Below are positions 1 to 51,582 of a stretch of 51,582 nt of DNA, one piece after another. The stretch is from Elsinoe ampelina (lineage: Eukaryota). The stretch covers positions 283,437 through 335,018 of the forward strand of contig ML992514.1 of assembly GCA_010093995.1 (NCBI GenBank), in the 5' to 3' direction. Made by a program: the position numbers and the translations under genes. Position 1 is the first letter of the stretch. The number at the start of each line of letters is the position of its first letter. Under the pieces are notes generated by a model, which did not search any database, had not been told where the DNA came from, and worked only from the letters and a program-made list of their open reading frames with translations.

Positions 1-82
1 AAGTATTTTCTTTCTCGTCTGATCATGGTACCTATGTATATCAGCTGACCTTTGACAAAGTGGTGTTGGGACTGCAGCAGAT

Positions 83-2712
83 ATGAAGAAGCAGGTTGGC
101 TCATTGCTCTTCGACAAGCTCAACGTCTTTCAAATATTTGGCGCAAACACTGGAGTGGGTAAGACGGTCGCAAGCATAGCCCTCAGCAGACATCTCCATG
201 CGAAGGAGGGAGCCCTTTTGTACCTGAAGCCTGTACAGACTGGATCCGGCGACTCTTTCGACGCCAGGTATGTTTTCACTATCGGTACCTCGGTGACAAT
301 GACTCACCCGATATAGACATGTCAAACGTCATATGTGGGATGCTAGGCAAAAGACCTTGTTCTCGTACGGGTATCCTGTGAGCCCTCATCTTGCAGCAAG
401 ATATGGTTCATCGGTGAGAATGCTTGTCAGTGGCGAGAAGTGATGCTGATGGCTGCAGAAAGCCTGTGACGACGACACCATCCTGCAGGCCATCCACAAG
501 GAGCTCTGCGCCGAAGCGAAGCAACGGACCGACTGGGTGCTGATCGAAACCGCCGGGGGTGTTCTCTCGCCTGCTCCATCAGGCTCTCTCCAGGCGGACC
601 TGTACAGACCGCTGCGCCTTCCCGTACTCTTGGTCGGCGACAGTCGACTGGGTGGCATCGGATCCACCATCTCGGCTTGGGAGTCATTGCGTATCAGAGG
701 CTTCGACGTGGATGGGCTGATACTTTTCAAAGATGAAATCTACGAGAACAGCGACTATCTGATAGACCACTTCCGCCGACAGGATCATAGTATGTCGGTC
801 GCAGTGCTCGATCCCCCACCCCCACAATGCTCAGACGATACGCTTGACCAGTTCAACATGAGACGTTACTATGACAAGCAGACAAAGTCGGAATCTTTGG
901 GAACGTTCAAATCGGACATTCACCGTAAATTGGAACAGAGGAGGGAAAAGCTCAATTCGCTATCTGAACGCGCGCATCAGAGCATCTGGCATCCATTCCT
1001 ACAGCACACGGAGAGAAATCCCGAAAATATCCTGGCAATCGACTCGGCCTATGGCGACCATTTCCAAGCCGTCGTACCATCCAAGGACTTGGGTCCGGTT
1101 GGCACATCCATCCTGAAACCAGCATTTGATGGCTCAGCATCGTGGTGGACGCAAGGCCTGGGTCATGGAAACCCTGAGCTCGCACTGACGGCTGCCTACG
1201 CGGCAGGCAGATATGGTCATGTCATGTTTGCCAACGCCGCACACGAACCTGCTGTCGCATTAGCGGAAACCATGCTCACTCGTAATAACACCATGGGTCA
1301 GACGAATGCAAGGAACAAAAAGCAGACACGAGCCTTTTACAGCGACAATGGAAGCACTGCCATGGAAGTTGCGGTCAAGATGGGACTGAAAGCTGCAGCC
1401 AAGCGATATGGTTGGGGGCCAGAGGATCGAATAGAGATTGTTGGCTTGAAAGACAGTTATCATGGAGACACAATCGGGGCAATGGACTGCTCCGAAGGCA
1501 ACATCTACAACGAAAAAGTGGAATGGTACTCGGGCCGAGGTCACTGGCTTGATTATCCCCGAGTGGCGATGAAAAAAGGTAAATGGGTAGTATCACCTCC
1601 TGCTGGCACTGAAGACATCTATGGACCACCCCAAGAGTTTCAAGAGCTGCAAGACGTTTTCAATATCTCCGATCGACGCGAGACGACGAAGAAATACCGG
1701 GAGGTGATACTGAAAATGCTCAATCACCTGGTTCGTCAAGGACATAAGCTGGGTGCTCTCATCATGGAACCCGTGATACTCGGCGCCGGAGGAATGAATC
1801 TTGTGTTTGTCAATCTTGTCATGATAGCATGTGCAAAGCTAACAATTTTGCAGAGATCCCGTCTTTCAGTACGCCTTGTACAAGGCAGCTGTGGAGGTAC
1901 GGCAGCAAAAGACTCCACTCGAAGAATCAACACTCGAGACGATTAGTGCGGAAGAGGACGAAGAGCTCGAGCAGAACGGACTCGAGCTCGACGGGCGAGA
2001 TTGGAACGGCATGCCGATCATTACAGATGAGGTGTTCACCGGTATCTACAGGCTTGGTCATTTCAGATCATCCAACATGATTGGAATAGTACCCGACATC
2101 AGCGTACATGCCAAGTTGTTGACAGGCGGCGTAGTCCCTTTGGCAGTGACACTGGCCTCGGAGTCCATCTACTCGGCATTCCTGAGTAATGACAAGTCAG
2201 ACGCGCTCTTACATGGCCATAGCTACACGGCTCATGCCATTGGGTGTGAAGTGGCGCTGAAGGCCTTGAATGACTACCGCACATTCGACGAGGATGTAGC
2301 TGAGGGCAAAGCAGGCACCAAAGTGGGTCGGTGGACGCCTTACAAAAGAGATTGGAAAGCTGAAGGGCGGGAGTTCAACGGAAGATCAGAGAGGTTACGA
2401 TTCTACAACTCCCGAGTCTGGAGTTTGTGGTCTCGTGGGTTTGTCACCGAGTTGTCACACCGAGACGATATCGAAGGAGTCTTTGCCCTCGGCTCTGTCC
2501 TTGCCATTGAGTTGAAAGACCCGGAAGGGGGAGGATATGCGTCCAAGGCAAGCATCGGCATCAGGGACAAACTACTTGAGGGTATACCAGGGGTCAACCA
2601 GGCGGTCCACTCGAGAGTGCTGGGCAACGTGCTCTATTTCATGGCCAGTCTGACGACGACTCCCGAGACCATCAGTGCCGTGCAGGCACAGATTGAGAAA
2701 GCCTTGGGGTAG
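83..2712 (+). CDS. BIO3-BIO1: Bifunctional dethiobiotin synthetase / DAPA aminotransferase (BioD-BioA fusion); exons 83-267, 317-413, 459-1804, 1854-2712
   Basis: P-loop GANTGVGKT, YLKPVQTG, spliced PVSPHLAA and ETAGGV (BioD). SWWTQGLGH, DNGSTAMEVA, SYHGDT, DEVFTG, PLP-lysine VHAKLLTGG and HGHSYTA (class III aminotransferase). Three GT-AG introns restore the frame. Confidence 0.95.
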
Positions 2713-2754
2713 TCGACTCGGCGGTCTATATGTGTATCATAATTCATCCTCGAA

Positions 2755-3594
2755 TCAACATCTGATTCCCTGCGCCCTCGCCACTTTCCATATCGCCTGA
2801 CATACCTTGCTCACATCATCCGTCTTGATCGGTAACCGATGAGCACCATCCCACTCGACCAACGTCACACTTTCCGGATCGCAGTACTCCCTCGTCATCC
2901 TCCTATGCAACTCCAGGCCATAATCCTGCAACCCATGGACATGCACCGATGGCAGCTTCAACCTCTTCTCAAACTTGCCCTTCAAATCCCACCCCTCACT
3001 AATCTGGCCAGCATCGCACACTTCCGGATGCTTACTATGGCTCCCAAAACTCACCAACGGCGGACGTCCCTGCATCACCACCGCAAACTTCCACTCTGGC
3101 TCCGCCTTGCCATACTTCTCCAACCGACACTGCGTATCATACAACAAACTCGCCGCCACCTTTGCCCCCTGACTAAACCCCAACACCCCGACCCACTGCC
3201 CCGTCCCCTCATCCTCCTCCATCGCCCTATTGATACAATACATGATCTCGCCGGTAGCCGCCTCGTCGTCGATCTCAGGGTGCTCCCCCTCCTTCCACCT
3301 CAACCACCTCCTGAACGGACCATAGGCCTCGTAGACGGGCACGATGTCCGGGCCCGGGCCGCAGAAGTGGGGCCCGTCGGCGAAGACGAGGCGGAAGGTG
3401 CTGGACAGCATGTTGATGATGGCGCGGCATTGCAGGGTGAAGATGTCGGCGTTGACGCCGCCGCCGTGGAGGCAGAGGATGCGCGGGAGCGGGAGGGTGG
3501 AGCGCGGGGGTGCGGGTGCGGGTGAGGGCAAATTGTTGGTTGCGGAGGAGTGCGGATGGGGGCGGGTGAGGTAGGGGGACATGGTTGTTGTCAT
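2755..3594 (-). CDS. FSH1/DUF341 serine hydrolase (LovG/CitA-type esterase), intronless
   Basis: RILCLHGGG, nucleophile GFSQGA, HVHGLQD and EWDGAHRLP catalytic-triad motifs of the FSH1 family. Confidence 0.9.
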   Translation of the reverse strand: MTTTMSPYLTRPHPHSSATNNLPSPAPAPPRSTLPLPRILCLHGGGVNADIFTLQCRAIINMLSSTFRLVFADGPHFCGPGPDIVPVYEAYGPFRRWLRWKEGEHPEIDDEAATGEIMYCINRAMEEDEGTGQWVGVLGFSQGAKVAASLLYDTQCRLEKYGKAEPEWKFAVVMQGRPPLVSFGSHSKHPEVCDAGQISEGWDLKGKFEKRLKLPSVHVHGLQDYGLELHRRMTREYCDPESVTLVEWDGAHRLPIKTDDVSKVCQAIWKVARAQGIRC

Positions 3595-4259
3595 GGAATG
3601 ACGGGGAGGTCGAGGAGGGTGGATGTGAGGGGTGGTAAGTCGTGTATGAGATGGAGATGGGTCGTGTATGAGATGCTAGAGAGCGAAGTGTCGTGAGAAG
3701 ATGACTTTGCTGATGCTATGGTCTTTTCGCTGTCCGGCTCTCCATCGGTGTCCGGCGCCCGCGGACGACGACGGTGACTGGTCCATTTGACAAGCAGAGA
3801 GTACGGTTAGCACATGTCCATTGCAGCTTGTCCGAGGCATGTTCTTCATCCGCAGATGAATGTGCATCTGTCCTGCCTCGCCCTGCGATCTGCGAAACGT
3901 CAACCGGGACCACTGCGGGAGACGGGAATTGCACGGGCATGAATCTGTAAAAGATAAAGTTGACGTGGAACCGCAACCTTGACTCTGTGCGGCAGATGGC
4001 CATTCAGGGAACCGGTGAGAGCCTATTGGGTCATCTGGCCATGAGGCGTGAGGTTCCAGATGGTGAGATCTTGTGGAAATAATGACTTTTGGTAACTCGT
4101 TCCTGTCCATCTCGTCACCATTTCGCTTGTTTCGCTGTCTGGCAAGTACCGAGTGCCCGACTGCGTCATTTGGGTAAAAGACAATATAATAAAAGGAGGA
4201 CCCTGATCGAGAGGTAGCTTTGATTTTTGGAACGACAGTAGTACGTGATATACACAGAC

Positions 4260-5660
4260 ATGACGACCAACGGACATCCAAGAGAAGATACTATAGCTCT
4301 GGTGGGTGGAGGTATTGGTGGATTGTGTGCTGCTATCGGATTCATAAACAAAGGCATCCCGATCCATGTCTATGAAGGTGAGTCAAGTCTTCGTCCATAT
4401 TTCCCTCACGCGAATCTCATCCCTAACACTCCCAAGCTGCACCCGCCTTTGCTGAGATAGGAGCTGGCGTCTCCTTCGGCCCAAATACATACGACGCCCT
4501 CAAACGCATCTCACCCGCCACCACCACAGCATTCGAACGGACAGTCACGTACAACGGCACCGAAGAGTACAAAAAGTCCTACTTTGTCTTCCGCAATGCC
4601 GAGGACAAGTCAACAAAAGTCGGCTCTCCCATCATCGACCTCAAATCCACCACAGGCGCCACCTCAGTCCACCGCGCCCAACTCCTCGACGAACTCATCA
4701 AATTCGTCCCAGACGAAATCTCCAGCTTCGGCAAACGGTACGTCCCCTCTCCCCTTCCCACCACTCTCCTCTCCCTGACCCCCCCTCCCTCCCAGCCTCG
4801 ACAACATAACCGACAACACCGACCACGTCCTCCTCCACTTCAAAGACGGCACCACCGCCCGCCACTCGGCCGTCATCTGCTGCGACGGCATCAAATCGCG
4901 CGGCCGCCAACTCCTGCTGGGCGAGACCCACCCGGCCGCCAACGCCGTCTTCTCGGGCAAATACGCCTACCGCGGGCTGATCCCGATGGACGAAGCGGCG
5001 CGACTCCTCGGCGACGAAATCGCGCGCAACGCCCAGATGTTCTTCGGGCACGGCGGCCACATCCTCACTTTCCCCGTCGAGCAAGGGCGCACGATGAACG
5101 TCGTCGCGTTCGGCACGGCGGACGAGTGGTCCGACGAGCGGTGGGTCAAGGAGGTCACGCGCGAGGAAATGCAGAGGGATTTTGGCGACAATTGGGTCGA
5201 CGCGGCGAGGGATGTCATCAATTTGATGCGCAAGCCGGACGTGTGGGCGTTGTTCGAGTTCCCTGATGCGCCGACGTATACCAAGGGACTGGTGTGTTTG
5301 TTGGGTGATGCGGCGCATGCGTCGACGCCGCATCAGGGGGCCGGGGCGGGCATGGCGATTGAGGATGCGTTGGTTATGAGTTGTTTGTTTGAAGGGGTGG
5401 AGAGGACGCCCGAGGGGATCAAGGCGGTGTTTGAGGTTTATGATGAGGTGAGGAGGCCGAGGACCCAGAGGGTGGTGAGGACGAGTAGGGAGGCAGGGTT
5501 GTGTTATGATTTCATGCTGGAGGGGGTCGGGGATGATTTGGAGAAGGTGAGGAGGGATTTGGAGAAGAGGTGGGAGTGGATTTGGTATGAGGATTTGGGG
5601 AGGCATGTGGATGATGCAAAGGCTTTATTGAAGAAGAGGCAAGGTGTGGCGAAGGCTTGA
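4260..5660 (+). CDS. FAD-dependent aromatic monooxygenase, salicylate hydroxylase-like; exons 4260-4377, 4437-4737, 4796-5660
   Basis: GGGIGG Rossmann motif, spliced AFAEIGAG, CDGIKS (DG motif), LLGDAAHASTPHQGAGAGMAIEDA (GD motif). Introns have CTAAC/CTGAC branch sites. Confidence 0.92.
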
Positions 5661-5707
5661 GCGGGCAGAAAGGTAGTTGGCTTGAGTAGATTCTGTATAT
5701 ACAATGC

Positions 5708-7726
5708 TTAGCGTCTTCTGCCACCTGTGTCTCCTCCTCGGTCGGCGAGCTGGACCACGTCGCCAATACCTCCTTCTTCTCGCTCGTCCTCGAGAGCCTG
5801 GATCTCTTCGCGGACATCCCACCATCTCTGCTCTGCTCGGTCAAAGGCATCCTTCTTGAATTCTTTTGCGCTCTTCTGCTCTGCAAGAGCACTGACGCCG
5901 ATCTGAGCCTGATTCACTGCTATCGTTTGCCATTCTGTCGTCGTCCGGGCGTAGAAGTCTCGGAGCGACTCGAACGGTCGTGGGTACGGCAGACCGTCGG
6001 CCTCAGATGTCTTGATCTCCTTCTCGTCCTCTTCTACCGGCTCCTCTTTCATAGTAGTGAGCGGTATTTCTGGCTTGCCATTTTCTTCTGGCTTGGCCAT
6101 CTCAGTCTTCTCTCCCTCTTCATCCTCGCTCCCCTCCTCGTCGTCCTCACCATCTTCGTCGTCTTCATCGTCTGAGGACTCGTCGCCACCCCAACCTTCA
6201 AGCTCGCGTTTGTACAGCTCCTTCGCTCCGTCCATCTTGCCGAGATCGATAGCCCATAGTTCGTCGAAGCTGAACTCTGCATCCCCTTTCTCGAATGTAC
6301 CTCCGTAGATGAACAGGGTGTCGTCTTGTACCGCTAGCTGAGCGTTGAATCTGGGATGTGGCATCTCGAAGATGACCGGCTTCTCGACACGAGCTACTTC
6401 ATCATCCTCGTCAGGGACTCGTTCTTCCACGAGACTGTCTACCTTCGCCTCGATGTCCTGATCCAGATTCTCCTTGTTCTCAATGAGCTTGAGATTTCGA
6501 AGCAGCTCTTCTTCGTCTGCTTTGCCTCTTCCCCTCCTTGATCTGTCTTGCGTTGTGGTTTTCTTCTGCCCACCCTGACGTGGTTTCCTGAGACTAAGTG
6601 GGAAAAATCGGTTTCTCTCGATATTGAAAGCCCACAGCTGATTGAAGAACTCACTCTCTAGCCCCTCGCCACTCTCTTCCACATCATGCACTCCTCCAAA
6701 CAGAATACCTCTTCCTCTGTGATGCGCCATCGTAGCCCCTGCCCTTGGTGGATTCGGAAAATTTACCGGCTTCTTCCTCCTCTCCCACCTAATCACTGGT
6801 AGTGCCCTCTCTCCCTCATCCTTCCCGGGCTCCTGTACCCTCAACAGCCAGCAATCGGTATGCAACACCGCCTTCAACCCAACCTTACTCGGGCCCTTGC
6901 CCTTCACCGTCCCCTTGACCCTCGAATACCCCCCAACCAGCACCGCCCCATTCTCATGCGGCAGAAAACTAAAACTACTCCTCGCATCGGGCCTCATCGC
7001 CCCTGGCGGCAGTTTCGGCTCAAACCACCTATACTCGACCGTATCATAAACCCACAAATCCGCCAGATACTTTGTACTACTCGACGTATCCTGAAACCCG
7101 CCAAACAGGATCACATACCGCTTGAACCCCACCATCCGATGCCCACTCCTCGCACTCGGCCCCACCTTCCCCTCCACCCTGCTCCACTCCCTCGCCCCCG
7201 GCGCCAGCGTCCAGAAATCATTATAGTGATGGAAAGTCCCCTGCTTCGGCGACGAGAACTCGCCCCCGAAGAGGTACACCACCGGCGCGTTCGCGCCGCG
7301 GCACCACGCGTGTCCTGACCGCGGCAAGGGCGAGTTGGGGGAGGTGATCACCCGCCACTGGTCACTCGCTGGCTTGTACACGAAGAGGTCATTGGAGAAA
7401 CTCGCGAGCCCGTTGCGGAGGCTCTCCCCGCCGAAGAGCAGGACTTCGTTGCTGCCTGCCGCGGGGGAGGCGAGGATGGTGGCGGACGAGCGGGGCGGGG
7501 GTGGGGCGGGGAGCACGGTCTCGGTGATTTTCAGGTGTTGTTCTTGGGCTGCGGCGTAGGAGGCGAGGATGGTGTCGAGGTCGTCGTCGGAGGATGAGGA
7601 GTCGTCGTTGTTGGGCTTGGAGGGCCGGGATTTGGTCTTTTTTTCTTTTTGGGCGGATTTTTTCTCGGTTTTGGCGGCCACGCGGGCCTTTTTGGCTGCC
7701 GCTTTGGCTTTTTTGTCTTTTGCCAT
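5708..7726 (-). CDS. KEL3: Kelch-repeat protein, KEL3/KLHDC4 family, with acidic tract and C-terminal DUF4110-like region
   Basis: Lys-rich N-terminus MAKDKKAK, Kelch blades (LLFGGE, PLPRSGH, YLFGGEFSSP, ILFGGFQD) and PYPRPFESLRDFYART. ATG at 7726 preferred over 7882. Confidence 0.88.
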   Translation of the reverse strand: MAKDKKAKAAAKKARVAAKTEKKSAQKEKKTKSRPSKPNNDDSSSSDDDLDTILASYAAAQEQHLKITETVLPAPPPPRSSATILASPAAGSNEVLLFGGESLRNGLASFSNDLFVYKPASDQWRVITSPNSPLPRSGHAWCRGANAPVVYLFGGEFSSPKQGTFHHYNDFWTLAPGAREWSRVEGKVGPSARSGHRMVGFKRYVILFGGFQDTSSSTKYLADLWVYDTVEYRWFEPKLPPGAMRPDARSSFSFLPHENGAVLVGGYSRVKGTVKGKGPSKVGLKAVLHTDCWLLRVQEPGKDEGERALPVIRWERRKKPVNFPNPPRAGATMAHHRGRGILFGGVHDVEESGEGLESEFFNQLWAFNIERNRFFPLSLRKPRQGGQKKTTTQDRSRRGRGKADEEELLRNLKLIENKENLDQDIEAKVDSLVEERVPDEDDEVARVEKPVIFEMPHPRFNAQLAVQDDTLFIYGGTFEKGDAEFSFDELWAIDLGKMDGAKELYKRELEGWGGDESSDDEDDEDGEDDEEGSEDEEGEKTEMAKPEENGKPEIPLTTMKEEPVEEDEKEIKTSEADGLPYPRPFESLRDFYARTTTEWQTIAVNQAQIGVSALAEQKSAKEFKKDAFDRAEQRWWDVREEIQALEDEREEGGIGDVVQLADRGGDTGGRRR

Positions 7727-8009
7727 TGTGGTAGTTGATCTATAGAGAGCGGGTGAGGGGGAGAAGGATGGTGGGAGGAGAATTGTGAGTGGTGGTGGTG
7801 GGAGGGGTGGTGGGGGTGGCGGCGTCGGAGTTGAAGGTGCGGGATCAGACGTCTGTTGGTTTCTGTGCCACCTTGAGTCCATGTCATCTTTGCGAATTTT
7901 GGCTGGAAACTCGGCAGGAGTGTCGTATCGTCGTACAGTAAAATACCAGAGTCAACATTGGAGTCGTACCTCGCTTTTTGCAAGAGGTGTGATCGGATAT
8001 CGAAGAACC

Positions 8010-9609
8010 ATGGCTTCATCGCAACGCACCCCGGTCAAACCAGCCGAGATCATCGAGCAACGGTCATACCAAGTACCAGGTCAGTACAACACCTCTCCCA
8101 CACAACACACTCCCATACACCATCCTCTTAATCCTCTCCACCATCCCAATCCCACCTCAATCCCTCCTCGCCACACCCCACTAACCCCGCCTAGGCAAAC
8201 TCCTCATAACAGAGCACCACTTCTCCATCCCCTCCTCCCACTCATCTCCCACCTCCACCCCCCTCCGCATCTTCGCCCGCTCCGCCCGCCGCCCCGCGCC
8301 CCCCGGCTTCCCCCTCGGCCCCACCCTCCCCTACCTAGTCTACCTCAACGGCGGGCCCGGCCACGCGTGCCACCCCCCCCAATCCTACCCCTTCACCCCC
8401 TCCCTGCTCGACAAAGGCTACACCCTCCTCTTCCTGGACCAACGGGGCACAGGCCTCTCGACGCCCGTCTCCGCCTCGACTCTCGCCCAACGAGGCGACG
8501 TCGACGTGCAGGCTCGTCATCTGAAGCTGTACCGCGCCGACAATATCGTGCGGGACCTGGAGGCCATCCGGCTTGCGCTCACGGCGACGGAGCAGCGGCC
8601 TGCCGGGGACAAGTGGAGTGTTTTCGGGCAGAGTTTCGGGGGGTTCGTGAGTGTGAGTTACCTCTCGTTCTACCCGGAAGGGTTGAGGGAGAGTTTCATC
8701 TTCGGGGGACTGATGCCGTTGGTGGATGAGCCCGGGGAGGTGTACAGGCGGTTGTTCGGGGTGGTGGAGAGGCGGAATGAGGTTTATTATGCCAAGTTTC
8801 CAGAGGATGTGGGGAGGGTGAAGAGTATTGTGCGGTTTTTGGGGAGGTGGGGGGATGGGAAGGTGAGGTTGCCTGGTGGGGGCCAGTTGACGGGGAGGTT
8901 GTTTTTGACAATGGGGATTGGGTTGGGGTTTCATGGGGGGGTGGATTTGGTGCATAGTGAGTACTTCTTTTGTCGTGGTGGGTTGCGAGGAGAAGGGGCT
9001 GATTGGGGCAGATATCGTGCTGAAGGCGTCGACGGAGATTGAGATGTTCGGGCACATTACGAGGGGAACGTTGAATTCGATTGAGAGCTTTCTTGGTTGG
9101 GATAACGCACCGATATACTCGGTGCTGCATGAGCCTATCTATACGGTTGGAAAGAAGGCGGGCTGGGCGGCGCAGAAAGTTAGAGAAGAGCTGCCGCAGT
9201 TTGCCATGGAGAGGCTGGATTCAACCGAGCCGTTGCTGTTCACTGGGGAGATGATCTTCCCTTGGATGTTTGACGATTGCCCCGAGTTGAGCAAGATGAG
9301 GGACGTGGCGGAGAAGGTGGCGCAGGATGAAGACTGGCCGGAGCTGTATGATCTCGAGCAGCTCAAGAAGAACGAGGTGCCGGTGTATGCCGCTGCATAT
9401 ACGGAGGATATGGTGAGATTATCCATCTGGGACCGGAGCGTTTGCTGACATTCCAACAGTATGTCGACTTTGACTTTTCCAAAGACACTGCGGCGGCCAT
9501 CAAGGGGTGCAAGATGTTCTCGACGAACGTCATGTACCACAACGCAATCCGCGAGAAGAAGGAAGTAGTAGATCAGCTGTTCTTGATGCGTGAAGATGTG
9601 ATCGACTAG
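8010..9609 (+). CDS. Proline iminopeptidase (S33 alpha/beta hydrolase); exons 8010-8079, 8195-8956, 9012-9412, 9460-9609; possible upstream start at 7881
   Basis: YLNGGPG, DQRGTGLS, YRADNIVRDLE, nucleophile GQSFGG, spliced EDMYVDFD and C-terminal YHNAI. Three GT-AG introns keep the frame. Confidence 0.9.
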
Positions 9610-9789
9610 TGATCGATCTCCAGCACTTTGCAGACATGTTAGAGCATAGATACCCTTTCAGTTGCGCCACACAACGAATATAGAACCTACACCAGTCATC
9701 CCTGATTTCAGCAGGGGCACTCGCTGATTCGGCGACCTTGATATTACATTTTATTATGCCCCTATCCGGGCTCGTACCGCTGCAATATG

Positions 9790-11412
9790 CTATGAAGTAG
9801 AATGTACACTGCCCTTCTTTCTGGTCATGATCTTTGTGATGGCATGCCGTATGACCACACCTGCCTTTTCCGTCTCCTTCTTACTCAATCCAGTAGTGAT
9901 ACAGACCTTCAGAGCAGGCTGAGGCTGCCAGCCCCTGGCCCTGGGGTTCTCTCCCAGAGCACCGGGCATGGCCTTCAATCGTGTTACAAGAACGCCATTC
10001 GCGAGACACTGGTAAGGTCAGCGTAAGGTAAGGACGAGTCAGAAAGCGAAAAGGCTTACCTCGTCCACAACGTCAATCCACAACCACTCCTGATCCTCGA
10101 TCGAGAGATTTCTGCTTTCCACCACTTGCTGCTTGAACACGAGCAGCATGATCGGATTCTCAATAGCGCTTGTGCAGTGTACCCAATCACTCCTCGGGTC
10201 CAATTGAGCCCACATAGCCTTGGTATTCTCCCTTAGCTGCTCACCCCACTGCTTCTCCTCCTGGAGTAACCTCACTGTCTCACTCGCAGTCGTGGCCAAC
10301 ATGGCTGGTAGCGCGGCAGAAAATGTGTAGCTGTTCGCGCTGAGACGCTGATGCTCGACCACTTCTTCTGTGCCGGCGCAGAATCCACCGCCTGCTACCA
10401 AAGATCCTGCTAGTGATCCGATGATCATGTCTACATGTGAAGAATCGACATTCTGTTGCTCCGTCACACCACGTCCTGTTGCACCGAGAATGCCGTATGA
10501 CCAGGTCTCGTCGAGGATGATGCGGAACTTATACTTGTGCTTGAGTCGGACAATCTCAGGAAGGTTGACCATATCGCCTACATTCTCAAAGAGTCCTTCA
10601 GTCACGATGAAGCGACGGGTGAGAGGCTTCTTCGACCTTGCGTGCTCCTTTACAAGCGTCGAAAGGACGCGCTCGAGATCAGCCATGTCGTTGTGCTCGT
10701 ACCATCGTATCGTAGACCGCGAGATCTGCAGACCCTTGCGGACAGCATAGTTGATTGCCTTGTCCGCGACGATGATGTCCCCTCTCTTTGCAAATGCAGG
10801 TATGACCGACGAGATGGTGGAGAATGATTGTGCGTAGACAATACACGCCGTAGTGCCCAGGTGTGCTGCAATGTCTGCCTCCAACTGGCTGTGGACGTCC
10901 TGTGTGCCGTAGAAACCAGGAGGACCGCAGGGGCCCACGCCATATGTCCGAAGTGTCTTGATCGCGCGCTCTTTCAACACATCGCTGTTGATGAAGTTGT
11001 AGTGGTTGTAGGTTGCTAAGTTCGTTACTGTGCGTCCAGTGCTCAACTTGCTCTTTGGACCGGAGGGACCGACGATGACGGGTCTCTGCGAGGCTTCTGC
11101 TTCTTCGAATGGGGTGAGAGAGGATGCTAGAGGCTCGGGGGCCCAGTCGTCTACCAGCTCGTCAACCTCTTCGTCCGAGAGTGGGATCTGTGTCTTCGCT
11201 TTGCTCGAGTACGTCGGGCGGAGCAGATAGTAGACTGCGAAGAGGAACAGGAAGAGTTCGACTGCGGATCGGACGGGATCGTTCTGGTATGAGGAGCGGA
11301 TGTAGCGGACTACGATCGAGGAGCCGGGGATCTTCTGGAATTGGTCGACTGCATCGTTGACGTATTGCGCCGCGACCTGCGAAGCGTAGGTGGAGTCGAA
11401 GGAGGTGTTCAT
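9790..11412 (-). CDS. LCB1: Serine palmitoyltransferase subunit 1; intron 10009-10059
   Basis: SSYQNDPVRS with a TM helix, YGVGPCGPPGFYGTQD, VTEGLFEN and YTFSAALP. It lacks the PLP lysine (IIGSLAG), as expected for LCB1. Confidence 0.95.
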
Positions 11413-11991
11413 GTCGGATGCTCAGCTTGATCGCATGTTCGAGGGGTGACCGCGGGTATAGTCTTGGATGATTGAATCGCCAGAGACACGAGGTTTGGAC
11501 GCTTTTCCAGTACGAGATCGAGGGCAGATAGCGGTCTCACTTCACACGCGTGGTGGATCACAGTCAGACAACAACTTTTACTCTTACGACTCGAGTCGGA
11601 CAGGAAGTTGGCCCTGATCGACCGGAGATTAAACTTTGAGCCGCATCGCGAATTCCGGAAACATCCTTGGCATTGTTGCAGATCCCACGGGCACGCGAGC
11701 TCCCCCTGTCCTTTGAGCGATCATATCTAGGGTCGCGGTATAGATCCGATCTCATCTTCGATGCGTTTCAAGATTGAAACTGCATGGCATATGCGAGATG
11801 ATCTCGTCGATCACACTCACGGTCAACGACATTATGCATAACAGCAACGACAAAGATCCATTCGTCTGCTAAGAAGGCACCTTTCCCCTGCTTCCAGAGC
11901 TATCAAAACGTCCGAATGTTGAAAGTAATCGGTATGAACAAGAAGTTGTCTACTTTTTGACACTCAATGCCAGCCTTACCACCTCTCCTAC

Positions 11992-12730
<739 letters not shown>

Positions 12731-13030
12731 GATGTATGAGATGACTGATGCTGAGGCAGTGAAGAAGGAAGAAAATGGTGGTTGCAGTGTCTGAACAGTG
12801 TTGCGGACCACCCTTGATATACCTTTGCCATGGCTGAGCCATACTGCTCAATGCAATGGCAATTGAGCCTGAACATAATCTTGGTGAAGACCCGCATTCT
12901 ACTTCCCAAGTTCACTCCGGGACAGATGCATGGATGTTGGAAATGGGGAGCAGATTCGACCTATCGAATACTGTGGTAGGACTTTGTGTACGTCTAGAAC
13001 ACAGGGCATCCTCAGTAGGACGAGGGATCC

Positions 13031-13037
13031 GGCTAAA
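13031..13037 (+). promoter_or_regulatory. Putative XlnR/Xyr1 binding site (GGCTAAA) upstream of the xylanase
   Basis: GGCTAAA lies about 300 bp upstream of the GH11 ATG. A second GGCTAA is on the minus strand at 13507-13512, and a CreA-type GCGGGG is at 13210-13215. These motifs are short and can occur by chance. Confidence 0.55.
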
Positions 13038-14715
13038 CGTAGATGAAACATGAAACTCTTGAAAAGGACCGCGATATGACCGAGATGTGAAAATAATGAA
13101 GGAAGTGACAGAGTCCCGCAAGGTTCATCTCGGTTCATCGTGGGAATTGGGAGGTGGACTTGGCTGAGCTTGGCGCCCACATAAGCACACGATTGCATAC
13201 CTTGGCGCCGCGGGGGTGCATATTTAGCTCGTGGTCGAATATAGCCGGTTAGGTCGCTCACCGGGAATGTGTTGTCGTTTTATCCTCGGTCAACTTCATT
13301 GGTCGCACGCAAGGGAGGCTACAACCTCATGTGATGGTCACAGCCTGGTCCACCGCCGGTCTTTGCCACATGGTGCGGGCTATGGCCGTCCCCGTCGCCG
13401 GCGTCGTTCGCCAAGTTGTAGTGCTAGGGGACCTGTCGGATCAAGCAATGCTGATCATTAGGCGATCGTTCTTGGATCAAGTGTACGAGGTCAAGTGCAT
13501 CTCTGCTTAGCCTAAGAGAAGTACTTTCTTGAGGGGCAGTCGTATTCGAGCCTGTATTGTTGGTCCCACGGGAATCCGTCATTCAAGGACTCCTCTGGGC
13601 CTCGAACGAGGCAATCACTGGCGACGAGTGATCGAAGAGACAGACGGCTGATGCATATCAGACCGAGGCACGCGAGGCGGAGCATGCAGCTTGGTCGTCC
13701 AGTGGCGAGATAGAGTGCACCAGTGACAGGCAGAACTACCAGAATTGTGCCTTGCCGACCTGTCTCTGGAAAAAGATGCAGGTCCCCTGGCGTGTGTTTG
13801 TAAGCTGCTGTCAATGGGGTGATAGCTGATGCTCCTGGCTGCGTAGTAGCATTGTGGGTGAACTAGTCAAGTCTGGTTTTCAAGGGGAGCTCTTGGATGG
13901 ACTAGGTGATGATACGTGAAACAAGAGACAGACGGGCTCGGTTGAAGATGCAAAAGAACCCTCTTACACATCCAGCACAGTGATAAGGGTGACATAATTG
14001 TGCAAAGGCACTGAGCTTGATTGGACCAATCCAACAGTTGCATGGCTGCCGCTTTGCGTCCTTGGGCCGACCACAGACTTTCTGTTGCTGAAGGTGACAT
14101 GGATGTGGTGATGAGCAAGTCGGACAAGCCCTGGAGACGAAAACTCCTAGAGGACTTTCCCATTGGCTGGCCGTGACTCTCATTGCGTCAAGCGGCTGAA
14201 GCCCTCATCGCGAAATTTCCACGCTAGCGACGCGCCATAGATTCACTCGCGGTTTCCCGTGTAAGCGCCGGGGAGCGACAGCAACGCCACAAGGATAGCA
14301 CATCAGATAATTGAAAAGCACACAATGATGGGGTGATGGTATGACATACAGTCAGCTATCTGATACAAGAAAAAGACCCAAAACGCCTCGATGCACCATT
14401 ACCGCTCGGAAACAAAAATTGGCGTCAATTTACGCGTGAAGGACACGTGAGGCTGAAGATTCGCTTCGCCTTCAGCTCCACTCAGAGAAAATTCAAAGGT
14501 CCGTGTTAGTCGTCAAAATTCTGCCAATGAACAGTGCAGCGAATGGTGGGGTCTCAAACAAAACGATCGACGAATGTAAAAGTGACGTTCGTTCCAAAAT
14601 CGTGGCTGAAATATGTTTCAGCCGTGCAAGTGTCGTTCCAATTGCTTGGATGTAAATCAAGTTCATAAGCGCCAGTGAGGTGCTCTCAAGCCGTGGTGAT
14701 GAGGTCAATGACTCT

Positions 14716-15908
14716 TCAAGAGACAAGCTCACCACCAAGATCCATACCTAGACCAGTCTCCTTACGGCGATTCATGCTTGGACTGGTGGTCGGCGGTAGA
14801 AGTGTGTCGAAATTGAGCCGCCGACGAGCAGAGCTGACGGCGAGAGGCGTCTTAGCTGTGGCTGGTGTCTTTGGCCATTGAGCTTGTGCCGGGCTAGGAG
14901 TGACATTGCAGAAGTCTGCAAAGTTGAAATTGTTGGAGGGCGTGTTGGGGAACCCGAACAGGTTGGTGTTACCTGGAGTGTTCATGATGGAGGATGGCAG
15001 AGGTGTGGTCTTTGTGGGCGGCGTGGATGGAGCAAGGATTTGTGCCCTCTTTCCAGTAACTGCCGGTGTAGGAGATGTAGCCAGGAACATTAGAAGATCT
15101 GCACCCTCCTCGCCAGTCCTGGGAGTTCTTGACCAGGAGACGTTGGACTCCTTATTGACCAAACGACGCTGAGGTGGTGGAGTTCGAGGAGGCGAAGACG
15201 CGATCATGGACTGCTGGAGGGTGAAGGAGTGTACTGGAAGGTCGGTGTCGTCGTCCTCGGACAGCTCTGGTGAAAGGGGATTATCAGGGATAGTGGATGT
15301 CTCAGATATGAAGGAAAGCTTTGAAATGTGACCGGGATTGGCAAAGTTGACATGACGGCTGCTGAACAGTGGTGATGACTGTGGCAGTTGATGTGATCGT
15401 TTCCAAGAGCTGACTGTGTTTGCATTGCGTGACTTTCTCCCTGTCCTTGAGCTGGATGCTGGGTATACAGTTTTTCCACCTCCTCCTCCTGTGCGGAGCC
15501 GCTTGACATTTCTGCCACCACTGCGATCGAAATCGTCCGAGAACATTGGCAGAGTGATTGGTGATGATTGAAGACCTCGTACCGAACTGTGATCACCGGA
15601 TATGCTGGAGGAAGAGTCGGAAATTGTGTCGGTGCTGGAAGCCGGTCTCTTCTTGTTCAGCTCTTGATTCAGGCGGGGCTCGATAGTGTCGAGACTGAGA
15701 TTTTCCCAGCCGTGCTTGCATTTGACATTGGCGAGTGCTAGACTGCTTTGAAGAGCTCTGGTCATCTATCACATGTCTGTCAGCTCCAAAAGTCTTGTGG
15801 TTGGGGACAGCAGAATGGCATTGTCCAGTGTCTTACCTTGCTGACCTGGGCTCTTCGAAGCACTCGGCTGGCGAGCTCATCTGGCTGCTCGGTAGCCATG
15901 CTTGACAT
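14716..15908 (-). CDS. Whi5/Nrm1/Stb1-like G1/S transcriptional co-repressor; intron 15766-15836; 5' end uncertain
   Basis: GTB-like motif LALANVKCKHGWENLSLDTIE, Stb1-like EGADLLMFLATSP and many S/T-P CDK sites. Confidence 0.75.
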
Positions 15909-16991
15909 ATCCTCGCTTGTAATTGATAGACTGCTAGGTTGAGTACATGTAAGCGCCTTTGTCGAGAGAAAGTGAAATGGCAGGCAAGGACGCAAGGTAC
16001 AGGAGGTGGTCGTACTAGAGGATCAGATTGAAGCGTGCAAGACAAGCCGAAGGGCCATTCTAAAGGTTGCCGTGGATTCGGTAACGCTAATCGATTTCGG
16101 GCCAAAAGCGCAAATGGCCCGCAGCCAACCACTAGACAGCCCTCTCGTGCCTGGAAATCAGACAGCATTCCAACTTGCTTCCCCTCAGATCGACGATGAA
16201 CTGAAGATCGTCCATCCGTCGCAGTCTTTGTGCGATATCAGTTTCAGGAAGTCTTTGACTCGCGCTTCAGACATGTCTGTTCTCTGCGACGTTCTTTGAT
16301 TTCTCCCACCATGACTTTCTTGCTGCGTCAGGGGATTGGAAGCTCTCAACGGCCTTTGACAGGCCGAATCCTGACTGAATCCACAGCCGCAGGGGATGCA
16401 TGCACTTCCCACCCGCTCCAACAGATGACGGCATCTCCTCATTTCGCAAATCGCTAGGCCTGTGCGAAGAGGGCAGACAGCCACGTCTGCGAATGGAGCA
16501 CCTGTCGACAGCGAAATGAGGGAAACGAAGACGCCACATCCAGTCAATCACTGGATTGGAAGATTCTGCCAAGAGCTGACTGCCGCTAATCACAGGCTTC
16601 CGGAAATGCGCCCGCATGAAGCCGTGGTCAGCTATTTGACTATCGTCTCTCTACGACATTCTGGACTATAATCCAAGTCAGAAGCGAATCATACGCACGG
16701 TAGGTCTGATTGTGCTCAATACTGTCAGCTGTTCCAATATGATGTCTACCCGCATTACAGCACGGTAGATTGACCTTACCGTCGATGAGTACCATCTCGG
16801 AGAGATCTAATGTCCGAAGGGATAGCAACACGAGCTCTTGGCCAGCATGAGGCATAGAAAAGGGTGATGCTGCAAGTGAATTTTCGAGAAATCAAATCAC
16901 TGTTACTCTCATTGTCTCTACCTCGCCATTCACACTGGTTTCTCGTTCAACTCAACCGCCGGCGCTGACAGGTATAGACTGCGGCCTTATC

Positions 16992-18057
16992 ATGCCTCTG
17001 TCCTACTCACCTTCGACCGCACCACGAACGCCACTTCCACCAGGGGTGACCAGAGAGTTCATCAACTCGCCACAGGGACCACTTGAGCTTCTCTCAGCCA
17101 TCCCGTCATCCTCAAAGAACAAGACCCCTCTTTTCTTCAATCATGGCGGGTTCGGATGCGCCGCTGTCTGGCTCGAATGGATGACCTTTTTGTCTGCAGT
17201 ACCACACAACATACCCTGTTATGCACTATCGTACAGGGGTCATGGAGCCAGTTGGAAGCCAGGGTACCTTCGAATGACATTTGGCACCACCAAACGCATG
17301 CTTGCCGATGACATTGTCACTGGCGTGAAGCATGTGGAGAGCCTCCTCCGACAGCAGGGCAACCCCGGCACCAAGGTGGTCTTGGTGGCTCACTCGAACG
17401 GTGGGGGCTTGTGCCAGCTTGCGTTGAACGACGGAGACATACAGGTCAAAGCTCTTGCACTTATCGATGCCACACCTCCATTTGGGCTGTACGTATCATA
17501 CCACTCACTTGGAGTCTCGCACTGACCTCAGCAGCCTCGGCGTGTATATCAACTGGTTCAGAGCAGATCCATGGTTCCCCATACGAATATACTGGCATCT
17601 TTTCCACGCAAGATCACCGCTCTCATCGACAGCTTTGGTGAAGAATGCTTTCTTCTGCGATGAATACCCAATAGAAAAGATTCCGGCCCTGGAGAAGCTC
17701 ATGGCACCTTATGAGAGCATGTTGTGGCCTAGCTCGATGTTTTGGCGGTTTATCAGCATCAGGAAGGTGCTAGGGAACGTCAATGTTGCAGTCGGCCGAC
17801 CATCAGTGCTCGTCATGGCTGCAGAGAAGAGTCGTCTGATGGACCCTGCAATGATGAGAAGAGCGGCTGATGAGTATGCTATGGGTATCAGAGACGTACT
17901 TCTTGAGGAAGACAAGGAGGTGTCGGCCAGTCAAGTTGCTCAGACTGTCTCGTATGAGCTGATCAGGGGAGCGGGTCATCATCTGCAGAACGACCTCCAG
18001 TGGAGAGATGGAGCTGAGAAAATGGCAAAGTTCTACAAGGAGACGACAGCAGCATAG
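16992..18057 (+). CDS. Alpha/beta hydrolase; intron 17489-17531 or 17534 (tandem CAGCAG acceptor)
   Basis: HGGFG oxyanion motif, SYRGHGAS, nucleophile AHSNGG and C-terminal GAGHHLQND. Confidence 0.85.
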
Positions 18058-18673
18058 TATGTAGTCACTGGGGAATTCTCGTGAAACTACCAGAGCATTG
18101 AAATTGAAATACTCGTCATGCCGCAGTGGGCCCGAGTGCTACTGTAGTGATGACGGGAGTGCGGCTGATTTTCCCGCCGCCCACAAAAACTCAAAGCATC
18201 CTTAGCGCCGCCTCATGTGCCAAGTTTCGGGTTGATGCAATGATTCGCATGCTGCATGATCGATCGTCACTTCATCGGGGCTCGCTCCAGGTCCAACAAA
18301 ATGCTGAACATGTGCTATTGAAAGGCGTGTCCCGCTTCGTCCAGCCGGATTTGCCTCGCGTTTCTCCTTGTTCGCGCAGCCAGTAGCAGTTGTCTCATCG
18401 TTGGCCGGCTTCAGCCATTCAATTGAGCTTGCTGAAGCTTGGTATTCGCGTCGTTGGCTCTTGCTCTTATCGCCGGGTGCTACAGGTTGGAGCTTGCGCT
18501 GCAGATCAAGTGTCACAGTCTACATGGTCCCGCTCATTCCCTGTCAGTGTCAGAGCAGACCAAGGCACATGCTCCTTTGACACCTTACTTTCCACATCTT
18601 CATTGCCAGCCCAATGCTTTAATCAACAAATTTACCTGCATCGTATACCAACCGATATTCCTGAGCTGGCATT

Positions 18674-21182
18674 ATGCCTTCATTCTTCTCGGACCTGCGA
18701 CGCCGATCTCGCGCGAGCTTCAAAGGCGACTCAAACGCCGACTCGGCTTCTAGCGGAGGCTCGAATGATGGCCATCCAGATGCCCCTAGGAGGAAGATGT
18801 CCATATCCAATCTGAGCAATCCCTTCAAGTTGTCCCCCGATCAGAATATACCGCGGAACAGATCGAGTGGAAACCTTTCGGGCAGTCAGAATGGAAACAG
18901 AACCCCGCCTTCGTCAAAGACGCCTCCACTTGGGAACGGGGTGGAACGGCGCCCGACCATTACTTCGTCGCAAGGCAGTCGCTATAGCATTGTCGTACGT
19001 ATAATCCTCACCTAGCGCAGCATGGACACGCTGACAGACCTTCAGGGTTCTCCGCCAATCAACGGGTCACCTCGGACAGTGCCATACACCTCCCCCCTTG
19101 CGCCGGTAGTCAATTCCATATCAGACGGATCATGGGTAGGGACAGATACGAAAAAATTGTATGCGCAGCTTCTGACTGTACGTCTAGGTCCATCAAAAGG
19201 TCCTCCTCATATCCGGTACCCTCGCAGAGAGCGACAAACCCCTCGATGGTAATGTCGTCATCTGTCACCACCAGGACAGCTTCCCTCCGACCCAGTGGCC
19301 TGTCAGCGACTGTCACTTTAAAGCTCTGGTCCATCTTGTACCCGGCCCCAACCGATTACGGCTCGACTTCTTTCCCACGCGCAGACCATCGCAAGGGCAG
19401 AATATACCTCATTCATCATGGATCAACATTAATTACCTGCCATTGGCGTCTGCTCCTCCATTACATCTCGCCATATTGGTCGCGAGGGATTCGCCCTTGA
19501 CGTTTGATGCGGTACCAGACCGTATAAGAACAGAAGGAAATGGACTTGATACAGCGATACGGAAGTTCCGCATGTCAGGATACCTCTGGCAGGCATTCAC
19601 AGGCGAGCAGATGAATCGCTTTGGCTTTGGCCGAAGATGTTTCCGCTTCGACGAGGAATGGCAACACGGGACTACGAGTAGCCGAGACGCAGGCAACAAG
19701 ACATTCAGAAACGAGGCAAAAGTCCACGTTGTTCGACTCGACCAGACTGTGGCCGAGATCCAGGACATCAAGCGCGCTCAACAACATGGTCCCGCCGAAG
19801 CCAAAGCAGATCTCTTCGACATTGCTGTGAATGCCTGCAAGAAGTACTTCAACTTCAAAGACGGGCAGAAGCAGTACGTTTCGGCAATGTTCCTCGACTC
19901 GCGGTGGGACAAACAAGTCGGTACTATTCGAGGACACGCAGCGTTGGGTGGGGGCGCTGGAGGCATGGGAATGGCCATCTTCGGATCGCATGCCCTACAA
20001 TCATACCCTGCACACATTGAAGAGGTGGTACCTGCATTTACCGACTGCACACGGACCGACACCGAGCATGTAGCAAACGACTGCAATGAGTCAGGCAGCA
20101 ACTGGGAGGCCTGCAATATTGGCGTAGGAGCCCATCTTCACGAGACAGGTCATCTCTTTGGCTGCCCACATCATGAGCACGGAGTCATGCTTCGCGACTA
20201 CGTCCGTCTGAACAGGACATTTACCTCCACAGAACCCTATTGCGTGCGGACAAAATCGCAAGGTCTCAAGCTTGTACAAACGACGGACGAATGCAATTGG
20301 CATCGACTGGACGTGCTGCGCTTCCGCTACCATCCTTGCTTCTCACTACCTACGGATCAGCCCATGCCAGCCGAAGACGGAGTTCAGATTTGGGCAGTCG
20401 ACAACGGAGCTGCGGTCATAACATCTTCGAACGGAATTGCCTGGATCGAGCTTCGAGTCGAGAACGAAGACCTCTGTCACAGCTGGATCGAATACGTCGA
20501 TGCAACAGGAAATCCAGCCTCAGCACCGAGACAGATCACGGTCACCGAACAAGACCTTCGAAGTCGGATGAAAGAGAATGTAAAGAACAAGAAGCTGGAG
20601 GTCAAGGTCTTCTCGTGCGGTGGTGGAGACCATGAAGTCAAGGATTTTGGACAACTAGTGAGCAAGACTAGCAAACTGAAACTGCCTGATGGGCGGGCGG
20701 CTTACCGGGGTGCAAAACTGGGCTTCAGCGGTATGGATGGGAGCAAGCCGCAGGAAGTACTCTGGCAGTCTTCCTACATACAGACAAAGCTCCTCACCCA
20801 CGTCCGCGCTTGGGCCGGCTTTGCTCTGGACGGCGTCGAATTCTTCTACGAGGACGGAGAGTCTCAATTGCTGGGCAAGAGAGGTGGCAGTCCACAAGAC
20901 TTTCCTCTTGACACTCGGCGTGGCGAGTCCATCATCGGCTTCTACGTCCGTGCTGGCGCCTGGGTTGATGGCATCCAAATCTTGACGAGCTTGGGGAGAA
21001 AGAGTGATATTTACGGAAACAGGAATGGAGGTAGCGGGTGAGCAGCACCTACCACAGTCTGACGAATTTGCGCTAACAGTGACAGATACACATTAATACC
21101 GCCACGAGGTTACACTGCAGTCGGTGTCTACGGTAGCGTCGGCGACTGGATGGATTCTTTTGGATTGGTCATCTCGAGATGA
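18674..21182 (+). CDS. Zinc metallopeptidase with C-terminal jacalin-like lectin domain (YIL108W-like); exons 18674-18994, 19046-19135, 19188-21037, 21086-21182
   Basis: HETGHLFGCPH zinc-binding motif, GHAALGG, and jacalin-like GESIIGFYVRAGAWVDGIQI. All exon phases checked. Confidence 0.88.
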
Positions 21183-21606
21183 ACAAGTTATACACGTACA
21201 GAGTAGCATACACAACGAGTCAACAGACCCTGAGGAAACAGGATAGGGAAGAGTGTCGGACTTTCACAGCGCTTTGGATCGGGGTCGTGCTCCCTCATTG
21301 GTTGAGCTGGAGTTGTATAGAAGACATACCGGATGGGCGACCTAGATAGGGTATGCCGAATGTGAATTGAGTACATGAATTGCATCTGCATAGGTATACA
21401 CTGTGTCCATTCATGTAATACCATAGCTCTCCGAATTGAGCACGCCGGTAGCGGCCCAAAGCACCCCGGTATCGGAGAGCGGTCGACTACAGATTTCTTG
21501 ACATCGACAGGGCGTCGACACAATTCCTTATATCTCTGAGAGAAATTGCGCCCATTGATCCCCTCCCCCGCTTCCGTTCCACACCTCCACCATCCCACCC
21601 GCCACC

Positions 21607-22423
21607 ATGCCAGCCATACTCGACGACCCCACCGCCCCCGCCATCTACCGCGTCTCGGGCCCCACCCCCTACCCAATCCCCGACACCCCTCTCCCCCCCT
21701 CGCTCGTTCCCCTCCACCTCCCCCTCCGCGACGGCACAACCTCAACCCTCATCCCCTTCGCCACCGCCGGTCCCGTCCCAAACGGCCTGATGACCCGCCT
21801 GCAAACCATGCTCAACGCCGAGATCACCGCGGGGGACACGCTCGCCACGACCACCACCATGGACGTCTCCAAGTTCTCGACGTACTGGTTCGCCAACTTT
21901 GCCGCCGTGATGGTGGCCGGGGAACTGGATCTCAGCGCGGGTTTGGAGGGGGTGTACGGGCAGCTTGCGCAGATGGAGAGGGTGAACGGGGGGAGGTGGG
22001 AGGAGACGTGTTTGGGCACGTTTTATGTCAAGCCGAATTATCCCGGGCGGAGTAGTCATGTGTGCAACGCGGGGTTTTTGGTGAGTGAAGGGGCGAGGGG
22101 GAAGGGGGTCGGCAGGGTTATGGGGGAGACGTATGTCACGTGGGGGGCGGAGTTGGTGAGTTGATTTCTTTCATTTGGGAGGGGGATTGAAGGGTGCTGA
22201 TGGGGGGTAGGGGTATACTTATTCGATTTTCAACTTGGTGTATGAGACGAATGTGGCGAGTTTAAGGATTTGGGATGCGCTTGGGTTTGACAGGGTTGGG
22301 AGGGTGCCTGGAGCGGGGAATCTGCGCTCGTATCCGGATAGGCCGATTGATGCGATTCAGATTGGAAGGCGGCTTGGTAATACTGATAAGCCAGTGGCGG
22401 GGGCGTTCAAGGAGGAGAAGTGA
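21607..22423 (+). CDS. GNAT N-acetyltransferase, Spt10-N-terminal/Mpr1 type; intron 22156-22210
   Basis: FYVKPNYPGRSSHVCNAGF, acetyl-CoA motif RGKGVG, and spliced LGYTYSIFNLVYETNVAS...WDALGF. Confidence 0.88.
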
Positions 22424-23347
22424 AAAACGCTATTCATGCTTGCCAGGCGAAATCCAAAACCAGCGTGCTTAAGAAGGTAAGCTGAGAACGGAGAAGAGGC
22501 TGGCCACGCGAGGAGCAGGGTCAGTAACGATTCTACCGGATGCCTGGATGCCTGGAGCTAGACCCGACGACGACCTCAGCCGACGCAGAAATGAGGCAAA
22601 AATGAAGGGCGCATGCTCGGAATCGAAGATCGACGTTGTGACGACGGGGATCGGGGCCCAAAGCATTGGGCTAGAACATGCGTGGGACCACGGTGTCGGA
22701 GAAAGGAACACTTCAGCTACAGAGGCGTTCATCTCACGGCTTCATTTGGGAGAAACACGGGCAAAGAATACATATGTACCTCACTCGGGGCCGCAAATCG
22801 AGTTGCACATATTCATGGGACAAGACCACTCAGAGGTCGCTGAGCTGCGCGGTATACTGGCTCGACATCGAATCGCCACTGGGGAAATTGACCACAAAGT
22901 ACTGTGCCCACCATCCACCGAACTGGTCCAAATCATATGTAAGCAGAGGAGAGGACATGGGAATGCGACCAAGGTCTAGCCCGGGGTAAGTAAGCCGAGC
23001 ATTCCTGACCAGATTTGTTGTTGACGCTCAGCAGACAGGACGATCATCACCCGCTCTGCGTCCAACCGTACAGGTTGGACTCAGAGTGGCCACTCCCTGC
23101 TGCGACATTGTTCATCGAGGATGCTGCCCCATAGTCCTGGAATATAGGAGAACGACATGCATTAAAAACTAGCTACCAAAACTCAATGCGCGAATCGAAG
23201 CCCCTGCCAATCTATACTCAACACCATGCTCTCCCAACCTTACACCACATCCCGGCCCAGCTCCGGCACCAATCTACGCCTAACTACATCCCTCCCCCCC
23301 TCCCCTCCCTTCTAATCCTCCCCTCCTTCTCCGTCCACTGAATACCC

Positions 23348-26300
23348 CTACTCAGGCGCACTAGTCGTCGCACCCACCTGCACCACCCCATCACTCCCCG
23401 TACACCTCCCCGGCGCCACCGTGGTATCACACGTCACCGTGAAACCCGGACTCACCGCCCCAACCTCCTGATAACTCCACTGGACATGATCCCACCCGCC
23501 ATCGTCCCTCCCGCCCTGAATCCCAATCCCCGCCGTCACCCCGTCGTTACTACTCTCGTCCCCCGTGCCACCTCCCGACGTCGTCCCGCTGCCTCTCCCG
23601 CCTGTGACGCGGTACTCGTACGTCACTACCCCCGGTGTGGAGGTGGAGTAGATCGCCGAGAAGATGTACAGCTCGTAGGTGCCGGCGCGGGAGAGGACCC
23701 AGGTGATGTTGGCTTGGGTCGGGGAGGCGGAGGGGGAGAGGGTGTAGTATATCCCTTGGGCGAGACCGGTGGTGGCGGCCGGGTTGGTGGTGGACGTGTC
23801 GGAGGTGCGGGAGAGGTAGATGTAGAGGTCGTCGAAGAAGGGGAGGAGGGAGGTCGGGGGAAGTTCGTCGTCCGGGACGGGGAGGACGTCGTAGGCTGTT
23901 GTCCCTTCGAGGAGGGAGAGGACCTAGGGGCAAGGTTAGTGGGGGTTGGGAAAGGGGAGGCAGGGGACGTACGCCGTTGCTGTTGGGGTAGATGAGGTTG
24001 GTGGTCGTGCCGTAGATGGTCATTTCGAAGGGGAGAGTGAGCTCGCAGAAGCCGTCGTCGGTGTCTTGGAGTGAGCCGTAGTTTTGGACGATCGGACAAG
24101 GGGTGGGAGTGAGAGGGTTGGTGTTGACTGCTGCGGAGGTTGAGGTTGGGGTGCTGCTTGTGGTGGATGTGCGGGAGACAGGTCCACCTGGAACACGGAC
24201 CGCGACTTGAATGTAGGGGGAGTTGGAGCGGGAGATCGTGCCTACATTGGCCTTGAGGTAGCAGTTGCCGAATTCTTGAGTTTCGTCCGGGAAGTAGGTG
24301 AGCCCGTTACAGATCTCGTCATTCGAGCACTGTGCGAGGCAGGTCTGCAAACCACCTCCTGACGCTGGGTAGGTACGGTAAGATCCACCATCGCTATCAC
24401 CCTGACAAGTAATCTGGTACTGATAGCCTTGCGCGTCAGATATGGTTTCGCCGTCAATGTTCGGGCACTGAGATGGATCAGTCGAGATGGGTGCACCTGG
24501 CTCGAGAGTACTGGTAGGCGCAGAGGAGGTCGTGGAAGGAGGTACATAGCCATTCAAAGTAGAGCTAGAGGAGCTGATTGTCGAAGTTGTAGTCTCGCCA
24601 GGGTAGCCAGGTAGGTTGATGGTGGAGCTCGAGCTCGATGAAGGCGCTTCGTAGTCGGGTAGGCTTGTAGACGTCGTCGGTCCTTCGTAGCCGGGCAGAC
24701 TAGTAGTCGATGCCTCGTATCCTGGAAGACTGGTGGTAGCGCTGGACGAGGGGCTGAGAACTGTGGACTCTCCAGGATAGCCAGGCAGAGAGATGCTGGA
24801 CGACGTTGCCGCAGCACTGCTGGAACTCGTGGAAGTCAACCCGCCATAGTCGGGAAGATTGACAGTAGATGATGTCGTCATCATGGCAGATGATGAAGAC
24901 TCGCCAGGGTATCCAGGCAATCGGAAGCTGGATGACGATGAGCTGGTCGAAGCAGAGGATTGACCAGGATAGCCGATCAGTCCACCACTTGTGCTTGGTT
25001 GAGGCTGGCCTGAAGACATGGATAATGTCATCTCCATAGATCTGGTCACGGTGCCTACACCTGGTGTGATCCGAATGGCCGATACCAGATTTGGATTTCC
25101 AGGCTGGAATGACATTGGACCGCTCTTGAGGTAACAGGTACCGCCGGGGCCTAGTCCATTGGGTCCACCCGAATAGGTGAAGCCTGCACAGCCGGCAGAA
25201 TTATCGCACAGCTCGAAGCAGTAATTGAAGTCGCCCGGAGAGCCTATCGCGACGTAAGAGATTGGAGTTGCATCATAAGCGCAGCCGAGGCGGTACTCGA
25301 TGCCGTTGCTGTCACGAACGACTGAGCCTGATCGATCTGGGCAAGTTGCTGGTGTGTCTACTACGCTCTGATCAGGGGGGTAGGAGCTCAGAGAAGCAGA
25401 GACGGTGGGCGTCACGGTGGACGCCGACTCTTGCTGATTCGAATTTGGTGTACTAGAAGGAGCAATATAATCTGTGGTCGGCACAGAGCCACCAGGGTAC
25501 CCCGATAGCGACGGAGGTGGAGCGGACGAGCTGTACCCTGGCAAGTTCGAGGACGGACCAGCACTGGCAGATGACTCTGACCCAGGATTCCTGTCGCAGA
25601 GACCATACCCGCTCTGGCAGCCGACTCCGCAATAATCGGCAGAGGCACCACAGAAACCGTACACGCTGCCTATAATCTCGTCAGAATATGAATGCGCAGC
25701 TGAGGGTGGATGACTTACAGCAGCTTCCAGAGAAGGCACCAATGCAGGTATATCCGTTTTCCGAACCACAAGAGCCATCGGGAGTGGCATTTGAGGGGAG
25801 TGGGCTTGGGCTGCTTGTTGTAGAGCCTCGCGTGCTTGAAGCACCAGGCTGGTAAGACGGACCAGTGTAGCCTGAGGGCGTGCTCACCGGTGCTGACTCT
25901 CCTGGCTGGTAGGAAGGACCAGTGTATGCAGGAGGCGATGAGGCAGCAGAGCTGGCGGATCTCGTGGACTCGTAAGGGTAGCCAGTGAGACCACCGGTAG
26001 GCTGAGCGCCAGAAGGTACTGCACATACATTAACCCTGGGGTTTTGGTTTTCGTAGGTGCTTTCTTACCTGGCTCAGCAGCAAGCCTCACGCTGCTCCAA
26101 CTTCGCTCTGGCTCCATCGGTCCAACGAGCTTGGCCAAGATACGAGCATTCTCGAGGAGGTTAGGCGGAAGCTTGTAGAATTGAGCGACGCCATCCGTGA
26201 AGTTGCCATTCCGCCATGACAAAGTCCCGTTGTTGACGATGAAGGTCCTGGAGATGGCGCCCATCGCATTCGAGACGGCGAAAGGCTCCACAGATTGACC

Positions 26301-26671
26301 AACATCTGCAGATGCGTAGAGGCCGTTTGATGTATAGAGCTGCCCATTCCGGAGTTGGTACTGGCCTGCTAGACTTGGTCGTGTAGTGGTATTGCCATTC
26401 GGCAACAGCCACGAGGCATCGGCATACGAGTCTTGAGCATATCCAGACGGGTCTCTGAGCTCAATTCTGATCACAAAAGGTGCCCCGACATTCACAATCT
26501 GGTCGTTCCATTCTACTGGATAGACTGGGATGATAGATTGGACAGTGGTGGTCCTTTGACTGAGTGTTGGAGATGTTGAGCAGACCCTTGTAGTCACGGT
26601 GATGGTTTGCTGTGATCGTACAAGTGTGTATAGAGCGCTGAGTGTAACAAGTGCACTATGAGGTCGCACCA
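23348..26671 (-). CDS. Secreted mucin-like protein with a hevein/CBM18 domain, two PAN/Apple-like domains and a C-terminal NIDO-like domain; introns 26019-26068, 25670-25718, 23924-23972
   Basis: Signal-like MVRPHSALVTLSALYTLVRS. Spliced CG...C...CCSVYGFCG...YCGVGCQSGYGLC (CBM18). Two C...CD/CS...C.G.TY...CYLK modules and S/T-rich linkers. The NIDO-like call (YPNSNGVLS...PFFDDL) is tentative. Confidence 0.75.
24545..25545 (-). repeat. Degenerate coding repeats L-[PSIN]-[GD]-Y-[PESGV] separated by Ser/Thr runs
   Basis: LPGYSS, LSGYPG, LIGYPG, LPGYPG (x3), LPDYGG, LPGYEA, LPGYEG, LPDYEA and LNGYVP in the translation. Confidence 0.8.
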
Positions 26672-27271
26672 TATTTGGTTCGTCTCGAAAGGTAATGACA
26701 GACTGAGTGAGGAGAGCAGAACGTGCGACTTGTCGATAGAAACGAGAGTTGATGCAGAGACATGTTGAATGTGTACCTCCTGGCCGACGTGCCGTGGCCA
26801 CGAGGAATGAAAACAAAAGACCTACCAAGACGGGATAGTGTGATTGTGGAATGTGGCCATGTTGGGTCGAGAGTTGAAGTGGTTCCTAGCAGGTCTCGTC
26901 CTTGAAAGGCACGAGTCTGTGATCTATGCGTCTTCTGCTGACGCGTATGTTCCGTGGTTGTCAAGTTTTGAAGAGGGAGAGCGAAAGGAAATGACAGAGT
27001 CCTGTCAAATTGTTAGCAAGTCCAACCCACGTGACCAGCTTTTCTCCAACTCCCCACCCAGTCAGCCAGGTGGCATGATTCTATCACATTGCAAAATCAA
27101 GACGCAAGTGTAAATGAAGGTAACATCAATTCGTGGTTCAATTGGTCAATTACTCTAAATGAAAAGGGACTGCTAATAACTCCGAGTTTGCCATTGGGCC
27201 ATTGGTCGCCAATTTGCGTATCCACTCCCGTTCATTCATCCTGCCACTGTATGTGCTTGCTCTTTTGTAGT

Positions 27272-29000
27272 TTACAAGAAGATCATGGCAGAGCCAGATA
27301 GTACCGCAACAAAGACGTAGACACCAACGCTGATCACCCCGTTGAAAGACACGTGCTGCATGCCCATAGGGGTAGCGGCGCCAGAGGAGCTGCTAGAACC
27401 GGAGCCACTGGTGGGGCGAGCAGACACGGTGCCAGTACCAGCGGTGCCGGCCTGTGCAATGAGAGAAGAGCAGCTGCCGCCGCCGCTGGAGGCCGACTTT
27501 ACGGAAGCGGCGCCACCAAAGTTGCAGGCGTTGGCATTCTTCTTCTGAGCTTGGTAGTAGGCGTTGAATGCGAACGAGAGCTGCTCGGTGGCATTGCACA
27601 TTCCGTAGGCACCAAAAGCACCGTTGGAGGAGTTGGTGTTGATGCCAGCACAAGGGCTACCAGACATGCCGCAGACAGTACTGAATAACTGACTGAAGTC
27701 CTCATCGGCGATGCTGGAGCTGGCCACACACTCGACGCTCTGGACCATGCACGAGCACAACTCCTGGTTGGGCGTGGGTGGCAGAGGAGAAGCGGCAGCA
27801 GCCCATTCGCTACCAACGGTAGGGCAAGCAGCTGGGCTGTTGGTGGGGCTGTAAGAGGCAGAGTTGACACCGGTTGGGGTGGCAGAGCGCATGCGGCTTG
27901 ACAGAGCAGTGAAATCCGGGAGCTTGCTGGCGGAGTTGCCGCTGACGGAGACGAGACCTGGGGAATGATTAGTATTGTTCCCTTGACAGATGGACTGCGA
28001 TTCTTACCATAGTTGTTGGCTTCCTGGAAGTACATGTACACAATGCCACCGGACCAGACATCGTTCATTTGAGAGCCGTAGAGAGCACCGACCTCGGAGA
28101 ACTCACGAGGAGAGGGCGTGTTGCAACCGTATTCAGCGAAGAAGACGGGAACAGAATAGGTGCTGAACTCCTCGGTGCGGACGTCGTAGCCAGACTCTTG
28201 GAAGGAAGAGTCACCGCACCACGAGTAGATGTTGTAACCCCAGAAATCAATGGCGGCGCTCTGGTCGTCACCACAGTTGAAGTAGTTGGCCATGTTCTCG
28301 CGGATATCAGCATCGTCGTTGGTGGCGTAGCCGACACCAATGGTTCGGTAGTTCTTGTCGCGGATGTATGCCTTTGTGTCACGGACAGCAGCCTTGACGA
28401 AAGCACTAGCCTGTGTGTTGTTTGGGGCGTTGGAGACTTCGTTTCCAGCAAAGAAACCCATGACGTTGGAGTATTGAGCCATGCTGTCAACGACAGCGGT
28501 GTAGCGAGCGTAGAGGTTGTCGTTCCAGGAAGGAGAGTTGCGGTTGATGGACTGAGCAGGCTCGGACAAATCAGCTACGACGTAGATGCCGGCATCGTTG
28601 AGGAGCTGCATGCACGCATCGTGGTTGGCTGTCGGATCAAGAGCGTAGACACGAATGGTGTTTGTCCGGAGCTCTGCAAGAAGAGGCACATCACGACGGC
28701 ACGCGGCCTCATCTGCGAGAGGGTCACGGTAACCTTCGGAAGTGGCATCGCCGCTCTCCAGGGAGGAGCTGTTAGTAGAAAACTCCTGCTGGTATGCAAC
28801 ACCCCTCATGTAGCTGTTATGCGTGTTAGTACCCTGCTCTTGACGATCCAAGCTTCTCAAACATACAATTGAGTACCATTGCCGCCGTAGAAGAATTTGG
28901 AGCCCTTGATAACGAGCGAGTCGATAGGGTTTTTGATAGCAGCGACGGCCGTCGAGGCAAGACCAGCTGCCACCAGGGCGGTTGATGCGAAGGAGCGCAT
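27272..29000 (-). CDS. GH72 beta-1,3-glucanosyltransferase (Gas/Gel) with X8/CBM43 domain and GPI signal; introns 28814-28866 and 27958-28007
   Basis: Signal peptide, FYMRGVAYQ, catalytic FAGNEV and FAEYGC, YNIYSWC, Cys-rich X8 domain and hydrophobic C-terminal tail. Confidence 0.95.
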
Positions 29001-32000
29001 CTTGTGTGTTGAGAGATAGGTTTTGATATGGATTGGTGAAAGGTCCGGAAACGCGTTGAGACCAGACGAGTAGATCTGCTTTCTATTCAAAAGTGGTAAT
29101 TATGAGAAGACTTGAAATCTCGGAAAGGTGTATAATTAGCAGCTCGCAGCTGTGAACGAGTGTGTAAAGAAGGACTCTGGTTGGGATGAGGACGAAGAAG
29201 GTGGAATGGAGATTGTGAGATGATTGTTCTTGCAGGATGTAGACAGTTCAAGGGGAAAAAAGGCCACCAAACGGGGGCAAAGCCTCAAAGCGCAGGAGAT
29301 GGCAGGCCGTGCGCAACTTCCACGCATAAGCGCGCCGAATGAACGACGAGGCCTTCGGGCAGAGCTCATCCCACCCACAAATCTGCGGCACTGGAATCTC
29401 AGGGGCCGTCTGCGATTGGGCGAGAAGGTCGTGTTGATTCTAAGGATCTACACCGGCTCGACGGCAATTTCGGACACGCAAGCTGATTGAGTCCAGGCTG
29501 GTAAGGCCTCACGTATGCTATTGAAGACTGGTGGGATTCAGTTAGCTTAGAAGGCCGAAAAAGCCTGCATCATTCTGTCGATTTGGTGACCGGGCGAGGA
29601 GGCCATCGTCTTTCCAAACATCCGAATTGTATTGGGAAAGGGCATGCCAAGGGTCAACAAAGGCAGATCTCGACGGAGCTTGACTTTCTTGTCACGCATG
29701 CAAATTTGGATCGACGCGGCTTGCTCCATAAATTTTTGTTGCCCTGAAACGTCTCGCACGCAGCTCTTCAGCCTTCCAGAGCAGAAGAAGCGCCAAGGTC
29801 CAGACTGTGAGAGCCCATGGGCTGAGAGCCTCGTCTGTGTTTGTCCTCCAGGACAAGGACATAGTACAGCAGACGTCATGGTCGAGAATCCATGTCTACA
29901 TTGGTGAGATGGACATTCGATTGAAAGTATGGGCCACCATGTATCATCCTCCAACTCGTGTCTCACAGGTGACTGCCTCTAGAGTGCATCAGGGCATGTA
30001 TCACTGTTTCAGTCTATAGCATGTTGACGTCGTTCCTCCGGGTACGTCTTCGGTCCGTATTCACCGTCAACTCTATCGATTACCATTCTTGCGCCTCAAG
30101 GCGTGCGTAAGCTCCCGGGAGGAGGAGGTTGCGGCTCTAAACCCAGTCGGTCAAGCAAGCAAGCTGTCTGAACGCATGAACTTGTGGAGCCAGCACAGTG
30201 TGCCACCACGGACAACGGTAGGATATGCAGAACTTTCTGCACGGCGGGGAATTCACCGAGCAACCACAGGTCATGATGATGCCGTGTCGATTGTGGCAAC
30301 ATGGATCTACAGGTCGGCAACAAAGTAGTCTTGCTGGCAGTCCTCGTGACAGTACGGGACCGCGCGTTGCTGCAATACATGTGTCTACTGTACTATACAT
30401 GCACGATTGAATGAAGACTTGGTCTTACAGAGGCCATCATCGGGAGGCTTCACAACAGGACAGTACTCCGAGAGCATGTCAGTAGTCTATTGAAAAGTCC
30501 TTATCTCCACGGCTTGGTCAGCACAAAATGTACAATCAGGATAAATATACTGACCACGCTCATGATTGGATGGCGGGAAATAAAGTGACAGGAGGCAAAT
30601 TGCGCTTCTTGCCTTGTCGAGACATCTGACGCCGCGCAATATGGATTGGTGGGGACACTATAGATAGAAGTGCTGCCAACTTTGCCACGAAGTTCACGAA
30701 CCGAGATTATTGTCCTGGGCGCAGCACATCCTCACATCTTGACCAACAGCGAGACTCTGTTCCCGAGGTCTCAAGGTCTCAGTAGTGTGGGCCATTTCTC
30801 AATCAAAATGATGGCAGAGGCTGTCAAGTGTCAGTGAGCGACTGAGAGAGCTGCCATGAAATTTCTTCTCGAATGCTTGTTTCTCATGTTCCTGTGCAAC
30901 ATCATCGTCGATTCCGAGCTGAGCACGAATGTTGGGGCCGATAAGCGCGAGACTATCAAGACCATCAAGCCCGGCACTGAGTTACAAACCGGGATCTGCC
31001 CGCCGCCATGTCTGGGATTGGGAATTGACATGTCGCCGCCGCGGATCCCCCAGCTGCCGTATTGTGTGTTTCTGGTAAGCGCAACTTTTTTCAAGAAAAA
31101 TTGTTGACAGCTGAGAGATGAGGCTTGAGAGCTGAGATGAAGTCCCGCGCTGGAATCCCCGTCTCGTCCACGTCAAACTCAACCTCTTGTTTTAGTCTTT
31201 CTTGGCGCCATCTTGCTTTTGGAGAATCTGCTGCCGCCTCATCCCGGGACCTGCAGCAGACGCAATGATTTGCGCGCCGCCTCTGATGCTCATCGACAGA
31301 GGTGCAGATTTCGGTCCGAGTAAGCTAGCCCGTTAAGGCCGTGTCGTTTGTTTGTCGCGCTGGAAGCAGTCTGTGCCGTGTGTGGAAAAGTCAAGCAATC
31401 GCGTGTGTGTGGATATTCCTGAAACGCTCGAACCCCCCTAAGTCGATCCGCGCCCCAAGGTTCTGCCCCTTTCCCGCTGCCAGTCCTGCCACTCGTCCCC
31501 CCCGACTCGAGACTCTGACGCTTGGTTGGGAACTCGATTGCGTACCTACCGCTTTGTCTTGCCCGTGCCCGTGGTCTGTGGCTTTCCAACGACGAAGCCA
31601 GAGTCTGCGCCCGAGGACGTGCCTTTGAGAGAACCAAACTCTGAGAGACAACCACGGCCAGATCTACCATTGCCCGTTCTTGCTTCTTCTCTCCTCCAGC
31701 TTCACAGACTGCGAGAACGTCGAGGAGAGACGCAGCAGCGAACAACAATCAACATACGAGGGACAAGAGGATTGGCGACGATCTCCCTCTAGTGGACTTC
31801 CTTCAGTACGAGCTCAAGGCCCTGGTTTCTTGGACCTTTTGGAGCCAAAGCACGAAAGCACCGCGTCTCGGAGACAAACCAACCTAGCAGAGCCGCAGCT
31901 GCCAATCACAGCCCAAACTCGCTCCTCACCCTTTTTTCTCTCCTCGCCCTGCACGCCGTCTCACCCAGCAACACTTCCTCTTCCACGCCTTGCATACCCT

Positions 32001-32375
32001 GCACTTGTCAATTCCCGCCTGTCGACCACATTCGTTTTGAATTCACTGCGTGTCCGCCAGGAAAAGAACGAGTCGGTCGCGCTTCACCACGTGGGTTTCG
32101 GGAGTCTCCTTCGCGCTCTCCACGTCCGACAGTCTCTATCGACAACAACGTCCACTTGCATTCGCAGCCCTTCACCTTCTCGAGCCAACTACCAATTCAT
32201 CGTTCACCACCTTTCAATTCAATTAATTTACAATCGTCGCCGAATGAACTTCGTTTAGGTCAGTGATTCCCCAGCAGAAGATCAGCTCCGCAGCCTCGTC
32301 TGCCACGCCTACTGGTTTCACAAACATTGCCCATGCTGACTTTTCACGCAGTAATCTTGTATCATAATCACAACC

Positions 32376-35300
32376 ATGGCTCATCAAGGCGGCGGTGGCC
32401 ATTACGATGATGGCTACGGCCATCAACCACAGCAGCAGCAGAATGATGGCTACTACCATGATGATCAGAACCAGGCCTACTATGACCACAACCAGGGCTA
32501 TGCCCAGAACGATGGCTATTATGATGATGGGTATGTGACACACGAAATCACATCGCAGTGCATAGCTGACATGATACAGCTACTACAACGAGCAGCAGGG
32601 TGGTCCTTACCAACAAGATGGCTATTACGACGCCGGCCAGCAAGGTTACCAAGACGAGTACTACAACGACCAATATTACGACCAAGGTGCCGGCGCTGGT
32701 GGTCAACAGAACTACAACAACCGCAACGGCAATGGCTACGGCCAGAGGCGAGGACGTCGTGGTGACTCTGAGGAAGATTCGGAAACATTCAGCGACTTCA
32801 CCATGAGGTCAGACATGGCTCGTGCAGCTGAGATGGACTACTACGGCCGTGGTGATGAGCGCTACAACAGCTACAACGATGGCCAGGGTCGCGGATACCG
32901 CCCTCCATCTTCTCAGATCTCGTACGGTGGCAATCGCTCCTCCGGGGCTTCCACTCCCGTCTATGGCATGGACTACACAAACGCTCTTCCTGCAGGTCAG
33001 CGATCGCGAGAGCCATACCCAGCCTGGACCTCAGATGCTCAAATCCCTCTGTCCAAGGAGGAAATTGAGGACATCTTCCTCGATCTGACCGCCAAATTCG
33101 GTTTCCAGCGTGACAGCATGCGCAACATGTTCGACCATCTCATGACGCTGCTTGACTCTCGCGCTTCCCGCATGTCTCCCAACCAGGCTCTTCTCTCCCT
33201 CCATGCCGACTACATTGGAGGCGAGAACGCCAATTACCGCCGCTGGTACTTTGCCGCTCACCTTGATCTTGATGATGCAGTCGGTTTCGCCAACATGAAG
33301 CTCGGAAAGGCCAACAGAAGAACCCGCAAGGCCCGCAAAGCTGCCAAGAAGGCCGCCCCTCAGAACGAGGAGCAGACTCTTGAGAGCCTCGAGGGCGACA
33401 ACAGTCTGGAAGCTGCCGAGTACCGATGGAAGTCTCGCATGAACAAGATGTCTCAGCACGACCGCGTCCGTCAGCTGGCTCTTTTCCTCCTTTGCTGGGG
33501 TGAAGCCAACCAGGTCAGGTTCATGCCCGAGGCACTCTGCTTCGTTTTCAAGTGCGCCGACGACTTCCTCCACTCGCCCGCGTGTCAGAACCGGGTTGAG
33601 CCAATCGAGGAGTTCACCTTCTTGAACAATGTCATCACACCTCTCTACCAATATTGCCGTGACCAAGGCTACGAGATCTATGATGGCAAGTACGTCCGCA
33701 AGGAACGTGACCACAACAACATCATTGGTTACGACGATATCAATCAGCTCTTTTGGTACCCTGAGGGTATTGAGCGTCTCAGCTTTGAGGATAAGTCCCG
33801 CTTGGTTGACCTGCCACCTGCTGAGAGGTACGAGCGTCTGAAGGACGTCGTCTGGAAGAAGGCATTCTTCAAGACCTACAAGGAGAATCGTTCCTGGCTT
33901 CACGCCCTTGTCAACTTCAACCGTATTTGGGTCATCCACGTGGGCGCTTTCTGGTTCTACACAGCCAAGAACTCCCCAACTCTCTACACCGACAACTACC
34001 AACAGCAGCTTGACAATCAACCTCCTGCTGCGACTTCCTGGTCTGCAGTTGCTCTTGGTGGCGCAATTGTGACGCTCATCAACATCTTTGCCACGCTTTG
34101 CGAATGGATGTACGTCCCGAGACGCTGGGCTGGCGCTCAGCACTTGACAAAGCGTCTTCTGTTCCTCCTGGTTATCTTCGCCATCAACGTCGGCCCATCA
34201 GTCTACATCTTCGGAATCAGCCGGACCAGCCGAATCGCTCTCATCCTCGGTATTGTCCAGTTCTTGATTGCGTTGGCCACATTCCTGTTCTTCTCCATTA
34301 TGCCTCTTGGTGGTCTCTTCGGCAGCTACCTGACTGGCAAGTCCCGTCAGTATGTGGCCAGTCAGACATTCACTGCAAGCTACCCGCGTCTTCACGGCAA
34401 CGACATGTGGATGTCTTACGGTCTCTGGGTCATGGTCTTTGGAGCCAAGCTTGCGGAATCGTACTTCTACCTGATCTTGTCCATTCGCGACCCTATCAGA
34501 ATTCTGTCCACGACACCCATTAACTCCTGTTTGGGTGATGCAATCTTCGGCGATGTTCTCTGTTTGCAACAGCCAAAGGTCCTCTTGATCATCATGTACG
34601 TCACGGACCTGTTCCTGTTCTTCTTGGATACCTTCTTGTGGTACATCATTTTGAACACGGTCTTCTCCGTTGCCAGGTCCTTCTACCTTGGTGTTTCTAT
34701 CTGGACCCCCTGGAGGAATATCTTTTCTCGTCTACCCAAGCGTATTTACTCCAAGGTTCTGGCTACCACCGACATGGAGATCAAGTACAAGCCCAAGGTT
34801 CTCATCTCCCAGATCTGGAACGCCATCATCATCTCTATGTACCGTGAGCACTTGCTCGCCATCGACCATGTCCAGAAGCTCCTCTACCATCAGGTTCCGT
34901 CCGAGCAAGAAGGCAAGCGCACTCTTCGTGCTCCTACCTTCTTCGTCTCTCAGGAAGATCACTCTTTCAAGACCGAGTTCTTCCCCACCCAGAGTGAGGC
35001 CGAGCGTCGTATCTCCTTCTTTGCTCAGTCACTCTCTACGCCCATTCCAGAGCCGGTTCCTGTCGACAACATGCCTACTTTCACCGTCATGATCCCTCAC
35101 TACAGCGAGAAGATTCTCCTCTCTCTGCGCGAGATCATCCGCGAGGACGAGCCATACTCCCGCGTCACCATGTTGGAATACCTCAAGCAGCTTCACCCTC
35201 ACGAGTGGGATTGCTTCGTCAAGGACACCAAGATTCTGGCTGATGAGACTTCTCAATTCAATGGCGATTACGAGAAGACCGACAAGGATACTCAGAAGAG

Positions 35301-38262
35301 CAAGATTGATGATCTGCCATTCTACTGCATCGGTTTCAAATCCGCCGCTCCCGAGTACACTCTCCGAACTCGTATCTGGGCATCTCTTCGCTCGCAGACT
35401 CTCTACCGTACCATCTCTGGTTTCATGAACTACAGCCGTGCCATCAAGCTTCTCTACCGTGTCGAGAACCCCGAGGTCGTCCAAATGTTCGGTGGCAACT
35501 CTGACAAGCTCGAGCGCGAGCTCGAGCGCATGGCTCGTCGCAAGTTCAAGATTATCGTCTCTATGCAGCGTTACGCCAAGTTCACCAAGGAAGAGCGTGA
35601 GAACGCCGAATTCCTTCTTCGTGCCTACCCCGATCTTCAAATCGCTTATCTGGATGAAGAGGCTCCACTCAACGAGGGTGAGGATCCTCGCATCTACTCT
35701 GCGCTCATTGACGGTCACTCTGAAATCATGGAGAACGGTATTCGCAGGCCCAAGTTCCGTGTCATGCTTTCCGGCAACCCCATTCTCGGTGATGGCAAGT
35801 CTGACAACCAGAACCACTGCTTGATCTTCTACCGCGGTGAATACATCCAGCTCATCGATGCCAACCAGGACAACTACCTCGAGGAGTGTCTCAAGATCCG
35901 CAGCGTTCTCGCTGAATTCGAAGAGATGACCACCGACAATGTTTCCCCGTACACTCCCGGCATGCCTACTCCCAAGTTCAACCCTGTCGCCATTCTTGGT
36001 GCTCGCGAGTACATCTTCTCCGAGAACATTGGTATCCTCGGTGACGTTGCTGCCGGAAAGGAACAGACATTCGGTACTCTCTTCGCTCGTACTCTCGCTC
36101 AGATCGGTGGCAAGCTCCATTACGGTCATCCTGATTTCCTCAACGGTATCTTCATGACTACTCGTGGTGGTGTGTCCAAGGCTCAGAAGGGTCTTCATTT
36201 GAACGAAGATATCTACGCTGGTATGAACGCTCTGCTCCGTGGTGGTCGCATCAAGCACTGCGAATACTACCAATGTGGAAAGGGTCGCGATCTTGGGTTT
36301 GGCTCCATTCTCAACTTCACCACCAAGATTGGTACTGGTATGGGTGAGCAGATGCTTTCCCGTGAATACTACTACCTCGGCACTCAGCTACCTCTGGATC
36401 GCTTCTTGTCCTTCTACTATGCTCACCCTGGTTTCCACATCAACAACGCCTTCATCATGTTGTCAGTCCAGCTCTTCATGTTCTGCTTGGTCAACTTGGG
36501 TGCTCTCCGCCACGAAGTCATCATGTGCAAGTACAACAAGGACGTTCCTATTACCGATCCTCTCGAGCCAACTGGATGCATGAACTTGGTACCAGTTCTT
36601 GACTGGGTCCAGCGTTGTGTCGTCTCCATCTTCATCGTCTTCTTCATCTCTTTCGTACCCCTGGTCATTCAGGAACTTACGGAGCGTGGTTTCTGGCGTG
36701 CTGCTACCCGTCTGGCTAAGCAGTTCTCCTCGCTTTCTCCTCTTTTCGAGGTGTTTGTCTGTCAGATTTATGCCAACTCCCTTAGTCAGGATCTTTCCTA
36801 CGGTGGTGCCCGCTACATTGGTACCGGCCGTGGTTTCGCTACCGCTCGCATGCCGTTCGGTGTCCTGTACTCTCGTTTCGCTGGACCTTCCATCTACTTT
36901 GGAGCTCGCATGTTGATGATGTTGCTCTTCGGTACCGTCACCGTTTGGGGATACTGGCTCTTGTGGTTCTGGATAACACTCGTTGCCCTTTGCCTGTCAC
37001 CTTTCATCTTCAACCCCCACCAGTTTGCTTGGAGCGACTTCTTCATCGACTACCGCGAATTCCTTCGCTGGTTGTCTCGTGGCAACACCAAGGCTCACCA
37101 GGCTTCTTGGATCGGTTTCGTTCGTCTCTCCCGTACTCGCATCACTGGTTTCAAGAGAAAGGCCCTGGGAGAACCATCCTCCAAGCTTTCCGGCGATACT
37201 CCCCGTGCACGCATTGGCTCCCTCTTCATGGGTGAAGTGCTCGGTCCTCTCATCTCGATCGCTGTCACTCTCATTCCATACCTCTTCATCAACGCCAACA
37301 CCGGTGTCACCAGGAACAACAACGAAACAGCCTCCAATGCCGCGCTGCAGCCAACACAATCTCTGATCCGTGTCGGTATCGTCGCTGGCGCCCCCGTCGC
37401 CATCAACGCTGGCATTGCCTTGGTTTTCTTCGCCATGGCCTGCTGTATGGGACCTGTCTTTAGCATGTGCTGCAAGAAGTTCGGTGCTGTTCTAGCTGCC
37501 ATTGCCCACGCCATCGCTGTCATCATGATGATTGCCTTCTGGCTCGTCATGTACTTCCTCGAGGGTTTCCAGTTCGCCAAGGCACTGCTTGGTATGATCG
37601 CTGCTGTCTCTATCCAGCGCTTCATCTACAAGATCATCATCACCTTGGCTCTCACCCGTGAGTTCCGTACCGATACATCGAATATCGCTTGGTGGACCGG
37701 AAAATGGTACTCACTCGGATGGCACACAATGTCTCAGCCAGGTCGTGAGTTGCTGTGCAAGATCACCGAGCTTGGATTCTTCGCCAACGACTTTATCCTC
37801 GGTCACGTCTTGCTATTCTTCATGCTGCCACCTCTCCTCGTCCCTTACATTGACAAGTTCCACTCTGTCATGCTCTTCTGGCTGCGTCCAAGGTACGGTC
37901 AATGCTCAATTTTGTTGTACACCTACTAACATCGTTACAGTCGTCAAATCCGTCCTCCAATTTACTCGCTCAAGCAGTCCAAGCTGCGCCGCAGACGTGT
38001 CATCCGCTACGCCATCCTCTACTTCGCCATGTTCATCCTGTTCGTGGTTCTCATTGTCGGCCCAAGCATTGCATCACGCTTCCTGACCTCGCTACCGTCG
38101 ATTCCCGTCGCTGGTCTCGTCCAGCCTACTGGATTGAACAACAACGATACGAGCGACCAGCCCACTGGTACCGCGACCCAGGGCGCTGCCGACGGTGGTG
38201 CCACCGGCACAGCTGATAGCGGTGCCGGACTTCGCCGCGCGTTCATGGAGTACGCTTTCTAA
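32376..38262 (+). CDS. FKS1: 1,3-beta-glucan synthase catalytic subunit; exons 32376-32530, 32580-37892, 37941-38262
   Basis: Tyr/Gln/Asp-rich N-terminus, [55 protein letters not shown] and multiple TM segments. Confidence 0.98.
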
Positions 38263-39285
38263 GCTTCTCCCAATTAACCCCACGACGCAACGACAAAAAG
38301 ATCCTCTTCAATGACAACATCTCTCCACAACGAATATGAACATAGACATTTTACGAAGTAGAAACTTCTTCATCACTCACAGCGAAAACTTGAAATTGCT
38401 CTTTTCTTTTACCTTTATCGGTCCTCATTCGATTCGACATGCAAAACTCAAACAACAATCAACAAATGTACAACACTAGAAACGTCTAACCACCGACGAA
38501 CAAGTCCCACACTTCTTGAATGACACCAAACCCCCTGGCGCCGCTTCCTGTCCGGCTCGAGGTCAAAGAGCCATAATTTGACGGGTGGTGCTTCGAGTAG
38601 GGGGACGGATTACCTTCTTTCTCTCTCATGGCGGGTATCGGGACAAATGGCTTGGGAATGCAGATTTTTATGTCTCTTCTTTTTGCTGTGGTCTAGCCGC
38701 AGGTAGACGCGCTCTCTTTTTTTGCGAAGGATCGGCGGATTCTGGCCTGGTCAGTCGGATGATGCTGGTTTGCCGAGCTAATAGGGTCGGGGGATGGGTA
38801 GTGGAGGAGGGGCGGGCAGTACATAGCGAATGTGTATCTTTCTGATAACTTCTTTCCCCCGTGTCGTGTGACGGTAATTGTTGTGACATGGTGCATCTAA
38901 GATTGCACGATCCGTCAATCAGGCAGACGACATAAGAGACCAGACGAGTAAAGGTCATCATAAGGCTCTTGGCCGCATCGATAGCAACGGAAACAGGAAT
39001 TTAAGCAGGAAACGAGACGCTAAATTCATTGCTTCTATATCCAGCTTGCTCTCCTTTCTACCATCGACCTCACCAGGCCACACCCACTCATCCCATACCT
39101 CGACCTTACACCCCCGCGCCAAAGGCTCCACCATTGAGCATCCGCCCGGTCCCACCCACTTCCCTTCCCCCCTCCGCGTGATGCCATCTTCCGCACGAAG
39201 TTACGGACAAAGATCCAAGTCGAACTCGCAGCGCCAAAAGCCCAACTTGCACCCTTCTCCATAACCCCCCGTGAGGAACACAGCA

Positions 39286-41520
39286 TCACGAAACCCCCAA
39301 ATTCCCAATCTCCCCTGTTTCCTCCTTCCTGTCGTTGCTGAGGGTGTAGCTCGCTTTCCAACGCATCTTGACTCCGCTTCCTTTACCGCGGGGTACGCCT
39401 TGGAGGCGGATGGATTGGGTGATGCCGTCTCGCTGGTGGGGGGAGAGGGTGCGGGAGGATTGGGGTTCGAGGTGGAGGGTGAATCCCTTTTTGTTGCTGT
39501 CAGCATTTACATGTGGAGGCCAGAGGGGAAAGGGAAGATAGGAGGAAAAAGACGAACCTTTGTCACTGCTAGTTGAAAGGTTAGGTCTGCTATTGGTAGG
39601 CTCGTGGCGTTGCTGATTCGGCTTTCGATTTGGATCCAGTCGTCTGCGCCTTGGGGTCGGGAGACGCGGAAGATGGTTTGGATGGAGCCGTTGGTGACTG
39701 TTATTTGATGAGGTTGGTCTTGTGGAAGGGCGGAGGTGAAGGTCCACTCGTCGTCTGCTGGTGCTGCGGCGGATTGGCCGTTACCAAGATTGAGTAGGGA
39801 TGATGCAGGTTGGGATGTTGGCGGTGGGTGTGTTGATTGTTGGAACTGGAAGGGAGAGGCAGTCCGTGAATTCGAGGAGGAGAGAGATGCGAATGGATCT
39901 GAAGGGGCTGCTGAGGGTTTTGCGAAGAGGTTGGTGTTTGGCTGTGGTGTGGCAGTCTTCGGAGGAGTCGAGACCGCACCGAGTCCGCCAAATGGGTCGT
40001 AGTTGGCTTTTGGTGGTTGGTTGATTTGTGGAGGTTGCGAAGAAGGTGCTGCTGGCTGAGAAGGACCGGAAAGGTCAAGCAGACCATTACCAGACGAGCC
40101 CAGTGAGATGTTGCCGCCCTGACCAAAAGCAGAATCACCGCCTATCGAAAGACCGAGGAGATCATCCTCGAGCGCATTGCCCTTCTTCTGCGGTGCAGCT
40201 GGCTGTGATGAGCTTGCTTCGTTCGACTCTGCTGGCTGCTCCTCTTCCGGTCCACCGAAATCAATCAGAGAAAGCTCGTTATCGGGTCCTTTCTTCACGC
40301 CCACACCGCTAATACCTAGCGTCCCCTTGGGTATCTTGTCTGCCGCCTCTCTGTCACCCTTCTTGACCAGCCGGTAGCGCTCGATGGTGCGATGTATGCT
40401 GTCATTGATTTCCAACAACTTCGCTACCGCTTCGTGATCATCCGACTCTTCCTCACACATCTTCTGGATCTTGGGATGTGCGCTTGCCAACGCGTTCGCG
40501 AGCTCCTCGAAAACGTCACCCTCATTTATTGTTTCACCAGGCTTAAGCCCTTGTAGCATTTCCTCGAGTATTCGTGCCTTTTGCTGTACTTTGCCGACCT
40601 CTTCTGCAGCCTTCGCTCGATAATCGGTCTTGTTACGTTGGTCGTAGCCGGCCATGACCTTCATGAGTTTGTTCGCCTCTTGTAAATCCCGAGGGGTTCC
40701 TCTTCGAATGAGCTCCTGTAGTTTGGCAGAGTGGTGTGCTTTCTCCTCTTCTTCCATCTCCTCTGCCGATTTGAGGTTCTGCCACATGTCAGTAATCTGA
40801 CAGGTATCACAACGTCAAATCGTACGTCACTTGGGTTCAGGACCGCTGCATCTTCCCGCCGAACTTCTGGAAAAACATAGCCCTTGTAGCTCAGCAATCT
40901 ATGCATGTCCCTAATGAATCCTAGATCTTCCTTGTACTTGGATGTTTGGCATATCGTTGATCGCCATTCTTCTATGAGCTCAAGGATCCTATTCATGGTT
41001 CGCGTCGCTCGTATCGGAGGTCGTTCAGGGAAGCGCCGTACAAGCTCGTTCAGGAACTCCTTCGTGCTGATCTGCAGATGGAATGGGTAACCACAGTTCT
41101 TGACGCAGATGTCGAGTAGCTATCCATGCTTAGTATGAGGTCCGCTGTACGTGCATGTAGAAGACTGACTGCAAGTGCCAGCAACGAGACATTTTGGTTG
41201 CGGTGGTTGATGTAGTTGACAATTGTGATTGCGGCTTCCCGTGGGCTGTGGGTCAATCAGTTGTATGTACAGTGATTCTCACATCGAAGGACATACGCAT
41301 TGCCTTTCTTGGAATTGATCAAGTCTGCAATTTCCAGGCAGAGAGCCAGATTGGGCTCGAAGTTCTGAGGATCGCAAGCATTTTCTGTTGAGGGTCAATC
41401 AGACAGTCCACCCGAAGACCAAAGTACCGTACGGATGTATCGCTGGAGCGGTGACTGTGCTGGCTCACCAGGGAAGGAGAACCTGTCCCTGGCGGCGTAC
41501 CTCGCCGATGCTGCCTCCAC
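39286..41520 (-). CDS. GGA: GGA clathrin adaptor (VHS-GAT-GAE); exons 41520-41433, 41384-41297, 41245-41170, 41119-40826, 40778-39558, 39486-39286; apparent GTG start
   Basis: Spliced VHS domain LQRYIQNACDPQNFEPNLALCLEIADLINSKKGNAPREAA...CVKNCGYPFHLQISTKEFLNELV. GAT domain SAKLQELIRRGTPRDLQEANKLMK, clathrin box SLIDF, and GAE ear ending GEIGNLGVS. The last acceptor is AAG. Confidence 0.92.
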
Positions 41521-41876
41521 GGTGGGCAACTGTTACGGGGGTGCTTGTGGTAAGCGGAGCGATTGCACGATTGGGCCCAAGGCGGAAATACAGGCTGAAG
41601 ATAGCGTATGAAATCGTGAGAGTCGTTAGATGCGAGAGTGAGTCCTCAATCGCAAGTTGATGACAAGGTACACGCAGCTCAGCGTAGCCGTATACTCGAC
41701 CTCCGGGAGGTGCTATGCCAAGACTGGCGCTTTGCCCATTCGAGAATGACGTCGCCGTCTTCTGCTGCATAAAAAGTTATGGCAGAATTGCCCCTCGCCT
41801 TTTCGACTGTCAGTACGAAAGTAGACTTTCACTTAATCTGAATCTTCCTGGTAGATTGCAACACCTCTTGTCCAAC

Positions 41877-43079
41877 ATGGTCCGCCACAAGAAAGACTTC
41901 ACAGGCAAAGGTAAACGTCATGGCCCAGCAGACCGCACGACGAGACCTATGCCACCTCCGCGAGGTGCTTCCGAGGATGGATCAGATCAGGAGACTTCAC
42001 AAAGATACAGAAAACCATCATTCAAAGCTGCCTGCTGGGATCTGAATCACTGCGACTATAAGCGATGCTCAGGCAAGCGACTCATACGCCTCGGCTTGAT
42101 GAGGTCGCTGGGGATGAATCAGAAGCATCCGGGTGTCGTCATAAGCCCGAACGCGAAGATACTGGTATCGAGAGCAGATCTGCCAATCCTGGAGCAATTC
42201 GGAGCCGCAGTCGTCGAGGCAAGCTGGAACAGAATCAACGAAATCAACTTCTCGCGCATAGGCGGGAAGAACGAACGATTACTGCCCTACCTGATTGCGG
42301 CAAATCCCACGAACTATGGTAGACCGTGGCGGCTGAACTGTGTCGAAGCTCTAGCAGCCGGATTCCTCATATGTGGTCACCGCGACTGGGCAGAAGAAGT
42401 CCTCAGCACTTTCTCGTACGGCCAGGCATTCTTGGATATCAACGAGGAGGTCTTTGAGTGGTATGAGAAGTGCGCGGACGAGAAGGAGGTCAAGGAAGCT
42501 GAGGAACGATGGTTGAGAAAGATACAGGACGAGTACGAAGGGGCAAAGGAGAGCAAAGAAGCTGGCGGGACGGGATGGGGTGGAGGCAACATGAACAGAA
42601 AGAGAGGTCTCGTGGAGGTCGGTGATGGAGAGGGCGAAGAGTCGGACGACAACGAGTGCGTCAAGCTGAACGCTGGCTCGAATGGGGACGATCAGGATGA
42701 GGACGACGAGGAAGACGACGTCGAAGAAGAAGACCACGATCCATACGGTCTACCGCCCGAGGACTCTGATGACGAGGAGGAGATGGCAGAGCTGCGGCGC
42801 CGTGTACTGGCATCAAAGCCTTTCTCGAATCCACAAGTCGAAGAGAAACAAGCGCCAACATCCGTGAAGAGCCCTGAGCCGGTGGTCAAGCATGACTCCG
42901 ATGCTGAGTCAGGATCGGATATTGGCGACGATGACGACGAGTTCGACAATATCATGAACGCTCAGCCCGTTACAGATCGTACAGGAATCACTGCGAAACA
43001 GCGTCAGAAGCAACAGGACCTATTATCGGCCACATTCTCCAGGGCTGTACTCTCGGCACCGAGTAAACCGCTTTCATAG
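41877..43079 (+). CDS. TSR3: 18S rRNA aminocarboxypropyltransferase
   Basis: MVRHKKD start, WDLNHCDYKRCSGKRL, ERLLPYLIAANPTNYGRPWRLNCVEALAA and an acidic C-terminal tail. Confidence 0.95.
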   Translation: MVRHKKDFTGKGKRHGPADRTTRPMPPPRGASEDGSDQETSQRYRKPSFKAACWDLNHCDYKRCSGKRLIRLGLMRSLGMNQKHPGVVISPNAKILVSRADLPILEQFGAAVVEASWNRINEINFSRIGGKNERLLPYLIAANPTNYGRPWRLNCVEALAAGFLICGHRDWAEEVLSTFSYGQAFLDINEEVFEWYEKCADEKEVKEAEERWLRKIQDEYEGAKESKEAGGTGWGGGNMNRKRGLVEVGDGEGEESDDNECVKLNAGSNGDDQDEDDEEDDVEEEDHDPYGLPPEDSDDEEEMAELRRRVLASKPFSNPQVEEKQAPTSVKSPEPVVKHDSDAESGSDIGDDDDEFDNIMNAQPVTDRTGITAKQRQKQQDLLSATFSRAVLSAPSKPLS

Positions 43080-43325
43080 CCAAAGTCTCGAATTTAAAAG
43101 TCAAAGGCTTGAAATTCTAGCTTCTTGACCTGCAATACTCCGCCCAAATTGTGTGGCAATCACGCTTCTGGCCTGACTGCGGCACGCGACTGCCCCAAGC
43201 TGGTAAAAGATATAGTAAATCTTCTTGCGTCAGAACTCCTGGACTTTCTGCTACGTACGAGACACATATCTTTCTATTTTCGTATTTGCCCCTTGTATTC
43301 GCCGCCAGGAGCTGCATTCCTACAA

Positions 43326-44783
43326 ATGCGGCAAATTGACAGACCCAGCGAGTTAGGATGGATGGCACCTTGTTCTCCATACGCCATAATGCCAGAACTG
43401 GAAAACGGCCACTTCACCGGCCGATGGTTGCACTACCACTTGAGCAAGGATTAGAAAGTCTACCTCGAGCTGTCCGTGACAAACCACGTCAGCAAATCGA
43501 GAATCGGGAGCGAAGAAGGGGTCGGCCTGCTGGAAGATTGGCTACGCAAGATGCAATTTCTTCAGATCCCCGACGAGGAAATCTACCCTACGGTTCGGCA
43601 AGCGCAGTTCCCGTTGATCATCGCGACCGAGCTCTGTAATGACTATCAATATTTCGTCAACCGGCCAAAGATCCATTACATGCACGCGGGCATCGACATA
43701 GCAAATGATTTCAGCACAGATGTCAGGACTTGGGAAAGTCTCCGGAGCTTGTTACGTCACGACAGACTCAACAGATGCTTCGGCTGCTTGTCTCAGAGGA
43801 ACAGAGTGGTAGGATATGTTACCGAGCGTCATACAGAGGACTTGAGTGTGATCATGCGTACCCAGCCCCGACGGTTCCTGGGGTTCAATGTGGACGCAAT
43901 CATGGCGGACATCCGTGCCGGCATCAGCCATCTACATTCGCACGGTCTGGCGCACAATTGGCTCATGCCTGAGCACATAGTGCTTGACAAACAAGATCGC
44001 GCTGTCATCATTCACTTGCAAGGTACGCGACCATTCGGGAGCTGTATTCAATTACAACAACCCCGCAACAGAGCTCGACCCTACCAGGACCCTTCATCGA
44101 ATGCCAACATTAGTTTACGAATGCATGACCTTTACGCCCTTGACAGAATAAAGGAACAACTAGAGTGGGCACAAGAGGAATGGCAGAGCAGAATCATACG
44201 ACTGTTCCAGATTATCACCATGAAGCCACCACGCACTACCGCTCCACAGCCATCAAGCAACTCTTCATCGAAGAAGCGACAGCGAACAGACTCTCTCAGC
44301 ATGCCTGTTGCCAAGCGCCCGAGAGTATACCTAGCTCGTTCTTTGCAAGACCAACTGGCATTCCTCCTCTGCATGGCGTTTCCGCTCAATCTCACGCGCG
44401 CACGATGCCCTCGCCAGCGACCGCCCGAAATACTTCGACTGGTAGCCAAGAAGTTGGGGTCGAGTTTCATGGTAACACGGACTACGCAGCTGCAGCATCG
44501 TGTGATGGATCTACGACGGAAGGTCCACGAAGCGCAGAGCAGATATAACGGTTTGTTCAAATATATGACGGAGCGAGCAACGAAATTTCTTATAGAGGTA
44601 GACGAAGGGCGACAGCGGATGAAGGCCGAAAAGAATGTCTCAAGAGGGACGCAGACTGAACTGTACGGTGTGCGCATCCGGGAGCGAGCAAAGATACTTC
44701 TCAAGGAGAATTACGAAGCGCGGCTGCGGATCAAGGCCGAAAAGAACGTCTCAACGGGAACCCAGACGGACGATGCAGTGTGA
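43326..44783 (+). pseudogene. Degenerate protein-kinase-like ORF (pseudokinase) with helical C-terminus and two TQT motifs; single in-frame TAG at 43452-43454; may be expressed from ATG 43551
   Basis: Kinase-like stretch IRAGISHLHSHGLAHNWLMPEHIVLD...AVIIHLQG...DLYAL, with HxD and DFG positions degenerate. ORFs 43125-43454 and 43476-44783 share one frame. Confidence 0.55.
44571..44775 (+). repeat. Imperfect tandem duplication with 111-bp (37-aa) period
   Basis: GAGCGAGCAA occurs at 44571 and 44682. ERATKFLIEVDEGRQRMKAEKNVSRGTQTE aligns with ERAKILLKENYEARLRIKAEKNVSTGTQTD. Confidence 0.9.
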
Positions 44784-44926
44784 GGTTGCTCACGGCAGAT
44801 AGACACATTCTTTGCCTCCCTACGCAGGACAGATCGCGCTAATGATACATCCATTTTGTTCTTGGCCATTTAACTACCAAGCCCAGTGTGCCTCCCCCTC
44901 ACGCCTCCTCCCCTTTCCCTACCAGA

Positions 44927-46108
44927 TCACAGATACCTCGCATTCACCCTCTCCCCCCTCTTCACCCTCGGCGCCGTCCTCCCCGCCGGTATAGTCTCAT
45001 TCCCCGCCACAGTCTCATTGTAAATCAACGTCGCGATCCCCCTCCCCTGCTCCACCGCGGGATCCGAAATCAAACTCAACACCCGCGCCGTCGCATCTGC
45101 CAGCACGCTCTGCGCCACGTCGCCAAACACGTTGTAGATGCGCGCGATCTCCTGCCCTTCGGTCACGTCGTCGAGGACATCGACGAGTGTCTCCACGAAT
45201 CCACCTGCCGTTGCGCCGGGGCCGCCGAAGGTCGTCCCGATGTACGTGTCGGAGAGATCGGGGAGTTCTACTGGCGAGGAAGACGGGAGGATGGCCATGT
45301 CGGCGAGGACGCGTTCGATGTATGCCACGGAGCGGTCGATGAGGGATTTGCGCCACTGGCGGGGCGCGCCGACCTCTAAAGTGATAGCAGGCACGCCGGC
45401 GCGGATGAAGGTGGTTTCTACGCTCCCTGGCTCGCCCGGGTCGATCTTGATCACGTCTGCGGCGGTGAGTTTCGCGAGTCGCTCCACGCCGGGCAGGCGG
45501 AAGTCGGCGTAGCACCAGAGTGGCCCATCGGAGCCGGTGGAGACGGTGTGTAGGTCGATGGCCTGGTCGATGATGGTGGCGTTGCTCCAGACGTTGTTCC
45601 AGATGGTGTAGACGAGGGAGGAAGGGGCGGAGGCGCCGTCCGCTGGGTCGGAGCCGGGGAGGAGACGGTTGAGGTCCGTGAAGGTGCCGGAGGAGGCGGA
45701 GGAGCGGTAGAAGCGTGAGGCGAGGGAGATGCCGACGCGGTTGATGGTGGGGATTATGATGACTGTGCCGTTGAGGGAGGAGACGTTGGCTTCGAGGAGG
45801 CCGATGATGCGTTGGGAGATGCGCACGCCGTTGAGCTCGTCGCCGTGGATGGTGGAGGAGAGGGACAGGGTTTGTCCGTTGGTGAGGGAGGAGGGGGGGC
45901 CACGGGCGACGACGACAGGGACGTAGTACCTCAGGCCGCCGGAGAGTTCGGGGACTTCGAGCCAGTAACGTGTCACGGCGGAGGAGGGAACGTCGGCGAG
46001 GTTGAGTTGGGTGATGACGCGGTTACCCGAGATGATGTCGCCTGTGAAGTTTTGGGCGGTGGTCAGGGCGAGGGAGACTGCGGTGAGGAAGAGGGTGGTG
46101 AGCTTCAT
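44927..46108 (-). CDS. Secreted succinylglutamate desuccinylase/aspartoacylase-like (M14) Zn hydrolase, intronless
   Basis: Signal peptide MKLTTLFLTAVSLALTTA, HGDELNG, DLNR, IDLHT, TLEVG and a C-terminal barrel-sandwich segment (AGGFVE...VTEGQEIARI). Confidence 0.88.
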   Translation of the reverse strand: MKLTTLFLTAVSLALTTAQNFTGDIISGNRVITQLNLADVPSSAVTRYWLEVPELSGGLRYYVPVVVARGPPSSLTNGQTLSLSSTIHGDELNGVRISQRIIGLLEANVSSLNGTVIIIPTINRVGISLASRFYRSSASSGTFTDLNRLLPGSDPADGASAPSSLVYTIWNNVWSNATIIDQAIDLHTVSTGSDGPLWCYADFRLPGVERLAKLTAADVIKIDPGEPGSVETTFIRAGVPAITLEVGAPRQWRKSLIDRSVAYIERVLADMAILPSSSPVELPDLSDTYIGTTFGGPGATAGGFVETLVDVLDDVTEGQEIARIYNVFGDVAQSVLADATARVLSLISDPAVEQGRGIATLIYNETVAGNETIPAGRTAPRVKRGERVNARYL

Positions 46109-46559
46109 ACTGGCGGTGGTCGAACGCGGAGAGTGAAGGGGACGAAAGAACGGCTCTCGCGGAGGACGTCATGGTTTTGTACAGCCATTGCGGTTTGTGG
46201 ATGTCAAAACTTTCTGGTTGCTATCGATGCGCTTCATTCCCAGAAGAGCAGGCCGGGTGCAGGCCAAGGGCTTGGAAGCGGATCGTCTTAAGCTACCGGC
46301 ATTGTGGGCACGTAGGTGGCGGAGAAGCGATAAGATGGAAATGACTAACGAAGCTGGAAAAGATACTTACTGCACAATGGGCTTCACAGGGATGTATGCA
46401 TGAAATGAGAAGCTGAGAGAAGTGGAAACGAGGTTAAGAGGTGCAGCGTTTCATCGCGCAGAGCTGAGCCCCGCAGCCAATCACAGCTCGCCAGGTCTAC
46501 TACCAGAAAGTCTATCTGCACTTGGTGCCATGCACGTGACCTGACCAGCAAATGTGCTT

Positions 46560-49500
46560 CTATTCTTCGTCATCTTCTGTGCCTGACATACCTCCCATCT
46601 CTACGTCCTCCTTCGCCGCTGCCGCCTTGAGCTGATCCAAAGGGGTATCCGTACGTCTATCCAATGCCTCGATCGCGTCCAACGCTGCCCTCAACTCCGC
46701 CTCCTTGTAAGTGACACAAGGACCTGCAGTGCCGACCTCGATGCCACCGATCTTGACCGTGCAGTTCCATCCCTCCTTGTCCATAGCAGTCTTGACGTAC
46801 TCGACACTCTTCTCGACTGCAGCGATTCCCAACCTCTCCTTCGGATTCAAGACAATCGTTTTTCGCTCCAGCATGAGTCTCAAGTAGTGGAGCACACCAA
46901 GTTTCTCCAGGAAGTCCTCACAGGCAGCCACATTACCGCGAGTGTCGATGTAGATGGCACCCAAGATCGACTCCACAATATCAGAGAAGAATTTGGGCGG
47001 ATCCATTGCTGCAAGATCTGCCCAAGGGTATTCGACTCCCTGCTCGAGGGCCCATTCCACGCTATAACGATGAGTCTCGAAGGAGTCGAGTGCCTTTTGT
47101 CTTGCTGTAAGAAGTTCTCCTCCAGCGCGGATGAAGTCATGTAGGTGCACATCCCGGTGTGTGGCTGCGACGTCAAATCGTTCTCCCGACCGCACTACAC
47201 CTGCGTGTTCTTGCTCTACGTGGTAGCTCATGCAGCAGTATCCAAGAAACATGCCGTTGACGACAGCTTCATGATAGCTGTGCATCTCGTTGTGTCTTAG
47301 CGGAAGACTGTGCGCATACAGCTTCGGAACAATGACGAGGTCCAGTACTGCATCGCCCAGGAATTCAAGACGCTCGTAGGACATGCCGGTCTCGGTAGAG
47401 GCGGCATGGAAGGGTATCGAGGCATGTGTGATGGCCTCGACGAGGAGTGCAGGGCTCTTAAAAGTGTGTCCCACCAGGGTCTGCAATGTCTCGAGTGCCG
47501 CAGGAGTGGCGATGCGCGGCGGGGTGAGACGATTGAACAGCTCCGCAGAAGGGAACCAAGTCTCCGAATGGAGCAGAGATCTGAGGCAGGTATAACCCTT
47601 GTCAAGACCGCCGTCGACAAACGCAGCACCAATCAGCGCCTCCACAACATCAGCGAGAACTTTGGTGGACATCTCCCTGGTTGACTCTACATTTGCGGCT
47701 GTCGTGCTCGACGAATACGGTGGTCGCCACTTCGCACCGGTAAATGGCTTGCTCAGGATGTACTTCTCCAGTCCATGATGGAGCGCTGCTTTGGTAAGAG
47801 TGCTGTTGCAAACAAGATGAGTCTTCTTGCGGGTCAGGTATCCTTCCGGCCAAGTTGGGAACTGGGCCATGACCTGCAAGTGTGCACAGAGCTTGAGGAT
47901 AGCATCTCCGAGGTACTCCAGGCGGTTGTAATCATAGCCTTCACCGGCGGAGGGTGCGCTTATGGCCTCTCTGACGAGCGATGTGCTGGTAGTATCTGGT
48001 AGAAGAACACTACCAAGGTCTTGAGCGAGTAACGTCATATGCAGCCTGTGCATGAGTGACGGCACAAATGCAGCCAGAAGAGCAAAGTCCTGTGGCAGTG
48101 CATCCATGGTGCACTCATCAAGCGAGAATTGCCGTTCTGTGCTGTAAGCCAGATTCGTGTCTCGCGGCGGAACAGGGTGGAGGAAGTCCCGACGCTTTGG
48201 GAAAGGTACTACCACTGCCATTTGATGCCCTTCGATCTCTTCAATCCTTCGCAGAAGAAACGCTTTATTGTGGTAGTGCTCGACGTGGATCAATCCCCAG
48301 TCCTGACCGGAGGCCAGACCGTCTCTGCACCCTATGGACCCTCCTACCAGATCTGTGGCGATGTCGATGTAAATCGGGAAATCCAGACCTGCTCTCTCGG
48401 AAATTCGGCTGTTATACATGCTCATCATAAGCACGTGTGTGTTCCGCCTGGCGCGCTCAAGGCGAGATCCTACCAGCTTTACAGCATCAGTAGCTGTAAC
48501 CTTCACCGGCAATGCGACTTGCTCGTTCCAGTACAATATGAAGGGCTCGTCCTGTTCTACCGGAGCGGGCACTAGCATCGACATTGTCATGGGTCGACCG
48601 TCTGGTAGGGCCATCGCCAACGTCGACGAGTACCACGGGACCTGCTGAGCCGCGTCAGCTCGAGGGGAGGAAATCCGCGAGCTCTTCTGATTGGCGACTG
48701 TGACAATGCTGGTCTGGCGAAGCTCTTCCGAAATCTCGTCCGGAGTGTCCCTCAAGAGTGGGAGCAAATTGTCGTTGACAAGCCCAGCTTTGTGCAGGGC
48801 GATGTAAGCCTCGAATGCAACATCCTTGATTGCCGCTCCCTCGCTCCTCCATGACCAGACTGTCCGGGCAGACCGCACGTCTGGATGTACGAATGACGGC
48901 AGTACCACCGATGCGGACCAATTCTCAGGTCCAGCCTGCTCCGTGAAGAATGCTGGCCTTTTGTCGATGTAGCTGGATGTCAGAGTGCTAACCGCACAAA
49001 AGTGGTAGAGATGGGCCTTTGCATTATCCATTGTCAGCAGTGCTTGCGTCCCAGGTACGCGATAAGTCTTGCTTGCCAAAGCGTCTGCGTCATCGGCTTC
49101 GGCTTCGGCTCGCTCTCGATCAGCATCCATGTACTGTCGTCTCATCCTATCTTCATCCATCTGCCACTGCAGCGGTTTGTTCTTGATATCGTTGCTGGCG
49201 ATGAAGACGTAGTATCGTGAATCCTTCTGTCGTGCTCGTCCGCGCCTCTGGATGAATCCTACCAGGGTATCGGGCAGGTCGAAGTTGATGACCAGGTTAC
49301 ACGCCGACACATCGATACCCTCTTGAAGCACACTAGTGGCGATGATCAGGTTCTTTGTCCCATCGCGAAAATCTGCAAGATTGCGTCTCTGCTGTTTGGG
49401 GTCGGTGAGGTCGGGTACAGGAGCTTTTCGCTTCTCGGAAGTCGAGGTCCCAACAAAAGCACCAACGCTGTAGTGTCGAGAGAGCACGTCGGCCTCCTTG

Positions 49501-51019
49501 AGCATGCGAGAGAGCTCGGTGGCGATCACACGCTCTCTGACGAATATGATACCGCGAAGGCTCGGGCTCGCTTCTTTGTTGAGGAGATCGACGAGCTCTT
49601 CTACCCTCCTGGCAGGACTTGCCAGACCTGCATCCGTCCTTGGCTGGCTGATGTTCGAGATGACGGAGTCGAGTAGGTTTGCAACATGCTGCGCTTCTCT
49701 CGACAGGAGATCTGTTGCAAGGACGTTTCGAGTATTCTTCGCTTGAAATGCGGCAAGCTGGAGGCGGAAGTAATTCTCGGCAGCAGGATACCCAAGCTTT
49801 TCGGCGAGAGTCTCAAGTTGCCGGTTGAGCGTTTTTATTTGGTCGCTGCAGGCTGTTTTACGCTTCTCCAGCACTTTCTGAAGGCGATGGTCTTGTCCTG
49901 CAGTTGCATGGCTGCTGATCTCTACAACATACGGGTCGCTGTTGAAGTCATAATTTATTACCAGACTTTGCAGTCTTTGGCAGATGACACTTGGACCAGG
50001 GTAGTCAACGGCATCAACCTGGTAATTGACGACTGTGACTTCTGGTGGATAGACGTGCTTGTTCAGCTCTTCGAGCCACTGCTGTGGCGTTGTAGCTTGA
50101 GCATCGAGATTTGACTCCAATTGCCTGTTCCGGTCAGCTATGTCGTGAATCGGTTGCGGGAACTGGGAGCGGACAGCGCGAGGCAATATACGACAATCCG
50201 TGGGAAGGACTGGTGCAAGAAATACTTACTCTAGGCTTCCTTCTCTCGCATTCATGGTAGGACTGGCTGTCAATCCAAGTATCTTCGGCACGACAGATCC
50301 TGCGGCTTTTTCGACATGGTAGAAATTGGTCATGATGATATTCATCCCATGCTTCTTGATTGCATGGTGCGCTGGCAGATGTCAGTCGCGACCTGCAACG
50401 AGTCTCGATGGACTTGCCTTCGTCGAAAATCAGTAATCGGATCTGATTGATGCGGACAAATCCGTGAGTCAGAGCATCTTTGAGTACATCCGGTGTCCCG
50501 ACGACAATATGGACGCCCTTCAGAGTGGCACTCCACAGGCGCTGCTCTGACCACTTGTCTGTGTTGTCCGACCCAAGTAGCGGTATGATACGATATGCTG
50601 GCAGTTGTTGCTGTAGAATCTCGTAGTGCTGTAGGCAGAGCTCGACGCTATTTGCCAAGAACCATATCAGCTAGCAGTGGTCAGTATTTTTCAAGGACAG
50701 CTGCGAGCCCCAGATCCCGTGAGCAAGCCATTGAAGGAATACCGACTCACTCTATCATCGCCGGCAGCTGATTGCTCAAGCTCATGTCGGATGCGTGCGA
50801 CAGCGACAAGGGTCTTACCGCTGCCCGTCGGCATCTGCTTAGCATGAGTAATTGTACAAGAAATACCAGCAGGGGCTTCGTGCTCACCACCACGATCGCG
50901 TTGCCGGACAGGGCGGCTTGAAGCATCTCGCGCTGGTAGGATCGGAGAACTATTTCAACACCTTCATCAGCCACCGTGTCCGGCGGTGGAGCCGAGAGAG
51001 TCCCGCCTGCAGACTCCAT
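46560..51019 (-). CDS. DCL2: Dicer-like protein 2; exons 51019-50888, 50834-50751, 50670-50418, 50371-50230, 50124-46560
   Basis: LRSYQ, MPTGSGKT, spliced FDEAHH, LGLTASP and QRRGRAR (helicase). Dimerisation region AKAHLYHFCA. RNase IIIa NRLEYLGDA, RNase IIIb ERLEFLGDA and a C-terminal dsRBD-like segment. Confidence 0.93.
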
Positions 51020-51404
51020 ATCGAGCCCTTGAAACGTCTGGTAAGAAGCTTGGTGAGTTGATCGCACGGGATCTAATCTTCTTGTGCGTGGTCATGAAGC
51101 AAGGGTGCCGCGAGCATCAGGTACCTATTCGACAATCACAAGCGTGAAGGTTCGAGCCAATACTTGCCATAGTTCTGCAAACATCTCACAGAGTCATCGG
51201 CTCACGATGTCTACTCTTGATTCTTTCACATTCATAGCTTAACGGGCGTGAGTGGTAGCATGAAGAAAGCAGAGAACTCCAAGAGTTCAAGACGTGTGAG
51301 TTGGGCAGGGCATTCAAGCTAGTCCGTATTCGGTTACTGATCACGTGATGCCAAGATTTTGTCAACCGAGGTATAAGCTGGAGCGCCAAGAAGGACCCTG
51401 ATTC

Positions 51405-51582
51405 AGTTTATCCCCTGGTTAAACTAAACACTATCTTACCATTTTACTAATCTATAATTAAATTAGATAATTATTATCTTAATCTACTACTATTAAGGAG
51501 TTCTTTTAATTTAGCTATCTTTTAGTATACTAGGTTAAGTATTTATGTAGTTATAATCTACCTTATTTTAGTAGTTTAGGTA
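51405..51582. mobile_element. Edge of an AT-rich, RIP-like degraded repeat or transposon relic, truncated by the window end
   Basis: Abrupt fall in GC with abundant TpA and very few CpA/TpG (ctatcttaccattttactaatctataattaaattagataattatta...). Element family not identifiable. Confidence 0.65.

What the first reader, a model, noticed from the sequence alone, without database searches (positions are those of the whole stretch)
41433..41535. GGA adaptor appears to initiate at a GUG codon
Seen: spliced exon 1 reads GTG GAG GCA GCA TCG GCG AGG TAC GCC GCC AGG GAC AGG (V-EAASARYAARDRF...LQRYI) straight into an intact VHS domain. The GTG at 41520-41518 sits in an excellent Kozak context (CCCACC-GTG-G). 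An in-frame TAA lies five codons upstream (41533-41535), and there is no minus-strand ATG between 41520 and 41737. The first in-frame ATG (40996) would delete most of the VHS domain. From memory, related fungal GGAs begin MEAASAR, which places GTG exactly at the initiator position. Inference: non-AUG initiation of a core trafficking gene, which standard predictors would truncate.
Basis: partly seen in the sequence, partly recalled or inferred. Interest (0 to 1): 0.75.

Follow-up and report, generated by a model that had tools for sequence, protein, structure and literature searches.

The report
Fungal GGA gene starts at GUG
The grapevine fungus Elsinoe ampelina makes its GGA vesicle-sorting adaptor from an mRNA with no usable AUG, so translation most likely begins at a GUG codon, and related fungi have GUG or CUG at the same codon, which has misled gene predictors.

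Summary
The window is Elsinoe ampelina. Spliced RNA contigs from three studies carry the same letters as the window. They confirm the three 5' introns and run unspliced from exon 1 up to 41636-41649, with no upstream exon. That 129-nt leader has no AUG. GUG 41520-41518 sits in CCCACC-GUG-G, five codons after an in-frame TAA. Three out-of-frame AUGs precede the first in-frame AUG at codon 126, which would remove 105 of 144 VHS residues.

Of 305 homologues, 140 have Met at this codon (MEAASAR...). All 10 others where the codon is visible have Val or Leu. Seven of these form one Dothideales + Myriangiales clade that also lacks the downstream Met-8. A metagenome scan restricted to BTG found 23 real GGA first exons with GTG or CTG, including Aureobasidium (GTG) and Penicillium citrinum (CTG followed by ATG at codon 8).

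The deposited model's upstream ATG exon lies inside the neighbouring Tsr3 gene, and no laid RNA contig supports it. No ribosome or peptide data exist, so initiation at GUG is inferred. It is a new member of a known kind.

The parts
41518..41520 (-). GUG codon proposed as the initiator of full-length GGA
   Evidence: Sequence. Unchanged in three spliced RNA contigs and one DNA contig. Aligned with ATG of 140 homologues and V/L of 10.
41521..41526 (-). Kozak-like context CCCACC (A at -3), with G at +4 (41517)
   Evidence: The same CCGYCAYC-like block precedes GTG/CTG in the related loci; -3 is A in 16 of 17 distinct loci.
41533..41535 (-). In-frame TAA five codons upstream of the GUG
41527..41529 (-). 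In-frame UUG at -9, the only other near-cognate codon between the TAA and the GUG; poor context (C at -3)
   Evidence: Not conserved as a near-cognate codon in the alignment.
41521..41649 (-). 5' leader as far as RNA contigs reach (129 nt), with no AUG in any frame
   Evidence: Contigs of X3, X5 and X4 end at 41649, 41640 and 41636 with no loose end, a weak hint of the 5' end. Leader content.
41433..41520 (-). Coding part of exon 1 (codons 1-29 plus one base)
41385..41432 (-). Intron 1 (48 nt, GT..AG)
   Evidence: Joint in contigs of X3, X5 and X4.
41297..41384 (-). Exon 2. It holds the first AUG of the mRNA (41381-41379), which is out of frame and opens a 20-codon ORF
41246..41296 (-). Intron 2 (51 nt)
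41170..41245 (-). Exon 3
41120..41169 (-). Intron 3 (50 nt)
40826..41119 (-). Exon 4. It holds the first in-frame AUG (40996-40994, codon 126)
   Evidence: The 3' boundary is inferred: the spliced translation equals deposited protein P0002 over 654 of 654 residues from E2 on.
40779..40825 (-). Intron 4 (47 nt), inferred
   Evidence: identity with P0002. Not covered by the laid stretch.
39558..40778 (-). Exon 5 (GAT domain, hinge, start of the ear)
39487..39557 (-). Intron 5 (71 nt), inferred
39286..39486 (-). Exon 6 coding part, ending in TGA (39288-39286)
41865..41921 (-). First exon of the deposited gene model (MTFTFACEVFLVADHVGQE), joined by a 350-nt model intron 41864-41515; not supported
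   Evidence: P0002 and the ATG at 41921. It lies inside the Tsr3 CDS on the other strand. No such joint appears in any RNA contig, and the 'intron' 41515-41649 is covered colinearly.
41877..43079 (+). Divergent neighbour: Tsr3-type ribosome biogenesis gene, with its ATG 357 nt from the GGA GUG
   Evidence: Pfam PF04034 165.5 bits and PF04068 35.8 bits. Start coordinate. RNA contigs begin at 41816.

Best explanation
The gene is the Elsinoe ampelina GGA clathrin adaptor (VHS, GAT and gamma-ear domains). Its mRNA starts about 130 nt upstream of codon 1 and has no AUG before the coding region. A scanning 43S complex meets GUG 41520-41518 in a strong context (A at -3, G at +4). It initiates there with initiator Met-tRNA, giving a 655-residue protein whose N-terminus matches the MEAASARY... 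start of relatives that use AUG. Ribosomes that scan past the GUG reach three out-of-frame AUGs, each with A at -3, so little or no product is expected from the first in-frame AUG at codon 126. The GUG is therefore the only route to full-length GGA.

The AUG was apparently lost once in the ancestor of Dothideales + Myriangiales. The codon has since been kept as a near-cognate (Val or Leu codon) with no rescuing Met at codon 8. Similar AUG-to-CUG/GUG changes occurred independently elsewhere, for example in Penicillium, where an AUG at codon 8 is also present.

Shown: the sequence, the splicing, the absence of an upstream exon in the dominant transcripts, and the comparative pattern. Inferred: that ribosomes initiate at the GUG, with Met, and how efficiently.
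For: 1. Sequence: GTG in CCCACC-GTG-G, with an in-frame TAA five codons upstream.

2. RNA: contigs of X3, X5 and X4 (three studies) are spliced at three GT..AG introns, so they derive from RNA. They carry no other letter across the stretch. They run colinear from 41433 to 41649, 41640 and 41636 with no further joint and no loose end. X3's contig is 2211 nt, which fits a 129-nt leader plus 1968 nt of CDS and a short 3' UTR.

3. The spliced mRNA has no AUG in the leader. The next AUGs are at +91, +172 and +229, all out of frame with A at -3. The first in-frame AUG is at +375, codon 126. VHS spans residues 21-164.

4. The spliced ORF from the GUG is open for 655 codons and identical to the deposited protein over 654 of 654 residues from E2 on. 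All four GGA domains score above the Pfam cut-offs.

5. Of 305 homologues from three searches, 140 have M at this codon. Ten have a visible non-M residue, five V and five L; none has any other residue. The deposited E. ampelina model reads Q there only because of its invented junction.

6. On a tree of 150 rows, built without the N-terminal columns, the 11 non-M rows need 4 changes. Seven form one clade with support 97: three Aureobasidium rows, Delphinella, Sphaceloma, E. ampelina and Myriangium. All seven have Y, not M, at codon 8.

7. DNA of relatives: a pattern scan returned 23 loci (17 distinct), all real GGA first exons. Distinct loci carry CTG 11 times, GTG 6 times and TTG 0 times. Loci L006 and L007, 95% identical to Aureobasidium proteins, have GTG and TAC at codon 8. 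Position -3 is A in 16 of 17. In 15 of the 16 distinct loci with enough upstream sequence, an in-frame stop lies upstream with no in-frame ATG in between. In alignment A1 the leaders are unalignable, and conservation begins at the Kozak block and this codon.

8. Tsr3 is the divergent neighbour, with its ATG 230-433 nt upstream, in 12 of 23 loci and 357 nt upstream in the window. This leaves little room for an upstream coding exon.

9. Precedent (passages read in PMC5666671): DAP5/eIF4G2 is made solely from a GUG. CUG and GUG are the most efficient near-cognate codons. Non-AUG starts are generally decoded by initiator Met-tRNA.
Against: - There is no direct evidence of translation initiation, such as ribosome profiling, N-terminal peptides or reporters.
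- All RNA evidence comes from assembled contigs. These drop rare isoforms and cannot map a 5' end. The agreement of three contig ends within 14 nt is only a weak hint.
- The DNA run may be the source of the window, so it is not independent.
- The AUG-free leader is not improbable by chance (P = 0.30 for 129 nt, 0.09 for 216 nt).
- The metagenome scan demanded BTG and the EAASAR peptide. It could only return CTG, GTG or TTG with synonymous variation, so it says nothing about how many loci carry other codons.
- Four models in the non-AUG clade (P0005, P0006, P0010, P0064) carry upstream AUG-started extensions. These extensions are unlike each other and look like predictor fixes, but I could not check them against DNA or RNA.
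- A local hairpin downstream of the GUG (z = -2.2) is not conserved, so no conserved enhancer of non-AUG initiation was found.
- Paralogues in the genome could not be checked, because no genome is held.
Confidence: 0.82

Rival explanations
1. A minor or condition-specific transcript supplies an AUG. It could start further upstream or be spliced as in the deposited model (ATG 41921 joined to 41514), or an ATG at 41739 or 41770 could be joined to the TAACAG acceptor. Full-length GGA would then come from that isoform.
For: In-frame splice combinations can be drawn on paper: an ATG at 41770 or 41739 with a GT donor, joined to the AG at 41531 (my reading). Contigs drop rare variants (note). Several relatives' models carry AUG-started extensions.
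Against: No such joint appears in contigs of three studies. The supposed intron 41515-41649 is exonic in all three. ATG 41921 lies inside the Tsr3 CDS on the opposite strand. The candidate donors are far from the fungal consensus (recalled knowledge, not tested). The extensions in relatives' models share no sequence. The non-AUG state is kept across a whole clade.
Confidence: 0.06
2. Initiation is non-AUG but at the in-frame UUG 41529-41527, three codons upstream, alone or together with the GUG.
For: UUG is a near-cognate codon, lies after the TAA and is in frame.
Against: It has a poor context, with C at -3. The corresponding codon is not a near-cognate codon in the aligned relatives, and conservation begins at the GUG/CUG codon. 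The BTG scan returned 0 TTG among 17 distinct loci at the initiator position. UUG is not among the efficient near-cognate codons listed in the passages read in PMC5666671.
Confidence: 0.05
3. Exons 1-3 are not translated. The protein starts at AUG codon 126 and lacks most of the VHS domain, or the gene is decaying.
For: AUG 40996 is the first in-frame AUG. The E. australis model starts there.
Against: Three out-of-frame AUGs with A at -3 lie before it. The 125 upstream codons are open and match relatives closely. Exon 1 differs from Sphaceloma at 1 residue and from Myriangium at 3 of 28. VHS scores 150.9 bits over profile positions 3-141 of 141. The same arrangement persists across a clade, which decay would not allow.
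Confidence: 0.04
4. Sequencing or assembly error: the true codon is ATG.
For: None found.
Against: No other letter in three RNA contigs of three studies or in one DNA contig. Relatives share V/L at this codon. Aureobasidium-like loci carry GTG.
Confidence: 0.01

Closest known systems
EIF4G2 / DAP5 / NAT1 of vertebrates (main ORF initiated solely at GUG)
   Same: A housekeeping protein whose only start is a conserved GUG in a good context, with no AUG alternative for the full-length product (passages read in PMC5666671).
   Different: Unrelated protein and kingdom. The DAP5 start is experimentally proven, whereas this one is inferred. Here the same codon is AUG in most related fungi, so the switch can be followed on a tree.
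Conserved near-cognate starts of Neurospora crassa cpc-1 (Ivanov et al. 2017, PMC5487733)
   Same: Non-AUG initiation in Pezizomycotina, inferred from conservation of an in-frame coding region upstream of or without an AUG, then tested in extracts (abstract and one passage read).
   Different: In cpc-1 the near-cognate codons add N-terminal extensions to an AUG-started protein. In E. ampelina GGA the GUG is the sole start. A term search of that paper's main text found no mention of GGA or VHS.
Dual AUG / near-cognate starts of fungal aminoacyl-tRNA synthetases (Wallace et al. 2020, PMC7049704)
   Same: [quoted passage not shown] The GGA codon shows the same kind of toggling. The Penicillium-type arrangement (CTG, then ATG at codon 8) resembles a dual start.
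   Different: In the synthetases the two starts give mitochondrial and cytosolic isoforms. The 7-residue EAASAR piece is too short to be a targeting signal. In the Elsinoe and Aureobasidium clade there is no second start.
GGA adaptors of yeast and filamentous fungi (e.g. MoGga1 of Magnaporthe oryzae, PMC6794486; search listing only)
   Same: Same domain architecture: VHS, N-GAT, GAT and gamma-ear.
   Different: In the searches run, no paper joined GGA with non-AUG initiation.

Membership tests
GGA clathrin adaptor (VHS-GAT-GAE) | N-terminal VHS domain | tested here: met
   PF00790, 150.9 bits (cut-off 29.8), profile positions 3-141 of 141; residues 38-181 of P0002, which are 21-164 of the GUG-started protein.
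GGA clathrin adaptor (VHS-GAT-GAE) | GAT domain with its N-terminal (Arf-binding) extension | tested here: met
   PF03127, 82.5 bits (cut-off 31). PF18308, 25.7 bits, only just above its cut-off of 25.6.
GGA clathrin adaptor (VHS-GAT-GAE) | C-terminal gamma-adaptin ear | tested here: met
   PF02883, 64.7 bits (cut-off 27.6), residues 564-662 of P0002.
GGA clathrin adaptor (VHS-GAT-GAE) | Binding of Arf-GTP, clathrin and cargo | not testable with these tools
No structure or complex job was run.
Genes whose main ORF starts only at a near-cognate codon | Codon differs from AUG by one base, in a strong context (-3 purine, +4 G) | tested here: met
   GUG in CCCACC-GUG-G.
Genes whose main ORF starts only at a near-cognate codon | No in-frame AUG upstream in the mRNA, and an in-frame stop upstream | tested here: met
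   TAA five codons upstream. The 129-nt leader of three RNA contigs has no AUG and no upstream joint. Caveat: contigs, not raw reads.
Genes whose main ORF starts only at a near-cognate codon | No downstream in-frame AUG that could give a functional protein | tested here: met
   The first in-frame AUG is codon 126, after three out-of-frame AUGs. It would remove 105 of 144 VHS residues.
Genes whose main ORF starts only at a near-cognate codon | Amino-acid conservation begins at that codon, and homologues have AUG or another near-cognate codon there | tested here: met
   140 M, 5 V and 5 L among the homologues where the codon is visible. GTG or CTG in 23 loci, by a scan that allowed only BTG. Conservation begins at this codon in A1.
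Genes whose main ORF starts only at a near-cognate codon | Direct evidence of initiation (initiation-site profiling, N-terminal peptide, mutational reporter) | not testable with these tools
   No such data were reachable. The runs found are transcriptome or genome assemblies.
Genes whose main ORF starts only at a near-cognate codon | Downstream RNA structure that enhances initiation (frequent, not obligatory) | tested here: inconclusive
   Local hairpin in E. ampelina: -39.5 kcal/mol, z = -2.2, with 5 of 200 shuffles folding as well. The consensus over 18 sequences is only -2.86 kcal/mol with 9 pairs.

The most novel reading that the evidence does not exclude
The GGA start codon is an evolutionary toggle across Pezizomycotina. 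The ancestral AUG has been replaced at least four times by GUG or CUG, while the Kozak block and the EAASAR peptide stay conserved.

In Dothideales + Myriangiales (Aureobasidium, Elsinoe, Myriangium) the near-cognate codon has been the sole start of this housekeeping adaptor since the clade's origin.

In Penicillium, and probably Aspergillus, a CUG-started isoform with the extra heptapeptide would coexist with the annotated AUG-8 isoform. That would make the 115 of 120 Eurotiales models that begin at Met-8 seven codons short for one isoform.

GGA dosage, or its isoform ratio, would then follow the cell's start-codon stringency (eIF1/eIF5 balance, stress).
Probability: 0.5. Interest if true: 0.7.

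Novelty: new member of a known kind. Interest (0 to 1): 0.62.

Why it matters
Annotation. Because predictors insist on AUG, this one gene carries at least four kinds of model error in public records. These are an invented exon inside the neighbouring gene (E. ampelina), truncation that removes most of VHS (E. australis), a frame-shifted N-terminus (E. fawcettii), and 'partial' flags (Aureobasidium, Saccharata, Rhizodiscina). If the CUG is used, more than a hundred Aspergillus and Penicillium models may also lack the first seven residues of one isoform.

Biology. Genes that depend solely on a non-AUG start are few. A conserved example in a core trafficking gene, held across a whole fungal clade that includes the culturable yeast-like Aureobasidium, offers a natural system. 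The same codon is AUG, GUG or CUG in otherwise near-identical contexts, so the cost, benefit and regulation of near-cognate initiation can be studied.

Prediction. It predicts that GGA abundance in these fungi is coupled to start-codon stringency.

Tried and rejected
- A plain ATG search of the whole window gave 1804 matches in a cut-off listing and was useless. A script replaced it.
- RNA holders: no listed run is on record as RNA. Runs guessed to be RNA were laid and proved to be spliced.
- Parts without cover: RNA contigs give no cover at 41650-41815. This is not evidence that the stretch is silent. Only the agreement of three contig ends counts, and only as a weak hint.
- AUG depletion of the leader as an argument was rejected. 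Shuffles give P = 0.30 for 129 nt and 0.09 for 216 nt.
- A downstream enhancing hairpin is present locally (z = -2.2) but not conserved (consensus -2.86 kcal/mol). It was dropped as part of the mechanism.
- The own genome is not held. I could not look for a second GGA gene or derive the species' own Kozak consensus.
- Earlier findings of this scan: three look-ups, by place, words and sequence, returned nothing.
- Literature: four searches joining non-AUG or near-cognate with GGA, VHS, fungi, Aspergillus or Neurospora found no paper on a non-AUG GGA start. A fifth search, on the E. ampelina genome and RNA-seq, gave nothing useful. Wei et al. 2013 (start-codon stringency in Neurospora) was seen only in a reference list and is not held. 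One search failed on term length.
- Synonymous-only variation in the EAASAR codons of the 23 loci is not used as evidence of coding constraint, because the search pattern imposed it. The unbiased support is limited to protein models that happen to read through the codon (10 of 10 V/L).
- RNA editing as a source of AUG: no letter differs between the RNA and DNA contigs.
Full report
**What the window is.** The large downstream exon of the minus-strand gene (P0001) matches a deposited 'VHS domain-containing protein [Elsinoe ampelina]' at 100% identity (P0002). Pfam finds VHS (150.9 bits), N-GAT (25.7), GAT (82.5) and the adaptin ear (64.7) in that protein. The gene is therefore the fungal GGA adaptor. 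On the other strand, a Tsr3-type ribosome-biogenesis gene (PF04034 165.5 bits, PF04068 35.8 bits) starts at ATG 41877, 357 nt from the GGA codon in question.

**The observation.** The minus strand reads TAA CAG TTG CCC ACC GTG GAG GCA..., and the frame translates as *QLPTVEAASARYAARDRFSFPGEPAQSPLQRYI.
- GTG is 41520-41518.
- The in-frame TAA is 41535-41533.
- The context is CCCACC-GTG-G.
- No minus-strand ATG lies between 41520 and 41737. The ATG at 41739 opens 8 codons. The ATG at 41770 opens a 101-codon ORF in another frame.

**RNA evidence.** The run search listed eleven runs holding a third or more of the sampled words of window 40600-42000 (shares 0.36-1.00, X1-X11). I laid four on 40900-42100:
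- X1 is DNA and may be the source of the window.
- X3, X5 and X4 come from three different studies. They were only guessed to be RNA.

Their contigs skip 41120-41169, 41246-41296 and 41385-41432, each with GT..AG ends on the minus strand. X1 does not skip these. The three runs are therefore cDNA-derived. The results bear on three points:
- **Letters.** No run shows any other letter, insertion or deletion, so the GTG is in the transcripts.
- **Splicing.** Upstream of 41433 the three contigs are colinear with the genome to 41649 (X3), 41640 (X5) and 41636 (X4). Each contig begins there (record position 1), with no loose end and no further joint.
- **Length.** X3's contig is 2211 nt. This fits a 129-nt leader, 1968 nt of CDS and a short 3' UTR.

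The candidate TAACAG acceptor is not used in these assemblies. The contigs of the neighbouring Tsr3 transcript begin at 41816, and in X3 the loose end there is an Illumina adapter.

Limits: contigs drop rare isoforms and cannot prove a 5' end. The agreement of three ends within 14 nt is a weak hint only.

**The deposited model.** P0002 begins MTFTFACEVFLVADHVGQE and then continues AASARY. That corresponds to ATG 41921, a first exon 41921-41865 and a 350-nt intron 41864-41515 whose acceptor is the AG of the GAG codon. The exon lies inside the Tsr3 coding region on the opposite strand. Its 'intron' is exonic in all three RNA contigs, and no contig has that joint. I regard it as a predictor's way of finding an AUG.

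**The spliced mRNA.** With the three confirmed introns and two inferred ones (40825-40779 and 39557-39487), the ORF from the GUG is 655 codons. It is identical to P0002 over 654 of 654 residues from E2 on.
- The leader has no AUG.
- After the GUG come AUGs at +91, +172 and +229. All are out of frame, all have A at -3, and they open 20, 49 and 30 codons.
- The first in-frame AUG is at +375 (codon 126, MNRILE...).

VHS spans residues 21-164, so a start at codon 126 would remove 105 of its 144 residues. Between the TAA and the GUG the only other near-cognate codon is a UUG at -9, in a poor context.

**Proteins of relatives.** Three searches gave 305 distinct homologues (the best 120 of each are listed, with overlaps). 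Classified by a motif around the first eight codons:

| Class | Count |
|---|---|
| M at codon 1 (MEAASARY or MEAASARM and variants) | 140 |
| Model begins at a Met in place of codon 8 (MAARDRF...), so codon 1 is not visible | 133 |
| No motif (truncated or otherwise mis-modelled) | 21 |
| Visible non-M residue at codon 1 | 11 |

One of the eleven is P0002's artificial Q. The other ten are V (three Aureobasidium rows, Delphinella, Saccharata) or L (Sphaceloma, Myriangium, Rhizodiscina, two Penicillium). V and L are the residues encoded by GTG, CTG and TTG, and no other residue occurs. Several of these records are flagged 'partial'. The E. australis model is truncated to MNRILE and the E. fawcettii model reads the start region in the wrong frame.

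**Tree.** I kept the 151 rows whose codon 1 is visible. One (P0090) was dropped because it lacks the anchor motif used for trimming. Every row was cut from the EPNLAL motif onward, so that the trait's own columns were excluded, and a FastTree tree was built. The 154 rows without a visible codon 1 were left out.
- The 11 non-M rows (E. ampelina labelled V from its DNA) need 4 changes.
- They fall into the two Penicillium rows (support 100), Rhizodiscina alone, Saccharata alone, and one clade of seven with support 97.
- The clade of seven holds three Aureobasidium rows, Delphinella, Sphaceloma, E. ampelina and Myriangium.
- All seven have Y at codon 8, so none has a nearby rescuing Met.

This points to a single loss of the AUG in the ancestor of Dothideales + Myriangiales. 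The codon was then kept as a near-cognate, with V/L switching inside the clade. FastTree support values deserve caution.

**DNA of relatives.** I scanned the metagenome contigs with one pattern: BTG followed by the back-translated EAASAR-[Y/M]-A-[A/T]-RDR. It returned 23 loci with 17 distinct cores.
- All 23 are real GGA first exons. Each continues into ...PLQR[Y/A/F]I, followed (in all but L017) by an intron at the same place.
- Distinct cores carry CTG 11 times, GTG 6 times and TTG 0 times.
- Codon 8 is TAY in four GTG cores and ATG in the other thirteen.
- Position -3 is A in 16 of 17 and G in one.
- In 15 of the 16 cores with enough upstream sequence, an in-frame stop lies upstream with no in-frame ATG in between. 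L008 has an in-frame ATG at -138.

By blastx, L006 and L007 are 95% identical to Aureobasidium proteins and carry GTG with TAC at codon 8. L010 and L022 are 85-91% identical to the P0039/Glonium/Lepidopterella group, whose models start at Met-8 (MATRDRF). An exon of L019 is 98% identical to Penicillium citrinum. Of the 120 best homologues of L019, all named ones Eurotiales or relatives (Penicillium, Aspergillus, Penicilliopsis), 115 begin at Met-8. Two extend upstream and read ...TLEAASARM.

In alignment A1 (18 sequences) the leaders cannot be aligned. Conservation starts at a CCGYCAYC-like block and the G/C-TG codon, then continues with codon periodicity beyond the part fixed by the pattern.

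Caveat: the pattern allowed only BTG and only this peptide. The absence of other codons, and the synonymous-only variation in the heptapeptide, are by construction. The scan shows that such loci are numerous and diverse, not how common they are.

**Synteny.** A divergent Tsr3 gene with its start 230-433 nt upstream of the GGA codon is present in 12 of 23 loci. That is 12 of the 17 loci with at least 900 nt of upstream sequence. The five without it are L002, L008, L010, L014 and L022. The shared promoter region is short, which argues against a hidden upstream coding exon in these lineages too.

**Mechanism.** The most likely reading has four steps.
1. Cap-dependent scanning runs through an AUG-free leader.
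2. Initiator Met-tRNA recognises the GUG in a strong context.
3. A Met-Glu-Ala-Ala-Ser-Ala-Arg... N-terminus is made, identical to that of AUG species.
4. Efficiency is below that of an AUG, and ribosomes that leak past are captured by out-of-frame AUGs.

The general rules are taken from passages of PMC5666671:
- Near-cognate starts are generally decoded as Met.
- CUG and GUG are the most efficient near-cognate codons.
- Context matters more than for AUG.
- DAP5/eIF4G2 is a sole-GUG gene.

That the low efficiency is itself the selected property, setting GGA dosage or coupling it to start-codon stringency, is my inference. A local hairpin downstream of the GUG (z = -2.2) is not conserved, and I do not include it in the mechanism.

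**Comparison and novelty.** Non-AUG initiation is well known, also in fungi. Examples are N. crassa cpc-1 (PMC5487733; abstract and one passage read) and the aminoacyl-tRNA synthetases with repeated AUG/near-cognate substitution (PMC7049704; passages read). Four literature searches found no paper on a non-AUG start of GGA. This is a new member of a known kind. It is notable because the near-cognate codon is the sole start of a core trafficking gene, it is kept across a clade, and the same codon toggles among AUG, GUG and CUG across Pezizomycotina.

**What remains open.**
- Direct proof of initiation at the GUG.
- The true 5' end of the mRNA.
- Rare isoforms.
- Whether the CUG is used in Eurotiales, where an AUG follows at codon 8.
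- Whether the AUG-started extensions in four models of the non-AUG clade are real.
- Whether the genome has a second GGA gene (no genome held).

Noticed in passing
window 41865-41921 (-) and 41515-41864: The deposited E. ampelina GGA model (P0002) starts with an exon inside the Tsr3 coding region on the opposite strand, joined by a 350-nt intron. No RNA contig has that joint, and part of the 'intron' is exonic in three studies.
   Followed up: yes
L001, L003, L011, L019/L021, L023; proteins P0122-P0241: Penicillium-type GGA genes carry CTG in a strong context, then six codons for EAASAR, then the ATG that 115 of 120 Eurotiales models use as their start. Two models that read through show ...TLEAASARM. 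This suggests a CUG-started isoform seven residues longer than annotated.
   Followed up: partly
window 41521-41876; L001, L003, L006, L007, L009, L011, L013, L017-L021: The head-to-head GGA/Tsr3 gene pair, with only 230-433 nt between the two start codons, is conserved from Eurotiales-like to Dothideomycetes-like loci (12 of 23 loci).
   Followed up: yes
window 41816: The Tsr3-side RNA contigs of X3 and X4 both begin at 41816, 61 nt before the Tsr3 ATG. The X3 contig carries an Illumina adapter as its loose end there, so this is a fragment end and possibly the Tsr3 5' end.
   Followed up: no
window 41465-41770 (-): A 101-codon ORF from ATG 41770 overlaps the GGA start in another frame. The laid RNA contigs do not reach its ATG.
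   Followed up: partly
window 41453-41496 (-): A GC-rich hairpin lies within codons 9-23 of GGA (98-nt fold -39.5 kcal/mol, z = -2.2). It is not conserved in the 18-sequence alignment.
   Followed up: yes
L017:1-1176 (locus minus strand): This GTG-start GGA locus is genomic, since Tsr3 lies upstream, yet it lacks the first three introns present in E. ampelina. The ORF runs unbroken from codon 1 to ...NPSD.
   Followed up: partly
L010, L015 (upstream of the CTG): In-frame upstream ATGs at -84 and -57 are each closed by an in-frame stop at -36. If transcribed, these would be short uORFs ending just before the near-cognate start.
   Followed up: no

Follow-up and report, generated by a model that had tools for sequence, protein, structure and literature searches.

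An Elsinoe ampelina pseudokinase with two LC8-type motifs in a lineage-specific tail: a candidate LC8 client and a probable error in the deposited gene model

A gene of the fungus Elsinoe ampelina that is deposited as a short hypothetical protein emerges from this analysis as a candidate new client of the dimerisation hub LC8 and, in addition, as a probable case of erroneous annotation. The reading that we prefer, to which we assign a probability of about 0.5, is that the gene encodes a maintained pseudokinase and that LC8 dimers dock on its Elsinoe-specific tail at two sites, 37 residues from each other, which would yield a parallel, two-rung dimer.

The window, that is, the whole stretch of 51,582 nucleotides that was analysed (GCA_010093995.1 ML992514.1:283437-335018, from E. 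ampelina, a grapevine fungus), contains on its plus strand a single stop-to-stop open reading frame (ORF) of 442 codons at 43455-44783. Translation from the first in-frame ATG, at 43551, gives a protein of 410 residues (P0001), with the stop codon at 44781-44783 (Table 1). The deposited 'hypothetical protein BDZ85DRAFT_252394' (P0002, 269 aa) matches the beginning of this ORF with 100% identity. The coordinates, the frame and the motif positions given in the first-pass annotation of this DNA were all reproduced on recomputation, and so was its observation that the frame stays open for more than 400 codons despite the loss of catalytic residues; when the part of the frame that encodes the tail (44211-44780) was shuffled with dinucleotide composition preserved, only 2 of 5000 shuffles stayed open. 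The neighbours are ordinary housekeeping genes, and those annotated by Pfam give no hint of a mobile element or of a gene cluster around the locus. The upstream neighbour (41688-43076, plus strand) is a Tsr3-like ribosome biogenesis gene (Pfam Ribo_biogen_C), and the convergent one (44930-46168, minus strand) is AstE/AspA-like by Pfam; farther off, Pfam identifies a Dicer-like gene with Ribonuclease_3, Dicer_dimer and Helicase_C domains (46563-50225, minus strand) and the FKS1 glucan synthase gene (32575-37926, plus strand). Across from the tail, the minus strand contains an antisense ORF of 192 aa (44132-44710); it matches no Pfam family and has a poor codon score, and is therefore probably a shadow of the plus-strand frame.

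Table 1. Features of the E. ampelina pseudokinase locus, in window coordinates
Feature	Coordinates	Strand	Basis or remark
Leader, 32 codons, in frame before the first ATG	43455..43550	+	Resembles the N-terminus of the E. batatas protein
Proposed single-exon CDS, 410 codons plus stop (P0001)	43551..44783	+	ORF, profile match, codon scores, shuffles
Degenerate small kinase-like domain	43554..44204	+	Unbroken family-profile match, E 1.8e-49; AlphaFold2
Catalytic-loop remnant HNWLMPEH, residues 135-142	43953..43976	+	Family H-N-D-L-N/K-P-x-N; here D->W, N->H
HLQ in place of DFG, residues 155-157	44013..44021	+	D->H
Deposited 'intron', 188 nt	44023..44210	+	Within the profile match; encodes RPFGS and S..MHDLYALDRIKEQLEW; most likely coding
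Lineage-specific basic tail, residues 221-410	44211..44780	+	K+R 40, D+E 17
Bipartite NLS-like KKRQR-x9-KRPR	44271..44324	+	Pattern fit; pLDDT under 50
Predicted long helix, residues 304-361	44460..44633	+	AlphaFold2; no significant heptad pattern
Repeat copy 1, 37 codons, ends VSRGTQTE	44550..44660	+	Sequence alignment
TQT motif 1 VSRGTQTE, residues 363-370	44637..44660	+	Break between helices 304-361 and 368-401
Repeat copy 2, 37 codons, ends VSTGTQTD	44661..44771	+	Sequence alignment
TQT motif 2 VSTGTQTD, residues 400-407	44748..44771	+	Low-confidence C-terminus

The N-terminal half of the protein belongs to a fungal family of small kinase-like proteins for which we know of no name. A HMMER scan of 1.84 billion representatives retrieved 329 proteins at E<=0.001, 33 of these at E<=1e-10, and the relatives that were looked up or scanned are fungal and about 250-330 aa long. 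All 18 relatives scanned pass the Pfam Pkinase cutoff, and the family profile matches IRE1 with an E value of 1.4e-16; judged by these similarities, the family is clearly part of the kinase superfamily. Its members, for example, KAI1078520.1 ('kinase-like protein', Whalleya microplaca) and XP_051317792.1 (Hypoxylon trugodes), are true homologues of residues 2-218 of the E. ampelina protein, with which they share the H-N-(D) context of the catalytic loop, the RPFG motif and the final S..HD..L..I..L helix. In contrast to the E. ampelina protein, however, they keep the K, E, D and N residues and the DFG motif, carry about 80 additional N-terminal residues and end right after the domain. The family itself shows some unusual features: the catalytic loop reads H-N-D, not H-R-D (N in 67 of 68 rows), the block DFGSC..PFG..GT.GW is conserved, and the proteins end about 50 residues past the DFG, which makes for a C-lobe that is very short for a kinase.

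The kinase-like fold suggested in the first-pass annotation is borne out by structure prediction and by the family profile. The AlphaFold2 model, built from 70 aligned sequences, has a mean pLDDT of 79.2; within residues 1-223, the block pLDDT is mostly 84-98, with a single dip to 67 at residues 171-180. A Foldseek search against the PDB returned at least 500 matches at E<=0.001, and among the matches listed, 48 of 48 are protein kinases, with TM-scores on the target of 0.28-0.50. At the sequence level, Pfam Pkinase (PF00069) scores 18.4 bits, below the gathering cutoff of 31.7 (E 0.0015), and covers only profile positions 54-137; the best hit to a PDB kinase has an E value of 8.6e-4. The profile of the family, made from 68 rows with both Elsinoe proteins left out, aligns with the main frame in one unbroken match over positions 84-290 of 317; none of the five remaining frames gives a real match. 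Profile positions 1-83, the start of the N-lobe, find no match in any frame of the region 42900-45000, and the N-lobe in the model consists of three strands only, short of a complete N-lobe with a glycine-rich loop.

The loss of catalytic residues turned out to be more extensive than had been noticed, with five positions replaced where the first-pass annotation counted two. The beta3 lysine (K in 65 of 67 family rows) is N37; the alphaC glutamate (E in 66 of 68) is D57; the aspartate and the asparagine of the catalytic loop (D in 61 and N in 65 of 68 rows) are W137 and H142, respectively; and the DFG aspartate (D in 63 of 67) is H155. Overall, the protein retains the consensus residue in 25 of the 44 conserved columns of the family. 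Given a kinase fold in which all five catalytic positions are replaced, the E. ampelina protein, on the evidence of its sequence, is a pseudokinase, and an N-terminally shortened one.

Among 5.8 billion clustered proteins, close similarity was confined to one entry, P0003 (227 aa) from Elsinoe batatas, in agreement with the lineage restriction proposed at the outset: close relatives are limited to these two species. The N, W, H and H substitutions are common to both, and the surrounding AHNWLMPEHIVLDKQDRAVIIHLQ is 100% identical in the two species, so that the dead state appears to be older than the species split and to have been maintained, as opposed to reflecting ongoing decay. An indel of 33 nt, a multiple of three, separates the two genes, and over the compared stretch, which ends before the TQT repeats, no stop codon is forced in the main frame of E. 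batatas. The species differ at the start of the gene. The Met-Gly start of the E. batatas protein corresponds to GTG ACA at the matching E. ampelina site, an absence that the first-pass annotation missed; the ATG at 43551 has an A at -3, and translation in E. ampelina probably begins there. In E. batatas, the orthologue (P0003 residues 1-30) begins with MGNHVSK, which fits the N-myristoylation pattern MGxxxS. With GTG ACA at this site and no ATG before 43551 in E. ampelina, the two species may differ in the N-terminus and, perhaps, in membrane targeting. The E. batatas model also lacks 24 residues in the alphaC-beta4 region (window 43713-43790, about residues 55-80); these amount to 72 nt, a typical length for a fungal intron, so the gap may represent a second mis-called intron instead of a deletion.

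Downstream of the domain, the main frame continues into a tail that probably arose as an extension past the ancestral stop codon. In a 17-row alignment, all 15 non-Elsinoe rows end no more than about 30 residues past the last domain helix, and the E. ampelina ORF runs about 190 residues further; the origin of the tail beyond the ancestral stop is suggested by this normal end point of the family members. Searches for tail homologues among proteins of 104-333 aa found none, and a search with the whole protein among proteins of 30-224 aa likewise yielded none. The ESM Atlas gave no usable match to the tail, Pfam only VMAP-C at E 0.0077, below the cutoff, and the PDB no hit with an E value below 0.86; scans of metagenomes, for which the protein and a degenerate pattern of the repeat end served as queries, returned nothing.

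Several elements can be recognised within the tail. A classical bipartite nuclear localisation signal (NLS) consists of two basic residues, a spacer of 10-12 residues and then at least three basic residues in five; K242-R243, an 11-residue spacer and KRPRV conform to this pattern at the level of sequence. The KKRQR/KRPR signature reported in the first-pass annotation is thus present, with a spacer of nine residues and not the eight that were originally counted. AlphaFold2 predicts a second helix at residues 368-401, in addition to the one listed in Table 1. Of the 'heptad-like helix' that had been described, the helix is predicted and the heptad is not: hydrophobic periodicity at the a and d positions of helix 304-361 was reached by 232 of 2000 shuffles, and that of helix 368-401 by 1703 of 2000, in a crude test as opposed to a trained predictor, so that neither helix exceeds its shuffles as a candidate coiled coil. 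A homodimer prediction for residues 290-410 scored 0.02 against a mark of 0.32, which we regard as evidence in neither direction. The 37-aa duplication claimed for this region is real, albeit diverged: the two copies of 111 nt stand in tandem and are identical at 73 of 111 bases, or at 70 of 93 over the last 93; the duplication is absent from the output of Tandem Repeats Finder.

LC8 is a universal eukaryotic dimerisation hub, and both repeat copies end in a motif of the type through which its clients dock. The flanks were judged by V at -5, D or S at -4, K or R at -3 and D or E at +2 around the TQT anchor. Motif 1 is identical at all eight residues to the LC8 optimum obtained by phage display, and motif 2 fits the consensus at -5, -4, -2, -1, 0, +1 and +2; the LC8-type motifs, as originally proposed, are real and of the highest quality. 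These matches stand out in the window: its six-frame translation (103,160 residues) contains 11 TQT triplets, and only these two combine V at -5, S at -4 and D or E at +2. Among 151 other proteins compared, mostly family relatives, TQT occurs in two, and in neither is it consensus-like or C-terminal. Both motifs adjoin long predicted helices. In the model, DSSP assigns coil at residues 362-367 and past 401, with a block pLDDT of 56 at 361-370 and of 45 at 401-410; the predicted placement in a helix break and in a low-confidence C-terminus is compatible with linear motifs, though no proof of them.

VSRGTQTE is described as the sequence picked by phage display as the best binder of DYNLL/LC8 (PMC3078936), which agrees with what the first-pass annotation states of this octapeptide and of its exact match in EML3. 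The monomeric peptide is given a Kd of 0.08 uM in two papers (PMC3078936, PMC6607443), and the single exact match among human proteins, EML3, is represented there by a fragment that binds DYNLL with a Kd of 50 nM (PMC3078936). With one occurrence in the human proteome, as stated in the same source, natural exact matches to the in vitro optimum are rare (PMC3078936).

Signals of translation and selection in the tail are mixed. By codon usage, the main frame is the best of the six in every segment, and the codon score of the tail is low, 0.043 bits per codon compared with 0.221 +/- 0.134 for the known genes of the window. When the two repeat copies are compared with each other, dN/dS in the main frame is 0.54, and over the last 15 repeat codons (R.KAEKNVS.GTQT.) it drops to 0.12, with 5 synonymous and 3 replacement changes, ratios that rest on few changes. 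The other two frames contain stop codons; their ratios exceed 1 when the longer spans are compared, and they show zero synonymous changes in the last 15 codons. A dN/dS below 1 for the repeat copies is thus seen in the main frame only. Comparison with E. batatas is possible for an upstream part of the tail, where the +2-frame protein model of that species fixes two of every three DNA bases over 67 codons. The visible changes in these codons number 14.5 at main-frame position 3 and 11.5 at position 1; with the two positions nearly equal, this part of the tail appears to be weakly constrained at best.

Taken together, these observations can be cast as a mechanism. A basic, Elsinoe-specific tail of about 190 residues would have become fused to a catalytically dead small kinase-like protein, and a 111-nt segment of this tail would have been duplicated, with the TQT-type docking motif for LC8 (Dyn2/NudG) retained in both copies. 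One LC8 dimer would grip two chains at equivalent motifs; with a spacing of 37 residues between the two motifs, the tails of both chains would be held in parallel like the uprights of a two-rung ladder, so that two pseudokinase domains could be brought together as a non-catalytic scaffold, and the bipartite basic signature may carry the protein into the nucleus. Translation of the full frame, LC8 binding, dimerisation and nuclear import are the steps that we infer. As for the pseudokinase-scaffold reading put forward in the first-pass annotation, its elements of fold, catalytic loss, open frame, lineage restriction, motifs and selection signature hold up, and that of a heptad coiled coil is not supported.

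One challenge to this mechanism comes from the public gene model, under which the frame with the TQT motifs is never translated. As the first-pass annotation did not mention, this model splices the region out of frame: the deposited protein tracks the ORF to ...AVIIHLQ, continues in the +2 frame from 44211 and ends at 44548, which implies a frame-shifting intron at 44023-44210. In its favour, the E. batatas protein is likewise modelled into the +2 frame after HLQ; the donor, GTACGC, agrees with the fungal GTRNGY pattern; and codon usage in 44211-44549 does not reject the annotated frame, with scores of -0.021 for the main frame and -0.052 for the annotated one that do not separate the two. However, the alignment of the family to the ORF continues across the supposed intron, through RPFG and then S..HD..L..I..L. 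Since the supposed intron encodes, in the main frame, the conserved end of the domain, 44023-44210 is most likely coding, and the deposited model is probably wrong. The same stretch falls within the confidently predicted fold (helix 190-223), whereas the alternative frame matches neither the family nor any family in Pfam and is identical at just 41 of 67 residues between the two Elsinoe species; furthermore, 188 nt would be long for a fungal intron. The agreement between the two annotations may itself be explained, speculatively, if that of E. batatas took the E. ampelina protein as a hint. Shorter introns of 49 or 65 nt from the same donor would run into early stops. Four sequencing runs of unknown kind provided short Logan contigs, at a depth of about 2-8, that showed neither joints nor differences; some of these, possibly derived from DNA, follow the genome colinearly across 44022/44023 (two records) and across 44210/44211 (a single record of 746 nt) and are uninformative on splicing and expression. 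On balance, we consider it very unlikely that the deposited intron is genuine and that the gene ends at 44548 as a protein of 269 aa; the E. ampelina gene is probably intron-less.

Even if the main frame is the coding one, the locus might be a decaying relic that lost its function along with its catalytic residues and its start, in which case the tail would be untranslated or unselected and the motif match a coincidence spread by the duplication. The catalytic residues are indeed all gone, E. ampelina lacks the start codon that its E. batatas orthologue has, substitutions relative to E. batatas in the visible part of the tail are near-neutral, codon bias in the tail is low, only two species hold the gene, and no RNA dataset is on record for 43200-45000. 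We nevertheless rate such decay as improbable: it fits poorly with an open frame of 442 codons and a tail that shuffling so seldom leaves open, with an indel in a multiple of three and the lack of a forced stop in E. batatas, with pseudokinase substitutions that occur in both species amid identical surroundings, and with the dN/dS below 1 that the repeat copies show in the main frame alone. About equally improbable, in our estimate, is a real protein in which the TQT repeats serve a purpose other than LC8 binding, either as a TQ cluster for checkpoint kinases of the Mec1/Tel1 type or as loops between the helices of a basic tail that binds nucleic acid. There are three TQ dipeptides within 100 residues (312, 367 and 404), the tail is strongly basic, motif 1 lies in a short break between long predicted helices that could be a hairpin turn, and the TQT sites of ASCIZ/ATMIN were initially interpreted as an SQ/TQ cluster. 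Checkpoint-kinase sites, however, require only S/T-Q, and identity with the eight-residue optimum exceeds this; moreover, V-5, S-4, G-2, T-1, Q0, T+1 and an acidic residue at +2 are kept in both copies through three synonymous changes. The maintained pseudokinase with LC8 docking sites remains the reading that we prefer.

Within the preferred reading, a more specific scenario is possible, although we put it forward as doubtful: a young, Elsinoe-specific tail came from a run past the stop codon of the ancestral small kinase, and selection drove an LC8 motif in it to the thermodynamic optimum and duplicated it. If true, this would be a natural instance of the birth and optimisation of a motif, through which a dead kinase was turned into a very tight bivalent LC8 clamp; such a clamp would act either as a nuclear, LC8-dimerised scaffold or as an LC8 sponge.

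Parts of the proposed architecture have counterparts among known LC8 clients. The protein would operate in the manner of those clients in which a TQT site is combined with a helical segment. The human microtubule-binding protein EML3 has the identical octapeptide beside a helical or coiled-coil segment (PMC3078936); in contrast to the E. ampelina protein, with its two motifs on a pseudokinase, EML3 combines one motif with WD-repeat domains, and the two have no homology outside the motif. Nek9, a human NIMA-family kinase, is a kinase-fold protein with an LC8 site in the C-terminal tail beside an oligomerising coiled coil, and its partner binding is regulated by LC8 (PMC5716973). Unlike the E. 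ampelina protein, which lacks the five catalytic residues, Nek9 is catalytically active and regulated by autophosphorylation, and it has a single LC8 site together with an RCC1 domain; there is no homology between the two beyond the kinase superfamily. Among fungal proteins, yeast Pac11 and Nup159 contain several neighbouring sites for Dyn2 (LC8) that are reported to drive dimerisation (PMC3727929). These two are conserved components of dynein and the nuclear pore, respectively, unrelated in sequence to the E. ampelina protein, and their motifs lie in disordered linkers with no kinase-like domain attached. Among the matches listed for literature naming both 'pseudokinase' and 'LC8', none describes such an architecture in its title or in the opening of its abstract, and the 151 other proteins compared include no example of it either.

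To our knowledge, few LC8 clients are known in filamentous fungi. A fungal pseudokinase with two LC8-type motifs, one of them the exact optimum octapeptide, would be a clean new client and would exemplify the acquisition of a high-affinity linear motif by a lineage-specific tail. The wider impact is modest, given that only two species, both plant pathogens, have the gene and that nothing connects it with pathogenicity. For annotation, the analysis flags, in two deposited Elsinoe entries, a likely wrong gene model in which a frame-shifting intron cuts across a conserved domain.

Other arrangements of the small kinase-like domain were seen elsewhere in the parent family. A Dothideomycete protein (P0048, 912 aa) is a dynamin-family GTPase, with Dynamin_N and Dynamin_M, to whose C-terminus the small kinase-like domain is fused, and another protein (P0046, 453 aa) contains two tandem copies of the domain.
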